A stretch of DNA of 64,000 nt, from sequence record OM386662.1. The stretch is one strand, 5' to 3'. Under the pieces are notes generated by a model. The model had not been told where the DNA came from and searched no databases. It saw only the letters and a program-made list of their open reading frames with translations. Below are positions 1 to 64,000 of this stretch, piece by piece; positions within the stretch are counted from its first letter, which is position 1, and each line of letters begins with the position of its first letter. The DNA comes from Escherichia phage vB_EcoM_ESCO47. A program made the translations under genes and the position numbers.

Positions 1-1222
1 CACCACGGCCTGCACCACGAACAAATAGTCCTCGCATATCAGGAATACCCGGGTTCTGAGCATTTCCACCGAAGCGAGTACCGACAACAGATGCATACAC
101 AGGGTATGAAGCAGCGGAAACAGAACCACCTGTGCACATACGCCATTTATCGTTAGGAGCAGAAGTACCAGCCCACATAATAATAGTACCAACCGGAGCG
201 TCTTGAACCACTGTGTCTTGAGTTACAATTGCACTTCCGTTAACATTGCCCGCTGACATATTTACAGTACCGGTGATATTAGCTCCACCTCCAGCAATTG
301 TAAGTGTGTTATTAACTCGAAGAGTTCCATTAATAGTTTGGCCGCCTCTTTGATGTATTACATCGGCATTCCACGCTAAAGCTGATGCAGCGTCACCACC
401 ACTTTGCGAACCTGCTGTAGTTGTTAATCGAACAACACCACGTAAAGATGTCGTGGAAGCTCGTCCATTTAATGTAGCACCGGTTACAACAACCGATGCG
501 TTGTTGCTATTTACTTCAGCCTGTGTGCCTAGTTTAACGACGCCTTTATTAGAATCCGTGGCTACGGTATTCATAAACGTATATGGTGATATGGCATAGC
601 CTTCACGCAGTGTGCCCTGATAAGCTTGTGCTACAGTCGCCAATCGAACAACACCAGTAATAGATTCTGATGCATTGTCATTATTTGGGGCAATTTGGGC
701 AATTAATTTAATTGCCAACTGTTGGGTTTTCAACGGTGTCATTGCTGTGGTGTCATCAGATCCGGCTAACGCTGCTGCCGAGGTAGAAATTTTAATTACC
801 CCATTATTAGATTCAGTGGAATTACGAGTCAAAAACGCGTTATCAATACTCCCTAATAATTTTAATGGAGTGATTGAAGCATCATCAATAGTCCCGTCGA
901 TTGCTTCAGCTTCGGTTGCATAACGCGTCAAACCATACTGGGTTTCAGTGGCATTAGGATATTGTAAACGTGCATTTAATGTTGCAGGCGTTACCGCTTT
1001 ACTATTATCCAACCCATCAATAACTTCTTGATGAGTTGCTAATTGAATAATTCCAGGATCAGTTGTAGTTGCTTCTGGGACACCATCAACACCGACAGGA
1101 CTAATAGAAGCTAATGCATCCTGGACTGTTGTAATTGTATCCGGAAAACTCGACCCGGTAGGGTCGAATTCAACATATTGAGATTCATTTGAAACGTGTT
1201 GGTATGTATTGTTATTACTCAT
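1..1222 (-). CDS. 12: Short tail fibre protein gp12 (partial; 3' end lies beyond window start)
   Basis: Minus-strand frame open to window edge; N-terminus [21 protein letters not shown] resembles recalled T4 gp12; ATGA overlap with gene 11 stop. Confidence 0.85.
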
Positions 1223-1878
1223 GAGGCTCTCACAAAGTGATAGAAAACAGTAGGAGTGGTATGATTATCGAGAGTAACCGTCTGGGCACCCAATAAATTC
1301 CATGTTCCATAACCTGATTTAGATTCGGATAATATTTCTTGTGTTGTGGTTATTCCAAGGGATGAATGTGGATTTAATACATGTCGTTGGTTATCCAAAT
1401 ATACTATTTGGAGTTTATTACCTTCAGTTGGATGGTCCTGATAAGAAGCAATAGCCACACGATTTGCTATTGCATTCTGTAATGCTATACGGACTTGTGC
1501 AGTGAATTCGTTATCAGTCATACCAACAGTAGCATCGACATGAAGTCCAAATACATTAACAATAACAGGGTCACCGTCATTTAAAGTATCTTCCGTAACG
1601 GTTCCGGAAAACGTCCAATAATCTACTTGGGCTGTGCCTTCAGGAGAAACCCCACTTGTGTTTGTAATAACCGTGCCAATATCAGCGCGTGCTATATTAT
1701 GGACGTCATTTATTGCAGATTCGACGTTGGCTTCATAAAAACCTTTTGCCAACTGCGAAATAGTAACAGAACCGACGGATTGATTATTCAAAACATCGAT
1801 TTGCTGGTTGTTTTTTCTAAAATCTAAAAAATCTGCATGGCGGGATATGACTCCCGCCTTAGTATTAAGAATAGTCAT
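1219..1878 (-). CDS. 11: Baseplate wedge / short tail fibre attachment protein gp11
   Basis: 219-aa product [13 protein letters not shown]... T4 gp11-like; start set at TAATG overlap with gene 10 stop (ORF-track start 1896 is an upstream in-frame Met). Confidence 0.85.
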
Positions 1879-3683
1879 TATGCAATCCTTACCCAACGGT
1901 ATACGGTTATAGATGGTTGGATATTAGTTACCGAACGAGCCGGAGTATGAGATTCGTTAGTTGTAGCAAAATCTTCACGATACTTCGTATACACAGGACC
2001 TTCAGTATCAGGATCATATTGACAACCACCGATAATTACAGGACCATTCTCATCGGAAATAAGAACCTTTTCATCGGTTTTAGTTGCAGGTAAATCTGCA
2101 TTTTCTAATGTAATAGTTGTAACACCGACTGTTCCACCTGCAGTATGTGTTGGGTTGCCTGATACATCAAGGTCATTATTATTTAATGCAAAGTTAGGAT
2201 CAGAAATATCATCATTCCAACCTGCAAGAACTTTACCTTGTCCCCACAATTTCCATGAACCAAAACCTAAATACGTCGCTGGGTTATTAGGGTTAACGGC
2301 GTTTTCGTAAATAGTTCCTACAGGATAAATTGTATCAAATATCGCTGCCACTGAAGTGAATTGACGTTCATATGTAGGAACAGGCTCTACATTAGGCCAT
2401 CCAATTTTATCGAAATCTGTTAATGCAACGTCACCGGTAATTTCAGCATTAGGACCTTGAGAAACATATGTCTCGTCAGTTACATCAAGGATTTCGTCCA
2501 TTTCTAAAAGAGTTCCTAAGTCATTATTAAACCATGTGATATTAATAATGTCCTGGTCTTCAAATTGGCGATCAAACAAAATTGCGGTCGGGATATTATC
2601 CGTATATTCGATAGAATAATCGGTATTAGATTGCACCCAAGTTCCACCTAATTCAGCACAACCTTCCATCGAGTCCGAATCAGCGCCTTCACAACGGAAA
2701 ATCGGCATCCCGACTGTTCCAGCTAATTCTTGAAGAATACCATTAAAACGAACTTCTAATGAATTAGGATTCACCGGTTCAGTAGGATTAACACCAAACG
2801 CTTCAAATGGGATAGAACGAAGAGTTGTCAAATCATCAACTAAAATACTGCCTGGGATAGATTCCTTTTTAGTAAATCTAGAATCTAGAATTCTGATTTG
2901 GCGGCGACTATATGAACTACGCCATTGTGATACACCATCTAAGAATGTTTCGATTTGTACGGTGTCACCGATATTACAAGGTTGACGTAAACGAATATTA
3001 AATCCATCTAAAGCTATTACTTCACCATCATTAGCGCCCGGAGAACCGAAATCACTGTTATCACTAAACACATCACCGTAATACAATTCGTTACCACGAT
3101 GTTTTACACGGATGTTATTGACATTGTATGCAGTACCATTGAAAACATCTAAGAAGTCGGTTTGGCCTTGAGTTTCGATTAGAAATTCTCTACGAGCAAC
3201 ATTACTAATATCAGAGCTAACGATTTTATCGATTTGTTTATTTTTAATATATTCCCAACGACCTGGTGAACAATAAACTAGCTCTAAATCAGAGAATTGA
3301 ACATTGATTTCTACAGGGGATGAAGAACCTTTAATTGTATCACCAACAGCCGGAATTAACGTTACAGGGTTGATATTCCATGTAGCGAATACATCACGAG
3401 CACGAATAACTTTATTGTAATCTTCAGTGGTTCCTTTAGGGAGATTTAAAGAAACACGTCCTGCTGTAGTGTCAATAGCATATGATTTACCCCATGACGC
3501 CGCTAAATTAAGTCCATCAGATGCTTTATATGTTTTCCATGCGCCTGCGGCATATGGAACTTCTCCATCACCTAATTCGTAATAGATTTCGTCAAAGTTC
3601 TCATTTATTTTCTCGCCACCACGACGAAGGTAATCGCCTTGTCCGTCATCAACGACGTTACCAATTTTAATATTTTGTTTCAT
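1878..3683 (-). CDS. 10: Baseplate wedge protein gp10
   Basis: 601 aa, size and position match T4 gp10 (602 aa); coupled to genes 9 and 11. Confidence 0.85.
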
Positions 3684-4555
3684 TATTGAGCGACCCCAAT
3701 TTTCTGTGTTGAGATAACTTTAACTGCTGTACGTAATCCAATAATAGAGGATGTTACCGTCATAGTAGCAAAGTTGTTAACTATAGCAAAGCTAATATTA
3801 GCAATTTCATCTGCCTCATCAACGTTACCGACTCGCATAACAGCATATTCTGTTGAAAGGACCTGAGAATTGATTGCATCTATTAGAATATTTATTTCGC
3901 AAGTTTTAATTTTTCTACCATCAGTTGACTGGCACGTTACTAACAACTTCGCAGTATTATAATCCGTGCGATAGAACAACGGAATGTCCACTGATGTACC
4001 TGTTAAGCTCCATGTTCCGTCAACCGGAGATTCCTTTTGCCCAAACATACTATCGATGGAATAGTTCCAAACCGATTCACCGCCATTGCTTGAAATACAA
4101 CGAAGAACGACATGAGTAAATGGAGTAGAAATAACAAGATTTCCGAGAACACCTTTAATGGAACCATTTGTTACTTGAATACTTAACGGGTTGTTTACAG
4201 AAATAGACCCATTAGAGTTAATGAATTCCACCGAATCACCTAGCTCAGCACGGTCAACAATTGCAATAACACCGCCTTCGGTAGTGTCGATATCATGCAT
4301 TGTGCCTACTGCAACAGGTGTTTGATAATCAGTTGCCTTTCCTTTTTGATAATAGCCTGTTGCATAAATGGTTTGTCCACTAGGACCAGTTCCATTAGCT
4401 GTAGCCATTTTACGTTGGTCACCAAATGCGTTGTAAATAGCATTGATGTCATCATTTATTTTATTACCACCGTCGAATAAGATATCACCAGTAGAGGCGT
4501 TACCAATTTCACCGGTGTCAATTAATTGTTTAGGGGTTTGCCTAAAGAATGCCAT
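3683..4555 (-). CDS. 9: Baseplate wedge protein gp9 (long tail fibre socket)
   Basis: 290 aa, synteny and size match T4 gp9; late promoter TATAAATA upstream on minus strand. Confidence 0.85.
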   Translation of the reverse strand: MAFFRQTPKQLIDTGEIGNASTGDILFDGGNKINDDINAIYNAFGDQRKMATANGTGPSGQTIYATGYYQKGKATDYQTPVAVGTMHDIDTTEGGVIAIVDRAELGDSVEFINSNGSISVNNPLSIQVTNGSIKGVLGNLVISTPFTHVVLRCISSNGGESVWNYSIDSMFGQKESPVDGTWSLTGTSVDIPLFYRTDYNTAKLLVTCQSTDGRKIKTCEINILIDAINSQVLSTEYAVMRVGNVDEADEIANISFAIVNNFATMTVTSSIIGLRTAVKVISTQKIGVAQ

Positions 4556-4588
4556 AATTCCACCTTTTGTTGTCCGATATTATAGTAC

Positions 4589-4596
4589 TATTTATA
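4589..4596 (-). promoter_or_regulatory. T4 late promoter (gene 9)
   Basis: TATAAATA on minus strand about 35 nt upstream of gene 9 start. Confidence 0.6.
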
Positions 4597-4601
4597 GATA
4601 C

Positions 4602-4625
4602 AAAAACGGGAGCCCGAAGGCTCCC
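4602..4625 (-). terminator. Intrinsic terminator after gene 8
   Basis: Minus-strand hairpin GGGAGCC-TTCG-GGCTCCC followed by GTTTTTG. Confidence 0.6.
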
Positions 4626-4630
4626 TAAAA

Positions 4631-5635
4631 TTAGAACACAAACAAAATATTAATTTCTTCCGTCTGGTCCATTGCCATAATAATTGGCGGACGGTTTTCC
4701 ATGTAAATCATTTCACCTGAATGTCGTTGTAAATCTTTGGGGTCATAATAGTCCTTTTCAGCTTTAACATTAGGGTCATTAGGATTTTTCTTGGCTTCTA
4801 ATGGGTTAGCGATAATAGAGATTTGACGAAAACCTCTATTACCAGGTAGAGCCGCTTCTGGAAAATACACCGAATCTAAATACGCTTTAAAACGCATCGT
4901 GTTGGCTTTAACACGATATATCAATCCAAAATCATCTTGCTGCCACGTTAGGTTATTTTCATATCCCCAACGAGAAGGGTCTTCTTTGATTTCTTCTGGC
5001 CACGGAACAACAAGGTATTCGTTAGTGCAACGGTTTATCGATACATCAGGTGGAATCTCATAAAGATATTCCCAAATGTAACCATCACCGGTTTCAATAA
5101 TACCGTTTGCATCACCACGTCCTTCAGGAGGCGACATTGAACGAATAGATGGAGTCCATTTACCACCTAATTTGAGACACTCTTCTTTATTAGTAAGAGA
5201 TTCTATTGAACATAATCCTACATCCGGCACATCTAAACAACGATAAATTAACCATCCAGCGCCAACTTCGGTGGCATTATACGGAGCGGTATTACATGCA
5301 ACGATATCATTAATTCTAAACGTATATGGATCAGGATAACGCACATCGCCCCAATCACGTCTAGGAATAACGGAATCTAGCATAGAAGGTAAAACTTTTA
5401 CGGTGCCCATCATATGGGTCCACATATCAGTTACACCGAGAACAGAATCTGTAGGATAAGGTGGGGCAAAGCCCACCTCATTCTCGTTTGCTGACCATGG
5501 TTCAGAACGTCCAAATGTAATAAAAATGGTGTTCTTGTCTTCCCCATTTCCTACCGAATTATAAAAATTCAGCATTTTCTCTGTTCTAAATTTTGATGTA
5601 ACTATTGCACGATAGATAACACTTGAATCATTCAT
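4631..5635 (-). CDS. 8: Baseplate wedge protein gp8
   Basis: 334 aa; sequence MNDSSVIYRAIVTSKFRTEKMLNFYNS... closely matches recalled T4 gp8. Confidence 0.9.
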   Translation of the reverse strand: MNDSSVIYRAIVTSKFRTEKMLNFYNSVGNGEDKNTIFITFGRSEPWSANENEVGFAPPYPTDSVLGVTDMWTHMMGTVKVLPSMLDSVIPRRDWGDVRYPDPYTFRINDIVACNTAPYNATEVGAGWLIYRCLDVPDVGLCSIESLTNKEECLKLGGKWTPSIRSMSPPEGRGDANGIIETGDGYIWEYLYEIPPDVSINRCTNEYLVVPWPEEIKEDPSRWGYENNLTWQQDDFGLIYRVKANTMRFKAYLDSVYFPEAALPGNRGFRQISIIANPLEAKKNPNDPNVKAEKDYYDPKDLQRHSGEMIYMENRPPIIMAMDQTEEINILFVF

Positions 5636-8600
5636 CTAATTTAACCTGTGGTGGATTCACGGGGTCTCTAGGATTTCCTACATTATCGATTAGTCTTTTC
5701 TCGACTAAATCTCTGAACTGAGCAAACGTAGTACCAGACGCATCGAATAATGGGCTCATCAGTTTACGACGTTCTGATGGTAATTGACCTTGGAAAATGG
5801 AGTTATCATTTTCTGCGTTGTAGTCGGCAGGTAAAGGATATTCCTGTCCAGCCATAGGACCTGCATCATATAATGCTTCGCCTGTAACAGGGTCGTATTC
5901 AACATTACCTTGAGGGTCCAATCTTGCCACCCGGTCAGCGTATTGCGTAGGTAATCCAGAATCCCACTTATAGTTTTTATATTTATTAATTATTGTTTCA
6001 ACATGTTTAAGCGTTAATCCAACGTTAATAAACATTGTCAAAAGAGTTATTGCGATGAAGCCAAATCCAACCGGATGAACAAAACGTAATACGTCAGATT
6101 TCCATCTAGACGAAGGCAGATTTGATTTAATCTTCATTACATAATAAGATCTACCACGATTTATGTAGTCTATATTGTTTTGAGATAATTCTTTACCTTT
6201 GATTCCACGAACGATCATACCGTCAAAGCTCGGAAGTCTTTCCGCTTTAACTTCTTGTCCCTCAATAAGACGACCTAAAAGGTTATGAATCGTTACAGTC
6301 CACTGCAATTTACCCTTAGAGTAGCTTCTTTCTAAATAAGTAACATTACAACGTCCTGTGGCCGTGAATATTGTCTGTCCTACTAAATCTTCTGTAATAG
6401 TGTCAGACTCAACAACAATATCATACTCGGTCCCAGAAGACGATTCTATTTCGACTTCAACGTCTTCATTATACAAAACTTTAAACAAGAATTTATATGA
6501 CGCTTCAGTTCCTTTTGTCGAATAGAAATCATAACTTCTTGACTCAAAGAATCGAGCCACCAAATCACGCTTTTCAGCATTAAGGTAAATATTTCGCTTA
6601 TAAATCTCAGACCATAAGTATTCCCATGCGTGTTCTTCACGTGGATACTGGTTTTTAATAAGATTTAACAGGTTGTTATAGTGGGTCCCATATCCATCTG
6701 ATAAGTATTGGATATATGCTTCACAGAACGCTTCAAAGTTTGAATTATCTAGCAAATACGATTCTGGCATCATAGTCGTGATCAAAGGACGTAAATCCGG
6801 ATCTGCAATACCGTTCTCTTCAACAGGATTCCATGGAGTTTCTCTTTCCTGATTTTGTAAAAATGCCAGTAAGAACGTTTCGGTAGGTTTCCAAATAATG
6901 GAAACGTTATCTCTTACACGATAACTAAAGTCGTAATAGGAAATAATCTCACCTGATGATTTATAGAAAATCATACCGGATGCATATTTTTTAAAGCCGG
7001 TGAAATCAATATTAGGCATAACGATAGTACAATCGCCATCATTCCAATATTCGTGTACTTTTCTATCCGGAGAAGACGCTGGTAAGTTTTCAACGGCCTT
7101 TGTATATAACAACTCAGAATAAATGACAACAGCCCTATCTGAGTTATTAATCCAACAACGGGTGTCAGACTTTCTTGAATAGTTAAAGAAAGGTTCTGCA
7201 TAGTATTTCATAGGTTGCGGACTAAATGATTCCCAACCGGACTCTTCTGTTGAAATGAATGCCATCATATGGTAATGCTTATCAGCAAGCCATTCTCGCG
7301 GGTATTCATATTTTACTGCGCCAAGAAGACCGTACTTTATTTGGGTGACCGGGTCATTAACAATATCAGATTCCAAGAATTTAAAATTGCTTGACGAAAT
7401 AAAGAGTTCGGTGCCATCTGTGGACATACTGGTGAATGCAGGTTCAATACGACGACGTTCTTCTTCAGTATTACCAAAGACTCTAGTAAATGTACCTGTG
7501 GAGTGGTCTAGTACGTAAACTCCTTTATCAACAGAATCAAGAATAGGATTTGTTCTAGGGTCGTCATTCACATTAGCAACTTCGCCAATAATCAATGCAA
7601 ACACCTTACCACCGATAGAATCCATTTTATAACAAACAGCTTTAGGATTACCTGTAATATTAAATGTTTCCGGCTCGAACAAACGCTCAGAATATGTCGG
7701 AGACAATGGGTCTGAATCAATAGGAGCATTACTCGTTCTAATAAAGCGAACTTTATCTCGAGCAGCAACATATACATAATCGTCGTTACAAACAATAGCT
7801 TCTGCGACACGAGATACGTTTGCAGGTAACGATGCATAGTTACCGAAGATTTCTACGTCAAAACCTAAATTCAATTGGTCGCCAATTTTAGCAAATGTTA
7901 CGTCTTGAGAACTAAATCGAACGTCATCAGACGACCAACGAACATCCGTCGATTTACGTCCATAAAATACTTTATCATAGCCGAGAACATAAGTTGTGTA
8001 ATCAGATTGATAATAAACTGTGCGAGATAATGGATATCCCACGCGGTCATTAAACAATTTAACGGCTTTCCATGTTTGGCCTTTGTCATTAGATACTTTA
8101 ACCACAGGCTGATAACGTTCAAACAAGTAAAGAATACCTTCAGATTCCATCAAATAAACACGATTAATATCTCGACAAACATGTTTAATGGACCCTTGAA
8201 TTTCATGGTACTCATTTTCACCAACGATAAAGTTTCTAATGGATGAAATATCAGCATAAGCCGGACTGAATTGGAACGATTCGTTCATCAATGCGGCCAT
8301 GATAGTGTCGTTATTAAAATCGACATAGGCATGGTTATTATTTGTAAATTTTTCACGAATAAAACTATTTGCCAACTGCATTTCAATCATATTTTGAAAT
8401 GTATAAGCGTTGGTTTGAAACGTTTCAAAAATTTCTGTTTGAACCCAGTCAGATTGAGTAAATCCTTCTGCTGCTGTTGCTACACGCATAGTATAAGACG
8501 TTAACGGGTCCAAGCCACTTTCAAAGTAGTTACTATTTGCTGTGTAGCCTAAATTAATCCAACGATAACTAGACTGGGGAATATCCTCCCCAGCGGCTGT

Positions 8601-8726
8601 TTTAGTCTCAGCAATTTCTACGAAATAGTAGAAATTAGCACCAACGTCATCCCAGCGTATTTGAACTTGGTTTGCGGACAACTTGGATATTCTGAGACTT
8701 GTGACTGCTGGCGCTTTTACGGTCAT
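5628..8726 (-). CDS. 7: Baseplate wedge protein gp7
   Basis: 1032 aa, identical length to T4 gp7; synteny between 6 and 8. Confidence 0.85.
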   Translation of the reverse strand: MTVKAPAVTSLRISKLSANQVQIRWDDVGANFYYFVEIAETKTAAGEDIPQSSYRWINLGYTANSNYFESGLDPLTSYTMRVATAAEGFTQSDWVQTEIFETFQTNAYTFQNMIEMQLANSFIREKFTNNNHAYVDFNNDTIMAALMNESFQFSPAYADISSIRNFIVGENEYHEIQGSIKHVCRDINRVYLMESEGILYLFERYQPVVKVSNDKGQTWKAVKLFNDRVGYPLSRTVYYQSDYTTYVLGYDKVFYGRKSTDVRWSSDDVRFSSQDVTFAKIGDQLNLGFDVEIFGNYASLPANVSRVAEAIVCNDDYVYVAARDKVRFIRTSNAPIDSDPLSPTYSERLFEPETFNITGNPKAVCYKMDSIGGKVFALIIGEVANVNDDPRTNPILDSVDKGVYVLDHSTGTFTRVFGNTEEERRRIEPAFTSMSTDGTELFISSSNFKFLESDIVNDPVTQIKYGLLGAVKYEYPREWLADKHYHMMAFISTEESGWESFSPQPMKYYAEPFFNYSRKSDTRCWINNSDRAVVIYSELLYTKAVENLPASSPDRKVHEYWNDGDCTIVMPNIDFTGFKKYASGMIFYKSSGEIISYYDFSYRVRDNVSIIWKPTETFLLAFLQNQERETPWNPVEENGIADPDLRPLITTMMPESYLLDNSNFEAFCEAYIQYLSDGYGTHYNNLLNLIKNQYPREEHAWEYLWSEIYKRNIYLNAEKRDLVARFFESRSYDFYSTKGTEASYKFLFKVLYNEDVEVEIESSSGTEYDIVVESDTITEDLVGQTIFTATGRCNVTYLERSYSKGKLQWTVTIHNLLGRLIEGQEVKAERLPSFDGMIVRGIKGKELSQNNIDYINRGRSYYVMKIKSNLPSSRWKSDVLRFVHPVGFGFIAITLLTMFINVGLTLKHVETIINKYKNYKWDSGLPTQYADRVARLDPQGNVEYDPVTGEALYDAGPMAGQEYPLPADYNAENDNSIFQGQLPSERRKLMSPLFDASGTTFAQFRDLVEKRLIDNVGNPRDPVNPPQVKLDE

Positions 8727-10696
8727 TGTGAAATAGGCTCCAAATCTATAGTTAAGTATTGCGGACGTAAATCGTTTTCAAATACAATTAAGGAACCATC
8801 TTTTGTAAAAATAACATCATCTGTTGGATCCGAGTACAGTTCAATAGTTTGAACTTCAAAACGATCGGAAGAGAGGTCAATTTTATCAATATTCCAATAA
8901 ATCGAATCGGAAGGATAATTTATATCACCGATTGAATAGTATTTGTTTCGTCCATCAGTAACAGGAAGTTTATTAAAGTCATCACCTGTATATGGTTGTA
9001 TGTTTGCATTCTCGACAACATCACCATCGGCAAATGGTCCGATAATAACCTGACCAATACCGCGGTCATTACGATCTGAACCAACAATACGCACATCATA
9101 TTTGATGGTTTTGTTTGGATCCTCGACAGTAGGACGTAATGTATCAAATGAGAATGTATTTGATTCTAGTGAACGATCTTTAATCTGGTTATTATATTTA
9201 ATACCTGCTTCTGGGGTCTTATAAAAGTTCTGAACTTCACGAACTATTTGGATAGTGGCGGACGAACCAATTACAGAGATATCAGCATTATCAACATAAG
9301 TCAACATTTTAGATTTGGCAAATGAAGAGTTAAAGATTTCAACATCTTCGATATAATACCTATCAATTTTGTTAATAATTTGACCTTCGAGCCACTGTTC
9401 AGATTCTTGCAACTTATTTAATGCATACGTAACTTTGATATTCATTTTAATGAACAAATAATCAGGAGAAATAACAACAGGAGTAATCGTTCCTAAGTTA
9501 TAGTCATTTAAGTAGTTTTTAATATCGTCACGTTGGATAGAAGTCAGATATAAACCGGATTTAGGTTTAGCAGCGATAAATGCATAACCAGGTTTAGATG
9601 AATCTGTAAATGTTCTTACCGCTTGAATAATAGAACCAAAACGTTCCGAAACAAATGTATCATAGTCCGAAGCAGTAACACATCGTTGTTGTGTTTCGAG
9701 TTTGATAGTACCTAATTCACGGATACGTTCGATATCTTCTGGGTCACCACCACCGTCAGCACCTACGAAATCAGGATTTCCACTTGGGTTTTCATTAATA
9801 TCAATAACTGTGATATTAGACAGTGTATCAGCATAAGAAAATCCTACAGCACCATTGGCGTCAGCGCCGTTAGTCGAAATATATTCGATAACGATAGTAG
9901 AACCTTGCACAGGTTTTAAACCACCAATGTAGTTAGCAGATAATGCACCTTCAGATGTGTTAAGAGAGATCTCACCTTCACCAAAGTAAAATTCAGTATT
10001 GCCATCAATAGTTTCACGCATATAATAAATGGTGGAAGTTGAACCGGCATGAACCATTGATTTGCGCGTCCAGTCAGTCCATTCTGCTCCATCAACATAC
10101 AATTTAACCAGATTGCGATCAATATTTTTATCACGAATAATAATTGGTTTTAATTTATCAAATGTTAATTCAGTGCGAACAATACGTCCTTGAGCCAAAC
10201 GAAGACGTGGGAAATATTGGTTATTTCTATCTTTAACCACAATAACATCTTCTGTTGATACAAAGTTATATGGGTTAACAGATGTATCTTTAGCATAAGC
10301 CAAGAAACGAGTACCACGTGGAATAGTAATATAGTTTCTATTCAAAGCATCCGTACAGGTAAGCATAATTTCTGTTTGCGCCGCGGATTTAGACGCAGGC
10401 AAATATCCATTATCTTGCGCAGCTTGAACCACGGAACTACGTAAGTTTGCCGTACGTATAAAGCTTTCATATACTGCACTATTACTGAACTGTTGGATAT
10501 AAAGAGTATTGTATGCTAAAAGGTCGCACAATACGTTAAGGCGTGAACCTTCAAAATCATAGTCAAGAAATTCATTTTGACCATTAAGCCATTGGATGAT
10601 GTTTTGTTTAATTTCACTAAATGTACCCCCGATAAAAATCTCGGGAATAGCATTCGCTGTTCGAACTAATTGATAATTTACAGGGGTGGTTGCCAT
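8723..10696 (-). CDS. 6: Baseplate wedge protein gp6
   Basis: Start set at MATTPVNYQLVRTANAIPEIF (matches recalled T4 gp6 N-terminus) with AGGA RBS; ORF-track start 10753 is upstream in-frame. Confidence 0.85.
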   Translation of the reverse strand: MATTPVNYQLVRTANAIPEIFIGGTFSEIKQNIIQWLNGQNEFLDYDFEGSRLNVLCDLLAYNTLYIQQFSNSAVYESFIRTANLRSSVVQAAQDNGYLPASKSAAQTEIMLTCTDALNRNYITIPRGTRFLAYAKDTSVNPYNFVSTEDVIVVKDRNNQYFPRLRLAQGRIVRTELTFDKLKPIIIRDKNIDRNLVKLYVDGAEWTDWTRKSMVHAGSTSTIYYMRETIDGNTEFYFGEGEISLNTSEGALSANYIGGLKPVQGSTIVIEYISTNGADANGAVGFSYADTLSNITVIDINENPSGNPDFVGADGGGDPEDIERIRELGTIKLETQQRCVTASDYDTFVSERFGSIIQAVRTFTDSSKPGYAFIAAKPKSGLYLTSIQRDDIKNYLNDYNLGTITPVVISPDYLFIKMNIKVTYALNKLQESEQWLEGQIINKIDRYYIEDVEIFNSSFAKSKMLTYVDNADISVIGSSATIQIVREVQNFYKTPEAGIKYNNQIKDRSLESNTFSFDTLRPTVEDPNKTIKYDVRIVGSDRNDRGIGQVIIGPFADGDVVENANIQPYTGDDFNKLPVTDGRNKYYSIGDINYPSDSIYWNIDKIDLSSDRFEVQTIELYSDPTDDVIFTKDGSLIVFENDLRPQYLTIDLEPISQ

Positions 10697-10704
10697 TTTA
10701 ATTC

Positions 10705-10998
10705 CTATTTGATAAAGACTTTTGATGAGGCCTGAGAAACAGTATCCCCACATGAAATTGGGTCGGCCATTTGAACCGCCTTCTTACCGGTGACATAAAC
10801 TTTAGGTGTACGTGGTTGAGTAACACCACCATGGGTTTCGTATGGCTTTTTAATTTCTGTATGAGGTGTTATTTGATCTCCCGCAACAAGAACAGGAATA
10901 CCACCGGTAAAAACTTTTGATTGAGAAGAATTTATTACAGTAGGTGGCCATGAAGCATGGCCAGTCGTAATGCATTTATCGTAACTTAAGCCGGACAT
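10705..10998 (-). CDS. 5.4: Baseplate spike tip PAAR-repeat protein gp5.4
   Basis: 97 aa [21 protein letters not shown]...; matches recalled T4 gp5.4 in length and sequence. Confidence 0.8.
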
Positions 10999-11513
10999 TA
11001 TGGCCTCGCATAAACATAGTTTCTAAGTTGATTAGCCCATTTACTCCAGTTTCCTACGATAGTTTTCGTATAAACCTTAACAAGTTTTCTTTGTACTGGA
11101 GCTGGTGGAGGCTCATTGTCTGAGCCACTTCCTGAGCCGCCTGTTGAACCTTCTTCTTGGTAGTTATAAATCATTTCAACTGTATAACTAAACACTTTAA
11201 CGAGATTCTGTGGAGCTCTCCACAAATATAACTGTGTGCTCTCATCTGAAGGCAGATCATCCCACGAAGAAGCAGTTTCAAAATCATCGCCTAAACGATA
11301 ATTTAATGCATCGGAAGAAAAACTAAATACGCTTTCGTATGTTCCAAATAAATGATTTCCGTCTACTGTGATGCCTTGTGTAGGTTCATAATCTGTTATA
11401 TTTATTGACACTAATGTTTCAGACGTTTCTAACTGTGGAGTAAAAAGGACGTCAATAGACGCCCCTTCCATGTCTTCTCCTAAGTCGGTATTTAGAGGAA
11501 GTATTTGTGCCAT
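10998..11513 (-). CDS. Conserved hypothetical protein (T4 5.1-like position)
   Basis: 171-aa ORF between genes 5 and 5.4; Gly/Ser-rich acidic protein. Confidence 0.5.
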
Positions 11514-11516
11514 ATA

Positions 11517-13253
11517 TTACCCAATATCAATACGTGAACCGTCGATGGTGTATTGTCCTGAAGCGATGGAACTCATAGTGTTCATTGTTTCAGCCCAGTT
11601 CCCAGCCACAGTCATGTCAACGTTACCATTAACGGTCCATTTAACGTTACCATTAACAGTATAATCATGATTTCCTTCAACCTGAGTTTTAGCGTCACCT
11701 TTAACTAGGATATCGGCATTTCCATCAACAACAATTTTAATATTGCCTTTGACATAAAGTGTCCCATCACCTTCAACTGTTTTTACTTGGTCGCCTCTAA
11801 TAAAAATAGTGTCAGTGCCATCTATTTGATGGAGACGATTTGCCATGTTGTAATAAATTTCATCACAACCAACGTTAACTTTTTTATTACCGGAAACAAG
11901 GAAATTACCATCGCCGTTAGTTATATCGAAAAGGTCTTCAACTGTTTTACGAGTTTTACGTCCAGAAGGTGAAACCTCTTCATATGTTCCTGTTGGATGA
12001 ACTAAACGATACCGTTCTTGGCCAGGAGTATCATCGAATTCTTGGATATGACCACTTTCGGTTTCCATTGTATGAACATACGGATATTCGCCTTTATAAC
12101 TTGATTCCGGCTCTTTAAAAAGAATACGAGAATCAAAAGGAATAGGAGGCCCTGCAGGATCTTCTTCGTCATTAGAATTTGCTTTTACAAGATCAGCACC
12201 TACACCCGGTGATGGTGGAGTTTTAACAGGGACACCATACGATTCTAAGTTGCCTGTTAAAATAATCATTGTTACGCGAGACGCACGTCCTTTTGTTTGT
12301 TGGAACCATAAAGAATCACGTCCGGCTTTATATGCTGTTTTCCAATCACCTGCAGCCATGGCCGTAAGCATAGTATTAAATTTTGCTACACCGCCAACGC
12401 CCATCTGAAAACACATATTTTCTAATGCCATCTGACGAGATCTATTCATTTGAGCATAAACAGGACCCACCTTAGAGTTAGCCTTAATATCACGTTGCAT
12501 TTTAGCAATGTCTTTCTCAAATAAATTTGTAGCTTCTTCAAGTGTAATAGTTCCTGGGTTACCAGTTACTTCACGTCCTATTTGGTCAGAAAGAAGTTTA
12601 TTAATTTTTACCATATCACGAGTCTGTTCCATTGTGATAAGGTGTCCTATACCAATTGTAGGATAACCGAGATGATCCCAATAAACTTTATCACGAAGAC
12701 CTTCATCACGACGTAGCATTTCGGTTATTGTATAATTTGGATCATCGTCAGATGGAATATTGGCAATATCTGTATCATCAGGATTAATACCAACATCTAA
12801 GTTGTTGTCTTGAATAATGTTTGAAGTGGAATAATAACCTGCTTCTCCACCCTGGTTCAAAACGTTTGTGTCATTACCTAATCGACGCGGATACTGTCCT
12901 GTTGGGTCCGAAAATCCTTGAAGTCTATTCGGTTTCTCACGAACTATACCACCGTAAGTGCCTAAAACAATCCCATTTGTTTTCCATTTGTCTAAGAAAT
13001 GACCATATACTCTTGTTCCTTCAACTGGGCCTGTGACGGATCCACCAATACCTGACATAGCGGCAGAAGTTATAGGTTGGATAACTGTCATCCACGGAAG
13101 TTTCTCGGTAGGAATACCTTGAACATCACCTTGGGCTCTTTGCGCAGGATGAAGACCTATAACGCGTACACGTACACGTCCTTGTTTCAACGGGTCCATA
13201 CGATCTTCAACGACACCGACGAACCAATTTAAACTATTACTGATCATTTCCAT
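11517..13253 (-). CDS. 5: Baseplate hub / tail lysozyme gp5
   Basis: 578 aa MEMISNSLNWFVGVVEDRMDPLKQGRVRVRV...; OB-fold, lysozyme and beta-helix (VxGxxxxx repeats) as in T4 gp5. Confidence 0.9.
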   Translation of the reverse strand: MEMISNSLNWFVGVVEDRMDPLKQGRVRVRVIGLHPAQRAQGDVQGIPTEKLPWMTVIQPITSAAMSGIGGSVTGPVEGTRVYGHFLDKWKTNGIVLGTYGGIVREKPNRLQGFSDPTGQYPRRLGNDTNVLNQGGEAGYYSTSNIIQDNNLDVGINPDDTDIANIPSDDDPNYTITEMLRRDEGLRDKVYWDHLGYPTIGIGHLITMEQTRDMVKINKLLSDQIGREVTGNPGTITLEEATNLFEKDIAKMQRDIKANSKVGPVYAQMNRSRQMALENMCFQMGVGGVAKFNTMLTAMAAGDWKTAYKAGRDSLWFQQTKGRASRVTMIILTGNLESYGVPVKTPPSPGVGADLVKANSNDEEDPAGPPIPFDSRILFKEPESSYKGEYPYVHTMETESGHIQEFDDTPGQERYRLVHPTGTYEEVSPSGRKTRKTVEDLFDITNGDGNFLVSGNKKVNVGCDEIYYNMANRLHQIDGTDTIFIRGDQVKTVEGDGTLYVKGNIKIVVDGNADILVKGDAKTQVEGNHDYTVNGNVKWTVNGNVDMTVAGNWAETMNTMSSIASGQYTIDGSRIDIG

Positions 13254-13828
13254 TATGCGATCTCCATCTCACGAATCAAATCGGTAATAAAGGAGTTAAT
13301 ATCTTCTTTTGCCACAATTTTTATTTTACGTAATGCTTCGTTTTCAAGGACTGCCGCTTCATATGTATCAACTGCAGCTAAAGGACCTTTATACTGAGGA
13401 TATCTACGAGCTTTATCGCCCTTGTCATACCAAACTAATGGCTCATCAGGGTAAGAAACTAAATTATAAAATTTCTCACGATTTTCATTTATATGATAAA
13501 GAACTTGGTCTCCACCGGCATTAGCGTATTTTTGAATAGACGCTTGGTACGCCGCTTCTTGGGATGTAATCCAACCATAATACGGGTCGTAATTATCATT
13601 ACACATTAAAAGCACCCAGTACAACTGTGGATTGCCATAGATTTGGTTGGCTAGTTCTTCTGGGCGAGGAGAACCTTTAATATAATACGTACGTAATCTA
13701 TAATTGGCAGCAACGCGTTTAAAGTACTCTTTATAGTTACGAAATATATCAGTCATAGGAATAACAGGCGCATTCTTATCAATAGTTTTAGCACTGTACC
13801 CTATTGGATCAAAAAATGTAAAGAGCAT
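13253..13828 (-). CDS. 53: Baseplate wedge protein gp53
   Basis: 191 aa MLFTFFDPIGYSAKT...; T4 gp53-like; GGAGG RBS; divergent late promoter. Confidence 0.85.
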   Translation of the reverse strand: MLFTFFDPIGYSAKTIDKNAPVIPMTDIFRNYKEYFKRVAANYRLRTYYIKGSPRPEELANQIYGNPQLYWVLLMCNDNYDPYYGWITSQEAAYQASIQKYANAGGDQVLYHINENREKFYNLVSYPDEPLVWYDKGDKARRYPQYKGPLAAVDTYEAAVLENEALRKIKIVAKEDINSFITDLIREMEIA

Positions 13829-13850
13829 GGCTCCTCCAAGTATAAATTGG

Positions 13851-13858
13851 TATAAATA
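13851..13858 (+). promoter_or_regulatory. T4 late promoter (gene 4)
   Basis: TATAAATA about 27 nt upstream of gene 4 ATG. Confidence 0.65.
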
Positions 13859-13865
13859 ATAATAC

Positions 13866-13873
13866 TATTTATA
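13866..13873 (-). promoter_or_regulatory. T4 late promoter (gene 53), divergent from gene 4 promoter
   Basis: TATAAATA on minus strand about 38 nt upstream of gene 53 start. Confidence 0.6.
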
Positions 13874-13884
13874 AGGAGAACGCT

Positions 13885-14334
13885 ATGTCTTACTCTGGCA
13901 AATGGGTTCCCACCAATTTAAAAAAATATCGTGGAGATCCCACTAAAATTACATATAGGTCAAACTGGGAGAAATTTTTCTTCAATTATTGTGATAAAAA
14001 CCCTGACATCATTGCTTGGGGAAGTGAAACTGCGGTAATTCCATATTTTAGTAACGCAGACGGTAAGAAACGACGCTACTTCATGGATATATGGATGAAA
14101 GATGCTTCAGGCCAGGAGTTCTTTATAGAAATAAAACCAAAGAAAGAAACTCAACCACCTATTAAGCCTGTAAATCTTACAACTGCAGCAAAGAAACGTT
14201 ATATGAACGAGATCTATGTGTGGTCTGTTAACACAGATAAATGGAAAGCCGCGTCAGCGTTAGCAGAAAAGAAAAATATAAAATTCCGAGTTTTGACTGA
14301 AGATGGATTACGCAAACTTGGATACAAGGGGTAA
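13885..14334 (+). CDS. 4: Head completion protein gp4
   Basis: 149 aa [33 protein letters not shown]... matches recalled T4 gp4; late promoter TATAAATA at 13851. Confidence 0.9.
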
Positions 14335-14336
14335 TA

Positions 14337-15167
14337 ATGAGCATATTCCAACTAGTTACTGAAGGCACACAAGCCCCAAAGGTTGCACAGTCATTAAACG
14401 AAAAGAAATGGGTTGAGATTGGATTAGAATATAAGAAAGCTAAAGAGAAAGGAACCACCGCAAAGCAGTTTGCTGAAGCAAAAGGATTAAAATACTCATC
14501 CTTTACTGCAGCAATGTCTCGTTATGCATCGGCAATTAAACTTGCTCAAAAAATTGAAACACTTGAATCTAAACCTAAAAATAAACTTAGTAAACAAGAC
14601 CGCCAATTGATTATGATAAATTCATTTCGTAGCTCGATTAGAGAAAAAATCCGAAATGAAGGCGCAGCAGTTAATAACAAGTCAGCAAAATGGTTTGCTG
14701 ATACAATTAAAAAGAGTGTTAAAGGTCATAAGGTCGCAAAACCTCAACCTGGTAAAATTTATGCTTACATGTATGACGCAAAACATAAAGACACTCTCCC
14801 TTATTGGGATAAGTATCCTTTAATTATTTATTTAGGGCTAGGTAAACAAGGTTCAACTCCATTGATGTATGGATTGAACTTACACTATATTCCGCCTAAA
14901 GCTCGCCAACAGTTCCTTGAAGAATTGCTGAAGCAATATGCTAGCACGCCTACTATTACTAATAATACTAAGTTGAAAATCGACTGGAGTAAAGTGAAAG
15001 GTTTTAAAGGGACAGACAAGATGATTAAAGCTTATCTCCCTGGTCATATTAGAGGAACACTAATGGAAATAGCTCCTAAAGACTGGGCTAATGTAATTAT
15101 GTTACCTACTCAGAGCTTCCAATCTAAAGGAAAACGTTTCTCTGCTAATACCGTTTGGAAATCATAA
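14337..15167 (+). CDS. 2: DNA end protector protein gp2
   Basis: 276 aa, basic; size and synteny match T4 gp2 (274 aa). Confidence 0.75.
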
Positions 15168-15268
15168 TTCTATTCTCTTCCGTTCTTCTGAGTATCTGCT
15201 TAACCGGATTAATGGAAGAGACCTAAAACCATTATACTGTATTTTTACGAAAGCATTTTGAGGTGCTT

Positions 15269-15850
15269 ATGACTCGTCCTACGAGACAGATTTTTAACCA
15301 AGCGAATATAACAAACTTTGTTGTTGATATTCCAGATAATGACCGAGTATCAGGATTCGTCCTTAATGCTCAAGCTGCGCCTCTTCCTGGCGTAAGAATT
15401 CCAATAGTTGACACTGTCACGGGCACTATGGGATTAGGACGTGCGTCTCGCGCTGGCACATCATTTGAATATGACCCATTTATAGTTCGCTTTATCATAG
15501 ATGAAGACATGACGTCCTGGTTGAACATGTATAAATGGATGCTCAGCACTAATAACTATATTACAGGTGAGAATACTGCCCAAGCAGATGGTCCTGAGTT
15601 CGCTACACTACACATCTTGGATAACTCTAAGACAAAAATTGTTTTAACAGCGAACTTTTACAAACCCTGGGTTTCTGATCTATCTGAAATCGAATTTAGC
15701 TATACTGAAGATGCTGATGTTGCAATGGTTTGTACTGCTACTATACACTATGCATATATGACCATTGAAAAGGACGGAGAAATCATCCAGACTCAACAAC
15801 CTAAGGAATACGGTACGCTTTCACGCCCAAGACACCCTTCTCTACGATAA
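15269..15850 (+). CDS. 3: Tail completion / sheath stabiliser protein gp3
   Basis: Start moved to ATG 15269 with GAGG RBS (ORF-track start 15263 is GTG); synteny between 2 and 1. Confidence 0.75.
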   Translation: MTRPTRQIFNQANITNFVVDIPDNDRVSGFVLNAQAAPLPGVRIPIVDTVTGTMGLGRASRAGTSFEYDPFIVRFIIDEDMTSWLNMYKWMLSTNNYITGENTAQADGPEFATLHILDNSKTKIVLTANFYKPWVSDLSEIEFSYTEDADVAMVCTATIHYAYMTIEKDGEIIQTQQPKEYGTLSRPRHPSLR

Positions 15851-15903
15851 TCGCTTTTAGTTCCATATGATATAATTCCTCATAAATTAACTGAGGAAAA
15901 CTT

Positions 15904-16635
15904 ATGGAACTAATCTTCTTAAGTGGTCTCAAACGCAGTGGTAAAGACACTACAGCAGACTACATCAATTCAAACTTTAAATCCATTAAATACCAATTGG
16001 CCGCACCGCTAAAAGACGCTCTAGCTATTGCATGGGCTCGCAAACACGACGAAAATCCGGATGTGTTCATTGAATTAAAATATGAATATTTTGAAGGTGT
16101 CGGGTATGATCGTGAAACACCATTAGACCTTAACAATTTAGACGTTATTGAACTAATGGAAGAAGCTATTACTTATTTGCAAAAGTGTTATTTGCCTATA
16201 GGTGATATTAAAATACTGTCGGCTGGAGACGAATACTCTTATTTAGATGTTAAATCCTACAATGCTCTGCGAGACGTTATAAATAAAATCAACGACACAT
16301 GGTCTATCCGCCGTCTTATGCAAGCCCTCGGTACGGATGTTGTTGTTGATTTATTTGACCGTATGTATTGGGTTAAGCTTTTTGCATTAAACTATATGGA
16401 TTATATTGGAAGTGATTTTGATTACTACGTTGTAACCGATACACGCCAAGTCCATGAAATGGAAACCGCTAGAGCGATGGGTGCTACAGTTATTCACGTA
16501 GTTCGCTCTGGACAGGAATCCAATGATACACATATTACAGAAGCTGGGTTGCCTATTGAAGAAAGCGACCTGGTTATTACAAACGACGGCTCCCTAGAAG
16601 AGCTTTATTCTAAAATTGAAACTATCTTAAGGTAA
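15904..16635 (+). CDS. 1: Deoxynucleoside monophosphate kinase gp1
   Basis: P-loop SGLKRSGKDTTAD; sequence close to recalled T4 gp1. Confidence 0.9.
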   Translation: MELIFLSGLKRSGKDTTADYINSNFKSIKYQLAAPLKDALAIAWARKHDENPDVFIELKYEYFEGVGYDRETPLDLNNLDVIELMEEAITYLQKCYLPIGDIKILSAGDEYSYLDVKSYNALRDVINKINDTWSIRRLMQALGTDVVVDLFDRMYWVKLFALNYMDYIGSDFDYYVVTDTRQVHEMETARAMGATVIHVVRSGQESNDTHITEAGLPIEESDLVITNDGSLEELYSKIETILR

Positions 16636-16639
16636 TAAA

Positions 16640-16870
16640 ATGTCTACTGAAACTATCGAAAAACTGCAGTCCGAAATCGTTACTCTGAAATCTCGTATTC
16701 TTGATACCCAGGACAAAGCTACGGCTATCCAGCAGGAATCTCAGCTTCTTGGTAATGCATTGGCTAAAATTGCTAATCTGGTCGGTATCACCGGTGAATC
16801 TGTTAAAGTTGATGATCTGGTAGAAGCGGTTCGTTCCCTGGTTGAAGATTCTACTGAAGAAGCTGAATAA
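16640..16870 (+). CDS. 57A: Tail fibre assembly chaperone gp57A
   Basis: 76 aa coiled-coil MSTETIEKLQSEIVTLKSRILDTQDKA... like T4 gp57A. Confidence 0.8.
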   Translation: MSTETIEKLQSEIVTLKSRILDTQDKATAIQQESQLLGNALAKIANLVGITGESVKVDDLVEAVRSLVEDSTEEAE

Positions 16871-17326
<456 letters not shown>

Positions 17327-17338
17327 TTTCACAAACCA

Positions 17339-17379
17339 GTTTACAATGTTATAGGGCTATGTTATAGTAGTCCTATCAA
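17339..17379 (+). promoter_or_regulatory. T4-type early promoter
   Basis: GTTTAC -35, ~17 bp, TGnTATAGT extended -10, conserved CCTATCAA start region. Confidence 0.55.
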
Positions 17380-17405
17380 AACAAAACCAAATTAAAGGAA
17401 ATAAA

Positions 17406-17717
17406 ATGAAAACTTATCAAGAATTTATCGCCGAAGCTTCTGCTGCGCCAAAGACATTCATTATTAATACTCAGGTAGGTCTTGACGATGAGTATGCGGA
17501 TGCAATTCTGAAGTCACTTGCTAAGAACGGCGTTGAAGTAATCGCTTCGGACTTTAAGAAAGGGGCTTCCGAGATGTTTATTTCTATAACTAAAGGATCT
17601 AAAGCTAAGATCAAATCATCGTTCGGAGTTGCTCGCACCGATCAAATCGACAGACATGACTTTAAACAAACCGGTGTTAAACGACAGAACACAATTGCAT
17701 CACGTGGAATAAAATAG
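17406..17717 (+). CDS. Internal head protein (IpI-like) with capsid targeting sequence
   Basis: N-terminus MKTYQEFIAEA = T4 internal-protein capsid targeting sequence with LxE prohead-protease site; own early promoter. Confidence 0.7.
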   Translation: MKTYQEFIAEASAAPKTFIINTQVGLDDEYADAILKSLAKNGVEVIASDFKKGASEMFISITKGSKAKIKSSFGVARTDQIDRHDFKQTGVKRQNTIASRGIK

Positions 17718-17730
17718 TTTCACAAACCAT

Positions 17731-17771
17731 GTTTACTTTTAGATGGGGTAGTGATACTATTACCCTATCAA
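17731..17771 (+). promoter_or_regulatory. T4-type early promoter
   Basis: GTTTAC ... TGATACTAT ... CCTATCAA. Confidence 0.55.
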
Positions 17772-17820
17772 AACAAAACATCCAAATGGAAACTAAAATG
17801 AAAACATATCAAGAATTTAT
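17752..17820 (+). repeat. 69-bp direct repeat (promoter, leader and first codons of an internal-protein gene), copy 1
   Basis: Identical to 18095-18163. Confidence 0.8.
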
Positions 17821-18070
17821 CTCCGAATCCAGCCTTAATGAAGAAGTAAAAATTAACAAACCCGTTAAGGCTATTATCGATAATATAAACTATCTTTATA
17901 ACATCGATCTTACAAACTATATATTGATAGGCAATAAACGGAACTTTTTTACATTTGATATCTCGGAACTTGACCAGAATCAAATCAATAATATTGAACG
18001 CTTTGCTAATGACAAAGGGTTACGCCACGAGACAGCCGGCTATAAAAAATATGCAATTTATCTAAAATAA
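17798..18070 (+). CDS. Internal head protein family member (capsid targeting sequence)
   Basis: Start set at MKTYQEFISE (ORF-track start 17729 is upstream); 69-bp leader repeat shared with next gene. Confidence 0.65.
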   Translation: MKTYQEFISESSLNEEVKINKPVKAIIDNINYLYNIDLTNYILIGNKRNFFTFDISELDQNQINNIERFANDKGLRHETAGYKKYAIYLK

Positions 18071-18073
18071 ATT

Positions 18074-18114
18074 GTTTACAACGGGCTCTAGTGGTGATAC
18101 TATTACCCTATCAA
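18074..18114 (+). promoter_or_regulatory. T4-type early promoter
   Basis: GTTTACAACGGGCTCTAGTGGTGATACTATTACCCTATCAA. Confidence 0.55.
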
Positions 18115-18163
18115 AACAAAACATCCAAATGGAAACTAAAATGAAAACATATCAAGAATTTAT
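18095..18163 (+). repeat. 69-bp direct repeat, copy 2
   Basis: Identical to 17752-17820; adjacent 44-bp promoter block 18071-18114 also recurs at 18366-18409. Confidence 0.8.
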
Positions 18164-18365
18164 TGCAGAAGCTAAAAGACATGAAGATGAACTGCCTTTT
18201 GTTTCAAAAACCGTTGTTGGAACATTGGCTGATTTTAAAAAAATTCCTAATGATAAACTTGCTAAATTGGTTGGTTCTATCAGTGAAAAAGGTGGCAAGG
18301 TCACATTTACTGCTCAAGGCACAGCCAATCTTAAAAAACTTTTGAAAGCAGCTGGTGTTGAATAA
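18141..18365 (+). CDS. Internal head protein family member (capsid targeting sequence)
   Basis: Start set at MKTYQEFIAEAKRHEDE; identical promoter/leader repeat as previous gene. Confidence 0.65.
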   Translation: MKTYQEFIAEAKRHEDELPFVSKTVVGTLADFKKIPNDKLAKLVGSISEKGGKVTFTAQGTANLKKLLKAAGVE

Positions 18366-18368
18366 ATT

Positions 18369-18409
18369 GTTTACAACGGGCTCTAGTGGTGATACTATTA
18401 CCCTATCAA
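18369..18409 (+). promoter_or_regulatory. T4-type early promoter
   Basis: Exact repeat of promoter at 18074. Confidence 0.55.
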
Positions 18410-18424
18410 CTTGAGGAGAATAAA

Positions 18425-18610
18425 ATGAAACGTTGTGAATTAATTAGAAATGTTACTGCACTGGTCGCTGTTACTGCTTTTGGTTTTAGCATGTTTGCAG
18501 GATTCATGCTCGATATGCTTTCAACTTCCGAGAATATAATCTCTTTAGTAGTGGCATTTTTAATTGGTTCAATCTCTTTTGTTATGGATAAAATCTCTAA
18601 AGGTGGCTAA
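18425..18610 (+). CDS. Small hydrophobic membrane protein
   Basis: Start at MKRCEL with GAGGAG RBS; two predicted TM segments. Confidence 0.5.
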   Translation: MKRCELIRNVTALVAVTAFGFSMFAGFMLDMLSTSENIISLVVAFLIGSISFVMDKISKGG

Positions 18611-19017
18611 TGAACGTTGAATATTATGTATATGCGGATTATGAAAATAACCCGTCTAAAGATGAAGATAACCGTTTAGGCGTTGATCCTTTTGATTCTC
18701 CTGGTGCAGCTTGGCAATGGATTGAAAGCACTGATATTCCATATCGCTATATTGAAGTTGTTGACCAGGTTGGTAATAAGTATCCTAAGGAAGCATACGT
18801 CCCTTCAGGTAAGGTGAATTTTCTTTTGTTCGCCGGTGATAACTATTATCCACGTGGCGGCTATACCGATTTAATCGCTAAAGCATTTTCTGAAGACACA
18901 TTACGTGAAATCATTAAAGAAAACGAGAATAAGCCGCGATACGGTTCTGATCGTTTCGACTGGTGGCAGATTGTTAATGCCATCACCCATACTATTGTTG
19001 ATGAGGGTCAAGCATGA
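18610..19017 (+). CDS. Hypothetical protein
   Basis: 135-aa ORF, TAATG coupling to upstream gene; no recognisable domain. Confidence 0.5.
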   Translation: MNVEYYVYADYENNPSKDEDNRLGVDPFDSPGAAWQWIESTDIPYRYIEVVDQVGNKYPKEAYVPSGKVNFLLFAGDNYYPRGGYTDLIAKAFSEDTLREIIKENENKPRYGSDRFDWWQIVNAITHTIVDEGQA

Positions 19018-19298
19018 TTCTTTATGCTAAAGTATCATCCATTGAAAATGGATATAAAGGCGACCAAGATGCAGCAAAACAGTTGATTGATGTCTATGGT
19101 ATTTTAACATGTTTTGAAGTTGAAAAGGTTTATATCGACCGTTCATCTTCACAAGTCAAATTGATTTGGGAAGACCGTAAATTCAACACGGTTAATTTTG
19201 ATTTCTTTATTGAAACTGAATCAGGCCCAGTTGAATACGACATCTTCAAGAATCCTTTAGGACTGGATTGCATTCAGAACACATACACAATATGGTGA
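19014..19298 (+). CDS. Hypothetical protein
   Basis: 94-aa ORF, ATGA-coupled; no recognisable domain. Confidence 0.45.
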   Translation: MILYAKVSSIENGYKGDQDAAKQLIDVYGILTCFEVEKVYIDRSSSQVKLIWEDRKFNTVNFDFFIETESGPVEYDIFKNPLGLDCIQNTYTIW

Positions 19299-19330
19299 GA
19301 AATTGTTTTACTGACAGTAAAAATGATTAA

Positions 19331-19357
19331 TTTGCTTTAAGAATTATGTGTTATTAT
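19331..19357 (+). promoter_or_regulatory. MotA-dependent middle promoter candidate (upstream of tRNA cluster)
   Basis: MotA box TTTGCTTTA, 12 bp, -10 TATTAT. Confidence 0.45.
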
Positions 19358-19418
19358 TAATAAGTACCCTCTATTACCAAAGGTTCTTCCCTCAAAGAGC
19401 CTTTCATAATAGAATTAT

Positions 19419-19493
19419 GGCCCTTTAGCTCAATGGGAGAGCTGTCAGCTCATAACTGATAGGTAGCTGGATCGAAACCAGCAAGGGTCACCA
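19419..19493 (+). tRNA. tRNA with CAU anticodon (Met or lysidine-modified Ile)
   Basis: Manual cloverleaf: acceptor GGCCCTT/AAGGGTC, D-arm GCTC..GAGC, anticodon loop CTCATAA, T-stem GCTGG/CCAGC, 3' CCA encoded. Confidence 0.75.
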
Positions 19494-19497
19494 ATTT

Positions 19498-19569
19498 GGA
19501 TGCATAGCTCAGTGGTAGAGCAGTTGACTGTTAATCAATTGGTCCATGGTTCGAATCCATGTGTGTCCG
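19498..19569 (+). tRNA. tRNA-Asn (GUU anticodon)
   Basis: Manual cloverleaf: D-loop AGTGGTA, anticodon loop CTGTTAA, T-arm CATGG-TTCGAAT-CCATG; acceptor with G-U pairs; no encoded CCA. Confidence 0.7.
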
Positions 19570-19576
19570 CAAATTA

Positions 19577-19652
19577 CGAGGCATAGCTCAGAAGGAAGAG
19601 CAAGGACCTTCTAAGTCCTAGGTCGTAGGTTCGATCCCTACTGTCTCGACCA
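19577..19652 (+). tRNA. tRNA-Arg (UCU anticodon)
   Basis: Manual cloverleaf: acceptor CGAGGCA/TGTCTCG, anticodon loop CTTCTAA, T-loop TTCGATC, CCA encoded; T4 also carries tRNA-Arg(UCU). Confidence 0.75.
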
Positions 19653-19813
19653 AACAAGAAACCGGGTCGCTACCGGCAAGTCGTCGGACTGATGTTCCCT
19701 GTTTAAGGACTGGCATTAACAAATCTTTATGTTTTGTTAATGCCCCCTTACATCACAACAGAAACGGCGCATTGAACACTTACCTAGTAGGTGGAAACCC
19801 CGACAAGGTATAT
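19653..19813 (+). ncRNA. Candidate small structured RNA downstream of tRNA cluster
   Basis: Non-coding stretch with perfect 12-bp hairpin (19712-19744) ending at intrinsic terminator; T4 encodes small stable RNAs at the equivalent position. Confidence 0.3.
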
Positions 19814-19842
19814 AGCCCCTTCCGAAAGGTTGGGGCTTTTTT
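19814..19842 (+). terminator. Intrinsic terminator after tRNA/small RNA region
   Basis: AGCCCC-TTCCGAAAGGTT-GGGGCT followed by TTTTTT. Confidence 0.7.
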
Positions 19843-19843
19843 G

Positions 19844-19851
19844 TATAAATA
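19844..19851 (+). promoter_or_regulatory. T4 late promoter
   Basis: TATAAATA immediately after terminator, 36 nt upstream of ORF 19887. Confidence 0.55.
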
Positions 19852-19886
19852 TAGTAAACAATAAACCTACTTTCTAAGGACCATCA

Positions 19887-20507
19887 ATGTATACCTTTAA
19901 TGAATTTTTAGCCGAAACGGAAGTAATCACCGAAGCCGGTGTACGTATGACAAAAGAGAAATGGCAAGCTGCTTACGACGCTATTTCTGGTACAAAAACT
20001 AGTACAGAGTTTTTCAAAAACGTTCAAGCCATGTACGGTATCGACACTTCCAGCCAAAAAGAATATTACAGAGCTTCTAAAGCATTCAAAGATATTGTTA
20101 GTGGTGGTGTTTCTGCTAAATCAGGTTCGCCTAAAGTAAAACCTGCTCCTACCATTCCTAAACCTGCGTCCCCTAAAGCAAAACCTGAGCCTAAGCCGGA
20201 AGTAAAAGCAACTCCTAAAGCTCCTGCTCTTAAGTTTGATACTTCTAGCCTGGAAAAAAAATATAAACAACTATCTTCGCTTGTTCGTGATATTGAATCT
20301 GATACATCTTCACTCGTTCGTGAATTCAATAGTCTTCGTAATGGCCAACATATCAACAACCTTGATACCCCAGACCTTTATCGTCTTTATTTGACTATCG
20401 AAGGTTTGAAGTACACTCAACCACTTCATGATGAGATTAAAGAAAAACTTCGTCAAGCAGGTCGTTTGGCTGCTGACGCTGCTCAGTATGCAAAAACTCG
20501 TAAGTAA
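19887..20507 (+). CDS. Hypothetical protein with CTS-like N-terminus and Pro/Lys-rich linker
   Basis: MYTFNEFLAETE resembles the capsid targeting sequence; KPAPTIPKPASPKAKPEPKPE linker; late promoter TATAAATA upstream. Confidence 0.55.
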   Translation: MYTFNEFLAETEVITEAGVRMTKEKWQAAYDAISGTKTSTEFFKNVQAMYGIDTSSQKEYYRASKAFKDIVSGGVSAKSGSPKVKPAPTIPKPASPKAKPEPKPEVKATPKAPALKFDTSSLEKKYKQLSSLVRDIESDTSSLVREFNSLRNGQHINNLDTPDLYRLYLTIEGLKYTQPLHDEIKEKLRQAGRLAADAAQYAKTRK

Positions 20508-20510
20508 AGA

Positions 20511-20530
20511 ATGGGGACTTCGGTCCCCAT
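20511..20530 (+). other. C(UUCG)G tetraloop RNA hairpin
   Basis: ATGGGGAC-TTCG-GTCCCCAT directly after stop codon of ORF 19887-20507. Confidence 0.6.
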
Positions 20531-20568
20531 TAGGGGTCTATAACTTACTGAAAAAGTTGTTTACTTCT

Positions 20569-20608
20569 TCCCTAGATGTGTTACTATAGACCTATCAACA
20601 ACATGAGG
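20569..20608 (+). promoter_or_regulatory. T4-type early promoter
   Basis: GTTTAC ... TGTTACTAT ... CCTATCAA. Confidence 0.55.
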
Positions 20609-20616
20609 AGAATATT

Positions 20617-20922
20617 ATGAGTCTTTACACTGAACTGAATAAAAAAACTGAAGAATCTGCTGAAACTATTTTTAAAAACGTGCAAAAGCGTATTTTAGAA
20701 AAGATGTATAACGCTGCAGCTAAAGGTGAAAAATCTTGTCGGTTTCCGATGAGGTGTTCTTCTGATTTATGCGCAAATACTATTGAATGGTTGGAAAGTG
20801 AAGGTCTTACGGTAGAGAAAAACCCGGCGACTTCTATTGATGGCGAATCATATATTAGTATTTCTTGGGATAAACCACGTATGAATGAAGGACACTACAA
20901 GTTGTTAAGTTGGAAAAATTAA
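20617..20922 (+). CDS. Hypothetical protein
   Basis: 101-aa ORF with GAGGAG RBS and own early promoter. Confidence 0.5.
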   Translation: MSLYTELNKKTEESAETIFKNVQKRILEKMYNAAAKGEKSCRFPMRCSSDLCANTIEWLESEGLTVEKNPATSIDGESYISISWDKPRMNEGHYKLLSWKN

Positions 20923-20931
20923 AAATAATGA

Positions 20932-20970
20932 TGTATAAACACCAATGATGGTGATACTATAGACTTATCA
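20932..20970 (+). promoter_or_regulatory. T4-type early promoter (variant -35)
   Basis: GTATAAAC ... TGATACTAT ... CTTATCAA. Confidence 0.4.
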
Positions 20971-20989
20971 ACTACAGAGGAGAAACAAA

Positions 20990-21217
20990 ATGGCTAAAGT
21001 TAGTATTGATGTCGTTGATTATGAATACACAGAAGAAGTTATTCGCAACCGTCACCCTGAAGTTCGTATCGATTCAGTACAAGATTCCAAGTTCTGGACA
21101 ACTGAGCTTAATCTGAGTGGTCCTTATGAAGCTGTTAAGAAGTTCATGGTTGAAGAATACTGCGAAGGAATGCACCCGGAAGACGCCAAGTTTTATGTCA
21201 ATTTGATTAAAAAATAA
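20990..21217 (+). CDS. Hypothetical protein
   Basis: 75-aa ORF with GAGGAG RBS. Confidence 0.5.
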   Translation: MAKVSIDVVDYEYTEEVIRNRHPEVRIDSVQDSKFWTTELNLSGPYEAVKKFMVEEYCEGMHPEDAKFYVNLIKK

Positions 21218-21252
21218 TTTACAAACTCTTGAGAGCAGAGTATAATGCTCTC
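21218..21252 (+). promoter_or_regulatory. Sigma70-type promoter with -10 embedded in a palindrome
   Basis: TTTACA-N17-TATAAT; inverted repeat GAGAGCA / TGCTCTC brackets the -10. Confidence 0.5.
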
Positions 21253-21287
21253 ATTGGATAATAAACCACCAATTGAAAGGTAATAAT

Positions 21288-21881
21288 ATGAACACACTGA
21301 AGAAACTTGTTGAATTCATCCGCACTAAACTGGGTACTGCTATGGCTAAAAATCTTACTGTCGAAGAACAGTATAACGCAGCTGCAGATAAGTTGATTAC
21401 CCAAATCAAAGAACTAAAAACGGCTTCTGTTAAATCTATTAATGAAGAAAAACGTATTCGCGAACTTGTTAATGAAAAGAACAAGCAAGCCGCTTCTAAG
21501 GAACGTGAAATTCGTAAGCTCCTGGCTGAAGGACAGGATGTTACCATGCATGCTAAGCTTGGTCTTCTGTATCGTCGAACTGCCGAACAACTTAATACAA
21601 AAGCTGATGGGTATGCCGCTATGCGAATTGAAATTGCTCGTAAGGTGGTTGAACTTGACGATGCTCGTCAGAATCTGGCAATCAAACTCGAATACATTCG
21701 TGAAACTCGAGCAGCCAATGCCCTTGGTATCTCTACGGCTGATGATGTAATTGAAATCGCTGCACTGACTAAGGTTGATATCGAAGACACTCTGACTCGT
21801 GTTGAAACGTTCAATGGCTCTCCAGCTGGTGTCGAAACCACTTCTGCTGATGTACAAGAATATATTAACTCTTTGAAATAA
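21288..21881 (+). CDS. Hypothetical coiled-coil protein
   Basis: Start set at MNTLKK with GAAAGG RBS; long predicted helical/coiled-coil region. Confidence 0.5.
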
Positions 21882-21889
21882 AATAATAC

Positions 21890-21911
21890 GGAGGACTCCG
21901 GTCCTCCTTTT
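21890..21911 (+). terminator. Intrinsic terminator
   Basis: GGAGGAC-TCCG-GTCCTCC followed by TTTT. Confidence 0.65.
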
Positions 21912-21930
21912 GGATAATAAAGGAGTTAAC

Positions 21931-22533
21931 ATGCGAAACCAAAATAATGATATTGACTCAATGTTCGAAGAGTTCCGAGATAAGGTAAATCCACCTACGT
22001 CTTTAGTTGATTCATTACGATATGTTGCAACCGGACGTAAATGGTACTGGTCGTCTTCTTATGAGACCACCGAGAAAACGGCTAGCCATAGCAGAAAATC
22101 TTTATTAGCCCCAGGTATTATGATTCATGATATCGGAGCTATTGCTAAACTAGTTGCAGACCATGATATTAGATTCACTGATTTCGTTGCTCCTACGTGG
22201 TCTGTTTGTTGTTTAAACACTGAATGGGAATATATCAGCGAACGCTCTGAAGATTATTATGGTTTTAGAGATAAGCTTCTGAGGTCTAATATGTTTTATA
22301 TCGATACAGAAGTTCTAGTCGATAATAAAAAATATTACTTTACGTTAATCATCGATTCTGAAACTATGTATGAAGGCAAGCCTTTGCTTAAAAGAGTTGA
22401 TGCTTTAAGTGCTATTGATGCGCTTTATGAAACTATGGTTGTTAGTCCTAATTTCACTAACAATTTAATCCTTGAGCAATTTATTATGGAATGTAGAGAA
22501 TATGTCAAAGCCAACCCTGTACATGCCAATTAA
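21931..22533 (+). CDS. Hypothetical protein
   Basis: Start set at MRNQNND after AAGGAG RBS; follows terminator hairpin. Confidence 0.5.
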   Translation: MRNQNNDIDSMFEEFRDKVNPPTSLVDSLRYVATGRKWYWSSSYETTEKTASHSRKSLLAPGIMIHDIGAIAKLVADHDIRFTDFVAPTWSVCCLNTEWEYISERSEDYYGFRDKLLRSNMFYIDTEVLVDNKKYYFTLIIDSETMYEGKPLLKRVDALSAIDALYETMVVSPNFTNNLILEQFIMECREYVKANPVHAN

Positions 22534-22897
22534 GCCCTGGGCATATGAATACAAGCGTAAATTAATCCCAAATGAAGTACTATTTGGCCCTATTTTAGCT
22601 TTAGCATTTTTAATCTTTATGATTATAGGAGCCGTTTTAGATTCTAGTGAAGTTATATCGTCTGATGCAGCATTTTCATTAATGTTCGTCGCACCACTTA
22701 TTGTACCGTTTTTATTAATGCCTATTAACTGGATGGGATATTGGTACCAAGGACGTCATCACAGAGCCAGATTAAGAGAATGGAAAGTTCAGTGCGCAAA
22801 AGCCCAAGCTCAGTATGATGAAGCTGTTAAAAAATACGAATACAATGAAGCCATGGAATTCGTTAAGGAAATAAGATGCAAAAGCCTCAACTCTTAA
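22502..22897 (+). CDS. Small membrane protein, FIKECR-tail family
   Basis: Start MSKPTLYMP after conserved junction GGAATGTAGAGAATATG; two TM segments; C-terminal EFVKEIRCK. Confidence 0.45.
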   Translation: MSKPTLYMPIKPWAYEYKRKLIPNEVLFGPILALAFLIFMIIGAVLDSSEVISSDAAFSLMFVAPLIVPFLLMPINWMGYWYQGRHHRARLREWKVQCAKAQAQYDEAVKKYEYNEAMEFVKEIRCKSLNS

Positions 22898-23235
22898 CCG
22901 TATGGCCTTCTCTTGGTGAGAACATTCTAATTTTTATTATGAGTATTGGCATGGGATTTGCCTTTGGATTAGTTGGATTTCTTATTGACAGCGTTGTGTT
23001 AGGATTTATAGGGAACACTGGTGGATTCACAGACCAATGGCAGGACTTACGGTATACCCAAGCCTTTGCATCCATCGCATCATTTTGTACTGTAGTCTAT
23101 TTTTACTACGATTTTATAAACCACAACAAGAAAAATAAAAAGGTTTACGCTTCTCAAATGATTAGTTATAATGAACTCCTAGCTAGACGTGAAAATGAAA
23201 CAATCGAAAACTTTATTAAGGAATGTAGAAAATGA
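22876..23235 (+). CDS. Small membrane protein, FIKECR-tail family
   Basis: AAGGA RBS; TM segments; ends ENFIKECRK. Confidence 0.5.
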   Translation: MQKPQLLTVWPSLGENILIFIMSIGMGFAFGLVGFLIDSVVLGFIGNTGGFTDQWQDLRYTQAFASIASFCTVVYFYYDFINHNKKNKKVYASQMISYNELLARRENETIENFIKECRK

Positions 23236-23537
23236 GTAAGATTATTGAAATTAAAGTACCAGAGTTTAATGATGCCAAATCCGCTTCAGATGCAATTTAT
23301 AAACTTCTGAATCAAGCTGAACGTATCGAAGAAGAAGCAACAAAGATCGCAGACCAATATGCCGTATCATTTTCTGTAGGTGATTATGGTAGCGGTCGTA
23401 CTTATTATCCTAAGGGTGAAATCGTATCCCAGTGGATGAAAAATGAAATTGAAAATAATGGTGGCGATGTTAAGCGTGAAGGTAATGGTTACGTTATTAC
23501 TGAAGGTGCTTGGGTTTCGTCTTCTGCGTTGTGCTAA
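23232..23537 (+). CDS. Hypothetical protein, GWVSSSxxC-tail paralog 1
   Basis: ATGA coupling; C-terminus GAWVSSSALC shared with the next two genes. Confidence 0.5.
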   Translation: MSKIIEIKVPEFNDAKSASDAIYKLLNQAERIEEEATKIADQYAVSFSVGDYGSGRTYYPKGEIVSQWMKNEIENNGGDVKREGNGYVITEGAWVSSSALC

Positions 23538-23546
23538 GGAATCACT

Positions 23547-23819
23547 ATGTCTAAAGAACAAACCGAACTGGCTGAAGCTGTAGCAAAAATCTATGCATCT
23601 ATTGAGGCAGCCAAAGAAATTGCTGATAAACAAAACACCACGTTTAATTTGTATCCGGCATATGGTATGGGCGGAACCTATCATTCACCAGGTTATCTTA
23701 AAGCCGACCTTGAACATCATACTAAACATGGTAACCCTGAATGGGCTGACGTTTACCAATATGACTACAACCTGAGCCTTGAAGATGGCGGTTGGGTTGC
23801 ATCTTCTCACACTTGCTAA
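23547..23819 (+). CDS. Hypothetical protein, GWVSSSxxC-tail paralog 2
   Basis: AAGGA RBS; C-terminus GGWVASSHTC. Confidence 0.5.
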   Translation: MSKEQTELAEAVAKIYASIEAAKEIADKQNTTFNLYPAYGMGGTYHSPGYLKADLEHHTKHGNPEWADVYQYDYNLSLEDGGWVASSHTC

Positions 23820-23828
23820 GGAAACCAT

Positions 23829-24026
23829 ATGTCTCGTGAATTAGATTGTGCTGTACGTACGGCAGTAGCTGCTCTGGAAAACCTGTTCCAAATTGCAACA
23901 GAAGAACGCGAAGAAGTTACATTATGGATTGAAGATAACGCAGGTCTGAATCTCCAGGACGCGATTTCATTATCCCACAATAGTATTACTGTTCAAGGCT
24001 GGGTATCATCTAGTTATTCTTGCTAA
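23829..24026 (+). CDS. Hypothetical protein, GWVSSSxxC-tail paralog 3
   Basis: AAGGA RBS; C-terminus QGWVSSSYSC. Confidence 0.5.
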   Translation: MSRELDCAVRTAVAALENLFQIATEEREEVTLWIEDNAGLNLQDAISLSHNSITVQGWVSSSYSC

Positions 24027-24030
24027 AACA

Positions 24031-24072
24031 GTTTACAACAAGATAGGGCTATGTTATAGTAGTCCTATCAAA
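24031..24072 (+). promoter_or_regulatory. T4-type early promoter
   Basis: GTTTAC ... TGTTATAGT ... CCTATCAA. Confidence 0.55.
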
Positions 24073-24088
24073 TTAAATGGAGTCCACA

Positions 24089-24328
24089 ATGATTTATTAC
24101 GAAAGTATCGGAACCGAAGTAGTTGCTAAAACTATTACTCGTGAAAAGTTTGCAAAGATATTCGATATGCGTTATAAAAAATCTGAACACAAAGGCATCC
24201 GATTCAAAGATGCGCACTGTACAATTTGCCCTTATAATGAAGACATAAATGGTACAATCGTTCCATTGGTAGAGGCTTCACATGATGACCTCTGGGATGA
24301 ATATAATATCGCATGTCGTGAAATTTAA
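24089..24328 (+). CDS. Hypothetical protein
   Basis: Start set at MIYYESIG after early promoter. Confidence 0.45.
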   Translation: MIYYESIGTEVVAKTITREKFAKIFDMRYKKSEHKGIRFKDAHCTICPYNEDINGTIVPLVEASHDDLWDEYNIACREI

Positions 24329-24353
24329 GTAATCTAAATTCGAGGAAATTATT

Positions 24354-25310
24354 ATGATGTTAGTTATTGGTTCTCGTGCACTTCACTATCACGGTCTTAT
24401 TGATTCTAGCGCTATTAAAAATAGTGATTGGGACTTTATTGCGGATCAAGGTTCTTGGAATGCATTCAAAAATCAAATGATGGGTGTATATGTTCACCAA
24501 GATAACCCTGATGTCCAAGTTTTCAAATGCTTCCATAATGGACGCGAAACTCATTTTGAAGCATATATTGTTCCGGCAATCACTAATGTCCGTGAATTAG
24601 TCGGTGAACTCACTCCTGAAGATTTCACGTCTTCTTATGACCTTTTAAAATACGCCAGGAAAAATTTGACTAAAGACCGTTTGAACGGGTTTTACTGGGC
24701 AACTCCTGAGATATGTCTTGCAATTAAGATGTCTCATCGTTTCAAGAAAAATAATCCATTCTTTTTAAAGACTATGAACCATATTCAGTATCTTCGTGGT
24801 AAAGGTGTTACACCGAACGATGAACTTACTGAAATTATGCTGAAACGCCAGAAAGAAACCTTGAATTATGCTCACCCAGTTCTTGACACTTCTAAAAGTG
24901 CGTTCTTTAAAGATGACATCTATACATATGACCATGATACTATTCATGAAGCCATTGCACTAACAGACCGTCCAGCGTATACATTTTATATGAAAGACGG
25001 TTCTGAAGTCATGACCTCACGCGAGAAGTTCGAATTGTTACCAGAAATGGTCAAATTGGCCGGTGTATACGAAGAATCATGTGTACTAGCATTAGAACGT
25101 TCTCAGATTCCTAATGACTTTAAAATTAACCCTGAAGCCAGTTTCATGATGGCATTGGAAAAAGTCTGTACAAGCATCACCTCCGGTTGGTTCCGTGAGT
25201 ATGCCTGGGAAAACTACAGCAAAGTAGTAAGTATGTACCAAAGCTTAGGACATGATGATTACATCAAACGTTTCAAACAAAATTTCCATATGGTAAAACC
25301 TTTCAAATAA
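24354..25310 (+). CDS. Predicted nucleotidyltransferase-fold protein
   Basis: N-terminal GSRALHYHG...SDWDFIAD fits the minimal nucleotidyltransferase GS...DxD signature; GAGGA RBS. Confidence 0.5.
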   Translation: MMLVIGSRALHYHGLIDSSAIKNSDWDFIADQGSWNAFKNQMMGVYVHQDNPDVQVFKCFHNGRETHFEAYIVPAITNVRELVGELTPEDFTSSYDLLKYARKNLTKDRLNGFYWATPEICLAIKMSHRFKKNNPFFLKTMNHIQYLRGKGVTPNDELTEIMLKRQKETLNYAHPVLDTSKSAFFKDDIYTYDHDTIHEAIALTDRPAYTFYMKDGSEVMTSREKFELLPEMVKLAGVYEESCVLALERSQIPNDFKINPEASFMMALEKVCTSITSGWFREYAWENYSKVVSMYQSLGHDDYIKRFKQNFHMVKPFK

Positions 25311-25322
25311 CTTCACAAAACT

Positions 25323-25363
25323 GTTTACAACATGATAGGACTATGTTATAGTAGTCCTATTAA
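25323..25363 (+). promoter_or_regulatory. T4-type early promoter
   Basis: GTTTAC ... TGTTATAGT ... CCTATTAA. Confidence 0.55.
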
Positions 25364-25380
25364 AACATGAGGAGAATATT

Positions 25381-25686
25381 ATGAAATTAGGCGAAACCAA
25401 CCGAATTGGCCTTTTAACAATATTTGCATCACCTTTTTACGCAGCCCTTTCTGTTGCAGTATTACAAAAGGCTTACGATATGGATGGTGTTCCTGGTTTT
25501 GTATTCTTATCACCGTTTTTATTATTCGTCGGAGCATTGTTATTATATGCAACTACCGGTTTAGACCATAATGTCTGGGTCAATTATAAATGTAAATTGT
25601 CTGAAGAAGAACACGCAGAAGCTCGTAAAAAAACTATTGAATCTACCAATCTAGAAAATTTCATTAAAGAATGTCGAGGAAAATAA
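25381..25686 (+). CDS. Small membrane protein, FIKECR-tail family
   Basis: GAGGAG RBS; TM segments; ends ENFIKECRGK. Confidence 0.5.
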   Translation: MKLGETNRIGLLTIFASPFYAALSVAVLQKAYDMDGVPGFVFLSPFLLFVGALLLYATTGLDHNVWVNYKCKLSEEEHAEARKKTIESTNLENFIKECRGK

Positions 25687-25687
25687 T

Positions 25688-26374
25688 ATGAATAGTTCTA
25701 AAGTGTTTAATAGTCAAGCTCGTGCAGTAGGTGGTTTTGCTCATGCGATTAAAAACGGCCAAATTAAAAACGAGACTATGTTCTTTAACTGCGATTTGAA
25801 TTTTGCTTTTGATAATGGCGGCCCAATTACTCGTAGCTTTATCCAAAATCTTCCTGACGATTGGAAAGACTCGGATGTAGTATTTGATTCACGAGTCCAC
25901 ATGCTGATGCCTGGTTGGTATCCTGCTATCCCAGGTTATCACCATGACGATGTACCACGCCCTGATATTCCAGTTGGTCAACACTTTATTACTGCAGGAC
26001 AACCTGACTATGACAATCCTCGCTATTTGTCTGAACATATTCTTGGACTTGTTAACGCTGATGTGTGTCCTACTCATTTTGCAACAGGAACTGCAGAGTT
26101 CAGTCAGATTCCTGATGGCGAACTTATCTATCGTCAGTGGCACAAAGAAGTCCTCGAAAAAATCGAAAAAGGTGAACTAGAGAAATGGGAAGCTCCAGAT
26201 CGTACTCTTCTTCAGTTTGATTGGCAAACATGGCACACTGGTTCTCGTGCAATTAGTAACGGATGGCGTTGGTTCGGACGTGTATCTCGTAATACAGACC
26301 GAGTTAAAAAGATTACCAATGAAATTCGTGTCAATGCTCAAGTTTATCTGGAATTCCCTATGGAAGGCTGGTAA
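25688..26374 (+). CDS. Hypothetical protein
   Basis: 228-aa ORF with GAGGA RBS; no confident domain. Confidence 0.5.
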   Translation: MNSSKVFNSQARAVGGFAHAIKNGQIKNETMFFNCDLNFAFDNGGPITRSFIQNLPDDWKDSDVVFDSRVHMLMPGWYPAIPGYHHDDVPRPDIPVGQHFITAGQPDYDNPRYLSEHILGLVNADVCPTHFATGTAEFSQIPDGELIYRQWHKEVLEKIEKGELEKWEAPDRTLLQFDWQTWHTGSRAISNGWRWFGRVSRNTDRVKKITNEIRVNAQVYLEFPMEGW

Positions 26375-26865
26375 TGATTAACAAAACATATTGGTCTAAT
26401 ATTGACGACGGCAATGAAGGTATTTCGTACTATTCAGTAGATTGGACAGGATGTCCATCCTACTTAGTGAAACGTATTTGCCAAGAATTTAAAATCAACC
26501 AGCCAGCAGGTATTATCGTGAACAGATACATTAATGGATATCAACCTATCGATGAAGTAATACGAACAACTCAAGCTGATCTTGAAAAGTTTTTCAATAA
26601 GTGCCAATGGATAACAGGATGGATTATATTTGTACCGTCGGTATGGTTTTTCAGTACTAAGGTGAGTTCTTTCGGTTTTGTTGATATTATCGCTATCTTA
26701 TTAGCATCTACTATTGTAAGTGTTGTTGGTGGCATCATTGGCGGCGGTACCGCCGCCATCATTATTAATCTTATTAAAAGTAGTTTACAAGAACATAAAG
26801 ACAAGATAAAAGCCAAGAATAATGAAGTTGAACGTTTTATTACCGAATGCAGGAATTTGAGATGA
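26374..26865 (+). CDS. Membrane protein, FIKECR-tail family
   Basis: TAATG coupling; Gly-rich TM segments; ends ERFITECRNLR. Confidence 0.5.
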   Translation: MINKTYWSNIDDGNEGISYYSVDWTGCPSYLVKRICQEFKINQPAGIIVNRYINGYQPIDEVIRTTQADLEKFFNKCQWITGWIIFVPSVWFFSTKVSSFGFVDIIAILLASTIVSVVGGIIGGGTAAIIINLIKSSLQEHKDKIKAKNNEVERFITECRNLR

Positions 26866-27098
26866 GTATAGCAATTTACATTAAGTCAGAATCATGTGAT
26901 AGTTATCTGTACACATACGATAAAGATGTGTCAGAAGAAAAAATCAAAGACGACCTTAATATGGACCTTGATATGTTCTGTCCTATTGCAGATTACAAAC
27001 TTGCGGTCTCTAATAGTGAAAGTCCATCTAAAGAAACGCGCATTGAAGAATTTATGTCCGAATTAATGGCCAAATCATGGAACAGAGATGATGAGTAA
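26862..27098 (+). CDS. Hypothetical protein
   Basis: ATGA-coupled start at MSIAIYIKSE. Confidence 0.45.
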   Translation: MSIAIYIKSESCDSYLYTYDKDVSEEKIKDDLNMDLDMFCPIADYKLAVSNSESPSKETRIEEFMSELMAKSWNRDDE

Positions 27099-27546
27099 GA
27101 AAAATAAAGTGAAAGAGCTATCAGCCGGTATTATTTTCCTTACCGAAGATAAAGAGTTATTCATGGGGCGTGTAACTGGTTCTCGTCCTAAAGGTGCATT
27201 AGCTCATCGGTGGGATATTCCTAAAGGCCGTGTCGAACCTGGCGAATCTCCTATTGAAGCCGCTATTCGTGAATGCGAAGAAGAAACTGGGTTTACACAG
27301 TATGATCCGGCCTTCCTGAAAGATCTAGGTGAACATCGATACTCAGATAATAAGAATATTCATCTGTTCTATTATACGATCCCTGTAGAGCACGAGCAAT
27401 TCAGACACAGTGTTTGTAGTGCTTATCATACATTCCCTGATGGAACTTCTATCCCAGAATTTGATGCATTTGCACTAATTAAACCGAGTCAATGGGAATA
27501 TGTAATGGGTAAATCTTTATATAAGGTGCTCACTGCCATTCTGTAA
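27088..27546 (+). CDS. nudE: Nudix hydrolase NudE
   Basis: Nudix box GESPIEAAIRECEEETGF; immediately upstream of e as in T4 (e.1). Confidence 0.85.
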   Translation: MMSKKNKVKELSAGIIFLTEDKELFMGRVTGSRPKGALAHRWDIPKGRVEPGESPIEAAIRECEEETGFTQYDPAFLKDLGEHRYSDNKNIHLFYYTIPVEHEQFRHSVCSAYHTFPDGTSIPEFDAFALIKPSQWEYVMGKSLYKVLTAIL

Positions 27547-27553
27547 TTAATAA

Positions 27554-27580
27554 ATACCTCCTATAAACGTGGGAGGTATT
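27554..27580 (+). promoter_or_regulatory. RBS-sequestering hairpin with embedded late-promoter-like box upstream of lysozyme e
   Basis: Perfect 8-bp stem ATACCTCC / GGAGGTAT; 3' arm contains the SD GGAGG; loop TATAAACGTG. Confidence 0.65.
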
Positions 27581-28075
27581 ATGAATATATTTGAAATGCT
27601 TCGTAATGACGAAGGTCTTAGACTGTCTTTATACAAAGACACTGAAGGCTTTTGGACGATTGGCATAGGCCATTTAGTAACAAAGAACCCGTCTTTAGCC
27701 GTAGCTAAAGCTGAACTTGACCGAATGATAGGTCGTAAATGCAACGGTACAATTACACTTGATGAGGCTGAAAAGCTATTTAATGAAGACGTTGATAAAG
27801 CCGTTCGCGGAATCTTGGGTAATGCTAAACTAAAACTGGTTTATGATTCTTTAGATGCGGTGAGACGTTGTGCATTAATAAATATGGTCTTCCAAATGGG
27901 TGTAGCAGGCGTCGCAGGTTTTACTAATTCTCTTCGTATGCTTCAGCAGAAACGTTGGGATGAGGCAGCAGTAAACCTTGCCCAGAGCAAGTGGTACCGT
28001 CAGACGCCTAATCGCGCAAAACGTGTGATTGCTACCTTTAAAACTGGTACATGGACCGCGTATAAAAATCTATAA
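27581..28075 (+). CDS. e: Endolysin (T4 lysozyme, gene e)
   Basis: [32 protein letters not shown]... near-identical to recalled T4 lysozyme; start set at MNIF (ORF-track start 27569 upstream). Confidence 0.95.
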
Positions 28076-28079
28076 AGTT

Positions 28080-28113
28080 GTTTACTTTGTCCTGTGACCA
28101 TGATACTATATCC
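28080..28113 (+). promoter_or_regulatory. T4-type early promoter
   Basis: GTTTAC ... TGATACTAT. Confidence 0.5.
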
Positions 28114-28115
28114 AT

Positions 28116-28193
28116 AGTTACTTGAACAGACAAATCACTAATTAAAATATTTACATTTAGAACTCATATGAAAACATATAAAGAATTTATCGC
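28116..28193 (+). repeat. 78-bp direct repeat (leader and CTS codons), copy 1
   Basis: Matches 28602-28679 with one mismatch. Confidence 0.8.
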
Positions 28194-28566
28194 AGAGAAT
28201 GTAATTCCTGCATCTAAAGAACTTTTGGTGACGTTTGAATCCGAAGAGTTCACCGAAGAACTGAATGAGAACCTGACTACTGCCACACCTCAGGTTATCC
28301 GTGTTCGTAACGCCCTGCAGTCAGGCATGCCGGCCGGTGTCTCTAAGACCATGAAGTTGGCATTCACTACTTCTAATAACGAAGACTTTGGCAACGGTAT
28401 CGCTATGAACACTGGGCAGTATTATGTTGAGTGGAACGGTGAAACCGGCACGGCTAAGATTCGTCAGACACGTGCCGCTGGTGGCAAAATGCTGGACGTT
28501 AAACTAAACGTTAAAGAGAAAGACGTTGTAGCTCTGTTCAAGAACTGGATGAAATCTTACAAATAA
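28168..28566 (+). CDS. Internal head protein (IpIII-like position) with capsid targeting sequence
   Basis: N-terminus MKTYKEFIAEN; position after e as T4 ipIII. Confidence 0.65.
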   Translation: MKTYKEFIAENVIPASKELLVTFESEEFTEELNENLTTATPQVIRVRNALQSGMPAGVSKTMKLAFTTSNNEDFGNGIAMNTGQYYVEWNGETGTAKIRQTRAAGGKMLDVKLNVKEKDVVALFKNWMKSYK

Positions 28567-28600
28567 GTTTACATCTCCTAGAATTGTGATAGTATATCTA
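28567..28600 (+). promoter_or_regulatory. T4-type early promoter
   Basis: GTTTAC ... TGATAGTAT. Confidence 0.5.
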
Positions 28601-28601
28601 C

Positions 28602-28679
28602 AGTTACTTGAACAGACAAATCACTAATTAAAATATTTACATTTAGGACTCATATGAAAACATATAAAGAATTTATCGC
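28602..28679 (+). repeat. 78-bp direct repeat, copy 2
   Basis: Matches 28116-28193 with one mismatch. Confidence 0.8.
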
Positions 28680-29229
28680 TGAAGCTTCTGTAGCAAAAGC
28701 CCAAGGCATTAATAAAGACGAGTGGACTTACCGCGGAAATGGCTTTGACCCTAAAACAGCTCCTATCGAACGGTACTTAGCTACAAAGGCTTCCGACTTT
28801 AAAGCCTTCGCTTGGGAAGGACTTCGCTGGCGTAACGATCTAAATATTGAAGTTGACGGACTTAAATTTGCCCATATTCAAGATGTTGTTGCTAGTAACT
28901 TGGACGCAGCTTTTGTTAAAGCTGACGGTGACCTTCGTCGCTGGAATTTAAAACTATTCTCTAAACAGAAAGGTCCGGTGTTTGTGCCTAAAGCTGGTAA
29001 ATGGGTTATTGATAATAAATTAGCTAAGGCTGTCAACTACGCTGGTCTTGAATTCGCCAAGCATAAATCAAGATGGAAAGGTCTTGATGCAATGGACTTC
29101 CGTAAAGAATTTGCCGATGTTATGACTAAAGGCGGCTTTAAGGCAGAAATAGATACCTCTAAAGGTATGTTTAAAGACGCTAATATTCAGTACGCGTATG
29201 CTGTTGCTAATGCAGCCCGTGGTAATTAA
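28654..29229 (+). CDS. Internal head protein (IpII/IpIII-like) with capsid targeting sequence
   Basis: N-terminus MKTYKEFIAEA; 78-bp leader repeat shared with previous gene. Confidence 0.65.
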   Translation: MKTYKEFIAEASVAKAQGINKDEWTYRGNGFDPKTAPIERYLATKASDFKAFAWEGLRWRNDLNIEVDGLKFAHIQDVVASNLDAAFVKADGDLRRWNLKLFSKQKGPVFVPKAGKWVIDNKLAKAVNYAGLEFAKHKSRWKGLDAMDFRKEFADVMTKGGFKAEIDTSKGMFKDANIQYAYAVANAARGN

Positions 29230-29267
29230 TAAGGCCTATACGGCTTATTTACATTTAAAGGAAACAT

Positions 29268-29570
29268 ATGAAAACATATCAAGAATTTATTACTGAAGCG
29301 CGAGTGAGTGCAGGTAAATTAGAAGCCGCTATAAATAAAAAGGCCCATTCATTTCATGATTTGTCCGATAAAGACCGTAAGAAACTTGTAAGCCTTTATA
29401 TTGACAAAGAGCGTATTCTCGCTCTTCCTGGCGCTAATGAAGGTAAACAGGCCAAGCCTTTGAATGCTGTCGAAAAGAAAATTGATAACTTTGCTTCTAA
29501 ATTTGGTATGTCTATGGATGACCTTCAGCAAGCGGCTATCGAAGCAGCTAAAGTAATTAAAGGTAAATAA
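29268..29570 (+). CDS. Internal head protein family member with capsid targeting sequence
   Basis: N-terminus MKTYQEFITEA. Confidence 0.65.
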   Translation: MKTYQEFITEARVSAGKLEAAINKKAHSFHDLSDKDRKKLVSLYIDKERILALPGANEGKQAKPLNAVEKKIDNFASKFGMSMDDLQQAAIEAAKVIKGK

Positions 29571-29572
29571 CA

Positions 29573-29606
29573 GTTTACTTTCTCCTAGAATTGTGATATT
29601 ATATTC
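29573..29606 (+). promoter_or_regulatory. T4-type early promoter (upstream of denV remnant)
   Basis: GTTTAC ... TGATATTAT. Confidence 0.5.
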
Positions 29607-29627
29607 ATAATTACTTGGGTGGGTAAA

Positions 29628-29756
29628 ATGACTTATATTAATTTGACTTTAGTATCTGAATTTGCTGATCAACATTTAATCGCTGAATATTGTGAATTAC
29701 CATGTGGTTTTGGTGTAATTCGTAAATACGTGGCAAAAATATTTACATTCAAATAA
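29628..29756 (+). pseudogene. denV: denV (endonuclease V, pyrimidine-dimer glycosylase) remnant, truncated after 42 codons
   Basis: [25 protein letters not shown] aligns to recalled T4 Endo[26 protein letters not shown] but Arg3, Arg22, Arg26 are replaced and the frame stops at codon 43. Confidence 0.6.
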
Positions 29757-29902
29757 AATGGGAACAACCTGGACCTCATGATTCTATGAGGGATTCCCGC
29801 CGACCTGTAATAAGGTCGAGCGCAATGCGGTAATGAGTTTACATAGCGAGTCGAAGGACCTAACATGTGCCAAGGAATGGCCCAAACCTAGAGAGAAATA
29901 AT

Positions 29903-30442
29903 ATGAGAACATTTTTAACCGGACCTTATCTATCCCTGATGAATGCTTTTACACACCATTCTGATGCTAGAGTAGAAGAAATTTGTAAGAACGGTTATAT
30001 CCCACCATTTGAAGACGTACTCAAGCAGTACTGTACACTTCGTTTAGACGGTGGCAGACAATCAGGTAAATCAACTGCAGTAACTAATTTTGCCGCTAAT
30101 TGGCTGTACGACGGTGGAACAGTTATTGTTCTTTCTAATACTTCAGCTTATGCTAAAATTTCTGCTGGCAACATTGAAAAAGAATTTTCTCGTTATTCTA
30201 GCGATGATATTCGATTCCGTTTATTTACTGATTCTGTCCGTAGTTTTATTGGCAATGAAGGTTCTAAATTCCGTGGATTAACGCTTTCTCGTATTCTGTA
30301 TATAATTGACGAGCCTATTAAAGCTCCTGATATGGATAAGATTTACAATGCCCATATTAAAACAGTACAGCACTGCTGCAAAAGCAAATATTGCATCGGC
30401 GGTATTGCTCGTCCTCAATTTTTTGTGATAGGAATGCAATGA
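29903..30442 (+). CDS. P-loop NTPase-like hypothetical protein
   Basis: Walker A-like GGRQSGKST; start set at MRTFLTG with AGAGAG RBS. Confidence 0.5.
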   Translation: MRTFLTGPYLSLMNAFTHHSDARVEEICKNGYIPPFEDVLKQYCTLRLDGGRQSGKSTAVTNFAANWLYDGGTVIVLSNTSAYAKISAGNIEKEFSRYSSDDIRFRLFTDSVRSFIGNEGSKFRGLTLSRILYIIDEPIKAPDMDKIYNAHIKTVQHCCKSKYCIGGIARPQFFVIGMQ

Positions 30443-30792
30443 CAACAGTAGAAGTTTTTGAGTATTGTTACGCCAGCCCAGTGTGTAATAAACGAGCTCT
30501 CGTAGAAAATTATGAGATCTATCATTTTAAACCTAAACGATACCGTTTGACTAAAGGACCTTTTAAAGGTGAAGAAGTTCTTTGCACAGCTCCTAATGCA
30601 CGGTTGATGACTAGTATTCCGCATTTCAAAATGGAATTCATAGGACGTAAATACAAAGGGTTGATTACACAAAGTCTGATGGCTTATGACTCTGATCCGA
30701 TTTTGATGGAACCTACTGAATTTAAATCGTATTATTCTGGTTCTGTAAAGACCGTTGAAAATAATTCTTTTACGGTGGCATATCATGGCTAA
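30439..30792 (+). CDS. Hypothetical protein
   Basis: ATGA-coupled start MTTVEVFEY (ORF-track start 30391 upstream). Confidence 0.45.
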   Translation: MTTVEVFEYCYASPVCNKRALVENYEIYHFKPKRYRLTKGPFKGEEVLCTAPNARLMTSIPHFKMEFIGRKYKGLITQSLMAYDSDPILMEPTEFKSYYSGSVKTVENNSFTVAYHG

Positions 30793-31003
30793 ATTGACTA
30801 TTGAAGGCTCTGATGAAGCTTTGAAAAGATTCGTTGAATGGTTTAATGGACCTGGTGAACAAGACTTTCTGGAAGTCCAGGACGGTGGTCAATGGAATGG
30901 CAAAGAAATGGTTTATCCGACCACTTATATCTCTGTTCAGGGTTGGACCGACGGACTTCGTTTAGTAGAATATGATATTGCAACAAGTGAGGAAGTGAAA
31001 TGA
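30785..31003 (+). CDS. Hypothetical protein
   Basis: Start MAKLTIEG overlapping previous stop. Confidence 0.4.
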   Translation: MAKLTIEGSDEALKRFVEWFNGPGEQDFLEVQDGGQWNGKEMVYPTTYISVQGWTDGLRLVEYDIATSEEVK

Positions 31004-31263
31004 TTGAAGATATTAAGGGTTACAAACCGCATACCGATGAAAAAATAGGTAAAGTAAATGCTATCAAAGACGCGGAAGTCCGTCTTGGGTTGTTGTTTGA
31101 TGCTCTGATTGAAGAAGCATATATCTTGAAAGAAAATGAAACAGAGCAACAAACCAAAGAAGATATGGGTGCAGTGCAGGCTCTTAAGTATGCTAAGCAA
31201 CATCTAAAAGAAGCCAGCATGTGGGCTTGTCGCGCAGTTTTCCGACCTGAAGAAAAATACTAA
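31000..31263 (+). CDS. Hypothetical protein
   Basis: 87-aa ORF, ATGA-coupled. Confidence 0.45.
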   Translation: MIEDIKGYKPHTDEKIGKVNAIKDAEVRLGLLFDALIEEAYILKENETEQQTKEDMGAVQALKYAKQHLKEASMWACRAVFRPEEKY

Positions 31264-31267
31264 AACT

Positions 31268-31307
31268 GTTTACTTCTCCTCTAGTTGTGTTACTATAGAC
31301 CTGTCAA
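31268..31307 (+). promoter_or_regulatory. T4-type early promoter (regB)
   Basis: GTTTAC ... TGTTACTAT ... CCTGTCAA. Confidence 0.55.
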
Positions 31308-31324
31308 TTAGAGGAGAAATCAAA

Positions 31325-31783
31325 ATGACAATCAATTCAGAAGTTTTCATTCGTCGCAACAAACTCCGTCGAATCTTCGAATCGGAGTTCCGTCAAATCA
31401 ACGCCGATATCAAGAACTCTGCAAAAGCTCTTGGTATCACAGGCTTTCATATCAAGTATTCTCAACATCTTTTAGATCGTGCTATTCAACGTGAAATCGA
31501 TGAGAACTACGTTTTTGAATTATTCCGTAAAGTAAAAAATCATGTTAAAGAAGTTGCAGAATTTTTATCAATGCCAGCACGTCCTGATGTTGACGAAGAT
31601 TTTGTCGAAGGAGTTGAGTATCGTCCAGGACGTTTAGAAATAACCGATGGAAATCTTTGGTTAGGACTTACTGTCTGTCGAGAAAATCCTGCATTTGAAA
31701 TGAAAACTCTCCAATGCAGAATGGCTATTATCAATAGCAAACGACTACCTGGAAAAGCTTCAAAAGCAGTGATTAAAATCTAG
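31325..31783 (+). CDS. regB: Endoribonuclease RegB
   Basis: MTINSEVFIRRNKLRRIFESEFRQIN...RMAIINSKRLPGKASKAVIKI matches recalled T4 RegB; own early promoter. Confidence 0.9.
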   Translation: MTINSEVFIRRNKLRRIFESEFRQINADIKNSAKALGITGFHIKYSQHLLDRAIQREIDENYVFELFRKVKNHVKEVAEFLSMPARPDVDEDFVEGVEYRPGRLEITDGNLWLGLTVCRENPAFEMKTLQCRMAIINSKRLPGKASKAVIKI

Positions 31784-31791
31784 AGGTAAAC

Positions 31792-32334
31792 ATGAGAAAA
31801 GCACTACTCGCTGGTCTGTTAGCACTATCTTTAAATGCATACAGCTCCGAGCATACTTTCAGTAATGTCCAACTCGATAACTTGAAATACGCTTATCAGT
31901 TTGGGGAACAGTTTTCTAAGGATGGAAAATTTAAAACGCACGAAAATATGCATAAGAAAGGTCTTGGTTATATAATGGCTGCGATACTATGGCAAGAGTC
32001 GTCAGCAGGTATAAATGTCAAAGACAAAAAGGGACACCATTCTTATGGTATGTTTCAAAATTATTTACCGACAATGAAATCAAGAACAAAGGAACTCGGA
32101 TATAATATGTCCGATTCTCAAATTAAGAAAATGCTATCTAAGCGGTCTAATTCAGCAAGATGGGCTTATATCGAATTTTCTTATTGGTTAAATATACATA
32201 ATGGGGATATAAGAAAAGCTATATCTTCGTATAATGCGGGATGGAACCAAAAAGCAGGCCAGAAATATGCTAGTGAAGTCCTGGAAAAGGCTAATTACCT
32301 TAAATCGCATAAACTACTGGAAACACACGAATGA
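31792..32334 (+). CDS. Secreted lytic transglycosylase-like protein (T4 vs.1 position)
   Basis: N-terminal signal peptide MRKALLAGLLALSLNA; WQESSAG motif reminiscent of transglycosylase catalytic Glu. Confidence 0.5.
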   Translation: MRKALLAGLLALSLNAYSSEHTFSNVQLDNLKYAYQFGEQFSKDGKFKTHENMHKKGLGYIMAAILWQESSAGINVKDKKGHHSYGMFQNYLPTMKSRTKELGYNMSDSQIKKMLSKRSNSARWAYIEFSYWLNIHNGDIRKAISSYNAGWNQKAGQKYASEVLEKANYLKSHKLLETHE

Positions 32335-32675
32335 CCAAAATATTGCTTTTATTGGTTAGTATAGCTTCATTTGCAGCAAACGCAGTCACCAAATATGCGG
32401 AAGTTGTGGAGTATACAAATAGAACGTCTTCTGATTATTGTGGTAAAAACAAAGCGTGCCAGGTGGATTTTGCACAAAAACTTTTATATGCATACAAAGA
32501 TGGAGAAAAAGACGGAATGTCTCCCTATAAGTCAGAGACATTAATTAAACGATACAATAAAAAATGGCAAGTACTAGAATGTTCGGCAGCGGCACCAAAG
32601 GATAAAGCATTATGTGATTCTATGGTAGACCGCTTAGTTGATTCATATACAAGAGGACTAACTTCTTGTGATTAA
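32331..32675 (+). CDS. Small exported protein at the T4 vs (valyl-tRNA synthetase modifier) position
   Basis: 114 aa with hydrophobic N-terminus; assignment by synteny only. Confidence 0.35.
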   Translation: MTKILLLLVSIASFAANAVTKYAEVVEYTNRTSSDYCGKNKACQVDFAQKLLYAYKDGEKDGMSPYKSETLIKRYNKKWQVLECSAAAPKDKALCDSMVDRLVDSYTRGLTSCD

Positions 32676-33135
32676 AAACTATATCAAGGGCGATATCGTC
32701 GCCCTGTTTTCTGAAGGTAAAAATATTGCTCATGGGTGCAATTGTTTCCATACAATGGCTGCCGGTGTAGCAGGTCAATTGGCTAAAGCTTTTCCTAAAA
32801 TATTAGAAGCTGATAAGCTTCAAACCGAATGGGGTGATGAGACTAAACTTGGTTCATTTTCTGTTTACGAAAAGTATTTTAAAACTCATAAGGCATATTG
32901 CTTTAATCTTTATACACAGTTTGAGCCGGGACCTAATTTTGAGTACTCTGCTTTAATGAATTGTATGTTAGAATTAAATGACTTCGGTAAAAATAAATTA
33001 GCTAAACCGGTAATTTATATGCCACGAATTGGAGCCGGAATTGGTGGTGGAAATTGGGATGTCATCGAAGAGATTTTAGATACGTATTCCACTAAACTAG
33101 AAATTGTGATTGTTGATTGGGAACCGTTATTATGA
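32668..33135 (+). CDS. Macro-domain protein (TARG1/DarG-like ADP-ribose processing fold)
   Basis: GDIVALFSEGKNIAHGCNCFHTMAAGVAGQLAKAFP and later PRIGAGIGGGNW resemble macro-domain signatures. Confidence 0.55.
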   Translation: MIKNYIKGDIVALFSEGKNIAHGCNCFHTMAAGVAGQLAKAFPKILEADKLQTEWGDETKLGSFSVYEKYFKTHKAYCFNLYTQFEPGPNFEYSALMNCMLELNDFGKNKLAKPVIYMPRIGAGIGGGNWDVIEEILDTYSTKLEIVIVDWEPLL

Positions 33136-33344
33136 ATATACATTATCCACATCCATATGACCCAAAGAATAAGGCAGTAATTATTCGTCAATGGGAACGC
33201 ATTTGTCGTACCAAATGTCCAATTAATAGTCCACATGATGTAGATAAAGACTACATCGGAACATTAGTTGAATATACCTTTATTGATAAGAAAGGCCGTA
33301 AACAACATGTAGAAGAATATTGCTTAAAGGTGACATGGCTATGA
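33132..33344 (+). CDS. Hypothetical protein
   Basis: ATGA-coupled start MNIHYPH. Confidence 0.4.
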   Translation: MNIHYPHPYDPKNKAVIIRQWERICRTKCPINSPHDVDKDYIGTLVEYTFIDKKGRKQHVEEYCLKVTWL

Positions 33345-33547
33345 GTCAAACAAAAATTCTTACAGGTGCTAAATGCGAAAAATGCGAATGGCCTGTAGTT
33401 TTTGCTTTATGCAATGACGAAATGGCTTGTGATTTTGATTATTGGTGTTACTGTTCGAACAAAGGTTGTAGCAATCATAAAGGTGAAGGTTTTTACTCAG
33501 GATTTTACCCTTACCCAGATTTCGTTAAAGAAGGTGAACCTAAATGA
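33341..33547 (+). CDS. Cys-rich hypothetical protein (possible zinc ribbon)
   Basis: CEKCEWP...CNDEMACDFDYWCYCSNKGCSNH. Confidence 0.4.
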   Translation: MSQTKILTGAKCEKCEWPVVFALCNDEMACDFDYWCYCSNKGCSNHKGEGFYSGFYPYPDFVKEGEPK

Positions 33548-33726
33548 AATTAACTAAAGAAGAGAAAGCTAAACTGTTCGAACTTATCCATGACCTATTG
33601 GATGAGCAAGCAGCCACCAATGCGTACGATGAATATGCTCCTTTAACAGATGAAGAATATCAAGCATTGATGGAATCATTTGACAGGAAAGAACAAGAAC
33701 TCATTGACTACGTGAATTCACTATAA
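33544..33726 (+). CDS. Hypothetical acidic protein
   Basis: 60-aa ATGA-coupled ORF. Confidence 0.4.
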   Translation: MKLTKEEKAKLFELIHDLLDEQAATNAYDEYAPLTDEEYQALMESFDRKEQELIDYVNSL

Positions 33727-33735
33727 GGGACTCTT

Positions 33736-34317
33736 ATGGCTAGTTTAATTTTTACATATGCCGCTATGAACGCTGGTAAGTCTGCTTCATTACTTACTGC
33801 CGCACACAACTATAAAGAACGTGGCATGGGTGTATTAGTTCTTAAACCGGCTATTGATACTCGCGATTCAAAAGGTGAAATAGTCTCTCGTATTGGTATT
33901 CGTCAGGATGCCAATATAATTACAAAAGACATGGATATCTTTGAATTCTATAAATGGGCTGCAGCACAAAAGGATATTCATTGTGTATTTGTTGATGAAG
34001 CTCAGTTCTTAACTACTGAAAAGGTGTATCAACTTAGTCGTATTGTTGACGTGTACAATGTGCCGGTAATGGCATATGGACTACGAACAGATTTTAAAGG
34101 TAATCTATTTGAAGGTTCTCAAGCATTAATGGCTATTGCCGATAAGCTTGTTGAACTTAAAGGTGTCTGTCATTGTGGTAAAAAGGCCACAATGGTAGCT
34201 AGAGTCACGGAAGACGGACTTCCAATTACAGACGGCAGTCAAATTGAAATTGGTGATACCGATAGATATGTGTCATTATGCCGGAAGCATTGGAACGATT
34301 TGACAGGATTGTTATAA
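33736..34317 (+). CDS. tk: Thymidine kinase
   Basis: MASLIFTYAAMNAGKSASLLTAAHNYKERG... near-identical to recalled T4 Tk; P-loop and C-terminal CHCG zinc motif. Confidence 0.95.
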   Translation: MASLIFTYAAMNAGKSASLLTAAHNYKERGMGVLVLKPAIDTRDSKGEIVSRIGIRQDANIITKDMDIFEFYKWAAAQKDIHCVFVDEAQFLTTEKVYQLSRIVDVYNVPVMAYGLRTDFKGNLFEGSQALMAIADKLVELKGVCHCGKKATMVARVTEDGLPITDGSQIEIGDTDRYVSLCRKHWNDLTGLL

Positions 34318-34344
34318 ATACTAATATCTAACTAAGAGGTGTAT

Positions 34345-34557
34345 ATGCAGCATTTAAACGAAAGACAACTTCGTAATCTTACTGTTAGCCAATTAGATGA
34401 AATTCGAAGAGAGATTGGACATTCAATTTCTCATTTAAAAGAAGATATCCGTCAAACTGGTTCTAAAGCAGATTATACCCGTATGCGTAAGCTGGAAAAA
34501 TACCTCACAGATGTTAAGGCCGTCCAAAGGCGTAAAATTAATACAGGTCAAAAATAA
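34345..34557 (+). CDS. Hypothetical protein (T4 rI.-1 position)
   Basis: First ATG after AAGAGG RBS. Confidence 0.45.
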
Positions 34558-34569
34558 CAGGAGGCCGTT

Positions 34570-34869
34570 ATGGCCTTAAGAGCAATGGCCTTATTGGCAA
34601 TGCTTGGGTTGTTTGTAGCAACTACACCTTTTGTAAGTACTGCATATGTTGACCCACATTTTGATAACTATATGGAATCAGGGATTAAAAATGTTTATTC
34701 TCTATTTGAAATCCATAATGTAGAGAATTCTGAAAAATTTTATTCTTATATGGCTAAAAGTTTTAAAGCTAATCCCTGTCAAGATGCATTTGAATGCCAT
34801 GAACAAGGAACCAGAACCGCTAGACAGTTCGCAGAGTTTATGAATATAAAATTAAACGACTCATTCTGA
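34570..34869 (+). CDS. rI: Lysis inhibition regulator RI
   Basis: MALRAMALLAMLGLFVATTPFVSTAYVDPHFDNYMESGI... matches recalled T4 RI; N-terminal membrane anchor. Confidence 0.85.
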   Translation: MALRAMALLAMLGLFVATTPFVSTAYVDPHFDNYMESGIKNVYSLFEIHNVENSEKFYSYMAKSFKANPCQDAFECHEQGTRTARQFAEFMNIKLNDSF

Positions 34870-34893
34870 TGCATTTTAAATGCGACATAATCA

Positions 34894-34922
34894 AAGTCCC
34901 TTCCGAAAGGTTGGGACTTTTT
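34894..34922 (+). terminator. Intrinsic terminator after rI
   Basis: AAGTCCC-TTCCGAAAGGTT-GGGACTT followed by TTTT; same loop as terminator at 19814. Confidence 0.7.
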
Positions 34923-34933
34923 GGCATTTAGCA

Positions 34934-34974
34934 GTTTACATCTCGGTAAAATGGTGTTATAGTAGTCCTATCAA
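34934..34974 (+). promoter_or_regulatory. T4-type early promoter
   Basis: GTTTAC ... TGTTATAGT ... CCTATCAA. Confidence 0.55.
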
Positions 34975-34991
34975 ATAAAGAGGAGAACAAA

Positions 34992-35099
34992 ATGAAACTT
35001 TTGCTTATTGTATATGTTGTGATACAATACAACTATCCGATGTTCACATTCAATATGGTGAACAATATAATAAATCTTATTGAGAAGAGCATACAATGA
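34992..35099 (+). CDS. Small hydrophobic peptide (35 aa)
   Basis: GAGGAG RBS, ATGA-coupled to next gene; below ORF-track size cutoff. Confidence 0.35.
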   Translation: MKLLLIVYVVIQYNYPMFTFNMVNNIINLIEKSIQ

Positions 35100-35305
35100 G
35101 TTTATACGATCCTAGCGGTGATTCTGAAAATGGCGTTATCCTTTTAAAAGGTGAACGAACCAAAGAAATGGATATTGATGATGTTGAAGTGTCAAGTTGG
35201 ACCTTGATACCTGGTGGGATTTGTCTTGAACAGGACGATAACTTCATTTGCCTAGACGCTGGCCAAGTAGAAGCTCTCTATAGTATTTTAAAACATAACC
35301 GTTAA
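35096..35305 (+). CDS. Hypothetical acidic protein
   Basis: 69-aa ORF. Confidence 0.45.
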   Translation: MSLYDPSGDSENGVILLKGERTKEMDIDDVEVSSWTLIPGGICLEQDDNFICLDAGQVEALYSILKHNR

Positions 35306-35317
35306 GAGGAAATTATT

Positions 35318-35872
35318 ATGATTATTGAAACATCTGTTCTGTTTGGCGACCTGACAGCCGATGTAATTGATAATGCAATCGTGCTTAAACAAGAAGATGA
35401 TACAGTTGTTCTGACCATCCGGGATATTCAGAGTCTGTACGACTTGTCTATTATTGACACAGAGCAATATATTAGAGCGAACAGTCGACTTTTTAAAATC
35501 AATGATGAAGTCGTTGCCCGGTTACATCGTGGTGAAAACGGTTTTAATCTGGAAACCGAATGGGTTTGTTTATCCATTAATAACCGTTCAGAATTTTTAG
35601 AGAAAATTTTTAAACTGTTCCAAGAAGAGTGTGTACCTGAGCTTGAGTGGAAAGTCCCGGGTTGTGATGCAGTTATGCATTCAAGCGAAACCTTTGAAGG
35701 TGATGAAGAAGGTGATTATAATACTGAATTCAGTGTCCACCAACATCAAGGTCGCGATATGTTATCTATCATCCAAACCCACGATGGTGAAGCTGAAGTA
35801 GTATTCACTAAAGACGAATTGAAAGTTCTGGTAAAATACCTGAACACTATTATCCCAACTATGAACGCGTAA
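35318..35872 (+). CDS. Hypothetical protein
   Basis: 184-aa ORF with AAGAGG RBS. Confidence 0.5.
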   Translation: MIIETSVLFGDLTADVIDNAIVLKQEDDTVVLTIRDIQSLYDLSIIDTEQYIRANSRLFKINDEVVARLHRGENGFNLETEWVCLSINNRSEFLEKIFKLFQEECVPELEWKVPGCDAVMHSSETFEGDEEGDYNTEFSVHQHQGRDMLSIIQTHDGEAEVVFTKDELKVLVKYLNTIIPTMNA

Positions 35873-35881
35873 GGAATTATT

Positions 35882-36322
35882 ATGATTATTAATACAAACT
35901 CTTGGCACGCTAAATTACACGACCATTTTTATGACTGTCATTCTCGACCACACTCTTTATGTGCTTACTTCTGGAAAATTGTATGGGTCTGCTTTATTTG
36001 TTCTGTGCTTGCAGGCAGTACAGTCTTCGGTTTAACTGTTGCAGGTGCTGGTGTATTAGAGCATTTCTTTGTATTAAGTACTCCTGTTAGTTTGAGTCTT
36101 GGGTTTGTTTTAGGGCTGGCTATACTAGCGGTAGCATTTGGTTTAATGTACAGTCTAATGAATTTATGGTCCTGGTACGATTTACGTAAAGAAGAAAAAG
36201 AATTAGAACGAATTAAAGCCAAGCGTGAAGGCCGAGAAACTAAAGAAAACGTTTTCATTCAATATATCAAAGCTTGTAAATCTAAGATGTGTCCGGTAAT
36301 CCACTTCGAGGACATTAAATGA
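35882..36322 (+). CDS. Membrane protein
   Basis: AAGGA RBS; multiple TM segments; charged tail. Confidence 0.5.
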   Translation: MIINTNSWHAKLHDHFYDCHSRPHSLCAYFWKIVWVCFICSVLAGSTVFGLTVAGAGVLEHFFVLSTPVSLSLGFVLGLAILAVAFGLMYSLMNLWSWYDLRKEEKELERIKAKREGRETKENVFIQYIKACKSKMCPVIHFEDIK

Positions 36323-37305
36323 GAACTGTTATGAAGGGCTATTTTGGCTCACATCTTTATGGAACTAGTACGCCAGAATCTGACGTTGATTTTAAAGAAA
36401 TTTATGTCCCTCATGCTCGTGATATCTTGACCGGTAACGTTAAAGAACATATGAGCAAGAACACGAATAACACATCTTCTAAGAACACAAAAGACGACGT
36501 GGACCATGAGTTGTATAGTCTCAAATATTTCTTTAAACTAGCTGCGGACGGCGAAACCGTCGCATTAGATATGCTTCACACTCCACAAAGTCTAGTAGTT
36601 AAATCTGATTTGCCTGATGTATGGAAGTATATTCAAGATAACAGGTCTCGTTTCTATACAACTAACATGAAATCTTATTTAGGGTATGTCCGTAAGCAAG
36701 CTTCCAAATATGGTGTTAAGGGTTCTCGATTGGCTGTTCTTCGTCAAGCCCTTAAACGTTCTAATGAACGGGGACAATACTTTGATAATGGTGCAGTAAT
36801 TCGTTTATCACATATGAAGAATGTTCTGCCTGTAGGTGAATTTGCTTCGTGGGTTGAAACCGAAAACGAGAAAACAGGTAAGCAAACATTCTATAATCTG
36901 TTAGACCGTAAATTCCAAGACACGTTAACCAATAAAGAGTTCAATGCCATCCTGGTTAAACTGGAAGAGAACTATGGTGAACGTGCTCGTAAGGCGGAAG
37001 CCAACGAAGGTATTGACTGGAAAGCATTGAGTCATGCATGTCGTGGTGGACTTCAACTATTGGAAATTTACAAAACCGGCGACCTGGTTTACCCACTTCA
37101 GGATGCTCCATTTATTCTCGATGTTAAGCTTGGTAAACATACATTTAAAACTGTACAAGAATTCCTAGAAGATATCGTTGACCAAGTTGAACAAGCATCA
37201 GAACAAGCCGCTAAGAACGGTATGCAACAAAAAGTAGATATGAGTTTCTGGGATGATTTCCTTGAGCAAGTCTATCTCGAAAATCATAATTCTTACTATA
37301 AATAG
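36319..37305 (+). CDS. Predicted nucleotidyltransferase-fold protein
   Basis: N-terminal GSHLYGTSTPESDVDF fits the nucleotidyltransferase GS...DxD signature; paralogous architecture to 24354-25310. Confidence 0.5.
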   Translation: MRTVMKGYFGSHLYGTSTPESDVDFKEIYVPHARDILTGNVKEHMSKNTNNTSSKNTKDDVDHELYSLKYFFKLAADGETVALDMLHTPQSLVVKSDLPDVWKYIQDNRSRFYTTNMKSYLGYVRKQASKYGVKGSRLAVLRQALKRSNERGQYFDNGAVIRLSHMKNVLPVGEFASWVETENEKTGKQTFYNLLDRKFQDTLTNKEFNAILVKLEENYGERARKAEANEGIDWKALSHACRGGLQLLEIYKTGDLVYPLQDAPFILDVKLGKHTFKTVQEFLEDIVDQVEQASEQAAKNGMQQKVDMSFWDDFLEQVYLENHNSYYK

Positions 37306-37332
37306 ATAAATAACTCTTAACTTGAGGTAAAT

Positions 37333-37614
37333 ATGAAAAAATTAGTAATTGGTTTATTTGCAGTAATGATGGCGTTCTCTGTTGGTGCTACCACGGGTGC
37401 TACCAGCGGTAGTGCAGGCGCTGGTGGTAACCAGTCTTCTGGGCCTTCCAATGGTTCGGTAAATGCGTCACATTCTCAGGGTATTGAGAACATTAAATCA
37501 AGCTATATTAATAGCACGGCCGGACAAGCAACTGAAGCATGGTCAAAGGGTCGAGTAGTTACTCGCTCCGTATTCTGTGATATGCCTAATTATGTTGCTA
37601 AGTGCGATAAGTAA
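37333..37614 (+). CDS. Secreted Gly/Ser-rich protein
   Basis: Signal peptide MKKLVIGLFAVMMAFSVGA; GAGG RBS. Confidence 0.5.
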   Translation: MKKLVIGLFAVMMAFSVGATTGATSGSAGAGGNQSSGPSNGSVNASHSQGIENIKSSYINSTAGQATEAWSKGRVVTRSVFCDMPNYVAKCDK

Positions 37615-37618
37615 ATGT

Positions 37619-37638
37619 GGGGACCTTCGGGTCCCTTT
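37619..37638 (+). other. C(UUCG)G tetraloop RNA hairpin
   Basis: GGGGACC-TTCG-GGTCCC followed by TTT, after ORF 37333-37614. Confidence 0.6.
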
Positions 37639-37666
37639 AGGGGGTTAAAATATTTTTAAAAAAGTA

Positions 37667-37704
37667 GTGTACATGCTTTTAGGATATGTTATTATAGACC
37701 TATC
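37667..37704 (+). promoter_or_regulatory. Early/middle promoter (variant)
   Basis: GTGTACATGCTTTT ... TGTTATTAT ... CCTATCGAA. Confidence 0.35.
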
Positions 37705-37733
37705 GAAACGAAATGAGTAAATTGGAGAATAAA

Positions 37734-38714
37734 ATGTTCAACGTTCAAATCAAAAAAGGTATCTATCGTAATAACGAAATCTCTGGTTCTTATGTCGCCA
37801 CAAAGACCTGGTTCCCGGCAAAGCTTAATCCTGAGTGTTCTCACCTCGGTGATGGTAAAGTTTTCATTATGATTGATGGTTCTGAACGTGGAGTATGGGT
37901 CTTTAAATCAGATATCGTTATGGAAGGAGTTGAGACCTCTCCAGTTACAGTTGTTGAAAGCAACGAAGACATGAAAACTCGTATCAATAAACGCTTTAAA
38001 GTAATGAATATGATGACGAATGGCATTATCAATGGCAAAATTCGTTCACTCATTATTTCAGGTGCAGCTGGTATTGGTAAAACGTATTCTCTGGATAAAG
38101 CACTTAATAACGCTAATGATAATGGTTTCATCAAATACAAAAGCATTAATGGTAAAATCTCTGGTATTGGCCTTTACGAACAACTTTGGCTCAACCGTGA
38201 TGCAGACAGCGTTCTCTTAATCGACGACGTTGATGTATTCTCAGATATGGACATCTTGAACCTTCTTAAAGCAGCATTAGATACTGGTGATAAACGCAAA
38301 GTTTGTTGGAGCACTGCGTCATCTTATCTCGATGATAAGGGTATTGATAAAGAATTTGAGTTTGAAGGTACTATCGTTTTCATTACAAACGTTGATATCG
38401 ATAAAGAGTTAGAACGCGGTTCGAAACTTGCTCCACACCTTCAGGCTTTAGTATCTCGTTCAGTGTATCTTGACCTTGGAGTACACTCTAATGAAGAGAT
38501 TATGGTTCGAGTTGAAGATGTAATATTATCTACTGACATGATGCAGAAACGTGGTCTGACTGATGCAGAAACGTATAAAGCATTATCTTGGATGAAGGCT
38601 AACGTATCTCGTCTTCGCAATGTATCATTACGTACGGCTCTTTATGTAGCAGATTTTATTTCAACTGATAAAGATGGTTGGGAGGAAATCTCTGAAGTAA
38701 CTTTACTGAAATAA
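37734..38714 (+). CDS. AAA+/P-loop ATPase
   Basis: Walker A ISGAAGIGKT, Walker B VLLIDDVD; start set at ATG 37734 with GGAG RBS. Confidence 0.6.
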   Translation: MFNVQIKKGIYRNNEISGSYVATKTWFPAKLNPECSHLGDGKVFIMIDGSERGVWVFKSDIVMEGVETSPVTVVESNEDMKTRINKRFKVMNMMTNGIINGKIRSLIISGAAGIGKTYSLDKALNNANDNGFIKYKSINGKISGIGLYEQLWLNRDADSVLLIDDVDVFSDMDILNLLKAALDTGDKRKVCWSTASSYLDDKGIDKEFEFEGTIVFITNVDIDKELERGSKLAPHLQALVSRSVYLDLGVHSNEEIMVRVEDVILSTDMMQKRGLTDAETYKALSWMKANVSRLRNVSLRTALYVADFISTDKDGWEEISEVTLLK

Positions 38715-38852
38715 GCTTATAGGAAGTTCTGAGATAACAAAAGCCATAAAGATGAATAATCATATGGCTTACCTCAAAGAAGGACACCAGGAACCTACTG
38801 AGGGCATAGAAATATTTAAAAATAATGATGTACAAATCAAAGAGGATATGTT

Positions 38853-39140
38853 ATGGATTTTATGCAAAAAATTAAAGCCGCAGTCGAACTCTATGCTCAT
38901 CGTATGGTTAGTTCTACGATGCAATATAGCGAGGAGGTTCGCCAGGACTCTTCCTTGAAAGGAAAAACTAAAGCCTTAATTACCTTAGATCGTTTGCAAA
39001 AGAATGCCGTAGAGATGCTCCAGTACGACAAGGGTGTATATAAGAAAGAACAGGAAGAGAAACTTAAATCTGAAAAATTAAAGAAAATCCCGAAGTCGGT
39101 TTGGTTCAGTGGAAAAAATACCGAAAAAAGTTTCTTTTAG
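38853..39140 (+). CDS. Hypothetical protein
   Basis: 95-aa ORF with AGAGGA RBS; overlaps alternative ORF 38752-38958. Confidence 0.4.
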   Translation: MDFMQKIKAAVELYAHRMVSSTMQYSEEVRQDSSLKGKTKALITLDRLQKNAVEMLQYDKGVYKKEQEEKLKSEKLKKIPKSVWFSGKNTEKSFF

Positions 39141-39142
39141 TT

Positions 39143-39182
39143 GTTTACAAGGTCTATGGTTATGTTATTATAGACCTATCAA
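39143..39182 (+). promoter_or_regulatory. T4-type early promoter
   Basis: GTTTAC ... TGTTATTAT ... CCTATCAA. Confidence 0.55.
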
Positions 39183-39198
39183 CTACTGGAGGTAAAAC

Positions 39199-39723
39199 AT
39201 GAACGCTAAAGATATTTTCAATCTGGTAAATTATAACGACGGTAAATTTAAATCTGAAGCACAAAGCAAGTTCTTTAATGATGTTGCTTATGGTAACGAG
39301 ATTACCGTAGACGGAGGTCAGATTTTCAAATCTCGCTGGAATTGGATTGTTATCATCGATTCAGTTGGAATTGTGGAAGTCTACAAAAACACCAACAAAA
39401 AACGTACTCTTCACTGGAGTCGTGCTACAAACGCAGAGTATCAGGCAAAACGTAAAGCACATAACATGCCTACTGAGTCTGATATCCAAAACATTAAATC
39501 AGATATCGAATACTACGACAGTCTGATTGCAGAACAACAAGCAGTTATTGACAAGTTCGACGAAATCAAAGCTTGTAAAGAAATTCCTGAATTTATGCGG
39601 GAATCAGTAAACGAACAGTACGCCCTCACTTCAGGTCGTATCGAGCAGTACAAATCACAACGAGCAGAACGCCAAGCACTTCTTCGGAAATTTGAAGAAC
39701 GTTTAAAGACGGTTCACGCATAA
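39199..39723 (+). CDS. Hypothetical protein
   Basis: 174-aa ORF with GGAGG RBS and early promoter. Confidence 0.5.
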   Translation: MNAKDIFNLVNYNDGKFKSEAQSKFFNDVAYGNEITVDGGQIFKSRWNWIVIIDSVGIVEVYKNTNKKRTLHWSRATNAEYQAKRKAHNMPTESDIQNIKSDIEYYDSLIAEQQAVIDKFDEIKACKEIPEFMRESVNEQYALTSGRIEQYKSQRAERQALLRKFEERLKTVHA

Positions 39724-39785
39724 ACGCTTTACCCAAGGATGGGTTATAATGGTTTTGAGTTCCAATTCAATCTGAGGAAATAGAT

Positions 39786-40763
39786 ATGAGTATTACATCA
39801 AACGCAGTAAAACATGAAATCAATGTATTATGCTCCAAACAACTTCCGATTTGGTTTGCTACCAGCAATCGTCGCGAATCTCTTAATTATGAAGCGATCG
39901 CTGTTCAAGTTCATCAACTGTTAATTACTAAATTTGATTTCCATGTACCGTCAGAAATCTATATTAAGTTGGCTATTACGTTGCTTAAAGAGTGCAAAAA
40001 TTATGGTCGCTCTATGGCAGACGGTATTTTCAACGCGTTGAACAAGCTTAATGTTCTGTCAATGGTTAACTCAAACAATATTTTGCGTAATCTCGGACGT
40101 ACTGATCTGTTCTGTCGTGAAAAAGGTAAAATGACACTCAAACAGATCGCCCATCATCTCAACCAGAACCAGTCTAGGTTTATCGCAGTATCGGCACGGT
40201 TACAGACTGGTCTGAATCGTCAGATGAATTTTAAAACGTTTTCAAAATATCCGGGTTATAACGAATTCTTTAAATGCGAAGTCCAGAACATTGGTGGTAA
40301 AACCGTGTTGGTTGTTCGTGTAACATTTGAAGGACGTCGTCAGCATTATTTTAATATTATCGGGTCCGGCCTTCAACATTTAGGTTTTATCGACGAAGTT
40401 AAGATTTTACGTCAACCGAACGGATTCTCGATTGGGTACGAATGCACGTTAAAAGATGAGTTTTTAGAAAAAGCTCCTCCTAAATTCGTTGAAGCACCGC
40501 CGATTATGGCAACACGTGATATTGCCGAAGAAGACAAGCTTCAAGAGCTTATCGACAATCTTGAATCAGGATTTGATCAACCTGTACAGAAATTTAAATC
40601 AAAACATGCTGAACAAATCAAATATTTTGAAGAACTGATTAATGAGCTTAATGTAACTATTCAACAGACTGACGATGAAATCTCTCGATTAGCCGGTATG
40701 AATGGTAAAAATAAAACCGAACGAGCTAATCTTATTCAGGTTGTAAAACTTCTTAAGGAATGA
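39786..40763 (+). CDS. Hypothetical protein with C-terminal coiled coil (paralog pair A)
   Basis: 325 aa; GAGGAA RBS; upstream CCAAGGAYGG...TATAAT element shared with next gene. Confidence 0.5.
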   Translation: MSITSNAVKHEINVLCSKQLPIWFATSNRRESLNYEAIAVQVHQLLITKFDFHVPSEIYIKLAITLLKECKNYGRSMADGIFNALNKLNVLSMVNSNNILRNLGRTDLFCREKGKMTLKQIAHHLNQNQSRFIAVSARLQTGLNRQMNFKTFSKYPGYNEFFKCEVQNIGGKTVLVVRVTFEGRRQHYFNIIGSGLQHLGFIDEVKILRQPNGFSIGYECTLKDEFLEKAPPKFVEAPPIMATRDIAEEDKLQELIDNLESGFDQPVQKFKSKHAEQIKYFEELINELNVTIQQTDDEISRLAGMNGKNKTERANLIQVVKLLKE

Positions 40764-40821
40764 TGTACAACCAAGGACGGATGGAGTATAATCATTCTAT
40801 CTTAACCAAGAGGAGAACATT

Positions 40822-41775
40822 ATGAAAACTCGTTCACATTACATTGATTACTTTGCAGGTCTTATCGCTAACGTTCATGCCCAACGTGCTTCTGGTGTAC
40901 TAGGATTTGATGTTCCACACCGAGATGTAGTAAGTGGTATTCTTCGAGATTTTGGTACATACATAGGCCAAGAAAATCATATCTGTAAAGATACTCAAAA
41001 TGCATATTCTCATTCATTAGGGACACTGCTTCAATGGTTCAAACGTTCTCGTTTATTATCTTCTACTGTAGCTCGCGATAACATTAAAAACTTTATGAAG
41101 CCGAGCTTTATTAAATCTGTGACATCTAAAACCGATTTGGTTGAATTCACTATTGTTAATGATGTTAAAAAGACTCGTTTGGCTGATTGGTTAACTACCA
41201 TTCCTGAAACTAAATTTGCTGATAAATTTGCTTGTGAATTCAATAACCAAGTGAATATGCTTTTTAAACATTCTCGTAAATTATTCACAGGCGGCGATGA
41301 TCGTACAAATACAGTTCATGCTAAAGATTGGGTTACTGCAGTGTTCAAACCAACCGGTAATGGTACCGCATCATTATCAATTGATATTCAGGTTCCTTAT
41401 TATTACTCACGTAATCTCGGCACCATGAAAGCTGAAGAAATTAAGAAGCACAATAAAACCATTCGTTCGCTGACTTATAAACTTCGCATGATGTTAAGAA
41501 TCATGGACGTGGTAGAAATGTATGATGAAACCGAAGATAACGGTTCAATGTTATTCAGTTCTCGTATTCAAATTAAGCTGAAGAACCCTAATACGTATAA
41601 ACCTAAGCCTATTAAAGAACCTAAAGTAGAAAAAGTTGATAATTTAAGAGAAGAACGCGAATATCTCAAATCTCGTCTGAAAGAAGTCGAAGCCCAGATT
41701 GCAGAACAAACTAAATCGTTAAAAGCTCTGAATGCGAAAGCGGATGGTTTACGAAATGCCATTGAGGTTTTATAA
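40822..41775 (+). CDS. Hypothetical protein with C-terminal coiled coil (paralog pair B)
   Basis: 317 aa; AGAGGAG RBS; similar size and architecture to 39786-40763. Confidence 0.5.
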   Translation: MKTRSHYIDYFAGLIANVHAQRASGVLGFDVPHRDVVSGILRDFGTYIGQENHICKDTQNAYSHSLGTLLQWFKRSRLLSSTVARDNIKNFMKPSFIKSVTSKTDLVEFTIVNDVKKTRLADWLTTIPETKFADKFACEFNNQVNMLFKHSRKLFTGGDDRTNTVHAKDWVTAVFKPTGNGTASLSIDIQVPYYYSRNLGTMKAEEIKKHNKTIRSLTYKLRMMLRIMDVVEMYDETEDNGSMLFSSRIQIKLKNPNTYKPKPIKEPKVEKVDNLREEREYLKSRLKEVEAQIAEQTKSLKALNAKADGLRNAIEVL

Positions 41776-42080
41776 TGAAACTACGTCTTTTAGAGGATAT
41801 TGATATGAACACTAATCACCGCTTGGTTAAGTTTATTGACGATAGTTCAAAGATTGAATTTGTTCAGCGAGATAAAATCCACGGTGAAGAAGAGTTCGTT
41901 CCTCCGGCATGGAACGAAATAATGAAAATGGTTGAACGACGTGAAAATGCTGCCAAATCGGCAGCAAAACATCCATGCCCGGAATGTGGAACTATCCAAG
42001 TCCAACTGGTTAACTGGACCACTGATAACTTGAAATTGAAATGTCGTAAATGCTTCCACAAATTTGAGAGAACATTATAA
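41775..42080 (+). CDS. Zinc-ribbon hypothetical protein
   Basis: CPECG...CRKC four-Cys motif; ATGA coupling. Confidence 0.45.
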   Translation: MKLRLLEDIDMNTNHRLVKFIDDSSKIEFVQRDKIHGEEEFVPPAWNEIMKMVERRENAAKSAAKHPCPECGTIQVQLVNWTTDNLKLKCRKCFHKFERTL

Positions 42081-42493
42081 TGAGATATAGCCTTCGTTGT
42101 TTTATTGCAGCTTTAGTTTTTGTCATCATTCCATTCATTTGGAGCAGCCAGAATACTTACATGGAAACTAAAGTAATTCCTGTGGAGGTAGTGGAATTAA
42201 TCTCAGGCCAATCTACAGGAAAATATTCTAAATTGGAATTTATTGCAGTTTATAAAGATGAACAAGGTCGAGTTTTTGACAGGCATGTATCTCCATCATT
42301 TTATACGCTTCTGAATAAAGGTGATACGATAGCTATAGAAATTCGTGAGATGGATATCAAACAAACTACTAAAGATAACCTGATTTGGTTCTTTGGTACA
42401 GTGTTGATGTTCTCTATCGGTATCACAGGTTTTATTACATGTATTGTATTTGGTGTTGCATATTTAATCGATGAAAGGAAAAATAATGTTTAA
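42080..42493 (+). CDS. Membrane protein
   Basis: N- and C-terminal TM segments. Confidence 0.45.
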   Translation: MRYSLRCFIAALVFVIIPFIWSSQNTYMETKVIPVEVVELISGQSTGKYSKLEFIAVYKDEQGRVFDRHVSPSFYTLLNKGDTIAIEIREMDIKQTTKDNLIWFFGTVLMFSIGITGFITCIVFGVAYLIDERKNNV

Positions 42494-42749
42494 AGTGTAT
42501 GGTTATGACTCTACTATTCATAAATGCATTTATTGTGATAATGCGAAACGATTGCTGACTGTTAAGAAACAGCCATTCGAATTCATTAATGTTATGCCAG
42601 AAAAAGGTGTGTTCGACGATGAGAAAATTGCTGAGCTTCTGGTTAAGCTTGGACGTGAATCACAAGTCGGATTGACTATGCCTCAAGTGTTTGCTCCTGA
42701 CGGAAGTCACATTGGTGGATTTGACCAACTGCGAGAATATTTTAAATGA
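42486..42749 (+). CDS. nrdC: Thioredoxin/glutaredoxin NrdC
   Basis: MFKVYGYDSTIHKCIYCDNAKRLL... matches recalled T4 NrdC, CxYC active site; start set at MFKVY. Confidence 0.9.
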   Translation: MFKVYGYDSTIHKCIYCDNAKRLLTVKKQPFEFINVMPEKGVFDDEKIAELLVKLGRESQVGLTMPQVFAPDGSHIGGFDQLREYFK

Positions 42750-43081
42750 ACGATATTGATTTCGCCAAAGCATATAAATTTGTAGCAACTCTTCTCGGCC
42801 CTGACGCTCCTACTAAGCTTGAAGTTTTAAATTCGATTCCGACTTCATTGGTTCGAGATGCTGAAATATGGACATGGGACGACCCGGCTGTTTGTGAAGA
42901 CCTGTATATTCTGATGAATGACTTGATGGTTAAAAAGCCTGAAACAATGGTTACTATTACTGCTGAAGAATATAATCGCCTACAAGCCATAGAAGAGCTT
43001 CTGTGGAACATTGAATCAGCTTTGCCGTCTGGACTAGAATCCTGGATTGATTATGAAGAGCTCAATAAACTCCGCGGTTAA
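42746..43081 (+). CDS. Hypothetical protein
   Basis: 111-aa ATGA-coupled ORF. Confidence 0.45.
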   Translation: MNDIDFAKAYKFVATLLGPDAPTKLEVLNSIPTSLVRDAEIWTWDDPAVCEDLYILMNDLMVKKPETMVTITAEEYNRLQAIEELLWNIESALPSGLESWIDYEELNKLRG

Positions 43082-43130
43082 ACCGTGGTATTCGGCTCGA
43101 TGGGAGACTGTCGAGCCGGACGTCGAAACA

Positions 43131-43162
43131 GTTTACAACGACGAAGAAACATGTTATGATGA
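43131..43162 (+). promoter_or_regulatory. T4-type early promoter
   Basis: GTTTAC ... TGTTATGAT. Confidence 0.4.
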
Positions 43163-43200
43163 ACCTTCAATAAATGAATTAATTGATATGGAGTATGGTT

Positions 43201-43614
43201 ATGAATATTTCTGAAACTCGCGGTAAATGGTTCAAGATTGTTAAAGAAGATGAAGAACTACAAGCCAAGTTTCCTGAATTAAAGAAAGGAACAATCATCA
43301 AGGTAATTGGTATTTCAACAACGGCTGACCTGTCTGGTGGCATCGTTGAAGTGATGTTGTCTACTGGCGAGAAACTTTGCATCAACGACCGTGATATTGG
43401 TTTTTGGTGTTTCTGGGAATCTGATTCAATAGATGAACTCGAAGAAATTGACCAAGTAGTTCGTGACAGTGAACTACTTGGTGAATTCGAAGGGGAACGT
43501 ATTTCTTATGCTTTAGCTAAATTAGCCGCACAAGAAAATAATGACGGCTATGAAGGTAATCTGATGCAAGCCGCAGCGGAATACATTGAATATTTAGAAA
43601 GACGTTTAAGTTAA
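43201..43614 (+). CDS. Hypothetical acidic protein
   Basis: Start chosen at third ATG with GGAG RBS. Confidence 0.45.
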   Translation: MNISETRGKWFKIVKEDEELQAKFPELKKGTIIKVIGISTTADLSGGIVEVMLSTGEKLCINDRDIGFWCFWESDSIDELEEIDQVVRDSELLGEFEGERISYALAKLAAQENNDGYEGNLMQAAAEYIEYLERRLS

Positions 43615-43623
43615 AGGTTTATT

Positions 43624-43803
43624 ATGAAAACTGAATTATTTTATGGCGAAAGAAAAAATGGACAAAAATCCTGGAAATTTGTTATGACTGGGGCTCCAAA
43701 CAATCCGACTATGGCTACTTCAATTATTTCAGTAACACGTCCTACTAAGAAAATGATTCGTCAATATAAACGTTTTCATCGAGACTTTTATAACGTTTAC
43801 TAA
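43624..43803 (+). CDS. Small basic protein (59 aa)
   Basis: AAAGG RBS; below ORF-track cutoff. Confidence 0.35.
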   Translation: MKTELFYGERKNGQKSWKFVMTGAPNNPTMATSIISVTRPTKKMIRQYKRFHRDFYNVY

Positions 43804-43805
43804 AT

Positions 43806-43813
43806 TATAAATA
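43806..43813 (+). promoter_or_regulatory. T4 late promoter (gene 49)
   Basis: TATAAATA 30 nt upstream of gene 49 ATG, followed by a short hairpin. Confidence 0.6.
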
Positions 43814-43842
43814 CCCTTATCTATTTAAGGTAAGGGTTTATC

Positions 43843-44316
43843 ATGTTATTATCAGGCGCAAAATATAAAGAAGAAAAACAAAAATTTTATGATGCACAGA
43901 ATGGTAAGTGTCCTATTTGCCACCGTGAATTAGACCCTGATGTTCAAGGTAACCATCTTGACCACGACCACGAATTAAACGGGCCAAAAGCCGGTAGAGT
44001 TCGTGGATTACTCTGTAATCTGTGCAACGCAGCAGAAGGTCAAATGAAGCATAAGTTCAACCGTTCCGGTCTTAAAGGCTGTGATGTCGACTACCTAGAA
44101 TGGCTTGAAGCTCTTCTTGCTTATTTGAAACAAGATTATTCTGATAATAATATCCATCCTAATTTTGTTCCAGACAAAACTAAAGAGTTCTCAAGACTAT
44201 GTAAAGAGGAAATGATGGCTGAGATGCTTCAAAGAGGATTTGAATATAATGAATCTGATACTAAAACACAATTAATAGCTTCATTCAAAAAGCAGCTTAG
44301 AAAGAGTTTAAAATGA
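43843..44316 (+). CDS. 49: Endonuclease VII (Holliday junction resolvase) gp49
   Basis: 157 aa MLLSGAKYKEEKQKFYDAQNGKCPICHREL...HLDHDHELNGPKAGRVRGLLCNLCN matches recalled T4 gp49; late promoter upstream. Confidence 0.9.
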   Translation: MLLSGAKYKEEKQKFYDAQNGKCPICHRELDPDVQGNHLDHDHELNGPKAGRVRGLLCNLCNAAEGQMKHKFNRSGLKGCDVDYLEWLEALLAYLKQDYSDNNIHPNFVPDKTKEFSRLCKEEMMAEMLQRGFEYNESDTKTQLIASFKKQLRKSLK

Positions 44317-46130
44317 AAATCGAAAAAGAAATTGAAGGATTAATTCATAAAACTAATAAAGATCTTTTGAACGAGAATGCTAATAAAGATTCTCGTGTTT
44401 TTCCAACTCAACGGGACCTTATGGCTGGTATTGTGTCTAAGCACATTGCCAAAAATATGGTCCCGTCTTTTATTATGAATGCGCATGAAAGCGGAATCAT
44501 TCACATGCATGATATTGATTATTCTCCTGCTCTTCCGTTTACTAATTGCTGTTTAGTCGATTTAAAGGGGATGCTTGAGAATGGATTTAAATTAGGCAAT
44601 GCTCAAATTGAAACGCCTAAATCTATTGGCGTTGCTACTGCAATTATGGCACAAATTACTGCACAAGTTGCTTCACACCAGTATGGCGGAACTACATTTG
44701 CGAATGTTGATAAAGTTCTTTCTCCTTATGTTAAACGCACATACGCTAAACATGTTGAAGATGCAGAAAAATGGCAAATACCAGACATTCTGAATTATGC
44801 TCAATCCAAAACAGAAAAAGATGTCTATGACGCATTCCAAGCTTACGAATATGAAGTGAACACGTTATTCAGTTCAAACGGACAAACTCCTTTTGTTACT
44901 ATAACATTTGGAACAGGAACTGATTGGACTGAACGAATGATTCAGAAGGCAATTCTTAAAAACCGCATTAAAGGCCTTGGTCGTGATGGAATAACTCCTA
45001 TTTTTCCTAAACTTGTTATGTTTGTTGAAGAAGGTGTTAATCTTTATAAAGATGATCCGAACTATGATATTAAACAGCTTGCTCTAGAGTGCGCAAGCAA
45101 AAGAATGTATCCTGATATTATTTCAGCTAAGAACAATAAAGCTATCACTGGCTCATCTATTCCTGTTTCTCCAATGGGTTGCCGCAGTTTCTTGAGTGTG
45201 TGGAAAGATTCAACCTGTAATGAAATTCTTGACGGACGTAATAATCTCGGTGTTGTAACACTGAATCTTCCTCGTATCGCATTGGATTCTTATATTGGAA
45301 CACAGTTCAATGAACAGAAATTTATCGAATTATTTAATGAACGAATGGATTTATGTTTTGAAGCTTTGATGTGTAGAATTAGTTCCTTAAAAGGAGTTAA
45401 AGCGACTGTTGCTCCTATTCTTTATCAAGAAGGTGCATTCGGGGTTCGTCTTAAACCTGATGACGACATAATTGAGTTATTTAAAAACGGTAGAAGTTCA
45501 GTGTCTTTGGGATACATTGGTATTCACGAATTGAATATTCTTGTTGGACGCGATATTGGGCAAGAAATTTTAACTAAAATGAATGCTCATCTTAAACAGT
45601 GGACTGAAAGAACTGGATTTGCTTTTAGTTTATATTCTACTCCTGCTGAAAACCTTTGTTATCGCTTCTGTAAACTCGATACAGAAAAATATGGAAGTGT
45701 AAAAGATGTTACCGATAAAGGTTGGTACACTAACAGTTTCCATGTTTCAGTAGAAGAAAATATTACTCCATTTGAAAAGATTTCTCGTGAAGCGCCATAT
45801 CATTTCATTGCGACAGGTGGTCACATTTCTTATGTCGAACTTCCTGATATGAAAAATAACTTAAAAGGACTTGAGGCTGTGTGGGATTATGCTGTACAAC
45901 ATTTAGATTATTTTGGTGTTAATATGCCAGTAGATAAATGTTTTACATGTGGAAGTACCCATGAAATGACTCCTACTGAAAACGGATTTGTTTGTTCAGT
46001 TTGTGGAGAAACTGATCCTAAAAAGATGAATACCATAAGAAGAACATGTGGTTATTTGGGAAATCCGAACGAACGCGGATTTAATCTAGGTAAAAATAAA
46101 GAAATCATGCATAGGGTTAAACACCAATGA
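44313..46130 (+). CDS. nrdD: Anaerobic ribonucleoside-triphosphate reductase NrdD
   Basis: 605 aa (same as spliced T4 NrdD); C-terminal Cys cluster CFTCGS...CSVCGE and glycyl-radical region; uninterrupted ORF. Confidence 0.9.
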   Translation: MKIEKEIEGLIHKTNKDLLNENANKDSRVFPTQRDLMAGIVSKHIAKNMVPSFIMNAHESGIIHMHDIDYSPALPFTNCCLVDLKGMLENGFKLGNAQIETPKSIGVATAIMAQITAQVASHQYGGTTFANVDKVLSPYVKRTYAKHVEDAEKWQIPDILNYAQSKTEKDVYDAFQAYEYEVNTLFSSNGQTPFVTITFGTGTDWTERMIQKAILKNRIKGLGRDGITPIFPKLVMFVEEGVNLYKDDPNYDIKQLALECASKRMYPDIISAKNNKAITGSSIPVSPMGCRSFLSVWKDSTCNEILDGRNNLGVVTLNLPRIALDSYIGTQFNEQKFIELFNERMDLCFEALMCRISSLKGVKATVAPILYQEGAFGVRLKPDDDIIELFKNGRSSVSLGYIGIHELNILVGRDIGQEILTKMNAHLKQWTERTGFAFSLYSTPAENLCYRFCKLDTEKYGSVKDVTDKGWYTNSFHVSVEENITPFEKISREAPYHFIATGGHISYVELPDMKNNLKGLEAVWDYAVQHLDYFGVNMPVDKCFTCGSTHEMTPTENGFVCSVCGETDPKKMNTIRRTCGYLGNPNERGFNLGKNKEIMHRVKHQ

Positions 46131-46597
46131 ATTATGATAGATTTTATCCTTGTGATTTTGTGAATGGCCCTGGTTGCAGGGTCGTTCTTTTCGTTACAGG
46201 TTGTTTGCATAAATGCGAAGGGTGTTATAATAAATCAACATGGAATGCTAGAAATGGTATTCCATTCACTGGTGAAACACTAGAACAATTAATTGAATGT
46301 TTGAATAATGATTATATAGAAGGATTGACTATAACCGGAGGTGACCCTCTCTATCCTGATAACAGAGATGTGATTCACTCCGTGGTTCAAACTATTAAAA
46401 ATCTTTATCCAAATAAAAGCATTTGGTTGTGGACAGGATATAAGTTTGAAGATATTAAACAACTAGAAATGCTTAAATATGTTGATGTTATTATTGATGG
46501 GAAGTATGAGAAAAATCTTCCGACCAAAAAACTGTGGCGAGGATCAGATAATCAGCGACTTTGGTCAAATACCGATGGGGTGTGGAAACATGATTAA
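46127..46597 (+). CDS. nrdG: Anaerobic RNR activating enzyme NrdG
   Basis: Radical-SAM Cys cluster GCLHKCEGC; 156 aa as in T4; ATGA-coupled to nrdD. Confidence 0.9.
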   Translation: MNYDRFYPCDFVNGPGCRVVLFVTGCLHKCEGCYNKSTWNARNGIPFTGETLEQLIECLNNDYIEGLTITGGDPLYPDNRDVIHSVVQTIKNLYPNKSIWLWTGYKFEDIKQLEMLKYVDVIIDGKYEKNLPTKKLWRGSDNQRLWSNTDGVWKHD

Positions 46598-46712
46598 ATT
46601 GAATTACATTATGGATACTATAAATGGTATGATTTTTAATTTTGGTCCAGAATTTTATTCGCAATACAGTTTAGTGCTTATCAATGCTTGGTTAATCAAT
46701 TAAGGGTAAAAT

Positions 46713-46928
46713 ATGTATAAATTTCGTAAAGGTTTAGCTGATTTTCTTACAACTGTAACGTTCTTTTTGTTTATGGCAGTTGGAGCTATTTTTCTTATTC
46801 CTTTTACTGTTGTATTTTTCATGATTAGTTTAATTTCTCCGGAAAAGGGTTTATCCTCCAGCGAATTCAATGAACGTTTGGACAAAATTACTAATAAACT
46901 GAATTCTGTTCTTGATAAAAAGGCTTAA
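46713..46928 (+). CDS. Small membrane protein
   Basis: Two TM segments. Confidence 0.45.
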   Translation: MYKFRKGLADFLTTVTFFLFMAVGAIFLIPFTVVFFMISLISPEKGLSSSEFNERLDKITNKLNSVLDKKA

Positions 46929-46930
46929 TT

Positions 46931-47242
46931 ATGATTAGTTTTGAGCGGTATGTGGTGGAGAGATGGAATGGGTTTGATATGTTCGGTAATGACTATTATT
47001 TCTATGAATGTAGTCTAAATCCTAGTTTCTGGGCCGGACGTGAATCTGATCTCGAAGAAATTAATGCTCGCGCCGACCTGTTAGGTGAACTCCCTACAGT
47101 ATACTTTAGCTTTGACGAGTCAGGTTTCGTTATCCAAGTTTATTTTCCTGAAGAAAATTCAGGTGATGATTCTGTTAACCCGCCTTATTGGGCTTACCAG
47201 GGGATTATTTCTCGTGGAACAAAACAAGAACCTACAGAATAA
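46931..47242 (+). CDS. Hypothetical protein
   Basis: 103-aa ORF with AAAAGG RBS. Confidence 0.45.
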   Translation: MISFERYVVERWNGFDMFGNDYYFYECSLNPSFWAGRESDLEEINARADLLGELPTVYFSFDESGFVIQVYFPEENSGDDSVNPPYWAYQGIISRGTKQEPTE

Positions 47243-47537
47243 AATTGAAATCTACGGTATCCCTGAAGAAGTTGGTCGTTGTCCTGGATGCCATATGGTC
47301 ACAAAACTTTTAAAGGAACTCAATGCTCCTTTTACCTTTTATAAAGTCCTCACTAATAATGGTAAGATTGAATATGACCGTCCTTTAATCGTATCTCTTG
47401 CTAAACGTGCAGGATTCACTTCACTTAATATTCGTTATCCTGTCATATTTTTAAATGATAAGAAACAAAAGAATATTGCAGAGTTTAAAGAGTCTCTAAT
47501 TTCATTAGGATATGACTCTGATATAATCGAAGATTGA
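47166..47537 (+). CDS. nrdH: Glutaredoxin-like protein (NrdH-like); start uncertain
   Basis: CPGC redox motif in KIEIYGIPEEVGRCPGCHMV; only in-frame ATG (47166) overlaps previous gene in another frame; domain begins near 47241 without canonical start. Confidence 0.45.
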   Translation: MILLTRLIGLTRGLFLVEQNKNLQNKIEIYGIPEEVGRCPGCHMVTKLLKELNAPFTFYKVLTNNGKIEYDRPLIVSLAKRAGFTSLNIRYPVIFLNDKKQKNIAEFKESLISLGYDSDIIED

Positions 47538-47559
47538 CCAGGAGCCGTCTGGTCTTCTT
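47535..47559 (+). terminator. Intrinsic terminator candidate after glutaredoxin gene
   Basis: GACCAG-GAGCCGT-CTGGTC followed by TTCTTT. Confidence 0.5.
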
Positions 47560-47645
47560 TAACCCACTTCCTATATAATCTATTAGATTTCTTTCCTCTT
47601 TATCACAGTGTGCCCCTCTCAAATCAAAAATATTTTCATAAAGCA

Positions 47646-47678
47646 GTTTACTTTTGCCTATGGTGTGATACAGTAGTA
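47646..47678 (+). promoter_or_regulatory. T4-type early promoter
   Basis: GTTTAC ... TGTGATACAGT. Confidence 0.45.
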
Positions 47679-47702
47679 TTAACAACGTGTAAAGGAGCTC
47701 GT

Positions 47703-48113
47703 ATGAAGATACAAACTGATTCTACCCTAACCGAGCTCCATGAGCAAATAGAAGAACTCGGACTACCATGGTTTGAAGTTCCAATTTATGATTTCACAAT
47801 AGTGCCCTTGACTCCTGAAGATGAGGATGTCGCATCAGAGATATTTGAAGATGTTGAAATCGGTGATTCGTATGGTGTGACTCTTTCGTACAGTTCTGTT
47901 ATAGTTCTTACGATAAACTTGAATGAATCATGGGTGAACACCTTAGCGCATGAAATCGTTCATATCAAAAACAGTATTGCGGCGCATAAAGGGATAAAGT
48001 GGTGTGTAAACAATGACGAGGCTGAAGCCTACCTAGTCGGATGGTTATCTGAACAACTTTTTAAATTTTACACAAATCGTTTAAAAACAGTTTACACACC
48101 AAATGATAAGTGA
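47703..48113 (+). CDS. Putative zinc metallopeptidase-motif protein
   Basis: HExxH motif LAHEIVHIK; start set at MKIQTDS with AAGGAG RBS. Confidence 0.45.
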   Translation: MKIQTDSTLTELHEQIEELGLPWFEVPIYDFTIVPLTPEDEDVASEIFEDVEIGDSYGVTLSYSSVIVLTINLNESWVNTLAHEIVHIKNSIAAHKGIKWCVNNDEAEAYLVGWLSEQLFKFYTNRLKTVYTPNDK

Positions 48114-48130
48114 TACTATCGACCTATCAA
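48090..48130 (+). promoter_or_regulatory. T4-type early promoter (inside 3' end of upstream gene)
   Basis: GTTTAC ... TGATACTAT ... CCTATCAA. Confidence 0.5.
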
Positions 48131-48147
48131 CTACCGATGAGAACATT

Positions 48148-48330
48148 ATGCTTATCAAAGATAAAGAAATTAAAGTTGACTGGTATTATTCGGTAAATGG
48201 CTATCCTGTACAGGTAACCAAAGTGACTGACCAAGATGTATGGTATCGTCCTTTGAAACGGCCTGACTCACCATTAATGGTATGTAATCATTCGGTGTTT
48301 TGTTCGGTAGCAAAGGAAATTAAATCATGA
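48148..48330 (+). CDS. Hypothetical protein
   Basis: Start set at MLIKDKEIK downstream of early promoter. Confidence 0.4.
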   Translation: MLIKDKEIKVDWYYSVNGYPVQVTKVTDQDVWYRPLKRPDSPLMVCNHSVFCSVAKEIKS

Positions 48331-48575
48331 GCCTGAAAATACACGCAAAGAGAAATGTTATTACCCTGAATCTTGACGACGAACGTTTGATTTTTATTAC
48401 TATCACAGATAAAAATATTGAAATTGCTAATGGTCCTAAGGCTTATTGCTGTCCTGTTAAGAATTGGAAACACGTAACATTTCTTACTTTAGGCGACCTC
48501 CTTGAAGATATTAAATTGGATTTAGGAATTCGAGATATCCAATACATTAAAAATATTATTGATGCTAACTGCTGA
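48327..48575 (+). CDS. Hypothetical protein
   Basis: 82-aa ATGA-coupled ORF. Confidence 0.45.
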   Translation: MSLKIHAKRNVITLNLDDERLIFITITDKNIEIANGPKAYCCPVKNWKHVTFLTLGDLLEDIKLDLGIRDIQYIKNIIDANC

Positions 48576-48583
48576 GGTAACTA

Positions 48584-48876
48584 TGGGTAAAACTATCCGT
48601 CGTAAAGAATTGACTGTAAAAGATTTTTATTATTCAGGACGCCGTAAAGCACCTGACGGTGTAAGTCAGGATCAAGTTGAAGAAAATATCTTCCGTTCCG
48701 ATAAGTGGAAACGTATGCGCGGAACCAGTTCTGAAGTTAAAAAGCATCAAAGCAGCCTTTTACGAGGCGAAGTAAGAAAATTGAAAAAAGATGTTTACAG
48801 TAAAGAGGATTATGATTATAATACTTCTCATACTGAAGCCAAACGTAAAGCCAATGAATGTTTCAAATACAGTTGA
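48584..48876 (+). CDS. Hypothetical basic protein
   Basis: Start MGKTIRRK with GAGGT RBS. Confidence 0.45.
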
Positions 48877-48885
48877 GGAAATTGA

Positions 48886-49036
48886 TATGACTATTTTAAC
48901 AGAATCCGTAAAACGCACTCTCTACAAGCAAGGTCTTTATTCACTGCCACGTGCTCCTAAAGCAGATTCAAGCAAATGGACCCTGGCAAAGTGGATTAAG
49001 TTTATTGACGAAAATGGGACTTGGAACACAAAATGA
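48886..49036 (+). CDS. Hypothetical small protein
   Basis: Start MTILTESVK after GAGGAAATTGATATG junction (same junction precedes 49309). Confidence 0.35.
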
Positions 49037-49233
49037 ACACTGAAAATATTGTGTCATGGCAACTTCGTGAAGAACGCGCCGAATTCTTTGCCAACATGAA
49101 ACTCAACGGTGTTGAGGACGAAGACTTTTTACGCTGGTTCTGGATTTACAAATATAAAGAATGCCAACATGCCGTGCTATTGACTTGCGCAGTTATGTAC
49201 GAAGGCTGGAAAGGTGCCAAAAAGTTCGGATAA
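49033..49233 (+). CDS. Hypothetical protein
   Basis: ATGA-coupled start MNTENIV. Confidence 0.4.
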   Translation: MNTENIVSWQLREERAEFFANMKLNGVEDEDFLRWFWIYKYKECQHAVLLTCAVMYEGWKGAKKFG

Positions 49234-49236
49234 CGA

Positions 49237-49271
49237 TTTACAAACTCTTGGGAGTAGAGTATAATACTCCC
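49237..49271 (+). promoter_or_regulatory. Sigma70-type promoter with -10 embedded in a palindrome (second copy)
   Basis: TTTACA-N17-TATAAT; inverted repeat GGGAGTA / TACTCCC with compensatory changes relative to copy at 21218. Confidence 0.5.
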
Positions 49272-49308
49272 AATGGATAATAAAATTTTAATTACCGAGG
49301 AAATTGAT

Positions 49309-49641
49309 ATGTCTACTGAAATCAAAAATGTTGTTAACTCCTTTGCCTACGATAAAGTTGTAGATCTGATGGAAAAAGGCAATTCTGTTACTCCTCAAAT
49401 TCTTGATGCATGGGAAGCGCGCCTTTATGAAATCATGCAGAAACATGATCAAAAAATCGGACGTAATTCAATTCGTGAAATTCTGGTTCAGTACATTCTC
49501 TCTGAATTTGATGTTGCAGCATTTGGTGTTGAATCAAAAGCTTACCAGAAACATGAAATCTCTGAAACGACTATCCGTCGTATGAAGAATCAGCGTAAGA
49601 AAAAATTCGTTGACCTGAAAATTGTTAAGGCGGCAAAATGA
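49309..49641 (+). CDS. Hypothetical protein
   Basis: Start MSTEIKNVV after GAGGAA RBS; sigma70-type promoter upstream. Confidence 0.45.
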   Translation: MSTEIKNVVNSFAYDKVVDLMEKGNSVTPQILDAWEARLYEIMQKHDQKIGRNSIREILVQYILSEFDVAAFGVESKAYQKHEISETTIRRMKNQRKKKFVDLKIVKAAK

Positions 49642-49865
49642 GCTTAAACGAAACTTTGATTAATGACCTTCGTTTAGCTGGTTATGAAGTAAACACCAAT
49701 AACATTGGTTTGATTCAGATCGAAGGTCCTGGATTTATTTTAGAACATGAATTCAATCAGTGGTGGTTATATGAATCATATGACGATTCACTGCATTTTG
49801 AATACGTCGACCAGTTTGATCGTTTAGATGATGCTCTGGAAGCGGCTAAGTCGATGAGTCTATAG
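49638..49865 (+). CDS. Hypothetical acidic protein
   Basis: 75-aa ATGA-coupled ORF. Confidence 0.45.
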   Translation: MSLNETLINDLRLAGYEVNTNNIGLIQIEGPGFILEHEFNQWWLYESYDDSLHFEYVDQFDRLDDALEAAKSMSL

Positions 49866-49879
49866 TCGATAGTATCTCG

Positions 49880-49917
49880 TGCTTTAAGACGGGTCTTCAA
49901 ATATTATGATATAATAG
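49880..49917 (+). promoter_or_regulatory. Promoter upstream of gene 55 (class uncertain)
   Basis: TGCTTTA box-like element, TGATATAAT extended -10 and CCTATGAA start region. Confidence 0.35.
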
Positions 49918-49944
49918 ACCTATGAATTGAGCCAAGAGGTACTT

Positions 49945-50505
49945 ATGACTAATGTAAAGTTAACCAAAAATAACTATGTAAATAACAAAGAGCTTCTCGC
50001 TGCTATAACGGAGTGGAAAAAGGAGCTCCTAAATAATAAAGACCATAATAAAATTGTTCGACAGAATGATACAATAGGGTTGGCAATTATGCTAATTGCT
50101 GAAGGTCTCTCTAAACGTTTTAACTTTTCAGGATACACCCAGTCTTGGAAACAAGAAATGATTGCCGACGGAATTGAAGCTTCTATTAAAGGACTTCATA
50201 ATTTTGATGAGACTAAATACACTAACCCACATGCATACATAACTCAAGCTTGTTTTAATGCTTTTGTCCAACGTATCAAAAAAGAGCGTAAGGAAGTTGC
50301 AAAGAAATATAGTTACTTCGTTCATAATGTCTATGACAGCCATGACGATGATATGGTAGCGTTGGTAGATGAAACCTTTATTCAGGACATTTACGATAAA
50401 ATGACGCATTACGAAGAATCTGCTTATAAAGCTCCTGGGGCTGAAAAGAAGGAAACTGTTCGCGATTCACCAAGTTTGGATTTTTTATATGAGGACGACA
50501 ATTGA
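49945..50505 (+). CDS. 55: Late-transcription sigma factor gp55
   Basis: [20 protein letters not shown]...[47 protein letters not shown] matches recalled T4 gp55; start set at MTNVKL with AGAGGT RBS. Confidence 0.9.
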
Positions 50506-50707
50506 CATCTCTAATTTTTTAGAAGAACCATTTGATGAAGCATTACCTTATTCCGTAAAAATGTTGGGTCGAGAAGCATTTAAAATTAATTTCGATATCG
50601 ACCCTTTAAATCCACATGACGTATCCTTTTCAATTAATGGACAAGAAGTTGAGTACACGTTTAGTATTGAAGAGGATGGACGTTTTTATTTTAATTTGAT
50701 GAGATAA
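50489..50707 (+). CDS. Hypothetical protein
   Basis: 72-aa ORF overlapping gene 55 end; start uncertain. Confidence 0.35.
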
Positions 50708-50708
50708 T

Positions 50709-51074
50709 ATGAATACCGAGATTATTGAAAGCGCTGAACATAAATTGGCTAAAGAATTTGAAGAAATTCGTGAAGCCGAAAACAAAGAAGCCGAAGATAA
50801 AGTAGCCAAAATGCTACAAGAAATCCAAAAGAAAAATGAAGCTGAAGCCGCTAAGAAAGCCGAAAAGATTCTTAAAAAGAATCGCGGTGAACTCAACCGT
50901 CTTTATGCTCATGCGCAAGAAGCTGCAATTCAAAATAACTTCGAAGCTTATGAATACGCTATTAAAAAATCTCGTGATATTCTGCGTCAACCTTACACCG
51001 ACGAATTGATTAAAATTCAGTGGGTTACCACTCGTCAGGCTATTGAGGATATCATTAATGGCATTAGTAAATAA
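50709..51074 (+). CDS. Hypothetical helical protein
   Basis: 121-aa ORF, Glu/Lys/Ala-rich. Confidence 0.45.
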   Translation: MNTEIIESAEHKLAKEFEEIREAENKEAEDKVAKMLQEIQKKNEAEAAKKAEKILKKNRGELNRLYAHAQEAAIQNNFEAYEYAIKKSRDILRQPYTDELIKIQWVTTRQAIEDIINGISK

Positions 51075-51258
51075 ACCATTTAAACGGCTTCTAGTAGGAG
51101 CCGCTTTTAGACTTCGCTCTTATGGTGATATTTGTATCAAGCAGTCCGAAACCGAATACAAAATGATTGGACGTACGTCTGATGGTATTTTTCAGATTGA
51201 GCCTGTAGCGAAGGTATGGGTAGATTCACATCAACTTAAAAAATGGTGGCAGCGTTGA
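51058..51258 (+). CDS. Hypothetical protein
   Basis: Start MALVNKPF with GAGGA RBS; followed by intrinsic terminator. Confidence 0.4.
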   Translation: MALVNKPFKRLLVGAAFRLRSYGDICIKQSETEYKMIGRTSDGIFQIEPVAKVWVDSHQLKKWWQR

Positions 51259-51266
51259 ATAATTTA

Positions 51267-51293
51267 AAGGAAGCACTAGTGCTTCCTTTTTTT
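51267..51293 (+). terminator. Intrinsic terminator
   Basis: AGGAAGCAC-TA-GTGCTTCCT palindrome followed by TTTTTTT. Confidence 0.7.
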
Positions 51294-51317
51294 GCTTTCT
51301 ATACGGGATGATAGAAT
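51291..51317 (+). promoter_or_regulatory. MotA-dependent middle promoter candidate (genes 47/46)
   Basis: TTTGCTTTC, 12 bp, -10 TAGAAT; directly after terminator. Confidence 0.45.
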
Positions 51318-51341
51318 GAATTATCTTAATGAGGAAATGAT

Positions 51342-52361
51342 ATGAAAATTTTGCAATTAGGTGACTTCCATATCGGGGTCAAACAAGACGACCCATGGGT
51401 TCAAGATATTCAGCGTGACGGCATTCGACAAGCAATTGAGTATTCTAAGAAAAACGGAATTAACACATGGATTCAATATGGTGATTGGTTTGATGTCCGT
51501 AAAGCAATAACACATCGCACAATGGAATTTAACCGTGAACTGGTCAACATGATTACTAAAGCTGGTATTCGTGTCCATGTAACTATCGGGAATCATGACA
51601 TTGCGTTCAAGAATACAATAACACCAAATACGGTTTCTGAACTACTTACCCAATTTGAAAACTTTACAATCTATGAACATCCAACTACAGTAGATTTCGA
51701 CGGTTGTCTTATTGATATTATTCCATGGATGTGTGAAGAGAATACAGGCGAAATCTTAGAACATATCAAAACGAGTTCAGCCGCGTATTGTGTTGGGCAC
51801 TGGGAACTGAATGGCTTTTATTTCTATAAAGGAATGAAGTCTCATGGGCTTGAACCTGATTTCTTAAAGACTTATAAACAAGTCTGGTCCGGCCACTTCC
51901 ACACAATCTCTGAAGCTGCTAACGTCAAATATATTGGGACACCATGGACCCTTACTGCAGGTGATGAGAATGATCCTCGCGGATTCTGGGTATTTGACAC
52001 TGATGTTGAACGTATGGAATTTATTCCTAATGAAACAACATGGCATCGACGAATCACTTATCCGTTTAAAGGCAAAATCAATTATTCTGATTATACTAAT
52101 CTAGCCGTACGTGTTATAGTATCAGAAATTGATTCAGAGTTGACTAAGTTTGAATCTGAACTTGAAAAAGTAGTTCACTCTCTTCGTATGGTTTCTAAAG
52201 TTGATAACAGTGTTGAATCTGATGACGACCAGGAAATCGAGATTAAATCACTTCAAGATATCATTAAAGAATATATTGACGCGATTCCAGATATCTCGGA
52301 CGAAGACAGAGAAGCGCTGGTCAAATATTCCAACGAACTTTATATTGAGGCAACACAATGA
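51342..52361 (+). CDS. 47: Recombination endonuclease subunit gp47 (Mre11-like)
   Basis: MKILQLGDFHIGVKQDDPWVQ...; phosphoesterase motifs GDxHxG, GNHD; 339 aa as T4 gp47. Confidence 0.95.
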   Translation: MKILQLGDFHIGVKQDDPWVQDIQRDGIRQAIEYSKKNGINTWIQYGDWFDVRKAITHRTMEFNRELVNMITKAGIRVHVTIGNHDIAFKNTITPNTVSELLTQFENFTIYEHPTTVDFDGCLIDIIPWMCEENTGEILEHIKTSSAAYCVGHWELNGFYFYKGMKSHGLEPDFLKTYKQVWSGHFHTISEAANVKYIGTPWTLTAGDENDPRGFWVFDTDVERMEFIPNETTWHRRITYPFKGKINYSDYTNLAVRVIVSEIDSELTKFESELEKVVHSLRMVSKVDNSVESDDDQEIEIKSLQDIIKEYIDAIPDISDEDREALVKYSNELYIEATQ

Positions 52362-52615
52362 CTTTAGATGAATTTAACAATGCTGGACTCAGGCTTGAAG
52401 TTGAAATGGACGTTAAAGATGATGATGGATTCGAGAACACTATCAAGTATTGGATTGAGCCATTACGCGTTGAAGGCAATGAAGTTAAAGCAGTTCATGT
52501 CTGCACCGACTGGGCTATTGAATTTAGCTTTAATATAATGGACGACGATACTCCTGGCTCTATTCTTAAAATGGCTGAAGCATGTATCAAGGATGCGTAT
52601 AATGACGAAGACTGA
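52358..52615 (+). CDS. Hypothetical protein (T4 46.2 position)
   Basis: 85-aa ATGA-coupled ORF. Confidence 0.45.
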   Translation: MTLDEFNNAGLRLEVEMDVKDDDGFENTIKYWIEPLRVEGNEVKAVHVCTDWAIEFSFNIMDDDTPGSILKMAEACIKDAYNDED

Positions 52616-52841
52616 TTATGAAATCCATCGTCATGAATTTAGTATTGATGACGGTTATATTGGTGTCGTTGAATGGACTGAGAATTACGAGGAGACAACT
52701 CCTCGTTTCTTTGGAACAATGTATGTTACCTGTGAGTACGCACCGGGTGTTGTTATGTATGCAGAACTAGATGAATATTTTGCTGATAGAGATGACATGT
52801 TAAAATATGTAGAGGACTTCATTCGAAGAGAATACATATGA
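52593..52841 (+). CDS. Hypothetical protein (T4 46.1 position)
   Basis: 82-aa ORF with AAGGA RBS. Confidence 0.45.
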   Translation: MRIMTKTDYEIHRHEFSIDDGYIGVVEWTENYEETTPRFFGTMYVTCEYAPGVVMYAELDEYFADRDDMLKYVEDFIRREYI

Positions 52842-54526
52842 AATCATTTAAATTAAATCGTGTTCGTTATAAAAATATAATGTCTGTTGGGCAAAATTTT
52901 ATCGATATCCAATTAGATAAAGTCCAAAAGACCTTAATCACAGGTAAAAATGGTGGTGGTAAATCTACGATGTTAGAAGCCATCACTTTTGGACTTTTCG
53001 GCAAACCATTTCGTGATGTTAAGAAAGGACAAATCATTAATAGCACGAACAAGAAAGAGCTCTTAGTTGAGCTTTGGATGGAATTCGATGATAAAAAATA
53101 CTTCATCAAACGAGGTCAAAAGCCCAATATTTTCGAAATCTCCGTTGACGGTGTTCGTCTCGATGAATCTGCCAGCAGTCGTGACTTCCAAGAAGAATTT
53201 GAACGTAGCATCGGAATGTCCTATGCGTCTTTTAAACAAATCGTCGTTCTTGGTACAGCAGGGTATACCCCTTTCATGGCTCTTAGCACCCCAGCTCGTA
53301 GAAAACTTGTCGAAGACCTTTTAGAAGTCGGCACACTCGCTGAAATGGATAAAATCAATAAGTCTCAAGTTCGCGAACTTAATTCCCGGGGGCAAGTTCT
53401 CGATGCCAAGAAAGATGGTGTTATCCAACAAATTAAGATTTATAATGAGAATATCGAACGTCAAAAGAAATTATCCGGTGATAATGTAGCTCGTCTACAG
53501 AATATGTATGATGACCTGGCTAAAGAAGCTCGGTCATTAAAAGCAGAAATCGAAGAAGCTAATGAGCGACTACTTAATATCGTTCTTGACGAAGACCCTA
53601 CTGAGGCATTCAACAAGATAGGACAAGAAGCATTATTGATTAAATCTAAAATTGACTCATATAACAAAGTTATTAAGATGTATCATGACGGCGGTACATG
53701 TCCTACTTGTGCATCACAGTTGCACCAGGGTGATCCTATTGTCTCTAAGATTACCGATAAGCTTCATGAATGTAATCACTCATTCGAGCAACTTACCTGT
53801 CACAGAGATAATCTGAGTGTCCTAGTGGACGAATATAGAGCTAATGTTAAGACTAAACAGGACCTTGCATCTGATATTCGTACCAAGAAACAAGCAATGA
53901 TTGCCACTATTGATAAAGCTAAGAAAGTTAAAGCTGCAATAGAGCAAGCCTCAGCAGAATTTATCGACCATGCCGATGAGATAGCTTTGCTTCAAAAAGA
54001 ACTTGATAAAATCATTAAAACAAAATCGGATATCGTTCTTGAAAAATACCATCGTGGTATTATCACAGATATGTTAAAAGATTCTGGTATTAAAGGTGCT
54101 ATCATTAAAAAATATGTGCCTCTGTTCAACAAGCAGATTAACCATTACCTTAAAATCATGGAAGCTGATTACGTGTTTTCTATTGATGAAGAATTCAATG
54201 AATCTATAAAATCCCGTGGTCGTGAAGATTTTAGTTATGCTTCATTTAGCCAAGGTGAAAAAGCACGTATTGATATCGCTTTATTGTTCACATGGCGAGA
54301 TATTGCTGAAAAGGTTTCTGGTGTTAGAATCAATACATTAATTATGGACGAAGTCATGGATTCCGCGACTGATTCTGAAGGTATTAAAGCTATTTCAACA
54401 ATTCTTAACTCTCTAACCGATGCAAACGTGTTTATAATTAGTCACAGAGACCATGACCCACAAGCTTATGGACAACATCTTCAAATGAGCAAAGTTGGAC
54501 GATTTACTGTAATGAAAGCCTCTTAA
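52838..54526 (+). CDS. 46: Recombination endonuclease subunit gp46 (Rad50/SbcC-like ATPase)
   Basis: Walker A GKNGGGKST, long coiled coil with CPTC zinc hook, signature SQGEKARIDIAL, Walker B LIMDEV; 562 aa. Confidence 0.95.
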   Translation: MKSFKLNRVRYKNIMSVGQNFIDIQLDKVQKTLITGKNGGGKSTMLEAITFGLFGKPFRDVKKGQIINSTNKKELLVELWMEFDDKKYFIKRGQKPNIFEISVDGVRLDESASSRDFQEEFERSIGMSYASFKQIVVLGTAGYTPFMALSTPARRKLVEDLLEVGTLAEMDKINKSQVRELNSRGQVLDAKKDGVIQQIKIYNENIERQKKLSGDNVARLQNMYDDLAKEARSLKAEIEEANERLLNIVLDEDPTEAFNKIGQEALLIKSKIDSYNKVIKMYHDGGTCPTCASQLHQGDPIVSKITDKLHECNHSFEQLTCHRDNLSVLVDEYRANVKTKQDLASDIRTKKQAMIATIDKAKKVKAAIEQASAEFIDHADEIALLQKELDKIIKTKSDIVLEKYHRGIITDMLKDSGIKGAIIKKYVPLFNKQINHYLKIMEADYVFSIDEEFNESIKSRGREDFSYASFSQGEKARIDIALLFTWRDIAEKVSGVRINTLIMDEVMDSATDSEGIKAISTILNSLTDANVFIISHRDHDPQAYGQHLQMSKVGRFTVMKAS

Positions 54527-55239
54527 TGAGGCTTATGTTTACAGTTATCAAAATGCCAACGATGCATATTAGCAGGGATCCCTATTTTATCGCAATGAGG
54601 ACATTTAATTTTCTTGTCCTCTTTTTTCTTTCTGTTAGGATTTGATTTACAGAATTTTATATGCGGCTTTAACGCCGATAACTTAGTAGTTAAGCCACAA
54701 AACGGGCAAGAATCTTCTTTCCAAATTTTCGTGGCCATGGTTTTAATTATTTTATCCTTTGTTTCTTGATCAAGTTTTACTATTTTAGGCGTAGGGCCTT
54801 GTTTACAGTTATCAAAATGCCAACGTCTCATGTTTCCTTCAGTGCCAGTTAAACCGCAGTGTGGACATGTAATCTTTGGTTTATTTTTTGCAGACTCGGA
54901 CATTTTCTTACGAGTTTCAGCAGTGAATTCTTTGTTCTTTTGAACTTCTTGATTCTTACGTCGAAGCCATCCAAATAATTTGTTTTTGCTTCTATCTGCT
55001 TTAGGAGATGAGATAGTCATCATACGAGCAGCATATATTAAAGAGGCATTATCTGGATGGATTTTTACTAGCAGTTGATGTGCCAAATAATGTTCTTCTG
55101 GTGTTAAATCTACTAAGTTTAAAGCATCATCACTTCCACCTAAACATTGTGGTATAATGTAATGACGTTCTGTATAACCATCTAAACTTCTTGATTTAGC
55201 ATTGGTGATAAGCTTTTCGTATATTGAGTTATAATTCAT
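54523..55239 (-). CDS. Free-standing HNH homing-endonuclease-like protein with triple zinc-finger repeats
   Basis: N-terminal HNH-like ERHYIIPQCLGGSDDALNLVDLTPEEHYLAH; three CPHCG...WHFDNCK repeats; opposite strand to neighbours; AAGGA RBS. Confidence 0.7.
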   Translation of the reverse strand: MNYNSIYEKLITNAKSRSLDGYTERHYIIPQCLGGSDDALNLVDLTPEEHYLAHQLLVKIHPDNASLIYAARMMTISSPKADRSKNKLFGWLRRKNQEVQKNKEFTAETRKKMSESAKNKPKITCPHCGLTGTEGNMRRWHFDNCKQGPTPKIVKLDQETKDKIIKTMATKIWKEDSCPFCGLTTKLSALKPHIKFCKSNPNRKKKEDKKIKCPHCDKIGIPANMHRWHFDNCKHKPH

Positions 55240-55284
55240 TTACTAAATCCTTATTTGATACAGCAACAGATAAATTGATAAACC

Positions 55285-55292
55285 TATTTATA
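55285..55292 (-). promoter_or_regulatory. T4 late promoter (HNH endonuclease gene)
   Basis: TATAAATA on minus strand 46 nt upstream of the HNH gene start. Confidence 0.5.
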
Positions 55293-55318
55293 TTGCTTTA
55301 AACACGGAGATTTATAAT
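55293..55318 (+). promoter_or_regulatory. MotA-dependent middle promoter candidate (45.2/rpbA/45)
   Basis: TTGCTTTA, 12 bp, -10 TATAAT. Confidence 0.4.
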
Positions 55319-55508
55319 GGCTGAATTTTCAACCGGACAACAACTTCTAGCTGTTCCAGAAATTAAAAAATATGTTCTGACTAATACCTTTTCAGGTGAA
55401 GAACATATTGTTACTGAAGAAATGCTCAAAAATGCTTTTAAAAATGAGTATTATAAAATAATGTCTAATCGTTCAAATGCTTTTATTGTTAGCGACTACT
55501 ATGACTAA
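55317..55508 (+). CDS. Conserved hypothetical protein (T4 45.2 position)
   Basis: 63-aa ORF; synteny. Confidence 0.5.
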   Translation: MAEFSTGQQLLAVPEIKKYVLTNTFSGEEHIVTEEMLKNAFKNEYYKIMSNRSNAFIVSDYYD

Positions 55509-55521
55509 AGAGAGAAATAAT

Positions 55522-55938
55522 ATGTTTACTACTGCTAAAGGTTTTACTGCTGCTGATCTGAAAGTTACTTCTATTCGTACTGACGCTAACCCACATAACC
55601 GGAATCGTGTTCGTAAAGCATGGGTCCTGCATTGTGATGATGTAAGCGCTAAGAAACTTCAGTCTCTGCCACAAGAAATTAAATTCATGCTGTATGGTTT
55701 CATTGATAATGATGTTTCCGATAAGTGGATCGAACTAATGCGCAAACATCGTGAAAATGCTATCGCAGCTGGTGGTAAAATGATTCTAGATAAAGATGGT
55801 TCAGAACGATTGGAAGACTTCTATTGTGTAGACTCAAATGACCAACTTATTGCAGCCGGTGAAATTGTAGCTGCTAAGATTCCAGAATATATTGAAACAC
55901 TGCCTGAAGCTATTAAAAAGCAAATGGTTGCTGCATAA
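55522..55938 (+). CDS. rpbA: RNA polymerase binding protein RpbA
   Basis: Position immediately upstream of gene 45 as in T4; start set at MFTTAKG with AAGAGAG RBS. Confidence 0.55.
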   Translation: MFTTAKGFTAADLKVTSIRTDANPHNRNRVRKAWVLHCDDVSAKKLQSLPQEIKFMLYGFIDNDVSDKWIELMRKHRENAIAAGGKMILDKDGSERLEDFYCVDSNDQLIAAGEIVAAKIPEYIETLPEAIKKQMVAA

Positions 55939-55987
55939 TATTTTTGATATAAAATAAACTTCTTGATTTGAATTGAAAGGAAATAAA

Positions 55988-56674
55988 ATGAAACTGACTA
56001 AAGACACCATCGCTATTCTTAAAAACTTTGCTTCCATTAACTCTGGTGTCATGCTTACTCCAGGTAAGTTTATTATGACTCGGGCTATTAACGGAACCAC
56101 ATATGCTGAAGCAACTATTACTGACGAAATTGATTTTGAAGTTGCTCTTTATGACCTTAACAGTTTTTTAAGTATTCTGAGTCTTGTTTCTGATGATGCA
56201 GAAATTTCTATGAATGAAGACGGTAATATTAAAATCGCCGACACTCGTTCTACTGTTTACTGGCCAGCCGCAGACAAGAGTACAATCGTATTCCCTAACA
56301 AACCAATTCAGTTCCCGGTAGCATCGGTTATCACTGAAATTAAAGCTGAAGACCTTCAGCAATTGCTTCGAGTTTCACGTGGACTCCAGATCGATACAAT
56401 TGCTATCACTAATAAAGATGGTAAAATCGTTGTAAATGGTTATAACAAAGTTGAAGACTCTGGTCTTACTCGTCCTAAGTATTCTTTGACTCTGACTGAT
56501 TATGATGGTTCTAATAACTTCAACTTTGTAATCAATATGGCTAACATGAAAATTCAACCAGGCAATTACAAAGTTATGCTCTGGGGAGCTGGTGATAAAG
56601 TTGCAGCCAAGTTCGAAAGCTCTCAAGTTAGTTATGTTATTGCAATGGAAGCTGATTCCACTCACGATTTCTAA
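55988..56674 (+). CDS. 45: Sliding clamp gp45
   Basis: MKLTKDTIAILKNFASINSGVMLTPGKFIMTRAINGTTYAEA... matches recalled T4 gp45; 228 aa. Confidence 0.95.
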   Translation: MKLTKDTIAILKNFASINSGVMLTPGKFIMTRAINGTTYAEATITDEIDFEVALYDLNSFLSILSLVSDDAEISMNEDGNIKIADTRSTVYWPAADKSTIVFPNKPIQFPVASVITEIKAEDLQQLLRVSRGLQIDTIAITNKDGKIVVNGYNKVEDSGLTRPKYSLTLTDYDGSNNFNFVINMANMKIQPGNYKVMLWGAGDKVAAKFESSQVSYVIAMEADSTHDF

Positions 56675-56700
56675 GCTTTACGTTTAATATGTTATGATTT

Positions 56701-56723
56701 GGAGGAGAAATCCTCCACTTTTT
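56701..56723 (+). terminator. Hairpin plus T-run between genes 45 and 44 (attenuator candidate)
   Basis: GGAGGA-GAAA-TCCTCC followed by ACTTTTTG. Confidence 0.5.
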
Positions 56724-56741
56724 GATAATGAGGAAAATTAT

Positions 56742-57704
56742 ATGATTACCATCAATTCCAAAGAACACATTCTAGAACAGAAATATCGTCCTTCTTCCAT
56801 TGACGAATGTATTCTGCCTGCGTATGACCATGAAACATTCAAGTCTTTAGTATCTAAAGGAAAACTTCCTCATATTATTTTGCACTCTCCTTCTCCTGGC
56901 ACAGGTAAAACAACCGTAGCAAAAGCATTATGTAATGATATCAATGCAGAAATGATGTTCGTCAACGGTTCTGATTGTAAGATTGATTTTGTGCGTGGCC
57001 CGTTAACTGCATTCGCTCGTTCAGTCTCAATGGAAGGCAAGCCTAAAGTTATTGTTATTGATGAATTTGACCGTAGTGGCCTCGCCGAATCACAACGTCA
57101 CCTTCGTACGTTTATGGAAGAATTCTCTAGTAACTGCTCTATTGTTATTACTGCTAACAACATCGATGGAATTATTGAACCATTACGTAGTCGTTGTCGA
57201 GTTATCGAATTCGGACGTCCAACCGAAGAAGATAAAATCTCAATGATGAAGAAAATGATTCATCGTATGGTTGAAATCTGTAAGAATGAAAATATCGAAA
57301 TCGCTGATATGAAAGTTGTTGCAGCTCTGGTTAAAAAGAACTTCCCGGACTTTCGTCGTACAATCGGTCAATTAGACCAGTACTCGTCTAAAGGTGTTCT
57401 TGATGCTGGTATTTTGTCTATCGTAACTAATGACCGTGGCACGGTCTCTGATGTTATCGAAGCAATGAAGAACAAAGATATCAAACAGCTTCGTGCATTA
57501 GCTCCAAAATACGCTGCAGATTATTCATGGTTCATCGATAAATTAGTTTCAGAATGTTATGACCAAGTTGCACCTGGTAAAAGTATTATTTCGCTTTATG
57601 AAATCGCAGGCGAAAATAATAAGTTTCATGGATTAGCAAGTAATATTGAATTACATGTTATGTATATGCTTCTTCAACTGACCTGTGAACTGACTTGGAA
57701 ATAA
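56742..57704 (+). CDS. 44: Clamp loader large subunit gp44
   Basis: Walker [15 protein letters not shown] Walker B, SRC motif LRSRC; start set at [11 protein letters not shown]. Confidence 0.95.
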
Positions 57705-57705
57705 T

Positions 57706-58269
57706 ATGAACTTATTCGATGATGACGTCCGGCTTAACGAGCACCAAATTGCATGGAAGTCTAATGACGCTGATGCGATTCAAAAATGTGCTGATATGTT
57801 TAAAGAAAAACCTGAGAATGAATTCTTTAAAATCATTAATGCTATTAATGAAAAGAAATCTATGTCAATTGCTCAGGTCGACTACTCAAAATTTATGGTT
57901 GAGAACTCATTATCCCAGTTCCCAGAATGTATGCCAGCTGTTTACATGATGAACTTAGTCGGTTCTGAATTAAGTGATGAAGCGCACTTCAACTATATGA
58001 TGGCGGCAATTCCGCGCGGTCGTCGATTCTCTAAATGGGCTAAACTAGTCGAAGACACTTCAGAGTTACTAGTTATCAAACTGTTGATGAAACATTACAC
58101 AATCAACATGAATGATGCTACAGAGTATAAGCGGCTCCTTGAAAAAAATAACAAGTTGCCAATAGTCCTTAAAGAACTGAAGGCCATGGTCACTGATGAA
58201 TTTCTCAAAGAAGTTACCAAAAACGTGAAAGAACAAAAACAATTTAAAAAAATAGCATTGGAATGGTAA
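57706..58269 (+). CDS. 62: Clamp loader small subunit gp62
   Basis: 187 aa as T4 gp62; coupled to gene 44. Confidence 0.9.
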
Positions 58270-58271
58270 AA

Positions 58272-58640
58272 ATGATTGAAATTAAATTGAAGAACCCTGA
58301 AGATTTTCTGAAAGTCAAAGAGACTTTGACCCGTATGGGCATCGCTAATAACAAGGATAAAGTCCTTTACCAGTCTTGTCATATCCTCCAAAAGCAAGGT
58401 AAGTATTATATCGTCCACTTTAAAGAAATGTTGCGTATGGATGGACGTCAGGTTGATATTGACGGTGAAGACTATCAGCGACGTGATTCGATTGCCCAGT
58501 TGCTTGAAGACTGGGGATTGATTGTTATTGAAGACTCTGCTCGTGAAGATCTATTTAGCCTGACTAATAACTTCCGAGTTATCTCTTTTAAACAGAAAGA
58601 TGACTGGACTTTGAAAGCAAAATATACAATTGGTAATTAA
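58272..58640 (+). CDS. regA: Translational repressor RegA
   Basis: MIEIKLKNPEDFLKVKETLTRMGIANNKDKVLYQSCHILQKQGKYYIVHFKEMLRMDGRQV matches recalled T4 RegA; 122 aa. Confidence 0.9.
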   Translation: MIEIKLKNPEDFLKVKETLTRMGIANNKDKVLYQSCHILQKQGKYYIVHFKEMLRMDGRQVDIDGEDYQRRDSIAQLLEDWGLIVIEDSAREDLFSLTNNFRVISFKQKDDWTLKAKYTIGN

Positions 58641-58644
58641 AGCA

Positions 58645-58662
58645 ATGGGACTTCGGTCCCAT
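58645..58662 (+). other. C(UUCG)G tetraloop RNA hairpin
   Basis: ATGGGAC-TTCG-GTCCCAT directly after regA stop, upstream of gene 43. Confidence 0.6.
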
Positions 58663-58722
58663 TTGGAGTATAATGTCTATAACAACAAACAAAGACAATA
58701 ACTCGTCTATAAAGGAAAAATA

Positions 58723-61434
58723 ATGCAAGAATTTTATTTGACAGTAGAACAGATTGGTGACTCAATTTTCGAACGTTATATCGATTCTAACGGTCGTGAA
58801 CGTGTTCGTGAAGTAGAGTATAAGCCATCATTGTTTGCACATTGTCCCGAAAGTCAGGCTACAAAATATTTTGATATCTATGGTAAACCATGTACTCGTA
58901 AGTTATTCGCTAATATGCGTGACGCATCTCAGTGGATTAAACGCATGGAAGATATCGGTCTTGAAGCATTAGGTATGGACGATTTTAAATTGTCTTATAT
59001 CAGTGATACGTATCCGGTTGATATCAAATACGACCATACTAAAATTCGTGTAGCGAACTTTGACATCGAAGTAACATCTCCTGACGGGTTCCCTGAGCCG
59101 TCACAAGCAAAACATCCTATTGATGCTATCACTCATTATGACTCAATTGATGACAGGTTTTATGTATTTGACCTTTTGAATTCTCCATATGGTAATGTAG
59201 AAGAATGGTCTATCGAAATTGCGGCTAAGCTTCAAGAACAAGGCGGTGATGAAGTTCCATCCGAAATTATCGACAAAATTGTTTATATGCCGTTTGATAA
59301 TGAAAAAGAATTATTGATGGAATATCTCAATTTCTGGCAACAGAAAACTCCTGTCATTTTAACCGGATGGAACGTTGAGACATTTGATATTCCATATGTG
59401 TATAACAGAATCAAGAATATTTTTGGTGAATCCACAGCAAAACGGTTGTCACCACATCGCAAGACTCGTGTTAAAGTTATTGAAAACATGTATGGTTCAC
59501 GAGAAATCATTACATTGTTTGGTATCTCTGTTCTTGATTATATCGACCTTTACAAAAAGTTCTCTTTCACGAACCAACCGTCATATTCTCTGGACTATGT
59601 TTCAGAATTTGAATTGAATGTTGGTAAACTGAAATACGACGGTCCTATTTCTAAACTTCGCGAAAGTAATCATCAACGATATATAAGCTATAACATCATC
59701 GACGTATATCGTGTATTGCAAATTGATGCTAAACGCCAGTTCATTAACTTGAGCTTGGACATGGGTTATTATGCTAAAATTCAGATTCAATCTGTGTTCA
59801 GTCCAATTAAAACTTGGGACGCTATTATTTTTAATAGCCTTAAAGAACAAAACAAGGTGATTCCACAAGGTCGTTCGCATCCAGTTCAACCTTACCCGGG
59901 TGCTTTTGTTAAGGAACCTATTCCAAATCGATACAAATATGTGATGAGCTTCGACCTCACATCTCTGTATCCAAGCATCATTCGCCAAGTGAATATTAGC
60001 CCAGAAACAATAGCAGGAACGTTTAAAGTAGCTCCATTACATGATTATATTAACGCTGTTGCTGAACGTCCTTCTGATGTGTACAGTTGTTCTCCTAACG
60101 GCATGATGTATTATAAAGACCGTGACGGTGTTGTTCCAACTGAAATCACTAAAGTCTTTAATCAACGTAAAGAACATAAAGGTTATATGCTTGCGGCTCA
60201 ACGTAATGGTGAAATAATTAAAGAGGCCTTACATAATCCTAATCTTTCTGTTGATGAACCATTAGATGTTGATTATCGTTTTGACTTCACTGACGAGATT
60301 AAAGAAAAGATTAAAAAGTTGTCTGCTAAATCTCTTAATGAAATGTTGTTTAGAGCTCAACGTACTGAAGTTGCAGGTATGACTGCACAAATTAACCGTA
60401 AATTGCTCATCAACTCGCTTTATGGTGCACTTGGAAACGTTTGGTTCCGTTATTACGATTTGCGTAATGCAACTGCAATCACAACATTCGGTCAAATGGC
60501 TTTACAATGGATTGAACGTAAAGTTAATGAATATCTTAACGAAGTTTGTGGTACACAAGGCGAAGCTTTCGTTCTATATGGTGATACAGACTCCATTTAC
60601 GTATCTGTAGATAAAATTATTGATAAGGTTGGTGAATCTAAATTCCGCGATACTAACCATTGGGTAGACTTCTTAGATAAGTTCGCTCGTGAACGTATGG
60701 AACCTGCTATTGATAGAGGTTTCCGTGAAATGTGCGAATACATGAATAATAAGCAACATTTGATGTTCATGGACCGAGAAGCTATCGCTGGGCCTCCGCT
60801 TGGTTCTAAAGGTATTGGTGGATTCTGGACTGGTAAGAAACGTTATGCATTAAACGTGTGGGATATGGAAGGAACCAGATACGCTGAACCTAAGCTTAAA
60901 ATCATGGGTCTCGAAACACAGAAATCTTCGACTCCTAAAGCAGTACAGAAAGCTCTTAAGGAATGTATTCGTCGTATGCTTCAGGAAGGCGAAGAATCAT
61001 TACAAGAATATTTTAAAGAGTTTGAAAAAGAGTTCCGTCAGCTGGATTATATTAGCATCTCATCAGTGTCATCGGCAAATAACATTGCTAAATATGATGT
61101 CGGTGGATTCCCAGGTCCTAAATGTCCATTCCATATTCGTGGAATTCTGACATATAACCGAGCTATCAAAGGTAATATTGATGCTCCACAAGTTGTAGAA
61201 GGTGAAAAGGTATACGTTCTGCCTTTACGTGATGGAAACCCGTTCGGTGATAAATGTATCGCATGGCCATCTGGTACAGAAATCACTGATTTGATTAAAG
61301 ACGACGTGCTTCGTTGGATGGACTACACTGTTCTCCTTGAGAAGACATTTATTAACCCACTTGAAGGATTCACGTCAGCAGCGAAACTCGATTATGAGAA
61401 GAAAGCATCTCTGTTCGATATGTTCGATTTTTGA
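58723..61434 (+). CDS. 43: DNA polymerase gp43 (family B)
   Basis: 903 aa; exo motifs FDIE, YNIIDV; pol motifs DLTSLYPS, YGDTDS; sequence near-identical to recalled RB69 gp43. Confidence 0.97.
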   Translation: MQEFYLTVEQIGDSIFERYIDSNGRERVREVEYKPSLFAHCPESQATKYFDIYGKPCTRKLFANMRDASQWIKRMEDIGLEALGMDDFKLSYISDTYPVDIKYDHTKIRVANFDIEVTSPDGFPEPSQAKHPIDAITHYDSIDDRFYVFDLLNSPYGNVEEWSIEIAAKLQEQGGDEVPSEIIDKIVYMPFDNEKELLMEYLNFWQQKTPVILTGWNVETFDIPYVYNRIKNIFGESTAKRLSPHRKTRVKVIENMYGSREIITLFGISVLDYIDLYKKFSFTNQPSYSLDYVSEFELNVGKLKYDGPISKLRESNHQRYISYNIIDVYRVLQIDAKRQFINLSLDMGYYAKIQIQSVFSPIKTWDAIIFNSLKEQNKVIPQGRSHPVQPYPGAFVKEPIPNRYKYVMSFDLTSLYPSIIRQVNISPETIAGTFKVAPLHDYINAVAERPSDVYSCSPNGMMYYKDRDGVVPTEITKVFNQRKEHKGYMLAAQRNGEIIKEALHNPNLSVDEPLDVDYRFDFTDEIKEKIKKLSAKSLNEMLFRAQRTEVAGMTAQINRKLLINSLYGALGNVWFRYYDLRNATAITTFGQMALQWIERKVNEYLNEVCGTQGEAFVLYGDTDSIYVSVDKIIDKVGESKFRDTNHWVDFLDKFARERMEPAIDRGFREMCEYMNNKQHLMFMDREAIAGPPLGSKGIGGFWTGKKRYALNVWDMEGTRYAEPKLKIMGLETQKSSTPKAVQKALKECIRRMLQEGEESLQEYFKEFEKEFRQLDYISISSVSSANNIAKYDVGGFPGPKCPFHIRGILTYNRAIKGNIDAPQVVEGEKVYVLPLRDGNPFGDKCIAWPSGTEITDLIKDDVLRWMDYTVLLEKTFINPLEGFTSAAKLDYEKKASLFDMFDF

Positions 61435-61475
61435 TATAATGCCATGGACGGCAAACTAACCTAAATGAGAGAAAT

Positions 61476-62108
61476 ATGAAAACCACTCCTATTACTATCG
61501 CAATTGACGCAATCGTAAAGCAAGCTTCATCTCTGGCTACTATGGCTAAAGTAATTAGTCAAAATTCAGCTCGATACAATGCCATTCTTGAAACCTTGCG
61601 ACGTCCTGGTCTGAGTAATTATGAAAGTCGTGTAATTATTACCGGTGTCGGTAAAAATGCTAATATCGCAACTAAAGCTTCTGAAACATTTGCTTCACTC
61701 GGTATCCCGAGTATGTACTTGAACACTGGGCATTATTCTCACGGTGATGCAGGATTCATTGCGCCTAATGATGTGTTGATTCATATTAGTCGTTCTGGTA
61801 AAACTGAAGAAATGATTGGCGTGGCTAAGCATCTTAAAATGATTCGTCCGAACGTCAAACAGATTCTGTTGCATTGTAACCCGGACATTCCACAAGAAAA
61901 TGAAGCCCTTTTTGATTACTCTTTCTGTACAGGCATCGCAGTAGAGGTTGATGAGAATTCTCTGGCTCCGACTATGTCAACTACATTGTTGTTAGCGCTT
62001 ATCGATACGTTTGCTATCAACCTTTCATCTGAACGTGGATTTACCTCTAATGACTTCCTTAAGTTCCACCCTGGTGGTGCACTAGGTGCCATGTTACGAG
62101 GCGAATAA
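61476..62108 (+). CDS. SIS-domain sugar-phosphate isomerase (arabinose-5-phosphate isomerase KdsD/GutQ-like, no CBS domains)
   Basis: ITGVGKNANIATKASETFASLGIPS...SHGDAGFIAPNDVLIHISRSGKTEE...FLKFHPGGALG resembles KdsD SIS-domain motifs; ends where KdsD CBS domains would begin. Confidence 0.65.
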   Translation: MKTTPITIAIDAIVKQASSLATMAKVISQNSARYNAILETLRRPGLSNYESRVIITGVGKNANIATKASETFASLGIPSMYLNTGHYSHGDAGFIAPNDVLIHISRSGKTEEMIGVAKHLKMIRPNVKQILLHCNPDIPQENEALFDYSFCTGIAVEVDENSLAPTMSTTLLLALIDTFAINLSSERGFTSNDFLKFHPGGALGAMLRGE

Positions 62109-62251
62109 TGAAAGCAATAGCAATAGGACTTTTACTATTGATGCTTGTTATGACTATCTACTGGAGCTTAACTGCTCCAGTAATGGTTCCGACTCTTATA
62201 ATCGGATGGATTATGATTGGACTACAAGCAAAGTATGAATGCTTTAACTAG
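62108..62251 (+). CDS. Small hydrophobic peptide (47 aa)
   Basis: TAATG-coupled; two TM-like segments; below ORF-track cutoff. Confidence 0.3.
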   Translation: MKAIAIGLLLLMLVMTIYWSLTAPVMVPTLIIGWIMIGLQAKYECFN

Positions 62252-62292
62252 AATAGTGTACAATACTCCTACTTACCAATGAGGACCACAAC

Positions 62293-63978
62293 ATGAAAAA
62301 AGCTGTTATTCTTGGTGCTGGACTGGCAACTCGTTTGTATCCAATAACGCATCATATTCCTAAGGTGCTTGTTAACTATAAACAAGACACTATTCTGAGC
62401 AATTTGTATACAATTTATTCTGATCTTGGCGCAGACGAAATTATTGTAGTAGTTCATTCAAAATTTGCTGAAACTGTTCGAGCTTATTGTGAGCAAGAAG
62501 GGTTCAATGTGACTATTCGTACAGTTGATGAAGCGTATGGATCTGCTTATGCTCTTGCTAAATTACACAAAGATTTAGACGGCCATAATGTAATTGTTAA
62601 CTGGTGTGATATTATTCCTGATTTTGGTTCATGGTCATGGAATGTTAACGCAATCTATGTTAAGGGCGACGAATGTCGATATAATTTCGACGGTGAAAAT
62701 ATCACTAACGTAGGTTCAACAGGTGGTAATGTTGTAGGAATTTATCAGTTCAAAGACTGGGAATTCTATATGGGTTCTACCGATGAGGAAATTCATGAAT
62801 ACTGCAAAGGACGTGATTTCGTAGAATTCCTTTACGGCAGCGCATTCAATAAATCAGAGCTTATGAATCTAATTGATTTAGGTGATATGCCTAAACTTGA
62901 AAAAGCTCATGAAGTTCGTGAACTTAATCGTAGTTTTAATGCAGTTGAAATTGGTGAAGAAACTGTAACTAAATTCGCATTAACCGAACAGGGTCGAGCT
63001 CTTCAGAAAGATGAGATTTCATGGTATCTTAAAGTGAAATCAGATTCAGTTCCTCAGTTAGTTTCTGTTAATGAAAATAACTTTGAAATGGAACGCATTA
63101 AAGGTAGGCCGGCATTTGAATATATTAAATCCAAATCAAGTCTTGCTCGTCCACAAATTGTTGATGCAATTTTAGATGCACTGAAATTCAGCACAGACAC
63201 TTATTTTGTAAGTCCTGAAACTGTTCGTCGTGATTTCACTAAAGAATTCTATACTAAAGTTATTGATCGTTGTGAAAGCATTCAACCATTGATTGATTCA
63301 TTTGGTAAAATCACACATGTGAACTACACCAAGATTGGACGTCTGAAGCCAATGCTGAAACAAGCTTTAGAACACCTTATTCGTTATCATAACCGTTCTC
63401 AGGGACAGTACTCTGTTATTCATGGTGACCCGAACTTCAGTAATACTATGATTACTGATAACGGCGAAGTCAAGTTTATCGACCCTCGTGGATATTTTGG
63501 CGAAACCAAGATTTACGGCCCGAAATTGTATGATGAAGCTAAAGTGCTTTATGCTGTTTCAGGTTATGATGAATTCAATGCTAATCCGACCTGGGGGCAG
63601 TTTACTATTGATGAAACAACTTGTAATGTGTCTATTAACATCAATCCATTAGTTTACAAATATGGAAAGATGAGTTCGTTTAACGAGTATCATCATTTGG
63701 CAGTGGCAATTATCTGGATTGCATTAGGTGGTTATTTCAAGAATAATCCACTTAAAGCGGTAGCCGCATATTATAAAGGTATGGAACTTCTGACTAAGCA
63801 ATTACGTAACATGGGCCGTGTACTTCAGGACGGCTCTATTAGTTATGACGTAGCAGAACCTGTAACGGCTACACTGATTACAAAAAATCCTGGTAAATGG
63901 GTACTAACTGATAAAGAAACTGGTGTTTCCTATCGTCCAATCGGTGGCGATATCACTCATCAATGGGAACGAATCTAA
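62293..63978 (+). CDS. Bifunctional sugar-1-phosphate nucleotidyltransferase / sugar kinase (APH-fold) fusion
   Basis: N-terminus MKKAVILGAGLATRLYPITHHIPKVLV = NTP-transferase signature; C-terminus HGDPNFSNTMI...IDPRGYFG = aminoglycoside/choline-kinase-type catalytic loop. Confidence 0.65.
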   Translation: MKKAVILGAGLATRLYPITHHIPKVLVNYKQDTILSNLYTIYSDLGADEIIVVVHSKFAETVRAYCEQEGFNVTIRTVDEAYGSAYALAKLHKDLDGHNVIVNWCDIIPDFGSWSWNVNAIYVKGDECRYNFDGENITNVGSTGGNVVGIYQFKDWEFYMGSTDEEIHEYCKGRDFVEFLYGSAFNKSELMNLIDLGDMPKLEKAHEVRELNRSFNAVEIGEETVTKFALTEQGRALQKDEISWYLKVKSDSVPQLVSVNENNFEMERIKGRPAFEYIKSKSSLARPQIVDAILDALKFSTDTYFVSPETVRRDFTKEFYTKVIDRCESIQPLIDSFGKITHVNYTKIGRLKPMLKQALEHLIRYHNRSQGQYSVIHGDPNFSNTMITDNGEVKFIDPRGYFGETKIYGPKLYDEAKVLYAVSGYDEFNANPTWGQFTIDETTCNVSININPLVYKYGKMSSFNEYHHLAVAIIWIALGGYFKNNPLKAVAAYYKGMELLTKQLRNMGRVLQDGSISYDVAEPVTATLITKNPGKWVLTDKETGVSYRPIGGDITHQWERI

Positions 63979-64000
63979 TGCACCGTGTAGAAAACATGCT

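Follow-up and report, generated by a model that had tools for sequence, protein, structure and literature searches.

Hairpins over the -10 of early promoters, followed by RegB/S1-type sites, in a Mosigvirus genome

Promoter-early stem-loop (PeSL) cassettes (Arbiol et al. 2010, PMC2839356; Comeau et al. 2014, PMC4122927) are located intergenically between co-directional early genes and comprise a stop codon, an A/T-rich region, a sigma-70-type promoter, a stem loop and a Shine-Dalgarno sequence (PMC2839356, PMC4122927). The stem loop commonly falls between the promoter's -35 and -10 boxes or over the -10, and G-T pairs within the stems have been noted (PMC2839356). Promoter activity, terminator activity and recombination have been published for the PeSLs of RB49/phi1 (PMC2839356), and the cassettes are associated with indels. 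The PeSL papers call the stem loop a terminator, contain no covariation analysis and do not mention RegB.

Three further systems are comparable in part. The T4 RegB/S1 sites (Durand et al. 2006, PMC1702504) follow the consensus GGAGRAYARAA, in which GGA is invariant, position 4 is G/U, the tail is RAYARAA and C is excluded at positions 5, 6 and 9; GGAU is allowed with a strict A-rich tail (PMC1702504). Bacterial promoter-coupled terminators (Fletcher et al. 2026 preprint, 10.64898/2026.08.19.745784) use one stretch of DNA between tandem genes both for a terminator-type hairpin and for the next unit's promoter; their -35 comes from the stem-loop DNA, their spacer holds the T-tract and their -10 is downstream of the hairpin. 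In the control of T4 gene e, soc and others (PMC3014915), a late promoter lies within the hairpin-coding region, long upstream transcripts fold the hairpin, and transcripts from the internal promoter are without the 5′ arm.

The window analysed here is a 64,000 nt stretch of Escherichia phage vB_EcoM_ESCO47 (OM386662.1), a Mosigvirus of the RB69/HX01-like T4 type. Two sites within it are PeSL-type cassettes, of the subclass with the stem loop over the -10. They share with PeSLs the promoter and gene context, the stable stem loop, repetition many times per genome among small non-essential early genes, and a promoter that fits the T4/PST consensus TTTACW-N17-TAYWAT. However, the published PeSLs come from RB49/phi1, PST/T4 and nt-1/KVP40, none of them from RB69/Mosigvirus phages; the stems in RB49 are polyG/polyC, and the window family lacks a T-run, its place being taken by a conserved RegB-type site. 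For annotation, the appropriate label for both sites is early promoter/stem-loop (PeSL-type) cassette with a RegB site, rather than novel riboregulator or operator.

Promoter and hairpin in the two window copies

The promoters and hairpins are located as follows.
21218..21246, + strand: copy 1 early promoter, -35 TTTACA at 21218-21223, 17-nt spacer, -10 TATAAT at 21241-21246
21230..21253, + strand: copy 1 hairpin, TGAGAGCA (21230-21237), loop GAGTATAA, TGCTCTCA (21246-21253), 8 bp
49237..49265, + strand: copy 2 early promoter, -35 TTTACA at 49237-49242, -10 TATAAT at 49260-49265
49248..49273, + strand: copy 2 hairpin, TTGGGAGTA (49248-49256), loop GAGTATAA, TACTCCCAA (49265-49273), 9 bp

An earlier note on this DNA had reported TTTACA-N17-TATAAT at 21218 and 49237 with an inverted repeat around the -10. 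Both sequences are present as described, and the stems, at 8 and 9 bp, are 1–2 pairs longer than noted. Matches to TTTACA-N17-TATAAT with at most one mismatch number 12 in the window, all on the + strand, against 1.56 expected. The -35 of copy 1 adjoins the TAA stop (21215-21217) of a frd.3-like ORF, which matches PF05798 (1.3e-38), and the next ATG is at 21288. Copy 2 is located between a 55.3-like ORF (stop 49231-49233) and a 55.2-like ORF (ATG 49309), the gene names at this locus being taken from the PhAPEC2 annotation.

In both copies the 5′ arm is formed by the promoter spacer, the 3′ arm by the discriminator region and the loop by GAGUAUAA; TATAA lies inside the 8-nt loop, and the 3′ arm begins with the final T of the -10. 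Of 48 bases, 43 are identical between the copies. From copy 1 to copy 2 the 5′ arm shows A>G and C>T, each mirrored in the 3′ arm, so the compensation claimed for these two positions stands; a third stem difference, T>A at 49273, provides the ninth pair in copy 2. RNA folding gave -13.8 kcal/mol (z -4.1) for copy 1 and -14.6 kcal/mol (z -3.8 to -4.1) for copy 2, and 0 of 200 shuffles were as stable for either hairpin. A search of the whole window with Rfam at gathering threshold returned three tRNAs only, with no curated family at either site. A pseudoknot between the loop UAUAAU and AUUAUA-containing tails was considered; it fits GGAUUAUAAA variants only, not the window copies, and was dropped.

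Transcription is predicted to start at about A21253 in copy 1, as placed from the usual distance of ~7 nt to the -10. With a start at this position, the copy 1 hairpin would be present only in read-through RNA from upstream. Since the upstream genes stop 0–3 nt 5′ of the -35 at both copies, with no terminator between, such read-through RNA must include the hairpin. The arrangement differs from that of promoter-coupled terminators: the loop contains the -10, and the predicted start site marks the end of the 3′ arm. It also differs from the T4 late promoters within hairpins, as the Shine-Dalgarno sequence is 20–30 nt 3′ of the stem and not within it; masking of the ribosome-binding site, as in T4 gene e, was rejected on these grounds.

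Pairing across T4-like phages

Selection cannot be proven from two copies alone, and it is the additional copies that show it. Copies were gathered by a pattern without a constraint on the 3′ arm, or by BLAST with the whole module, yielding 31 distinct copies that represent six or more T4-like genera; sources were Mosigvirus, Tequatrovirus (T4), Gaprivervirus, Kanagawavirus, Marfavirus, Yersinia phages and IMG/VR contigs. In IMG/VR the strict pattern TTTACAAACTCTTN10GTATAAT had no match, and a looser pattern had 35.

Across the 31 copies the flanks are conserved while the interior of the stem passes through about a dozen haplotypes, with paired changes. The earlier note had argued for selection on structure rather than on a fixed protein site, and had named a missing palindrome or uncompensated changes in further copies as the outcome that would count against it; the stems instead vary in a paired way between conserved flanks, and covariation in the 31 further copies strongly supports the claim. 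Among 24 distinct aligned sequences, 96.9 % of stem cells are paired versus 84.4 % in shuffles (0 of 500), and the covariation score is 0.511 versus 0.247 (0 of 500). In the same alignment, slid registers reach only 37–55 % pairing, change on both sides is seen at four of the eight stem pairs, and one pair is represented by six pair types.

Stems over the -10 are also more frequent than in chimeras of real promoters. A stem of at least 7 pairs brackets the -10 at 9 of 18 promoter-like sites in the window versus 8 % of chimeras, and stems of at least 8 Watson-Crick pairs are observed in 14 % versus 0.6 % in chimeras of real promoters. One reading is that the structure is unselected and that the copies are recent duplications or gene conversions of a promoter carrying a chance palindrome. 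The 43 of 48 bases common to the window copies would suit this reading, as would the finding of the copy 1 stem at the copy 2 locus in PhAPEC2, by which alleles are seen to move between sites. However, the rarity of stems of 8 pairs or more in the chimeras, together with the retention of pairing over many haplotypes and genera but not in the slid registers, makes an unselected structure barely credible. Exchange does bear on the window itself: the difference between copies 1 and 2 may in part represent allele exchange between paralogous copies and not compensation in place.

Conservation of the 3′ arm has a second component. Its sequence is kept without a complementary 5′ arm at window position 34935 and at 57360, 162456 and 54037 in PhAPEC2. 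Promoters that keep the 3′ arm alone indicate that its conservation partly serves the promoter itself.

The type of tolerated mismatch distinguishes between the structures that could be selected. Stem cells of the 31 unique copies comprise 221 Watson-Crick pairs, 21 sense-strand G·T, 1 A·C and 5 others, counts that overstate the number of independent events because the copies share descent and probably also gene conversion. As the non-Watson-Crick cells are 21 G·T against 1 A·C, an RNA hairpin is favoured over a cruciform or a protein operator; a C>T bias on the non-template strand could inflate the G·T excess. The sequence comparison points to pairing of the hairpin in read-through transcripts as the object of selection. 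Of the two structures offered in the earlier note, the read-through RNA hairpin is therefore retained as the favoured one and the DNA cruciform is ranked down.

Selection at the DNA level would involve a structure, either cruciform or a hairpin in one strand, by which melting or shut-off of the promoter is tuned, or which a structure-specific nuclease cuts, making the cassette a recombination hot spot. The palindrome does fold as DNA on either strand, at -7.2 to -7.4 kcal/mol, PeSLs are known to recombine and to form mini-circles (PMC2839356), and two indel junctions between the window and PhAPEC2 fall exactly on early-promoter repeats. Such junctions need sequence homology only, however, and these two are at promoters without good stems (34935 and 40764), while neither copy 1 nor copy 2 is at a synteny break relative to PhAPEC2. 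A cruciform requires pairing in both strands, and G·T cells in the top strand correspond to C·A mismatches in the bottom one; additionally, an 8-bp stem with an 8-nt loop is poorly suited to cruciform extrusion. A DNA-level structure is accordingly considered quite improbable.

An inverted repeat centred on the -10 is in the classic position for a repressor, and it could be the operator through which a dimeric DNA-binding protein regulates early promoters. About a dozen half-site sequences occur at the same position, with mirrored changes, and therefore one protein could not recognise all of them. The spacer between the arms is asymmetric and wobble pairs are tolerated on one strand only. The operator was rejected on the basis of the dozen mirrored stem variants and is given very little weight.

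This is seemingly the first explicit covariation evidence for RNA-level selection on PeSL-type stem loops, the key observation being the sense-strand G·U asymmetry. Conservation of the spacer and discriminator of early promoters is known but unexplained, and RNA pairing would explain at least part of it.

The RegB/S1-type tail

The sequence GGATAATAAA is directly 3′ of both stems, 1–2 nt away. Exact matches occur three times in the window (21256, 21912 and 49275), all on the + strand, where 0.35 are expected, and all three are 1–4 nt 3′ of a hairpin; the sharing of this sequence by both copies and by the terminator at 21890, as pointed out previously, is thus borne out. With one mismatch the sequence is not enriched in the window (16 found, 10.5 expected), and hence only the exact 10-mer in hairpin context is informative. 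Extended to the length of a RegB/S1 site, the tails of the two copies match the consensus, and a gene for the nuclease is present in the window.
21256..21266, + strand: copy 1 RegB/S1-type site GGATAATAAAC, starting 2 nt after the stem; tail 6/7, U at position 4
49275..49285, + strand: copy 2 RegB/S1-type site GGATAATAAAA; tail 7/7
31325..31783, + strand: regB endoribonuclease, PF10715 (E = 1e-68, full-length match), predicted cutter of GGA(U/G)-A-rich sites

By this match to the consensus, the window tails are predicted RegB/S1 targets. They share with the T4 sites the 11-nt single-stranded format of GGA, G/U and an A-rich tail. In the MFE and centroid folds the tail is unpaired 3′ of the hairpin, in keeping with the single-strandedness of RegB/S1 sites, except that in the MFE fold the first two G's of the tail lengthen the stem by a marginal 2 bp, a feature missing from the copy 1 centroid. 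Most published sites are Shine-Dalgarno sequences, in contrast to the window sites, which are at the start of the leader, right after a hairpin.

T4 itself provides counterparts in motB and orf 55.2. The motB leader, the published model RegB substrate, is cleaved in vivo (PMC1702504), and a primer-extension stop has been found in vivo at the motB promoter (PMC1702504). This leader is a member of the hairpin family with the tail GGAGUAUAAAA; what is known as the classic substrate is the tail of one of these cassettes. The T4 55.2 leader has a hairpin followed by UUGGAUAAUAAAAUUUUAA, and the copy 2 tail GGATAATAAAATTTTAA is identical to the tail of that leader, in which RegB cleaves the GGAU in vivo (PMC1702504).

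GGA(G/T) is located 1–2 nt 3′ of the stem in 31 of 31 copies. The tail agrees with the consensus at six or more of seven positions in 24 of the 31, versus 3 % of 751 same-strand GGA[GT] sites. Viewed from the site, an adjacent upstream hairpin is found at 4 of 23 RegB-like sites versus 10 of 728 others genome-wide (Fisher p = 5e-4). One RB69 GGAU site is reportedly cut. GGAU is a worse RegB substrate than GGAG, and the intergenic GGAU sites of T4 are mostly resistant (PMC1702504). As RegB requires nothing 5′ of GGAG (PMC1702504), the hairpin is not needed for cleavage. A recurrent hairpin 1–2 nt 5′ of the RegB site is not pointed out in the literature searched, and the coupling appears to be undescribed.

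The original PeSL model would make the hairpin a plain intrinsic terminator or attenuator for incoming transcription. It has experimental backing in RB49, where a PeSL stem loop lowered lacZ expression to the extent seen with the rrnB T1 terminator (PMC2839356), and T-runs are present in the promoter-less relatives, one at window position 21890 and one in the T4 55.2 leader, both called terminators. The T-run is nevertheless absent from 31 of 31 copies (1–4 T in the 8 nt past the stem, mostly 3), and a GGA(U/G)-A-rich sequence is conserved 3′ of the stem where it would be expected. An 8-bp stem with an 8-nt AU-rich loop is also weaker than typical terminators, and a terminator scanner calls neither window copy. 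A canonical intrinsic terminator was rejected at copies 1 and 2 because of the absent T-run, and the broader terminator or attenuator reading is regarded as unlikely.

Proposed role and related elements

The explanation considered best, and held to be somewhat probable, is that early promoter, read-through RNA hairpin and RegB/S1 target form a cassette that partitions neighbouring early mRNAs. Such cassettes would occupy short gaps where one early gene is followed by another in the same direction. Within each, a strong sigma-70-type early promoter would start RNA at roughly the final base of the 3′ arm, leaving its own transcript without the hairpin, while read-through RNA from upstream promoters would fold the 8–9 bp hairpin. 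RegB would then cut GG^A(U/G) 1–2 nt beyond the stem. In read-through RNA the upstream cistron would end in the hairpin with a 3–4 nt overhang, resisting 3′ exonucleases, and the downstream piece would carry a 5′-OH, which T4 polynucleotide kinase would turn into an end sensitive to RNase E/G. Where the transcript comes from the promoter itself, the cut would strip its triphosphate end, at about +5. Serving thereby as punctuation, the cassette would uncouple the fates of adjacent early mRNAs. Attenuation of read-through by the hairpin is a further possible effect, and repetition of the cassette could make it a recombination site, as published for PeSLs. We infer the start site and the RegB cut at both window copies, as well as the capping of upstream mRNA 3′ ends by the hairpin after the cut, which would insulate neighbouring cistrons. 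Partitioning of early polycistronic transcripts is a testable hypothesis.

A bolder and more tentative proposal is that the hairpin and GGA(U/G)-A-rich tail are a dedicated T-even mRNA punctuation module, in whose loop early promoters have repeatedly been gained or lost. If true, RegB would gain a constructive processing role beside its known destructive one, conservation of PeSL stem loops without terminator T-runs would be explained, and the downstream RNA would be marked for polynucleotide kinase- and RNase E/G-dependent decay.

Promoter-bearing and promoter-less versions do occur at orthologous positions in different phages; the T4 55.2 leader is without a promoter, and window copy 2, at the same locus, has one. 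The window also contains a promoter-less relative.
21890..21922, + strand: GGAGGAC-tccg-GTCCTCC hairpin (21890-21907), TTTT, then GGATAATAAAG (21912-21922; tail 6/7)

This relative has the same stem sequence as the PEi20 and PhiKpNIH-6 copies, whose stems bear promoters. Its G+C-rich stem and U-run (21890-21911) are those of an intrinsic terminator, and the PhAPEC2 ortholog is annotated as such. A GGAG Shine-Dalgarno sequence (21922-21925) and an ATG (21931) follow. In PhAPEC2 the hairpin family has four copies, and 43 early-type promoters are on the early strand.

A second promoter family in the window has the same hairpin geometry, with no RegB site adjacent to it.
17340..17376, + strand: promoter TTTACA-N17-TATAGT, ATAGGGCTA (17351-17359) / TAGTCCTAT (17368-17376), one G·T pair
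24032..24068, + strand: second copy, ATAGGGCTA (24043-24051) / TAGTCCTAT (24060-24068)
25324..25360, + strand: third copy, perfect 9-bp stem, ATAGGACTA (25335-25343) / TAGTCCTAT (25352-25360)

Therefore, the hairpin must have some role that is independent of RegB. A third type of stem is also found over a -10 in the window.
39144..39177, + strand: promoter TTTACA-N16-TATTAT, AGGTCTAT (39150-39157) / ATAGACCT (39170-39177), 12-nt loop

Anatomy and setting of the two copies

The window comes from a T4-like phage, a Mosigvirus of the RB69/HX01 group. Positions 20000–24000 are 96–97 % identical to Shigella phage JK42, NHEP11, S143_2 and others, and the complete genome of the related phage PhAPEC2 is syntenic with the window over its whole length. 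Two promoters with the −10 hexamer inside a palindrome had been described in the earlier note; that sequence description holds with small corrections only. Both copies occupy short gaps between co-directional early genes.

Copies 1 and 2 and their neighbours (window coordinates)
21215–21217: TAA stop of frd.3-like ORF (PF05798), upstream of copy 1
21218–21223 and 21241–21246: copy 1 promoter, TTTACA-N17-TATAAT
21230–21237 and 21246–21253: copy 1 stem, TGAGAGCA / TGCTCTCA
21288: start of e.6-like ORF, downstream of copy 1
49231–49233: stop of 55.3-like ORF, upstream of copy 2
49237–49242 and 49260–49265: copy 2 promoter, TTTACA and TATAAT
49248–49256 and 49265–49273: copy 2 stem, TTGGGAGTA / TACTCCCAA
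49309: start of 55.2-like ORF, downstream of copy 2

The loop is GAGTATAA in both copies; thus five −10 bases lie in the loop and the last T of the −10 is the first base of the 3′ arm. Predicted RNA folding energies are −13.8 (copy 1) and −14.6 kcal/mol (copy 2), with z about −4. The sequence GGATAATAAA begins 1–2 nt past the stem in each copy. This exact 10-mer occurs three times in the window (0.35 expected), always on the + strand, and the third occurrence (21912) does follow a terminator-like hairpin, GGAGGAC-tccg-GTCCTCC-TTTT at 21890–21911, as previously noted. Three tRNA genes are also clustered at 19419–19649 on the + strand (Rfam RF00005, 58–72 bits) and correspond to a PhAPEC2 cluster that is annotated as Arg/Asx/Met.

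Covariation and strand asymmetry of the stem

Four copies of this promoter family are present in PhAPEC2, upstream of ndd.1, pseT.1, e.6 and 55.2. The 61-nt module has BLAST matches in 761 phage records, typically at up to four places per genome in Mosigvirus and one in T4-type phages. Divergent copies were taken from T4, SP18, Yersinia phage P8, PinkRuby, Klebsiella phage PhiKpNIH-6 and Edwardsiella phage PEi20. An IMG/VR scan with the pattern ACAAACTCNTGNNNNNNGAGTATAAT, which leaves six inner 5′-arm positions and the entire 3′ arm unconstrained, gave 35 matches. Over all the copies gathered, 31 distinct sequences remained once duplicates were removed. Their flanks are nearly invariant, while the stem interior falls into about a dozen haplotypes.

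Stem haplotypes (5′ arm / 3′ arm)
TGAGAGCA / TGCTCTCA
TGGGAGTA / TACTCCCA
TGGGACCA / TGGTCCCG
TGGGGTCA / TGACCCCA
TGAGGACA / TGTCCTCC
TGAGAGAT / TTCTCTCG

Further copies lacking the palindrome or carrying uncompensated changes would have told against the earlier note's own reading; the 31 distinct copies speak for it, with pairing largely kept. Alleles have evidently moved between paralogous loci, the copy 1 stem being found at the PhAPEC2 copy 2 locus and the window copy 2 stem in PinkRuby, and what distinguishes copy 1 from copy 2 in the window may be an imported allele rather than in-place compensation. In an alignment of 24 distinct 40-nt sequences, 96.9 % of stem cells are paired; shuffling the 3′ letters lowers this to 84.4 %. 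Such cell counts overstate independent events because the sequences are akin and alleles move between loci. The covariation score is 0.511 (0.247 shuffled), and neither observed value was reached in 500 shuffles. Sliding the 3′ partners by 1–3 columns gives pairing of 37–55 %. Both-sided changes occur in four of the eight pairs, and the pair of columns 18 and 31 takes six different standard pair types. Selection on stem pairing is well supported.

A transition that breaks a Watson–Crick pair is a priori equally likely to yield G·T or A·C, and each G·T is a C·A mismatch on the opposite strand. The 31 unique copies have 248 stem cells; subject to the same overcounting, 221 of them are Watson–Crick, 21 are sense-strand G·T, 1 is A·C and 5 are other; the G·T cells comprise five wobble pair types over four stem positions. 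This asymmetry favours a structure in which only the sense strand takes part, and an RNA hairpin that tolerates G·U is its simplest form. The earlier argument for selection on structure is thus supported and sharpened to RNA. A cruciform in DNA or the site of a duplex-binding protein could also be proposed for the palindrome, and the 21:1 excess of sense-strand G·T over A·C argues against both. A C>T bias of the non-template strand could add to the G·T excess, but is unlikely to give 21:1 alone.

The predicted start site, placed from the −10, falls at about the last 3′-arm base, a purine in 20 of 24 aligned copies. RNA started at this promoter would therefore lack the hairpin, which would be confined to read-through RNA from upstream. 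In both copies the upstream ORF ends 0–3 nt ahead of the −35, and a terminator scan found no terminator between the two in either; read-through RNA is thus expected.

The shared tail as a predicted RegB site

The target of the phage mRNA endoribonuclease RegB with S1 is an 11 nt single-stranded RNA, GGAGRAYARAA, with GGAGAAUAAAA as the T4 optimum (Durand et al. 2006, PMC1702504). GGAU is accepted only if a strict A-rich tail comes next, and of 30 intergenic GGAU tested in T4 just two were cut, at orf 55.2 and motB.2; motB RNA, with GGAG and then a UAUAAAA tail, is a model substrate (PMC1702504).

RegB gene and RegB-type sites in the window
31325–31783: regB (PF10715, E = 1e-68)
21256: GGATAATAAAC, 6/7 tail positions
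49275: GGATAATAAAA, 7/7 tail positions
21912: GGATAATAAAG, 6/7 tail positions

A predicted RegB/S1 site accounts for the GGATAATAAA tail, with cleavage resting on homology to the T4 sites. In T4 the promoter–hairpin family is represented by the motB leader itself, with the sequence TTTACAAACTCTTGGGACCAGAGTATAATGGTCCCG-T-GGAGTATAAAA. In the T4 55.2 leader (NC_000866 40785–40860, minus strand), a UUCG-tetraloop hairpin with no promoter comes before TTGGATAATAAAATTTTAA; the tail GGATAATAAAATTTTAA of this leader is identical in window copy 2 (49237–49291) at the orthologous 55.3/55.2 junction. Comparison of these promoter-less and promoter-bearing sequences suggests that promoters may be gained or lost within a pre-existing hairpin–RegB module. 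GGA(G/T) starts 1–2 nt beyond the stem in all 31 family copies, and tails matching at least 6/7 of the consensus follow in 24 of them, as against 3 % of 751 early-strand GGA[GT] sites in PhAPEC2. Genome-wide in PhAPEC2, a hairpin lies no more than 6 nt upstream of 4/23 RegB-like sites and 10/728 other GGA[GT] sites (odds ratio 15, p = 5e-4).

The mechanism held most likely, with somewhat better than even confidence overall, starts from a cassette in which an early promoter overlies an RNA hairpin working on read-through transcripts and a predicted RegB site lies immediately 3′ of that hairpin. Cut at GG^A, 1–2 nt past the stem, the upstream RNA would end in the hairpin with a 3–4 nt overhang. 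Hairpin-terminated ends with short overhangs are poor substrates for PNPase and RNase II. RegB products carry a 3′-phosphate and a 5′-OH; the 3′ ends serve as entry for host 3′ exonucleases, and T4 polynucleotide kinase turns 5′-OH fragments into RNase E/G substrates (review PMC3014915). The downstream RNA would be open to 5′-end-dependent decay. Where the promoter is missing (window 21890, T4 55.2), T-run termination or RegB cutting would give the upstream RNA that same end. A 3′-end capping and insulating role is inferred; the hairpin may in addition attenuate read-through to some extent, and the repeat may serve for recombination, both being compatible with that role.

In copy 1, AUUGG (21253–21257), the predicted 5′ end of its own transcript, is complementary to CCAAU (21269–21273). 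In this 5-bp stem the GG of the RegB site would be paired and the A-rich tail enclosed, which could affect how RegB reaches its site or shield the 5′ end; the pairing is kept in copy 1 orthologues seen in IMG/VR and missing from copy 2. The T4 motB.2 early promoter (NC_000866 about 8161–8225, minus strand), GTTTAC-N17-TACTAT, likewise has its −10 bracketed by a stem, TGTGGT-actataac-ACCATA (five Watson–Crick pairs and one G·T). The published RegB-cleaved GGAU of motB.2 (GGATAATAAAATG) is the Shine–Dalgarno sequence, 12 nt beyond that stem. At window 51268–51317, a terminator-like hairpin GGAAGCACTAGTGCTTCC with a T-run precedes TGCTTTC-N12-TAGAAT, which by its sequence looks like a MotA-box middle promoter; GGATGATAGAA, 7/7 as a RegB-type site, overlaps the −10 and the next ORF start. 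This hairpin and MotA-box-like arrangement occurs twice in PhAPEC2, at 39619 and 5514.

Relation to PeSLs and other early promoters

The element is a cassette of the promoter-early stem-loop (PeSL) type of T4-type phages, here in a Mosigvirus. It shares the PeSL architecture, and G-T pairs in the stems, a T4/PST promoter consensus of TTTACW-N17-TAYWAT, promoter activity, recombination between copies and, for one stem-loop of RB49, terminator-like activity have all been reported (Arbiol et al. 2010, PMC2839356; Comeau et al. 2014, PMC4122927). The PeSL papers make no mention of RegB, covariation or RB69-type phages; the fixed hairpin–RegB spacing and the strand asymmetry of the covariation seem to be undescribed so far, and supply a testable hypothesis. 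A probable recombination signature is seen in two window/PhAPEC2 indels with junctions exactly on promoter repeats, neither at copy 1 or copy 2.

Indel junctions (window coordinates)
34935: flanking alignments overlap 35 nt; PhAPEC2 has 680 bp more
40764: overlap 27 nt; PhAPEC2 has 993 bp more, flanked by two promoter copies

The 40764 indel resembles what has been published for PeSLs, where a cassette is lost or gained between repeated promoters. The promoter at 40764–40792, TGTACAaccaaggacggatggagTATAAT, is single in the window and double in PhAPEC2 (50917, 49897), flanking the extra gene.

No Rfam family was found at the copy 1 or copy 2 sites. A terminator label is ill-suited to the family, with at most four T in the 8 nt past the stem in every copy (n=31), and to copies 1 and 2 themselves, the scanner calling only the promoter-less hairpin at 21890. 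Bacterial promoter-coupled terminators (2026 preprint), in which the stem is the −35 and the −10 follows the T-tract, differ in geometry from the window cassettes.

T4-type early promoters found by a scan number 43 on the early strand and 6 on the other in PhAPEC2, and 17 and 3 in the window. Chimeras joining the 5′ half of each promoter to the 3′ half of another served as the null for stems. At least 8 Watson–Crick pairs bracket the −10 in 6 of 43 PhAPEC2 promoters (14 %; chimeras 0.6 %), and at least 7 pairs, G·U allowed, in 9 of 18 in the window (50 %; chimeras 8 %). A second family of the same geometry, TTTACA-N17-TATAGT with ATAGGACTA/TAGTCCTAT, is located at window 17340, 24032 and 25324, its stems showing an A-T to G-C exchange of the outer pair and sense-strand wobbles; a third stem type is found at 39144. 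No RegB site adjoins the second-family stem, so the hairpin's role cannot be tied to RegB only. At window 34935 and several PhAPEC2 promoters the 3′-arm sequence AGNCCTATCAAA is kept while the complementary 5′ arm is absent; part of AGNCCTATCAAA is thus conserved for the promoter itself. The promoter at 34935–34985, TTTACA-N17-TATAGT, keeps the second-family 3′ arm TAGTCCTATCAAA with a non-complementary spacer, tctcggtaaaatggtgt, and is therefore a stem-less relative. PhAPEC2 162456, 162134 and 54037 (record coordinates, minus strand) have TATTATAGACCTATCAA in common with window 39144, with a MotA-box-like tGCTTcA in the spacer and no complementary arm. Judged from these motifs, one and the same spacer seems to be used either for an early/middle hybrid promoter or for a hairpin promoter.

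What the first reader, a model, noticed from the sequence alone, without database searches (positions are those of the whole stretch)
22450..26870. Family of small membrane proteins with conserved FIKECR tail and a conserved gene junction
Four membrane-protein ORFs end with (E/R)(N/R)FI(K/T)ECR (ENFIKECRK at 23235, ENFIKECRGK at 25686, ERFITECRNLR at 26865, EFVKEIRCK at 22897), and the same motif occurs near the end of ORF 21931-22533 where the nucleotide string GGAATGTAGAGAATATG also forms the ribosome-binding site and start of the overlapping next gene. The conservation may therefore be at the nucleotide level (a translational coupling or initiation signal) with the peptide motif as a by-product, or a true shared cytoplasmic tail.
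Basis: seen in the sequence. Interest (0 to 1): 0.5.

Follow-up and report, generated by a model that had tools for sequence, protein, structure and literature searches.

The report
Shared protein tail in T4-like phage
Five neighbouring early genes of an RB69-like T4-type phage (homologues of T4 e.5, e.4, e.3 and e.2, plus one extra gene) encode proteins ending in the same short helical motif (hydrophobic-x-x-F-I/V-x-E-C-R); selection keeps the peptide rather than the DNA, the next gene's ribosome-binding site merely sits on its purine-rich codons, and its function is unknown.

Summary
In the 64-kb window, F[IV]xEC[RK] occurs four times against 0.10 expected. All four are in frame and within 11 codons of a stop. 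A fifth variant (FVKEIRC) ends the gene in between.

The window is an RB69-like Mosigvirus. The genes are T4 e.5, e.4, e.3, RB69ORF133c and e.2, upstream of nudE and e.

The constraint acts on the protein:
- Orthologues at 18-47% identity in at least six lineages keep F, I/V, C and R/K.
- These residues use all Ile codons, both Phe and Cys codons, and five Arg codons.
- Synonymous divergence inside the motif equals the rest of the gene (0.23 against 0.27).
- e.3 and ORF133c share ENFIKECR, yet 4 of 8 codons differ.

The downstream Shine-Dalgarno sequence always lies in the tail, but at shifting positions. It shapes only the variable residues and the Arg codon choice.

The tail follows a two-helix membrane hairpin on the cytoplasmic side, or ends soluble proteins. 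I infer a common docking helix; this is untested.

The repeated tail-plus-start joint is also a deletion and insertion breakpoint (T2, ZX14). Interest is modest: the motif appears undescribed and sits on function-unknown accessory proteins.

The parts
21931..22533 (+). Homologue of T4 e.5 (Pfam Phage_T4_Y06P): a soluble 200-aa protein. Its motif FIMECR lies in the C-terminal helix, 11 residues from the end.
   Evidence: phrog_2607; PF26876. The AF2 model places helix 179-194 over the motif. No hydrophobic segment was found.
22480..22497 (+). Tail motif F-I-M-E-C-R of e.5. F184, C188, R189 and K193 are invariant in the family.
22488..22504 (+). Junction string GGAATGTAGAGAATATG: a weak Shine-Dalgarno-like stretch plus the ATG of e.4 (22502), lying inside the e.5 tail. 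Its nucleotides are identical in T4-type and RB69-type phages.
22502..22897 (+). Homologue of T4 e.4 (Pfam Phage_T4_Y06O): 131 aa, two transmembrane helices, N-in/C-in by the positive-inside rule, with a cytoplasmic tail ending EFVKEIRCKSLNS*.
   Evidence: (phrog_2604)
22859..22879 (+). Tail motif F-V-K-E-I-R-C of e.4. TAAGGA (22864-22869) within it is the Shine-Dalgarno for e.3, whose ATG is at 22876.
22876..23235 (+). Homologue of T4 e.3: 119 aa, two hydrophobic helices, with a cytoplasmic tail ending ENFIKECRK*.
   Evidence: (phrog_2330). tblastn finds it in 687 phage records.
23212..23234 (+). Tail motif F-I-K-E-C-R of e.3 together with TAAGGA (23217-23222) and the ATG (23232) of the next gene. 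The stop and start overlap as ATGA.
25381..25686 (+). Homologue of RB69ORF133c: 101 aa, two transmembrane helices, with a tail ending ENFIKECRGK*.
   Evidence: (phrog_9798, with a weak hit to the C-terminal part of the e.2 family phrog_2203)
25660..25690 (+). Tail motif F-I-K-E-C-R of the ORF133c homologue. Here the Shine-Dalgarno GAGGA (25676-25680) is made by the Arg-Gly codons, and the ATG of the 228-aa gene is at 25688.
26374..26865 (+). Homologue of T4 e.2 (Pfam Phage_T4_Y06M): 163 aa, with a conserved N-terminal domain, a hydrophobic hairpin and a cytoplasmic tail ending ERFITECRNLR*.
   Evidence: (phrog_2203)
26836..26864 (+). Tail motif F-I-T-E-C-R of e.2. The Shine-Dalgarno AGGA (26851-26854) is made by the Arg(AGG)-Asn codons, and the ATG of the next gene is at 26862 (ATGA overlap).
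   Evidence: F155, C159 and R160 are invariant.

Best explanation
The conserved element is a peptide. It is a short C-terminal amphipathic alpha-helix with the pattern hydrophobic(-3)-x-x-[F/W]-[I/V]-x-x-[C, rarely I/L/V/S]-[R/K], followed by 1-5 mostly basic residues.

It ends a set of early, dispensable proteins of the T4 'e cluster' (e.5, e.4, e.3, ORF133c, e.2, and further members in other genera). In the four membrane members it follows a two-helix hairpin and a 30-50-residue charged linker, so it sits on the cytoplasmic side. In e.5 and some 90-100-aa proteins it ends a soluble domain.

Shown here:
- Purifying selection acts on the amino acids, not on the nucleotides.
- The next gene's Shine-Dalgarno and start codon are always embedded in or just after the tail, but in at least two different registers. 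They shape only the variable positions 3-4 and 6-7 and the choice of Arg codon.
- The repeated tail-plus-start joint is used as a breakpoint when cassettes are lost or gained.

Inferred, not shown:
- The helix is a common docking or oligomerisation module. It would let interchangeable membrane-anchored or soluble 'heads' bind one shared partner (a host or conserved phage protein) at the inner face of the membrane.
- e.3, e.4, ORF133c and the C-terminal half of e.2 arose by duplication, with the tail as the most constrained part.
For: Motif is real and specific to the cluster.

Protein-level constraint:
- Orthologues in Tequatro-, Mosig-, Gapriver-, Dhaka- and Kanagawavirus and three metagenomic lineages keep the motif at 18-47% overall identity.
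- F, C and R are among the 13-19 invariant columns of the e.2 and e.5 alignments.
- All 62 e.2 clusters, and every full-length distant e.2 homologue among the 25 found in 1.84 billion representatives, end [FW][IV]xxCR.
- Codon usage at the conserved residues is fully degenerate. Synonymous divergence is 0.232 in the motif against 0.266 elsewhere.
- The e.3 and ORF133c tails are identical peptides (ENFIKECR) with 4 of 8 codons different.

Shine-Dalgarno is a passenger:
- With the ATG at +17 to +20 the Shine-Dalgarno is TAAGGA, GAGGA or AAGGA in codons 2-4.
- With the ATG at +26 to +28 it is AGGA or GAGGA in codons 6-7.
- In three e.5-like genes it lies 30-37 nt downstream of the Phe codon.

Helix and sidedness:
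- AF2 puts the e.5 motif in a terminal helix with pLDDT about 85.
- The hydrophobic residues at -3, 0, +1 and +4 fall within a 100-degree arc, and muH is 0.35-0.79.
- K/R-rich segments follow the last hydrophobic helix in all four membrane members (sequence reading).

Partial paralogy:
- The e.4 HMM hits e.3 orthologues over the full length, and the reverse holds (E about 1e-4 in a database of about 1000 ORFs).
- hhalign gives e.3-e.4 86% probability over 40 columns.
- The e.2 HMM hits the extra ZX14 paralogue at 1e-6.

Interchangeability of members: VR7 lacks e.5, Dhakavirus lacks e.4, T2 lacks e.2, T4 e.2 is frameshifted, phiE142 lacks e.3, and OP555981 carries an e.4::e.2 fusion. Every surviving member keeps the tail.

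Breakpoints in the tail: the T2 deletion of e.2 shows a 22-nt overlap of the e.3 and e.2 tails. The ZX14/Entb45 indel of an e.2 paralogue shows a 28-nt overlap.
Against: - No partner is known, and none could be tested: no multimer prediction was possible and there is no experimental literature.
- The e.2 model is poor (pLDDT 55). The e.5 model is only moderate (pLDDT 66). In e.5 the helix may simply pack on its own domain rather than be free to dock.
- Beyond the tail, similarity among e.2, ORF133c and e.3/e.4 is weak (hhalign matches of 11-16 columns). Common descent of the whole set is therefore not established.
- At the e.5/e.4 junction there is real extra nucleotide conservation (0 of 135 synonymous differences).
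- Topology rests on the positive-inside rule only.
- Strict invariance of Cys and Arg in e.2 and e.5 is more than a generic packing helix needs. It could point to chemistry (a metal or a modification) rather than docking.
Confidence: 0.55

Rival explanations
1. Nucleotide-level element: the string is conserved as a translation-initiation or coupling signal for the downstream gene (Shine-Dalgarno, spacer, ATG, overlapping stop), and the peptide is a by-product.
For: - Every tail contains the downstream Shine-Dalgarno, and most stops overlap the next start as ATGA or TAATG.
- At the e.5/e.4 junction about 25 nt are identical between T4 and RB69-type phages, with no synonymous change.
- Residues at positions 3-4 are K-E, E-E or K-G (AAGGAA, GAGGAA, AAAGGA) exactly when the Shine-Dalgarno sits there. 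Arg is AGG, or is followed by GGA, when the Shine-Dalgarno sits at codons 6-7.
Against: - The conserved residues F, I/V and C are not purine-rich.
- All synonymous codons are used at F, I, C and R.
- Synonymous divergence equals the gene background in e.2 and e.4.
- The Shine-Dalgarno and ATG register shifts by 9 nt between genes. In three e.5-like genes the Shine-Dalgarno lies outside the motif.
- The downstream genes are unrelated to each other (e.4, e.3, phrog_899, phrog_1843, ORF130c, nudE, e.2).
Confidence: 0.05
2. In-plane membrane anchor: the tail is a membrane-targeting amphipathic helix like those of MinD or FtsA. It would hold soluble e.5-type proteins, and the C-termini of the membrane members, on the inner leaflet.
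For: - The helix is at the extreme C-terminus, is amphipathic and has an aromatic F/W plus aliphatic residues flanked by K/R. muH of 0.35-0.79 is comparable to FtsA at 0.65.
- F-to-W replacements occur in distant e.2 homologues.
- The same tail occurs on soluble proteins of the same cluster.
Against: - Net charge of the 12-residue tails in this window is -2 to 0, against +3 for the MinD and FtsA anchors.
- Acidic residues flank the hydrophobic face.
- There are only about four hydrophobic residues.
- Invariant Cys and Arg are not expected for a lipid-binding helix, which tolerates conservative exchange.
- The membrane members do not need an extra anchor.
Confidence: 0.18
3. Recombination linker: the repeated tail-plus-start joint is maintained because it lets gene cassettes be excised, inserted or swapped in frame. 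This would be a coding counterpart of the promoter-stem-loop cassettes (PeSLs) of T4-type hyperplastic regions, with the peptide function secondary.
For: - Two independent indels have both ends in tail repeats: T2 lacking e.2 (22-nt overlap) and ZX14 against Entb45 (28-nt overlap).
- Dhakavirus e.5-like and VR7 e.4 share the same ...NGTA* joint to e.3.
- The cluster lies in a hyperplastic region with frequent gain and loss.
- Recombination between short conserved cassettes is documented for T4-type phages (PMC2839356; PMC4122927).
Against: - Paralogous tails within one genome are mostly too diverged in nucleotides for efficient homologous exchange. For example, e.3 and ORF133c differ at 4 of 8 motif codons.
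- Peptide identity is kept despite that divergence, which a DNA-level function does not require.
- Another deletion in the same cluster (the e.4::e.2 fusion) used an unrelated 7-nt microhomology. Tail breakpoints may therefore be opportunistic and filtered by selection for intact ORFs.
Confidence: 0.1
4. Chemical or regulatory site: the invariant Cys-Arg pair near the C-terminus is a site of modification, metal binding or proteolytic recognition. Examples would be a degron for a host AAA+ protease or a target of the T4 ADP-ribosyltransferases.
For: - Cys and Arg are invariant across all e.2 and e.5 homologues found.
- The C-termini are basic.
- A neighbouring paralogue family (23232-24026) also has an invariant C-terminal Cys.
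Against: - Position 5 is I, S, V or L in e.4 and in several e.3-like or other membrane members. Cys chemistry is therefore not universal.
- No similarity to known degrons or modification motifs was tested or found.
- This is purely inferential.
Confidence: 0.1

Closest known systems
Pfam families Phage_T4_Y06M (PF26896, e.2), Phage_T4_Y06O (PF26873, e.4) and Phage_T4_Y06P (PF26876, e.5); PHROGs 2203, 2604, 2330, 9798 and 2607
   Same: These are the same proteins. The window genes are orthologues of the family members.
   Different: The databases treat them as separate function-unknown families. The tail shared across them is not represented as a common element. The copy of Pfam-A scanned here did not yet contain these models.
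[quoted passage not shown] 2010, PMC2839356; Comeau et al. 2014, PMC4122927)
   Same: Both are short repeated sequences at gene boundaries in the same kind of plastic region, acting as breakpoints for gain and loss of non-essential genes. The early-promoter-like repeats at 24032 and 25324 in this region may themselves be such cassettes.
   Different: The tail repeat is coding sequence plus a ribosome-binding site, not a promoter plus terminator. It is conserved at the peptide level, and its paralogous copies are often diverged in DNA.
C-terminal membrane-targeting amphipathic helices of MinD and FtsA (from general knowledge)
   Same: Both are short amphipathic helices at the extreme C-terminus, with aromatic and aliphatic residues next to Lys/Arg.
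   Different: The tails here carry acidic residues and a net charge of -2 to 0 in this phage, against +3. They also have invariant Cys-Arg and mostly sit on proteins that are already membrane-embedded.
Shared C-terminal docking peptides of T4 proteins that bind one hub, e.g. the gp45 clamp-binding tails of gp43, gp33 and gp55 (from general knowledge)
   Same: The concept matches: unrelated T4 proteins end in a similar short hydrophobic peptide that plugs into one common partner.
   Different: There is no sequence resemblance, and no partner has been identified here. This is an analogy of mechanism only.
Overlapping stop/start (ATGA) junctions with the Shine-Dalgarno inside the upstream gene, common in T4 early operons (from general knowledge)
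   Same: All five junctions are of this type.
   Different: Such junctions normally leave no conserved peptide. Here a peptide is conserved independently of where the Shine-Dalgarno and start fall.

Membership tests
Nucleotide-level translational coupling or initiation element | Conservation of nucleotides beyond what the encoded residues require (suppressed synonymous change) | tested here: not met
   0.232 in the motif against 0.266 in the rest of the genes. All synonymous codons of F, I, C and R are used. The exception is the e.5/e.4 overlap (0 of 135).
Nucleotide-level translational coupling or initiation element | Fixed register between the conserved string and the downstream start codon | tested here: not met
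   the ATG lies at +17 to +20, +22, +26 to +28, or +40 to +46 nt from the Phe codon. The Shine-Dalgarno lies in codons 2-4, in codons 6-7, or outside the motif.
Single paralogous family of small membrane proteins | Significant sequence similarity outside the shared tail | tested here: inconclusive
   e.3 and e.4 are related: HMM cross-hits are full length at E about 1e-4 in a small database, and hhalign gives 86% over 40 columns. The e.2 HMM hits the ZX14 paralogue at 1e-6. For ORF133c, e.2 and e.5 against the others, the match is confined to 11-16 tail columns.
Single paralogous family of small membrane proteins | Common architecture: a two-helix hairpin with a cytoplasmic C-terminal tail | tested here: met
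   Hydropathy and the positive-inside reading of the sequences support this for e.4, e.3, ORF133c and e.2. e.5 does not share the architecture (it is soluble).
Conserved protein-level short C-terminal motif | Presence in orthologues across divergent lineages, with the conserved residues among the most invariant columns | tested here: met
Conserved protein-level short C-terminal motif | A defined binding partner or function for the motif | not testable with these tools
   No multimer prediction was available and there are no experimental data. Literature searches found nothing.
Membrane-targeting amphipathic helix (MinD/FtsA type) | Amphipathic helix at the extreme C-terminus | tested here: met
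   muH is 0.35-0.79. A helix is predicted in e.5.
Membrane-targeting amphipathic helix (MinD/FtsA type) | Net positive charge for binding anionic lipid | tested here: not met
   the window tails are -2 to 0. Some distant e.2 tails are +2 to +3.
PeSL recombination cassette | Sigma-70-like early promoter plus a terminator stem-loop | tested here: not met
   No promoter or terminator match falls on any tail. The promoter-like repeats lie elsewhere (21218, 24032, 25324), and the hairpin is at 21890-21907.
PeSL recombination cassette | Indel breakpoints fall in the repeated element | tested here: met
   T2 and ZX14/Entb45. These are only two cases, and no genome-wide statistics were done.

The most novel reading that the evidence does not exclude
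The tail would be a dual-purpose module.

As a peptide, it is a universal plug. Through it a rotating repertoire of early T4-type proteins (different membrane hairpins or soluble heads) engages one hub at the cytoplasmic face of the host membrane. The purpose could be superinfection exclusion, counter-defence or envelope remodelling.

As DNA, together with the embedded start of the next gene, it is an in-frame recombination joint. It lets heads be lost, duplicated or exchanged without breaking either the plug or downstream translation. That would make it a protein-coding counterpart of PeSL cassettes.
Probability: 0.15. Interest if true: 0.6.

Novelty: new member of a known kind. Interest (0 to 1): 0.35.

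Why it matters
The e.2-e.8 genes are among the many T4 early genes without a function, and databases file them as unrelated families. A shared, strongly selected cytoplasmic tail links five or more of them. It gives a concrete handle for experiments: a 10-residue peptide with three near-invariant positions, usable for pull-downs, point mutants and multimer modelling.

The locus is also a clean worked example of how overlapping signals divide a sequence. The peptide fixes F, I/V, C and R. The ribosome-binding site of the next gene takes whatever freedom is left in the K/E/G/R codons. The resulting repeat then serves as a breakpoint for gene loss and gain.

The finding does not overturn anything, and the function remains inferred.

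Tried and rejected
- **Pfam-A, NCBIfam and PHROGs on all cluster proteins.** These gave only function-unknown phage families. The weak hits (Yip1, SecE, ExcA and others) are far below cut-off and were rejected.
- **The search for related loci in IMG/VR with e.3.** It returned only two loci.
- **The search for homologous proteins with e.3 alone.** It returned only near-identical proteins.
- **Structure of e.2.** pLDDT was 55, so the model was unusable.
- **A tail-only profile search of the 5.8-billion database** was abandoned. The E-value ceiling of 10 is out of reach for a profile of about 20 bits.
- **The idea that the highly conserved neighbour e.6 is PspA-like and could be the hub.** Pfam, NCBIfam, and single-sequence and profile searches of PDB sequences gave no support.
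- **'Sulfurtransferase' labels on e.3 and e.4 in some GenBank records**. No rhodanese or other domain match supports them.
- **A start-stop mini-ORF (ATGTAG) inside GAATGTAGA.** This was considered from the sequence and rejected, because it is absent from the TGC-AGG and TGT-CGA versions.
- **Literature searches** for the e genes, the Y06 names and T4 small membrane proteins found nothing relevant.
nudE most likely starts at the ATG inside the tail.

Full report
**What the region is.** The window is a T4-type phage of the RB69 group (Mosigvirus). Positions 21900-27100 match 346 phage records, the best at 96.7% identity (FP43) and RB69 at 95.8%. In RB69 the matching genes are annotated e.5, e.4, e.3, ORF139c to ORF132c, e.2 and ORF130c, followed by nudE and the lysozyme gene e. 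The five ORFs of the finding are therefore:
- the e.5 homologue (21931-22533);
- the e.4 homologue (22502-22897);
- the e.3 homologue (22876-23235);
- the RB69ORF133c homologue (25381-25686);
- the e.2 homologue (26374-26865).

All lie on the + strand in an early-type transcription unit. Promoter-like sites are at 21218, 24032 and 25324.

**Check of the observation.** F[IV].EC[RK] occurs four times in the six-frame translation, against 0.10 expected (P = 4e-6). All four hits are in these genes, 1-11 residues before the stop. The e.4 variant FVKEIRC sits between them. A relaxed pattern over all ORF ends of the window finds only these five and one unrelated weak hit. A strict pattern over the window plus 99.5 kb more of the closest genome finds none elsewhere. 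Four of the proteins have two strongly hydrophobic helices. e.5 has none.

**Is the motif kept in homologues?** Yes, and over a wide range.
- T4: e.3 ends EFVIDCRKIK, e.4 ends KFVKESRCKSQS, and e.5 ends KFVKECREYVK....
- Other Tequatroviruses: e.2 ends NFITECRKLK.
- VR7 and Dhakaviruses: EFIKEIRNGTA, TFIKECKS, SFIEECRK and RFIAECREYAK....
- Kanagawaviruses: DFVDQCR..., LFIKNVRRK, KFVKGCRNGRN, an extra e.2-like paralogue ending DFVKGCRNGHN, and soluble 92-99-aa proteins with KFIKQCR or SFIQMCR.

In the e.5 alignment (18-22% identity to the Kanagawavirus members) F184, C188, R189 and K193 are among 19 invariant columns. In e.2, F155, C159 and R160 are among 13. All 62 e.2 clusters from the 5.8-billion-protein collection keep F-[IV]-x-[EG]-C-R.

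A profile search of 1.84 billion representatives finds only 25 clusters. Every full-length distant member ends [FW]-I-[KE]-x-C-R. In two further metagenomic lineages position 5 is sometimes Leu or Ile (FAETLRK, FVDSLKK, FIKLLK).

Aligning 23 tails on the Phe shows a further hydrophobic residue at -3. The general pattern is hydrophobic-x-x-[FW]-[IV]-x-x-[C or aliphatic]-[RK].

Three results bear on it.

First, in codon alignments of four ortholog groups, I took sites where two sequences have the same residue. The fraction with a different codon was:

| Group | In the motif | Rest of the gene |
|---|---|---|
| e.2 | 0.353 | 0.368 |
| e.4 | 0.277 | 0.253 |
| e.3 | 0.163 | 0.260 |
| e.5 | 0 of 135 | 0.195 |
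| All | 0.232 | 0.266 |

The conserved residues use TTT/TTC, ATT/ATC/ATA, TGT/TGC and AGA/AGG/CGA/CGT/CGC.

Second, within this window e.3 and ORF133c encode the identical octapeptide ENFIKECR with four synonymous differences (GAAAACTTTATTAAGGAATGTAGA against GAAAATTTCATTAAAGAATGTCGA).

Third, the downstream start is not in a fixed register.
- The ATG is 17-20 nt after the first base of the Phe codon when the Shine-Dalgarno is TAAGGA, GAGGA or AAGGA in codons 2-4.
- It is 26-28 nt after when the Shine-Dalgarno is AGGA or GAGGA made from the Arg codon and the next one.
- In the e.5-like genes of Dhaka- and Kanagawaviruses the Shine-Dalgarno lies 30-37 nt beyond the Phe codon, yet F..CR is kept.

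The genes that follow the tails are unrelated to one another. The nucleotide-signal reading is therefore refuted as the cause of the motif.

What remains of it is a secondary imprint.
- Positions 3-4 are K-E, E-E or K-G exactly when they have to spell the Shine-Dalgarno, and are more variable otherwise.
- Arg is AGG, or is followed by GGA, when the Shine-Dalgarno sits there.
- At the e.5/e.4 junction the e.4 initiation region and, from 22502, the e.4 reading frame lie on and just after the motif. That junction is frozen between T4-type and RB69-type phages.

**Anatomy and sidedness.** In e.4, e.3, ORF133c and e.2 the last hydrophobic helix is followed by a Lys/Arg-rich stretch (for example NHNKKNKK and YQGRHHRARLR). 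Next comes a 30-50-residue charged segment, then the motif. By the positive-inside rule this gives an N-in/C-in hairpin with the tail in the cytoplasm; this is inference. e.2 has in addition a conserved N-terminal domain (W7, D11, G16, W24, C27 invariant).

AlphaFold2 places the e.5 motif in a terminal helix (residues 179-194, pLDDT about 85 within a model of mean 66 and pTM 0.71). On a helical wheel the residues at -3, 0, +1 and +4 fall within 100 degrees. muH is 0.35-0.79. The net charge of the window tails is -2 to 0, unlike the +3 of the MinD and FtsA membrane anchors.

**Relatedness of the carriers.** Each protein falls in a different PHROG. Pfam models for e.2, e.4 and e.5 are separate: Phage_T4_Y06M, Phage_T4_Y06O and Phage_T4_Y06P.
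- Local HMMs connect e.4 and e.3 over their full length. E is about 1e-4 in a database of about 1000 ORFs, which would not be significant in a large one. hhalign gives 86% probability over 40 columns.
- The e.2 HMM finds the ZX14 paralogue at 1e-6.
- For ORF133c, e.2 and e.5 against the rest, the profile matches cover only the tail.

Duplication explains part of the set. For the rest, ancient common origin and acquisition of the tail by recombination cannot be told apart.

**The junction as a breakpoint.** Three deletions or insertions were examined.
- T2 lacks e.2. Its e.3 tail is a chimera: blastn segments to wV7 overlap by 22 nt, and that stretch matches both the e.3 and the e.2 tail (GATTGYAGGAAA..AAATGA). 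The e.2-type end is joined directly to nudE.
- ZX14 has an extra e.2-like gene between e.2 and nudE that Entb45 lacks. The alignment segments overlap by 28 nt in the tail repeat TTAAAGGATGCCGTAATGG.
- A third deletion in the cluster (phage OP555981, e.4::e.2 in-frame fusion) used an unrelated 7-nt microhomology.

Tails are thus used as breakpoints but are not the only ones. This resembles the role of PeSL cassettes in T4-type hyperplastic regions (PMC2839356; PMC4122927). The difference is that here the repeat is coding.

Members are individually dispensable in nature:
- VR7 has no e.5.
- Dhakaviruses have no e.4.
- T2 has no e.2.
- The T4 reference e.2 carries two frameshifts, with the tail and the nudE junction intact.
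- phiE142 keeps only the last 30 codons of e.3.

**Mechanism proposed.** The shown steps are three: a peptide-level conserved amphipathic C-terminal helix on the cytoplasmic side; a ribosome-binding site riding on it; and breakpoint use.

The inferred step is function. I favour a common docking or oligomerisation helix, through which interchangeable heads reach one partner. The reasons are:
- The same tail is on unrelated soluble and membrane proteins of one cluster.
- Any single member can be lost while the survivors keep the tail.
- Cys and Arg are too invariant for a lipid anchor.
- The charge is wrong for one.

The rivals are a membrane anchor, a recombination linker as the primary function, and a modification or degron site. 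They are listed with their tests. No partner, phenotype or publication was found. Fold searches with e.5 gave nothing significant beyond uncharacterised T4-like phage proteins.

**Verdict.** The 'nucleotide signal' half is refuted except as a secondary imprint.

The motif appears to be undescribed, and it joins protein families that databases keep apart. However, it sits on accessory proteins of unknown role, and the mechanism is inferred. Interest is modest (0.35).

Noticed in passing
window 23232-23537, 23547-23819, 23829-24026 (+): Three tandem small soluble ORFs all end G-(A)-W-V-(S/A)-S-S-x-x-C followed by the stop (phrog_899 twice, phrog_4882). This is a second paralogue family with an invariant Cys as the very last residue. 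It is present in 3-6 tandem copies in VR7, Dhaka- and Kanagawaviruses and in metagenomic lineage L018 (1502-3153). Its function is unknown.
   Followed up: partly
window 24027-24080 and 25318-25372 (+): There are two nearly identical stretches of about 55 nt (GTTTACAAC..GATAGG.CTATGTTATAGTAGTCCTAT). They carry T4-early-promoter-like hexamers (TTTACA, 17 nt, TATAGT with an upstream TG) just before ORFs 24077 and 25381. They are possible PeSL-type cassettes flanking the DUF7277/DUF7275 gene.
   Followed up: partly
window 26739-26758 (+), inside e.2: A perfect 20-nt GC-rich palindrome, TGGCGGCGGTACCGCCGCCA, lies in an otherwise AT-rich gene. It encodes the GGGTAA stretch of the transmembrane region and was flagged as terminator-like.
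   Followed up: no
window 21288-21881 (+) and hairpin 21890-21907: The e.6 homologue (197 aa, predicted helical) is very strongly conserved: 64-88% identity across genera in which e.5 is only about 20% identical. It is always immediately upstream of e.5 and is followed by a GC-rich hairpin plus a T-run. There is no Pfam, NCBIfam or PDB sequence match. A PspA-like idea found no support.
   Followed up: partly
L007 (T4 NC_000866) e.2 to nudE, record 67490-67960: The T4 reference e.2 (102 aa) is a pseudogene relative to wV7, PhiZZ6 and IsaacDaniel (162 aa). It has two compensating frameshifts (one base lost in an A-run, one base gained in TCTGGGAT). The C-terminal tail NFITECRKLK and the nudE junction are still readable in frame.
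   Followed up: yes
L020 3001-3321 (phage OP555981.1): A natural in-frame fusion joins the e.4 N-terminus to the e.2 C-terminal half (106 aa; hits both Pfam Y06O and Y06M) and deletes e.3. The junction is at a 7-nt microhomology, TCCTGTG. The same protein is seen on 5 contigs.
   Followed up: yes
L001 3124 (RB69 e.4), L009 7542 (Entb45 nudE): Two start codons are probably mis-annotated. RB69 e.4 is annotated from the second ATG, but T4 has only the first (window 22502). Entb45 nudE more likely starts at the ATG inside the e.2 tail (MAVIKKEVSAG...), as in ZX14.
   Followed up: partly
L006 5001-5090 (phiE142), also p000v and LF82-35: These phages keep only the last 30 codons of e.3 (97-100% identical), as a remnant after e.4. 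This is a deletion of most of e.3 that left the tail and the downstream start in place.
   Followed up: partly
window 24354-25310 and 25688-26374 (+): A DUF7277 plus DUF7275 protein (318 aa) and a very conserved 228-aa protein (phrog_1843, whose stop overlaps the e.2 start as TAATG) travel with the full-length e.2 in Mosig-, Dhaka-, Gapriver- and Kanagawaviruses. Both are absent from Tequatroviruses.
   Followed up: no
GenBank records OL964745, MK962756, MW749000 and others: e.3 and e.4 are labelled 'sulfurtransferase' in several deposited genomes. No domain search here supports that name.
   Followed up: partly

Follow-up and report, generated by a model that had tools for sequence, protein, structure and literature searches.

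Small phage proteins with a conserved Trp-Ser-Cys tail are encoded beside a predicted nucleotidyltransferase and may form a two-part module with it

Three tandem genes in the window, the whole 64,000-nt stretch of phage DNA analyzed here, encode small proteins that end in the same kind of tail with a C-terminal cysteine, and a gene for a predicted nucleotidyltransferase (NTase) lies downstream on the same strand. The two gene families recur side by side in phages of several groups. The best explanation overall, to which we give somewhat better than an even chance, is that the Cys-tail proteins and the NTase constitute a two-part module in which the tail serves as acceptor.

The initial annotation had described three consecutive genes of 101, 90 and 65 aa with these endings, and we confirmed all three, at exact coordinates and on the plus strand:

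23232..23537, + strand: P1, a 101-aa Cys-tail protein of the RB69ORF139c type, phrog_899 (fam.hmm E 4.6e-23)
23505..23534, + strand: P1 tail, GAWVSSSALC, carrying the class A motif G-x-W-x-[SA]-S-S-x-x-C-COOH
23547..23819, + strand: P2, a 90-aa Cys-tail protein with a YGMGGTY loop, phrog_899 (fam.hmm E 1.2e-24)
23787..23816, + strand: P2 tail, GGWVASSHTC
23829..24026, + strand: P3, a 65-aa Cys-tail protein of the RB69ORF136c type, phrog_4882; only the tail is common, and the head has no significant similarity
23994..24023, + strand: P3 tail, QGWVSSSYSC

The gaps between the three genes are 9 nt each and contain AAGGA Shine-Dalgarno sites, and the start codon of P1 shares nucleotides (ATGA) with the stop codon of the e.3-like gene before it. 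Minus-strand ORFs overlap the array genes (e.g. 23367-23684) and were taken as shadows of the plus-strand genes. The window derives from an RB69-like T4-type phage and is 96–97% identical across the array stretch to JK45, APCEc01, SF and many others. P1–P3 correspond to RB69ORF139c through RB69ORF136c, sit in a hyperplastic accessory region between homologs of e.3 and e.2, and are labelled hypothetical in every record. Three tRNA genes lie 3.6 kb upstream of the array.

P1 and P2 are 29% identical over 76 residues (E 6e-7) and have the motifs IAD..SF.(V/L)..YG.G.TY in common. In both, a long N-terminal helix ending ..IAD.. leads into a strand xSFx[VL], which is followed by a YG.G.TY(Y)P loop and, last, by the tail. 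P3 lacks the YG.G.TY loop and scored E 0.11 against the family HMM; in hhalign against the family profile, its last 15 residues alone aligned (probability 91%, E 9e-7), and a jackhmmer search seeded with P3 reached one YGMGGTY member. Any homology of the P3 head to P1/P2-type heads is beyond detection by these profile methods. The earlier picture of one tail on diverged heads thus stands for P3 and gives way, for P1 and P2, to that of paralogs related along their whole length. The phrog_899 HMM matched P1 (1.8e-22) and P2 (4.4e-18) and the phrog_4882 HMM matched P3 (7.7e-37), both being uncharacterised phage protein families. Searches of P1–P3 against Pfam, NCBIfam and PADLOC gave no meaningful match, and the small-family profile matched no PDB sequence.

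We then considered how specific the tail is. Among 723 ORFs in the window (stop-to-stop, at least 35 aa), only P1–P3 end in W.[SA]SS..C or W..S.C, where 7e-5 would be expected from amino-acid composition. The tail serine codons vary from copy to copy (tcg tct tct, gca tct tct and tca tct agt), which places the conservation, and the selection behind it, at the protein level. A DNA repeat kept by recombination was rejected, since the similarity at the P1/P2 junctions is limited to 51 nt at 73% identity and the codons differ.

An exhaustive HMMER search, with a profile built from nine sequences, returned at least 578 clusters at 50% identity with E<=1e-3, and 60 with E<=1e-10. The family to which P1–P3 belong is large and confined to phages. 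Its members are small, acidic (median pI 4.5, net charge -8) and cytoplasmic, nearly all have 65–140 aa, and the match extends to the last residue. A common low-complexity ending, the possibility against which the initial annotation had suggested a profile search, was rejected: the search gave a family signal, and the motif is kept in Aeromonas, Pseudomonas and Acinetobacter phages. The terminal Cys is present in 153 of the 167 database relatives examined. About 4% of members, including a small subclade with ...SST..C[NSR], extend one residue past the Cys, which makes a free carboxylate on the Cys less than a strict requirement.

The NTase-adjacent members define the tail most closely. The class A ending, with W at -7 and C at 0, occurs in 138 of 197 non-redundant NTase-adjacent members, and within these 138 tails Ser is found at -4 in every one and at -3 in 129. 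A further 40 of the 197 have a shorter W-x-x-S-x-C ending, so that either form is present in 178 module members. Common to all members are a Trp, a Ser three residues later and a terminal Cys. By sequence comparison, this tail unites subfamilies between whose heads homology can no longer be demonstrated. In other T4-like phages the array comprises as many as five or six paralog types in tandem, among them two that are absent from the window, one ending ...GFW[FY]SSSM(S/QN)C and one ending ...IW[YQH]PSSC with an additional internal DW.NSSC copy. Some members contain additional W-x-x-S-S-C motifs internally, which resemble repeats of an acceptor site. Certain phages have pseudogenised copies of single paralogs, as RB69 itself does of RB69ORF139c, truncated to 71 aa, and one family member in JS98 has no annotation at all. 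Two other readings of the tail were rejected, a zinc or disulfide site inside one chain, because the terminal Cys is the sole Cys in 93 of 151 members, and a capsid-targeting, secretion or lipidation signal, for which no feature spoke.

The architecture proposed for the family combines a small beta-sheet with a long helix at the N-terminus and an obligatory tail at the C-terminus. In the AF2 model of P1, a compact fold with a pLDDT of 91.8, the tail supplies the final beta-strand plus a short helix (pLDDT ~88 over residues 91-100). The proposal that the tail is a conserved C-terminal signal was strengthened by the size of the family, by the presence of the tail on unalignable heads and by a likely NTase partner; the idea of a floppy appendage was not, as the tail lies within the predicted fold.

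The partner gene and the elements around it are arranged as follows:

23144..23172, + strand: promoter-like site inside the e.3-like gene, 5' of P1, from a consensus scan; a T4 middle promoter is annotated there in a near-identical phage
24025..24070, + strand: early-promoter-plus-hairpin after P3 (TTTACA-17-TATAGT), one copy of a 46-nt direct repeat
24077..24328, + strand: 83-aa ORF (ORF83; phrog_3723, RB69ORF135c) between P3 and the NTase gene
24354..25310, + strand: NTase, a 318-aa DUF7277 + DUF7275 protein (RB69ORF134c), predicted Pol-beta-superfamily nucleotidyltransferase
25317..25362, + strand: second copy of the 46-nt promoter/hairpin repeat, just 3' of the NTase gene

The NTase gene, with its start at 24354, follows P3 (end at 24026) on the same strand. 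In T4-like phages, array and NTase gene are set apart by the promoter/hairpin and one additional ORF, and the two 46-nt copies bracket the ORF83 and NTase cassette; in the near-identical phage, the site after P3 is annotated as a terminator. ORF83 appears to be accessory and not core, because it is found in only some T4-like phages.

The order of array followed by a ~318-aa gene was present in all four other T4-like genera examined. In three phages unrelated to these, it likewise lies 3' of a family member: phiPsa397 (Pseudomonas, 99 kb), an Erwinia jumbo phage (366 kb) and Acinetobacter phage Acj61, with phmmer E values for the NTase homologs of 1e-60 to 1e-172. Among the best 80 IMG/VR loci encoding an NTase relative (38–97% identity), 77 had Cys-tail members, 72 of them by HMM at E<0.01. 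Where full 10-kb flanks were available (64 loci), 197 of 200 member ORFs lay no more than 3.5 kb upstream of the NTase gene on the same strand; these loci held 0 to 5 members, most commonly 5, and genomes held 1–6. One apparent exception among the 80 has a tail, ...EDEWESSESSEC, directly 5' of the NTase gene that fell outside the search pattern, and at another a contig end interrupts the locus. NTase genes without a nearby member are those of L031, where the gene is intact and a tRNA cluster takes the place of the array, and of L048/L049.

The reverse test started from the small proteins, with a degenerate DNA pattern for YGMGGTY that is independent of the NTase gene. It returned 73 loci, 44 of them with a true member, and the NTase gene was found downstream on the same strand in 33 of the 44; at the remaining 11, fewer than 1.5 kb of sequence were available downstream. 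The neighbours of the pair vary, with ribonucleotide reductase in phiPsa397, polynucleotide kinase in the Erwinia jumbo phage, gp41/DprA in Acj61 and e.3/e.2 in the T4-likes. Across bacteria and archaea (one genome per species, 185,579 species), the NTase gene appeared on only five MAG contigs, all five with members upstream, and two of these, at 167 and 383 kb, are plausibly binned phage contigs. The outside neighbours differ completely between phage groups. From these data and the MAG results we conclude that the small proteins and the NTase gene make up one module, borne by phages and passed on as a whole. Judged from this conserved adjacency, the pairing of NTase and Cys-tail proteins is probably functional, a point on which we are reasonably confident.

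The partner scored 97.3 bits against DUF7277 and 261.5 bits against DUF7275 in Pfam (cut-off 27). Its family counts 2,210 database proteins and extends over 733 phage records, which include Straboviridae, Aeromonas, Acinetobacter, Otagovirus, Phapecoctavirus, Ralstonia, Acidovorax and jumbo phages; no characterised member, PDB sequence match or NCBIfam model was found for it. Beyond DUF7275 and DUF7277, no Pfam family matched at E<=10, DUF1814/AbiEii included, and PADLOC gave no match; by these searches, the NTase is not a sequence-level member of DUF1814. The labels 'sulfurtransferase', 'tail completion protein', 'helicase' and 'prohead scaffold', which stand in some records, were judged spurious.

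Over 42 diverse homologs, G6-S7, D25-x-D27, E69, K125, H128 and H194-D195 are invariant, as are H198, E240-E241, E248-R249 and most of KVCTSITSGWFRE. The protein has the hG[GS] ... [DE]h[DE]h motif and a third carboxylate on an NTase fold. Its structural relatives are the MenT1 toxin (10.0, with 145 residues aligned), ANT(2'')/AadB (8.5), TglT/MenT3 (8.4), MenT4 (7.6), TM1012 (7.5), the putative nucleotidyltransferase of H. pylori (4ok0; 7.3) and LnuA (7.1). As G-S...D-x-D is the catalytic signature of the superfamily, the partner is predicted to be a nucleotidyltransferase of the MenT/ANT-like group. The invariant K125 and D193/D195 are candidates for MenT motifs III (Lys) and IV (Asp). In phages of Gordonia, Streptomyces and Vibrio, three distant, shorter homologs stand without a Cys-tail gene upstream; they keep the catalytic motifs and are without Cys272 and the GWFREYAWEN helix, both of which are invariant in the partnered clade. 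These three partner-less cases hint that the helix may be a partner-binding surface.

How might the two halves work together? The tail is the sole element common to all heads and the NTase is the sole constant neighbour, so the simplest reading is that the tail engages the NTase. Each paralog, whatever its head, would use the tail to engage a single NTase, and we infer that the heads were diversified for different tasks, probably early in infection. The tail would enter the active site as acceptor, and a tail serine hydroxyl would be nucleotidylylated. ANT and Lnu enzymes nucleotidylylate hydroxyls of antibiotics (aminoglycosides, lincosamides). The small proteins are favoured as acceptors because enzymes of this fold put NMP on hydroxyls, because the tail invariants are two Ser and a Cys, and because internal copies of the motif exist. 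MntA, which AMPylates its partner HepT, is a precedent for an NTase that modifies a partner protein (PMC7641770, PMC11586414). MenT enzymes transfer NMP to tRNA 3' ends, not to protein (PMC10435456), and we counted this activity of the closest structural kin on tRNA, as well as a gene order that is also toxin-antitoxin-like, against the acceptor model. The tail is moreover predicted to lie inside the fold of P1 and so may not be free to enter the NTase active site. Further points against the model are the few NTase genes with no member close by, the members with a residue beyond the Cys, and the promoter/hairpin and ORF that part array and NTase gene in T4-like phages.

Serine nucleotidylylation specifically, which we favour among several mechanisms, is a tentative choice with clearly less than an even chance. 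The terminal Cys could assist binding, either through its thiolate or carboxylate to metal or through contact with the clade-specific Cys272; alternatively, it could react further with the activated serine. Nucleotidylylation would switch the small proteins on. A fuller version, to which we give a real but minor chance, a little below that of the serine chemistry taken alone, is a new phage modification system in which a MenT-like NTase nucleotidylylates the tail serine of W-x-x-S...Cys-COOH and yields covalently activated effectors. A sequel might be elimination and attack by the terminal Cys to give a C-terminal thioether ring, or else extension to a protein-linked oligonucleotide. Phages infecting many kinds of Gram-negative host might use such activated effectors early in infection, e.g. 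to counter host defences.

The strongest of the other explanations, unlikely in our estimate, makes the small proteins antitoxin-like inhibitors, acidic proteins that plug the active site of an NTase of the MenT/AbiEii type that modifies tRNA 3' ends. The NTase would be toxic or serve host shut-off, and the thiolate and carboxylate of the terminal Cys would chelate its catalytic metals. Such inhibition fits the gene order, with the small protein 5' of the NTase, the acidity of the family and the analogy to MenA1, which blocks MenT1; the likeness to MenAT1/AbiE (DUF1814) consists of the NTase fold and this gene order. It does not extend to sequence, in which the two systems show no similarity: the partners are unrelated to MenA1, MenA3 and AbiEi, and there was neither a DUF1814 HMM match nor a PADLOC match. 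One inhibitor would suffice, yet the phage partners come in arrays of 1–6 paralogs whose heads have diverged beyond recognition and whose W..SS..C-COOH tail is invariant. Pseudogenised paralogs, and the intact NTase of L031 with no member beside it, argue that the enzyme is not obviously lethal when unguarded, and the internal, non-terminal motif copies are left unexplained. MenAT1/AbiE systems are bacterial in location, whereas every carrier of the module is a virulent phage, in which an addiction module has no clear role.

Rather less likely again is that the tails dock the small proteins on the NTase as specificity adaptors, each head bringing in a target of its own from host or phage, be it a protein, a tRNA or a small molecule. 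One enzyme with 1–6 diversified heads is what such a system would look like, and the invariant tail is matched by an equally invariant enzyme helix (KVCTSITSGWFREYAWEN) that the partner-less homologs lack. Paralog arrays in hyperplastic regions of T4-type phages are, in general, typical of arms-race functions. A docking peptide, however, needs no obvious invariant nucleophiles (two Ser and a Cys) and no Cys at its end, and the heads, at ~50-90 aa, are very small.

Least likely of all, and in our view improbable, is that the two halves are not functionally coupled, with the tail a small-fold signature (Trp core, Ser cap), the NTase adjacency inherited synteny and the proteins acting alone, e.g. 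by soaking up ligands or binding host proteins. In favour of this, the P1 model puts W94-V-S in the last beta-strand with high confidence, and the array of phage nieznany includes a homolog of vs.4, whose T4 product is a sponge for cyclic nucleotides, so that the region may be an island of accessory genes in general. Against it, the pair keeps its order and strand in phage groups without other common neighbours, synteny alone does not account for the near-complete clustering of members just upstream of the NTase gene (197/200 within 3.5 kb), a fold signature explains neither the Cys end nor the internal motif copies, and heads of the P3 type and the W-x-x-S-x-C type retain the tail while losing the rest.

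The preferred explanation, a module whose tail is an acceptor for the NTase, has partial likenesses among known systems. HEPN-MNT (HepT/MntA), a type VII toxin-antitoxin system, likewise consists of two genes, and its minimal NTase (oligo)AMPylates a hydroxyl side chain of the small partner (PMC7641770, PMC11586414). HepT, however, is a HEPN RNase with an Rx4-6H motif that is modified on Tyr; P1 contains no His and P1–P3 gave no HEPN Pfam match, and the phage enzyme, at 318 aa, has a large conserved helical domain. Enzymes of the ANT(2'')/AadB, LnuA and JHP933 types have antibiotic substrates, no dedicated protein partner and no sequence similarity to the phage NTase. The T4 internal proteins are hyperplastic arrays of diversified small proteins with one short terminal signal that a single phage machine reads. 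Their signal, MKTYQEFI..E, stands at the N-terminus, directs packaging and is cleaved by the prohead protease; that of the Cys-tail proteins stands at the C-terminus, has Cys as its last residue and is associated with an NTase.

Lanthipeptides of the AviCys type end in S-x-x-C-COOH, a spacing used for AviCys and lanthionine rings. All three tails of P1–P3 have this ending, which alone is not diagnostic of lanthipeptide/AviCys precursors. In the TglA-Cys pearlin scaffold, the C-terminal Cys is the reactive site (PMC9016710). Pfam searches of the flanking genes found no LanB/C/M/D/KC/L, HFCD decarboxylase, PEARL or TglHI-type enzyme. Unlike lanthipeptide and pearlin precursors, P1 is a predicted folded domain and not a leader-core peptide, and its associated enzyme is an NTase.

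In the literature searched, we found no description of the Cys-tail family, of the DUF7275/DUF7277 family or of their linkage, and nothing relevant on the RB69 ORF names or on phage MenT-like enzymes. Both halves of the module are widespread and are annotated as hypothetical or mislabelled; their carriers include T4-like, rV5-like, Otagovirus and jumbo phages, some of them therapy candidates. The linkage unites two orphan families and offers two clear handles, namely the 10-residue tail, in which three residues are candidates for reactivity, and the enzyme, whose predicted catalytic triad is obvious. If the small proteins are inhibitors or adaptors, this would be the first MenT-like NTase system shown to be used by virulent phages and not against them. 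If the tails are modified by the NTase, phages would have a new kind of protein modification, and the modified proteins would be a new class of tagged effectors.

The array of Cys-tail genes is flanked by a second paralog family, small predicted membrane proteins resembling T4 e.3/e.4. All of these e.3/e.4-like paralogs share a basic C-terminus, ..F[IV]K[EN]xR(G)K, as in IENFIKECRK and LENFIKECRGK, and two of the tails are marked by a 22-nt DNA repeat at window positions 22480-22501 and 23212-23233. The basic-tail paralogs are located as follows, with each L-numbered locus of another phage in its own coordinates:

Window: 22472-22897; 22876-23235; 25381-25686
L003 (phage JS98): 1560-1913
L004: 732-1097
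L005: 766-1131 and 2227-2511
L006: 607-1653

At the upstream edge of the array, the ATG of its first gene, P1, overlaps the TGA stop of an e.3-like gene (ATGA, 23232-23235), an arrangement that suggests translational coupling of P1 to the upstream membrane-protein gene. In JK phages, an e.4 homolog carries the label 'Sulfurtransferase', likely a mis-annotation; another is probably the filing of phage JK45, whose locus here is RB69-like, under Tequatrovirus.

Downstream, a further open reading frame separates the array from the nucleotidyltransferase gene:

24077-24328, + strand: ORF83, 83 aa (phrog_3723, RB69ORF135c)

ORF83 has a conserved AHC.(I/D)(C/D)PY motif. It is found in JS98 and Q7622 and is missing from PM2, F48 and non-T4-like phages; because of this patchy presence, ORF83 is not part of the core of the module. 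Together with the nucleotidyltransferase gene, it forms a cassette bracketed by the two copies of a 46-nt direct repeat (24025-24070 and 25317-25362; AAAAC.GTTTACAAC..GATAGG.CTATGTTATAGTAGTCCTAT), which combines a hairpin with an early-promoter-like site, TTTACA-17-TATAGT. The repeat resembles the promoter-early stem-loop elements of T4-type phages, which are reported mediators of module shuffling.

In JS98, an unannotated 69-aa Cys-tail member (L003 2708-2917, NC_010105 about 65283-65492; HMM E 1e-13) ends in ...GEGFWFSSSMSC and sits between gp127 and gp126, where the reference annotation has no such gene. The RB69 reference copy of P1 (P0002, RB69ORF139c) is cut to 71 aa, ending ...QWYEK, and the P2 ortholog of phage mar005P1 (P0017) to 75 aa; judging from these truncated sequences, single paralogs are therefore frameshifted or lost in some phages. 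Homologs of P2 labelled 'tail completion protein' and 'helicase' in public records are likely mis-annotated, as is one nucleotidyltransferase homolog called 'Prohead assembly scaffold protein'.

Some neighboring genes may bear on function. Inside the Cys-tail array of Escherichia phage nieznany (Phapecoctavirus; L194 3138-3413) lies a homolog of vs.4, whose T4 product counters CBASS as a sponge for cyclic nucleotides; this hints at an anti-defense neighborhood. NAD-salvage genes (NAMPT, Prs) occur near the nucleotidyltransferase gene in Acj61 and Vibrio K412. In several phages, tRNA genes, polynucleotide kinase or RNA ligase are found near the same gene. The regions concerned, for the NAD-salvage and the tRNA-related neighbors together, are:

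L008: 3191-5977
L192: 938-1810
L191: 5850-8066
L031: 8500-9570
Window: 19419-19652

A tRNA cluster directly abuts the nucleotidyltransferase gene in L031, and in the window tRNA-Met, tRNA-Asn and tRNA-Arg lie 3.6 kb upstream of the array. The role of the nucleotidyltransferase may be tied to tRNA.
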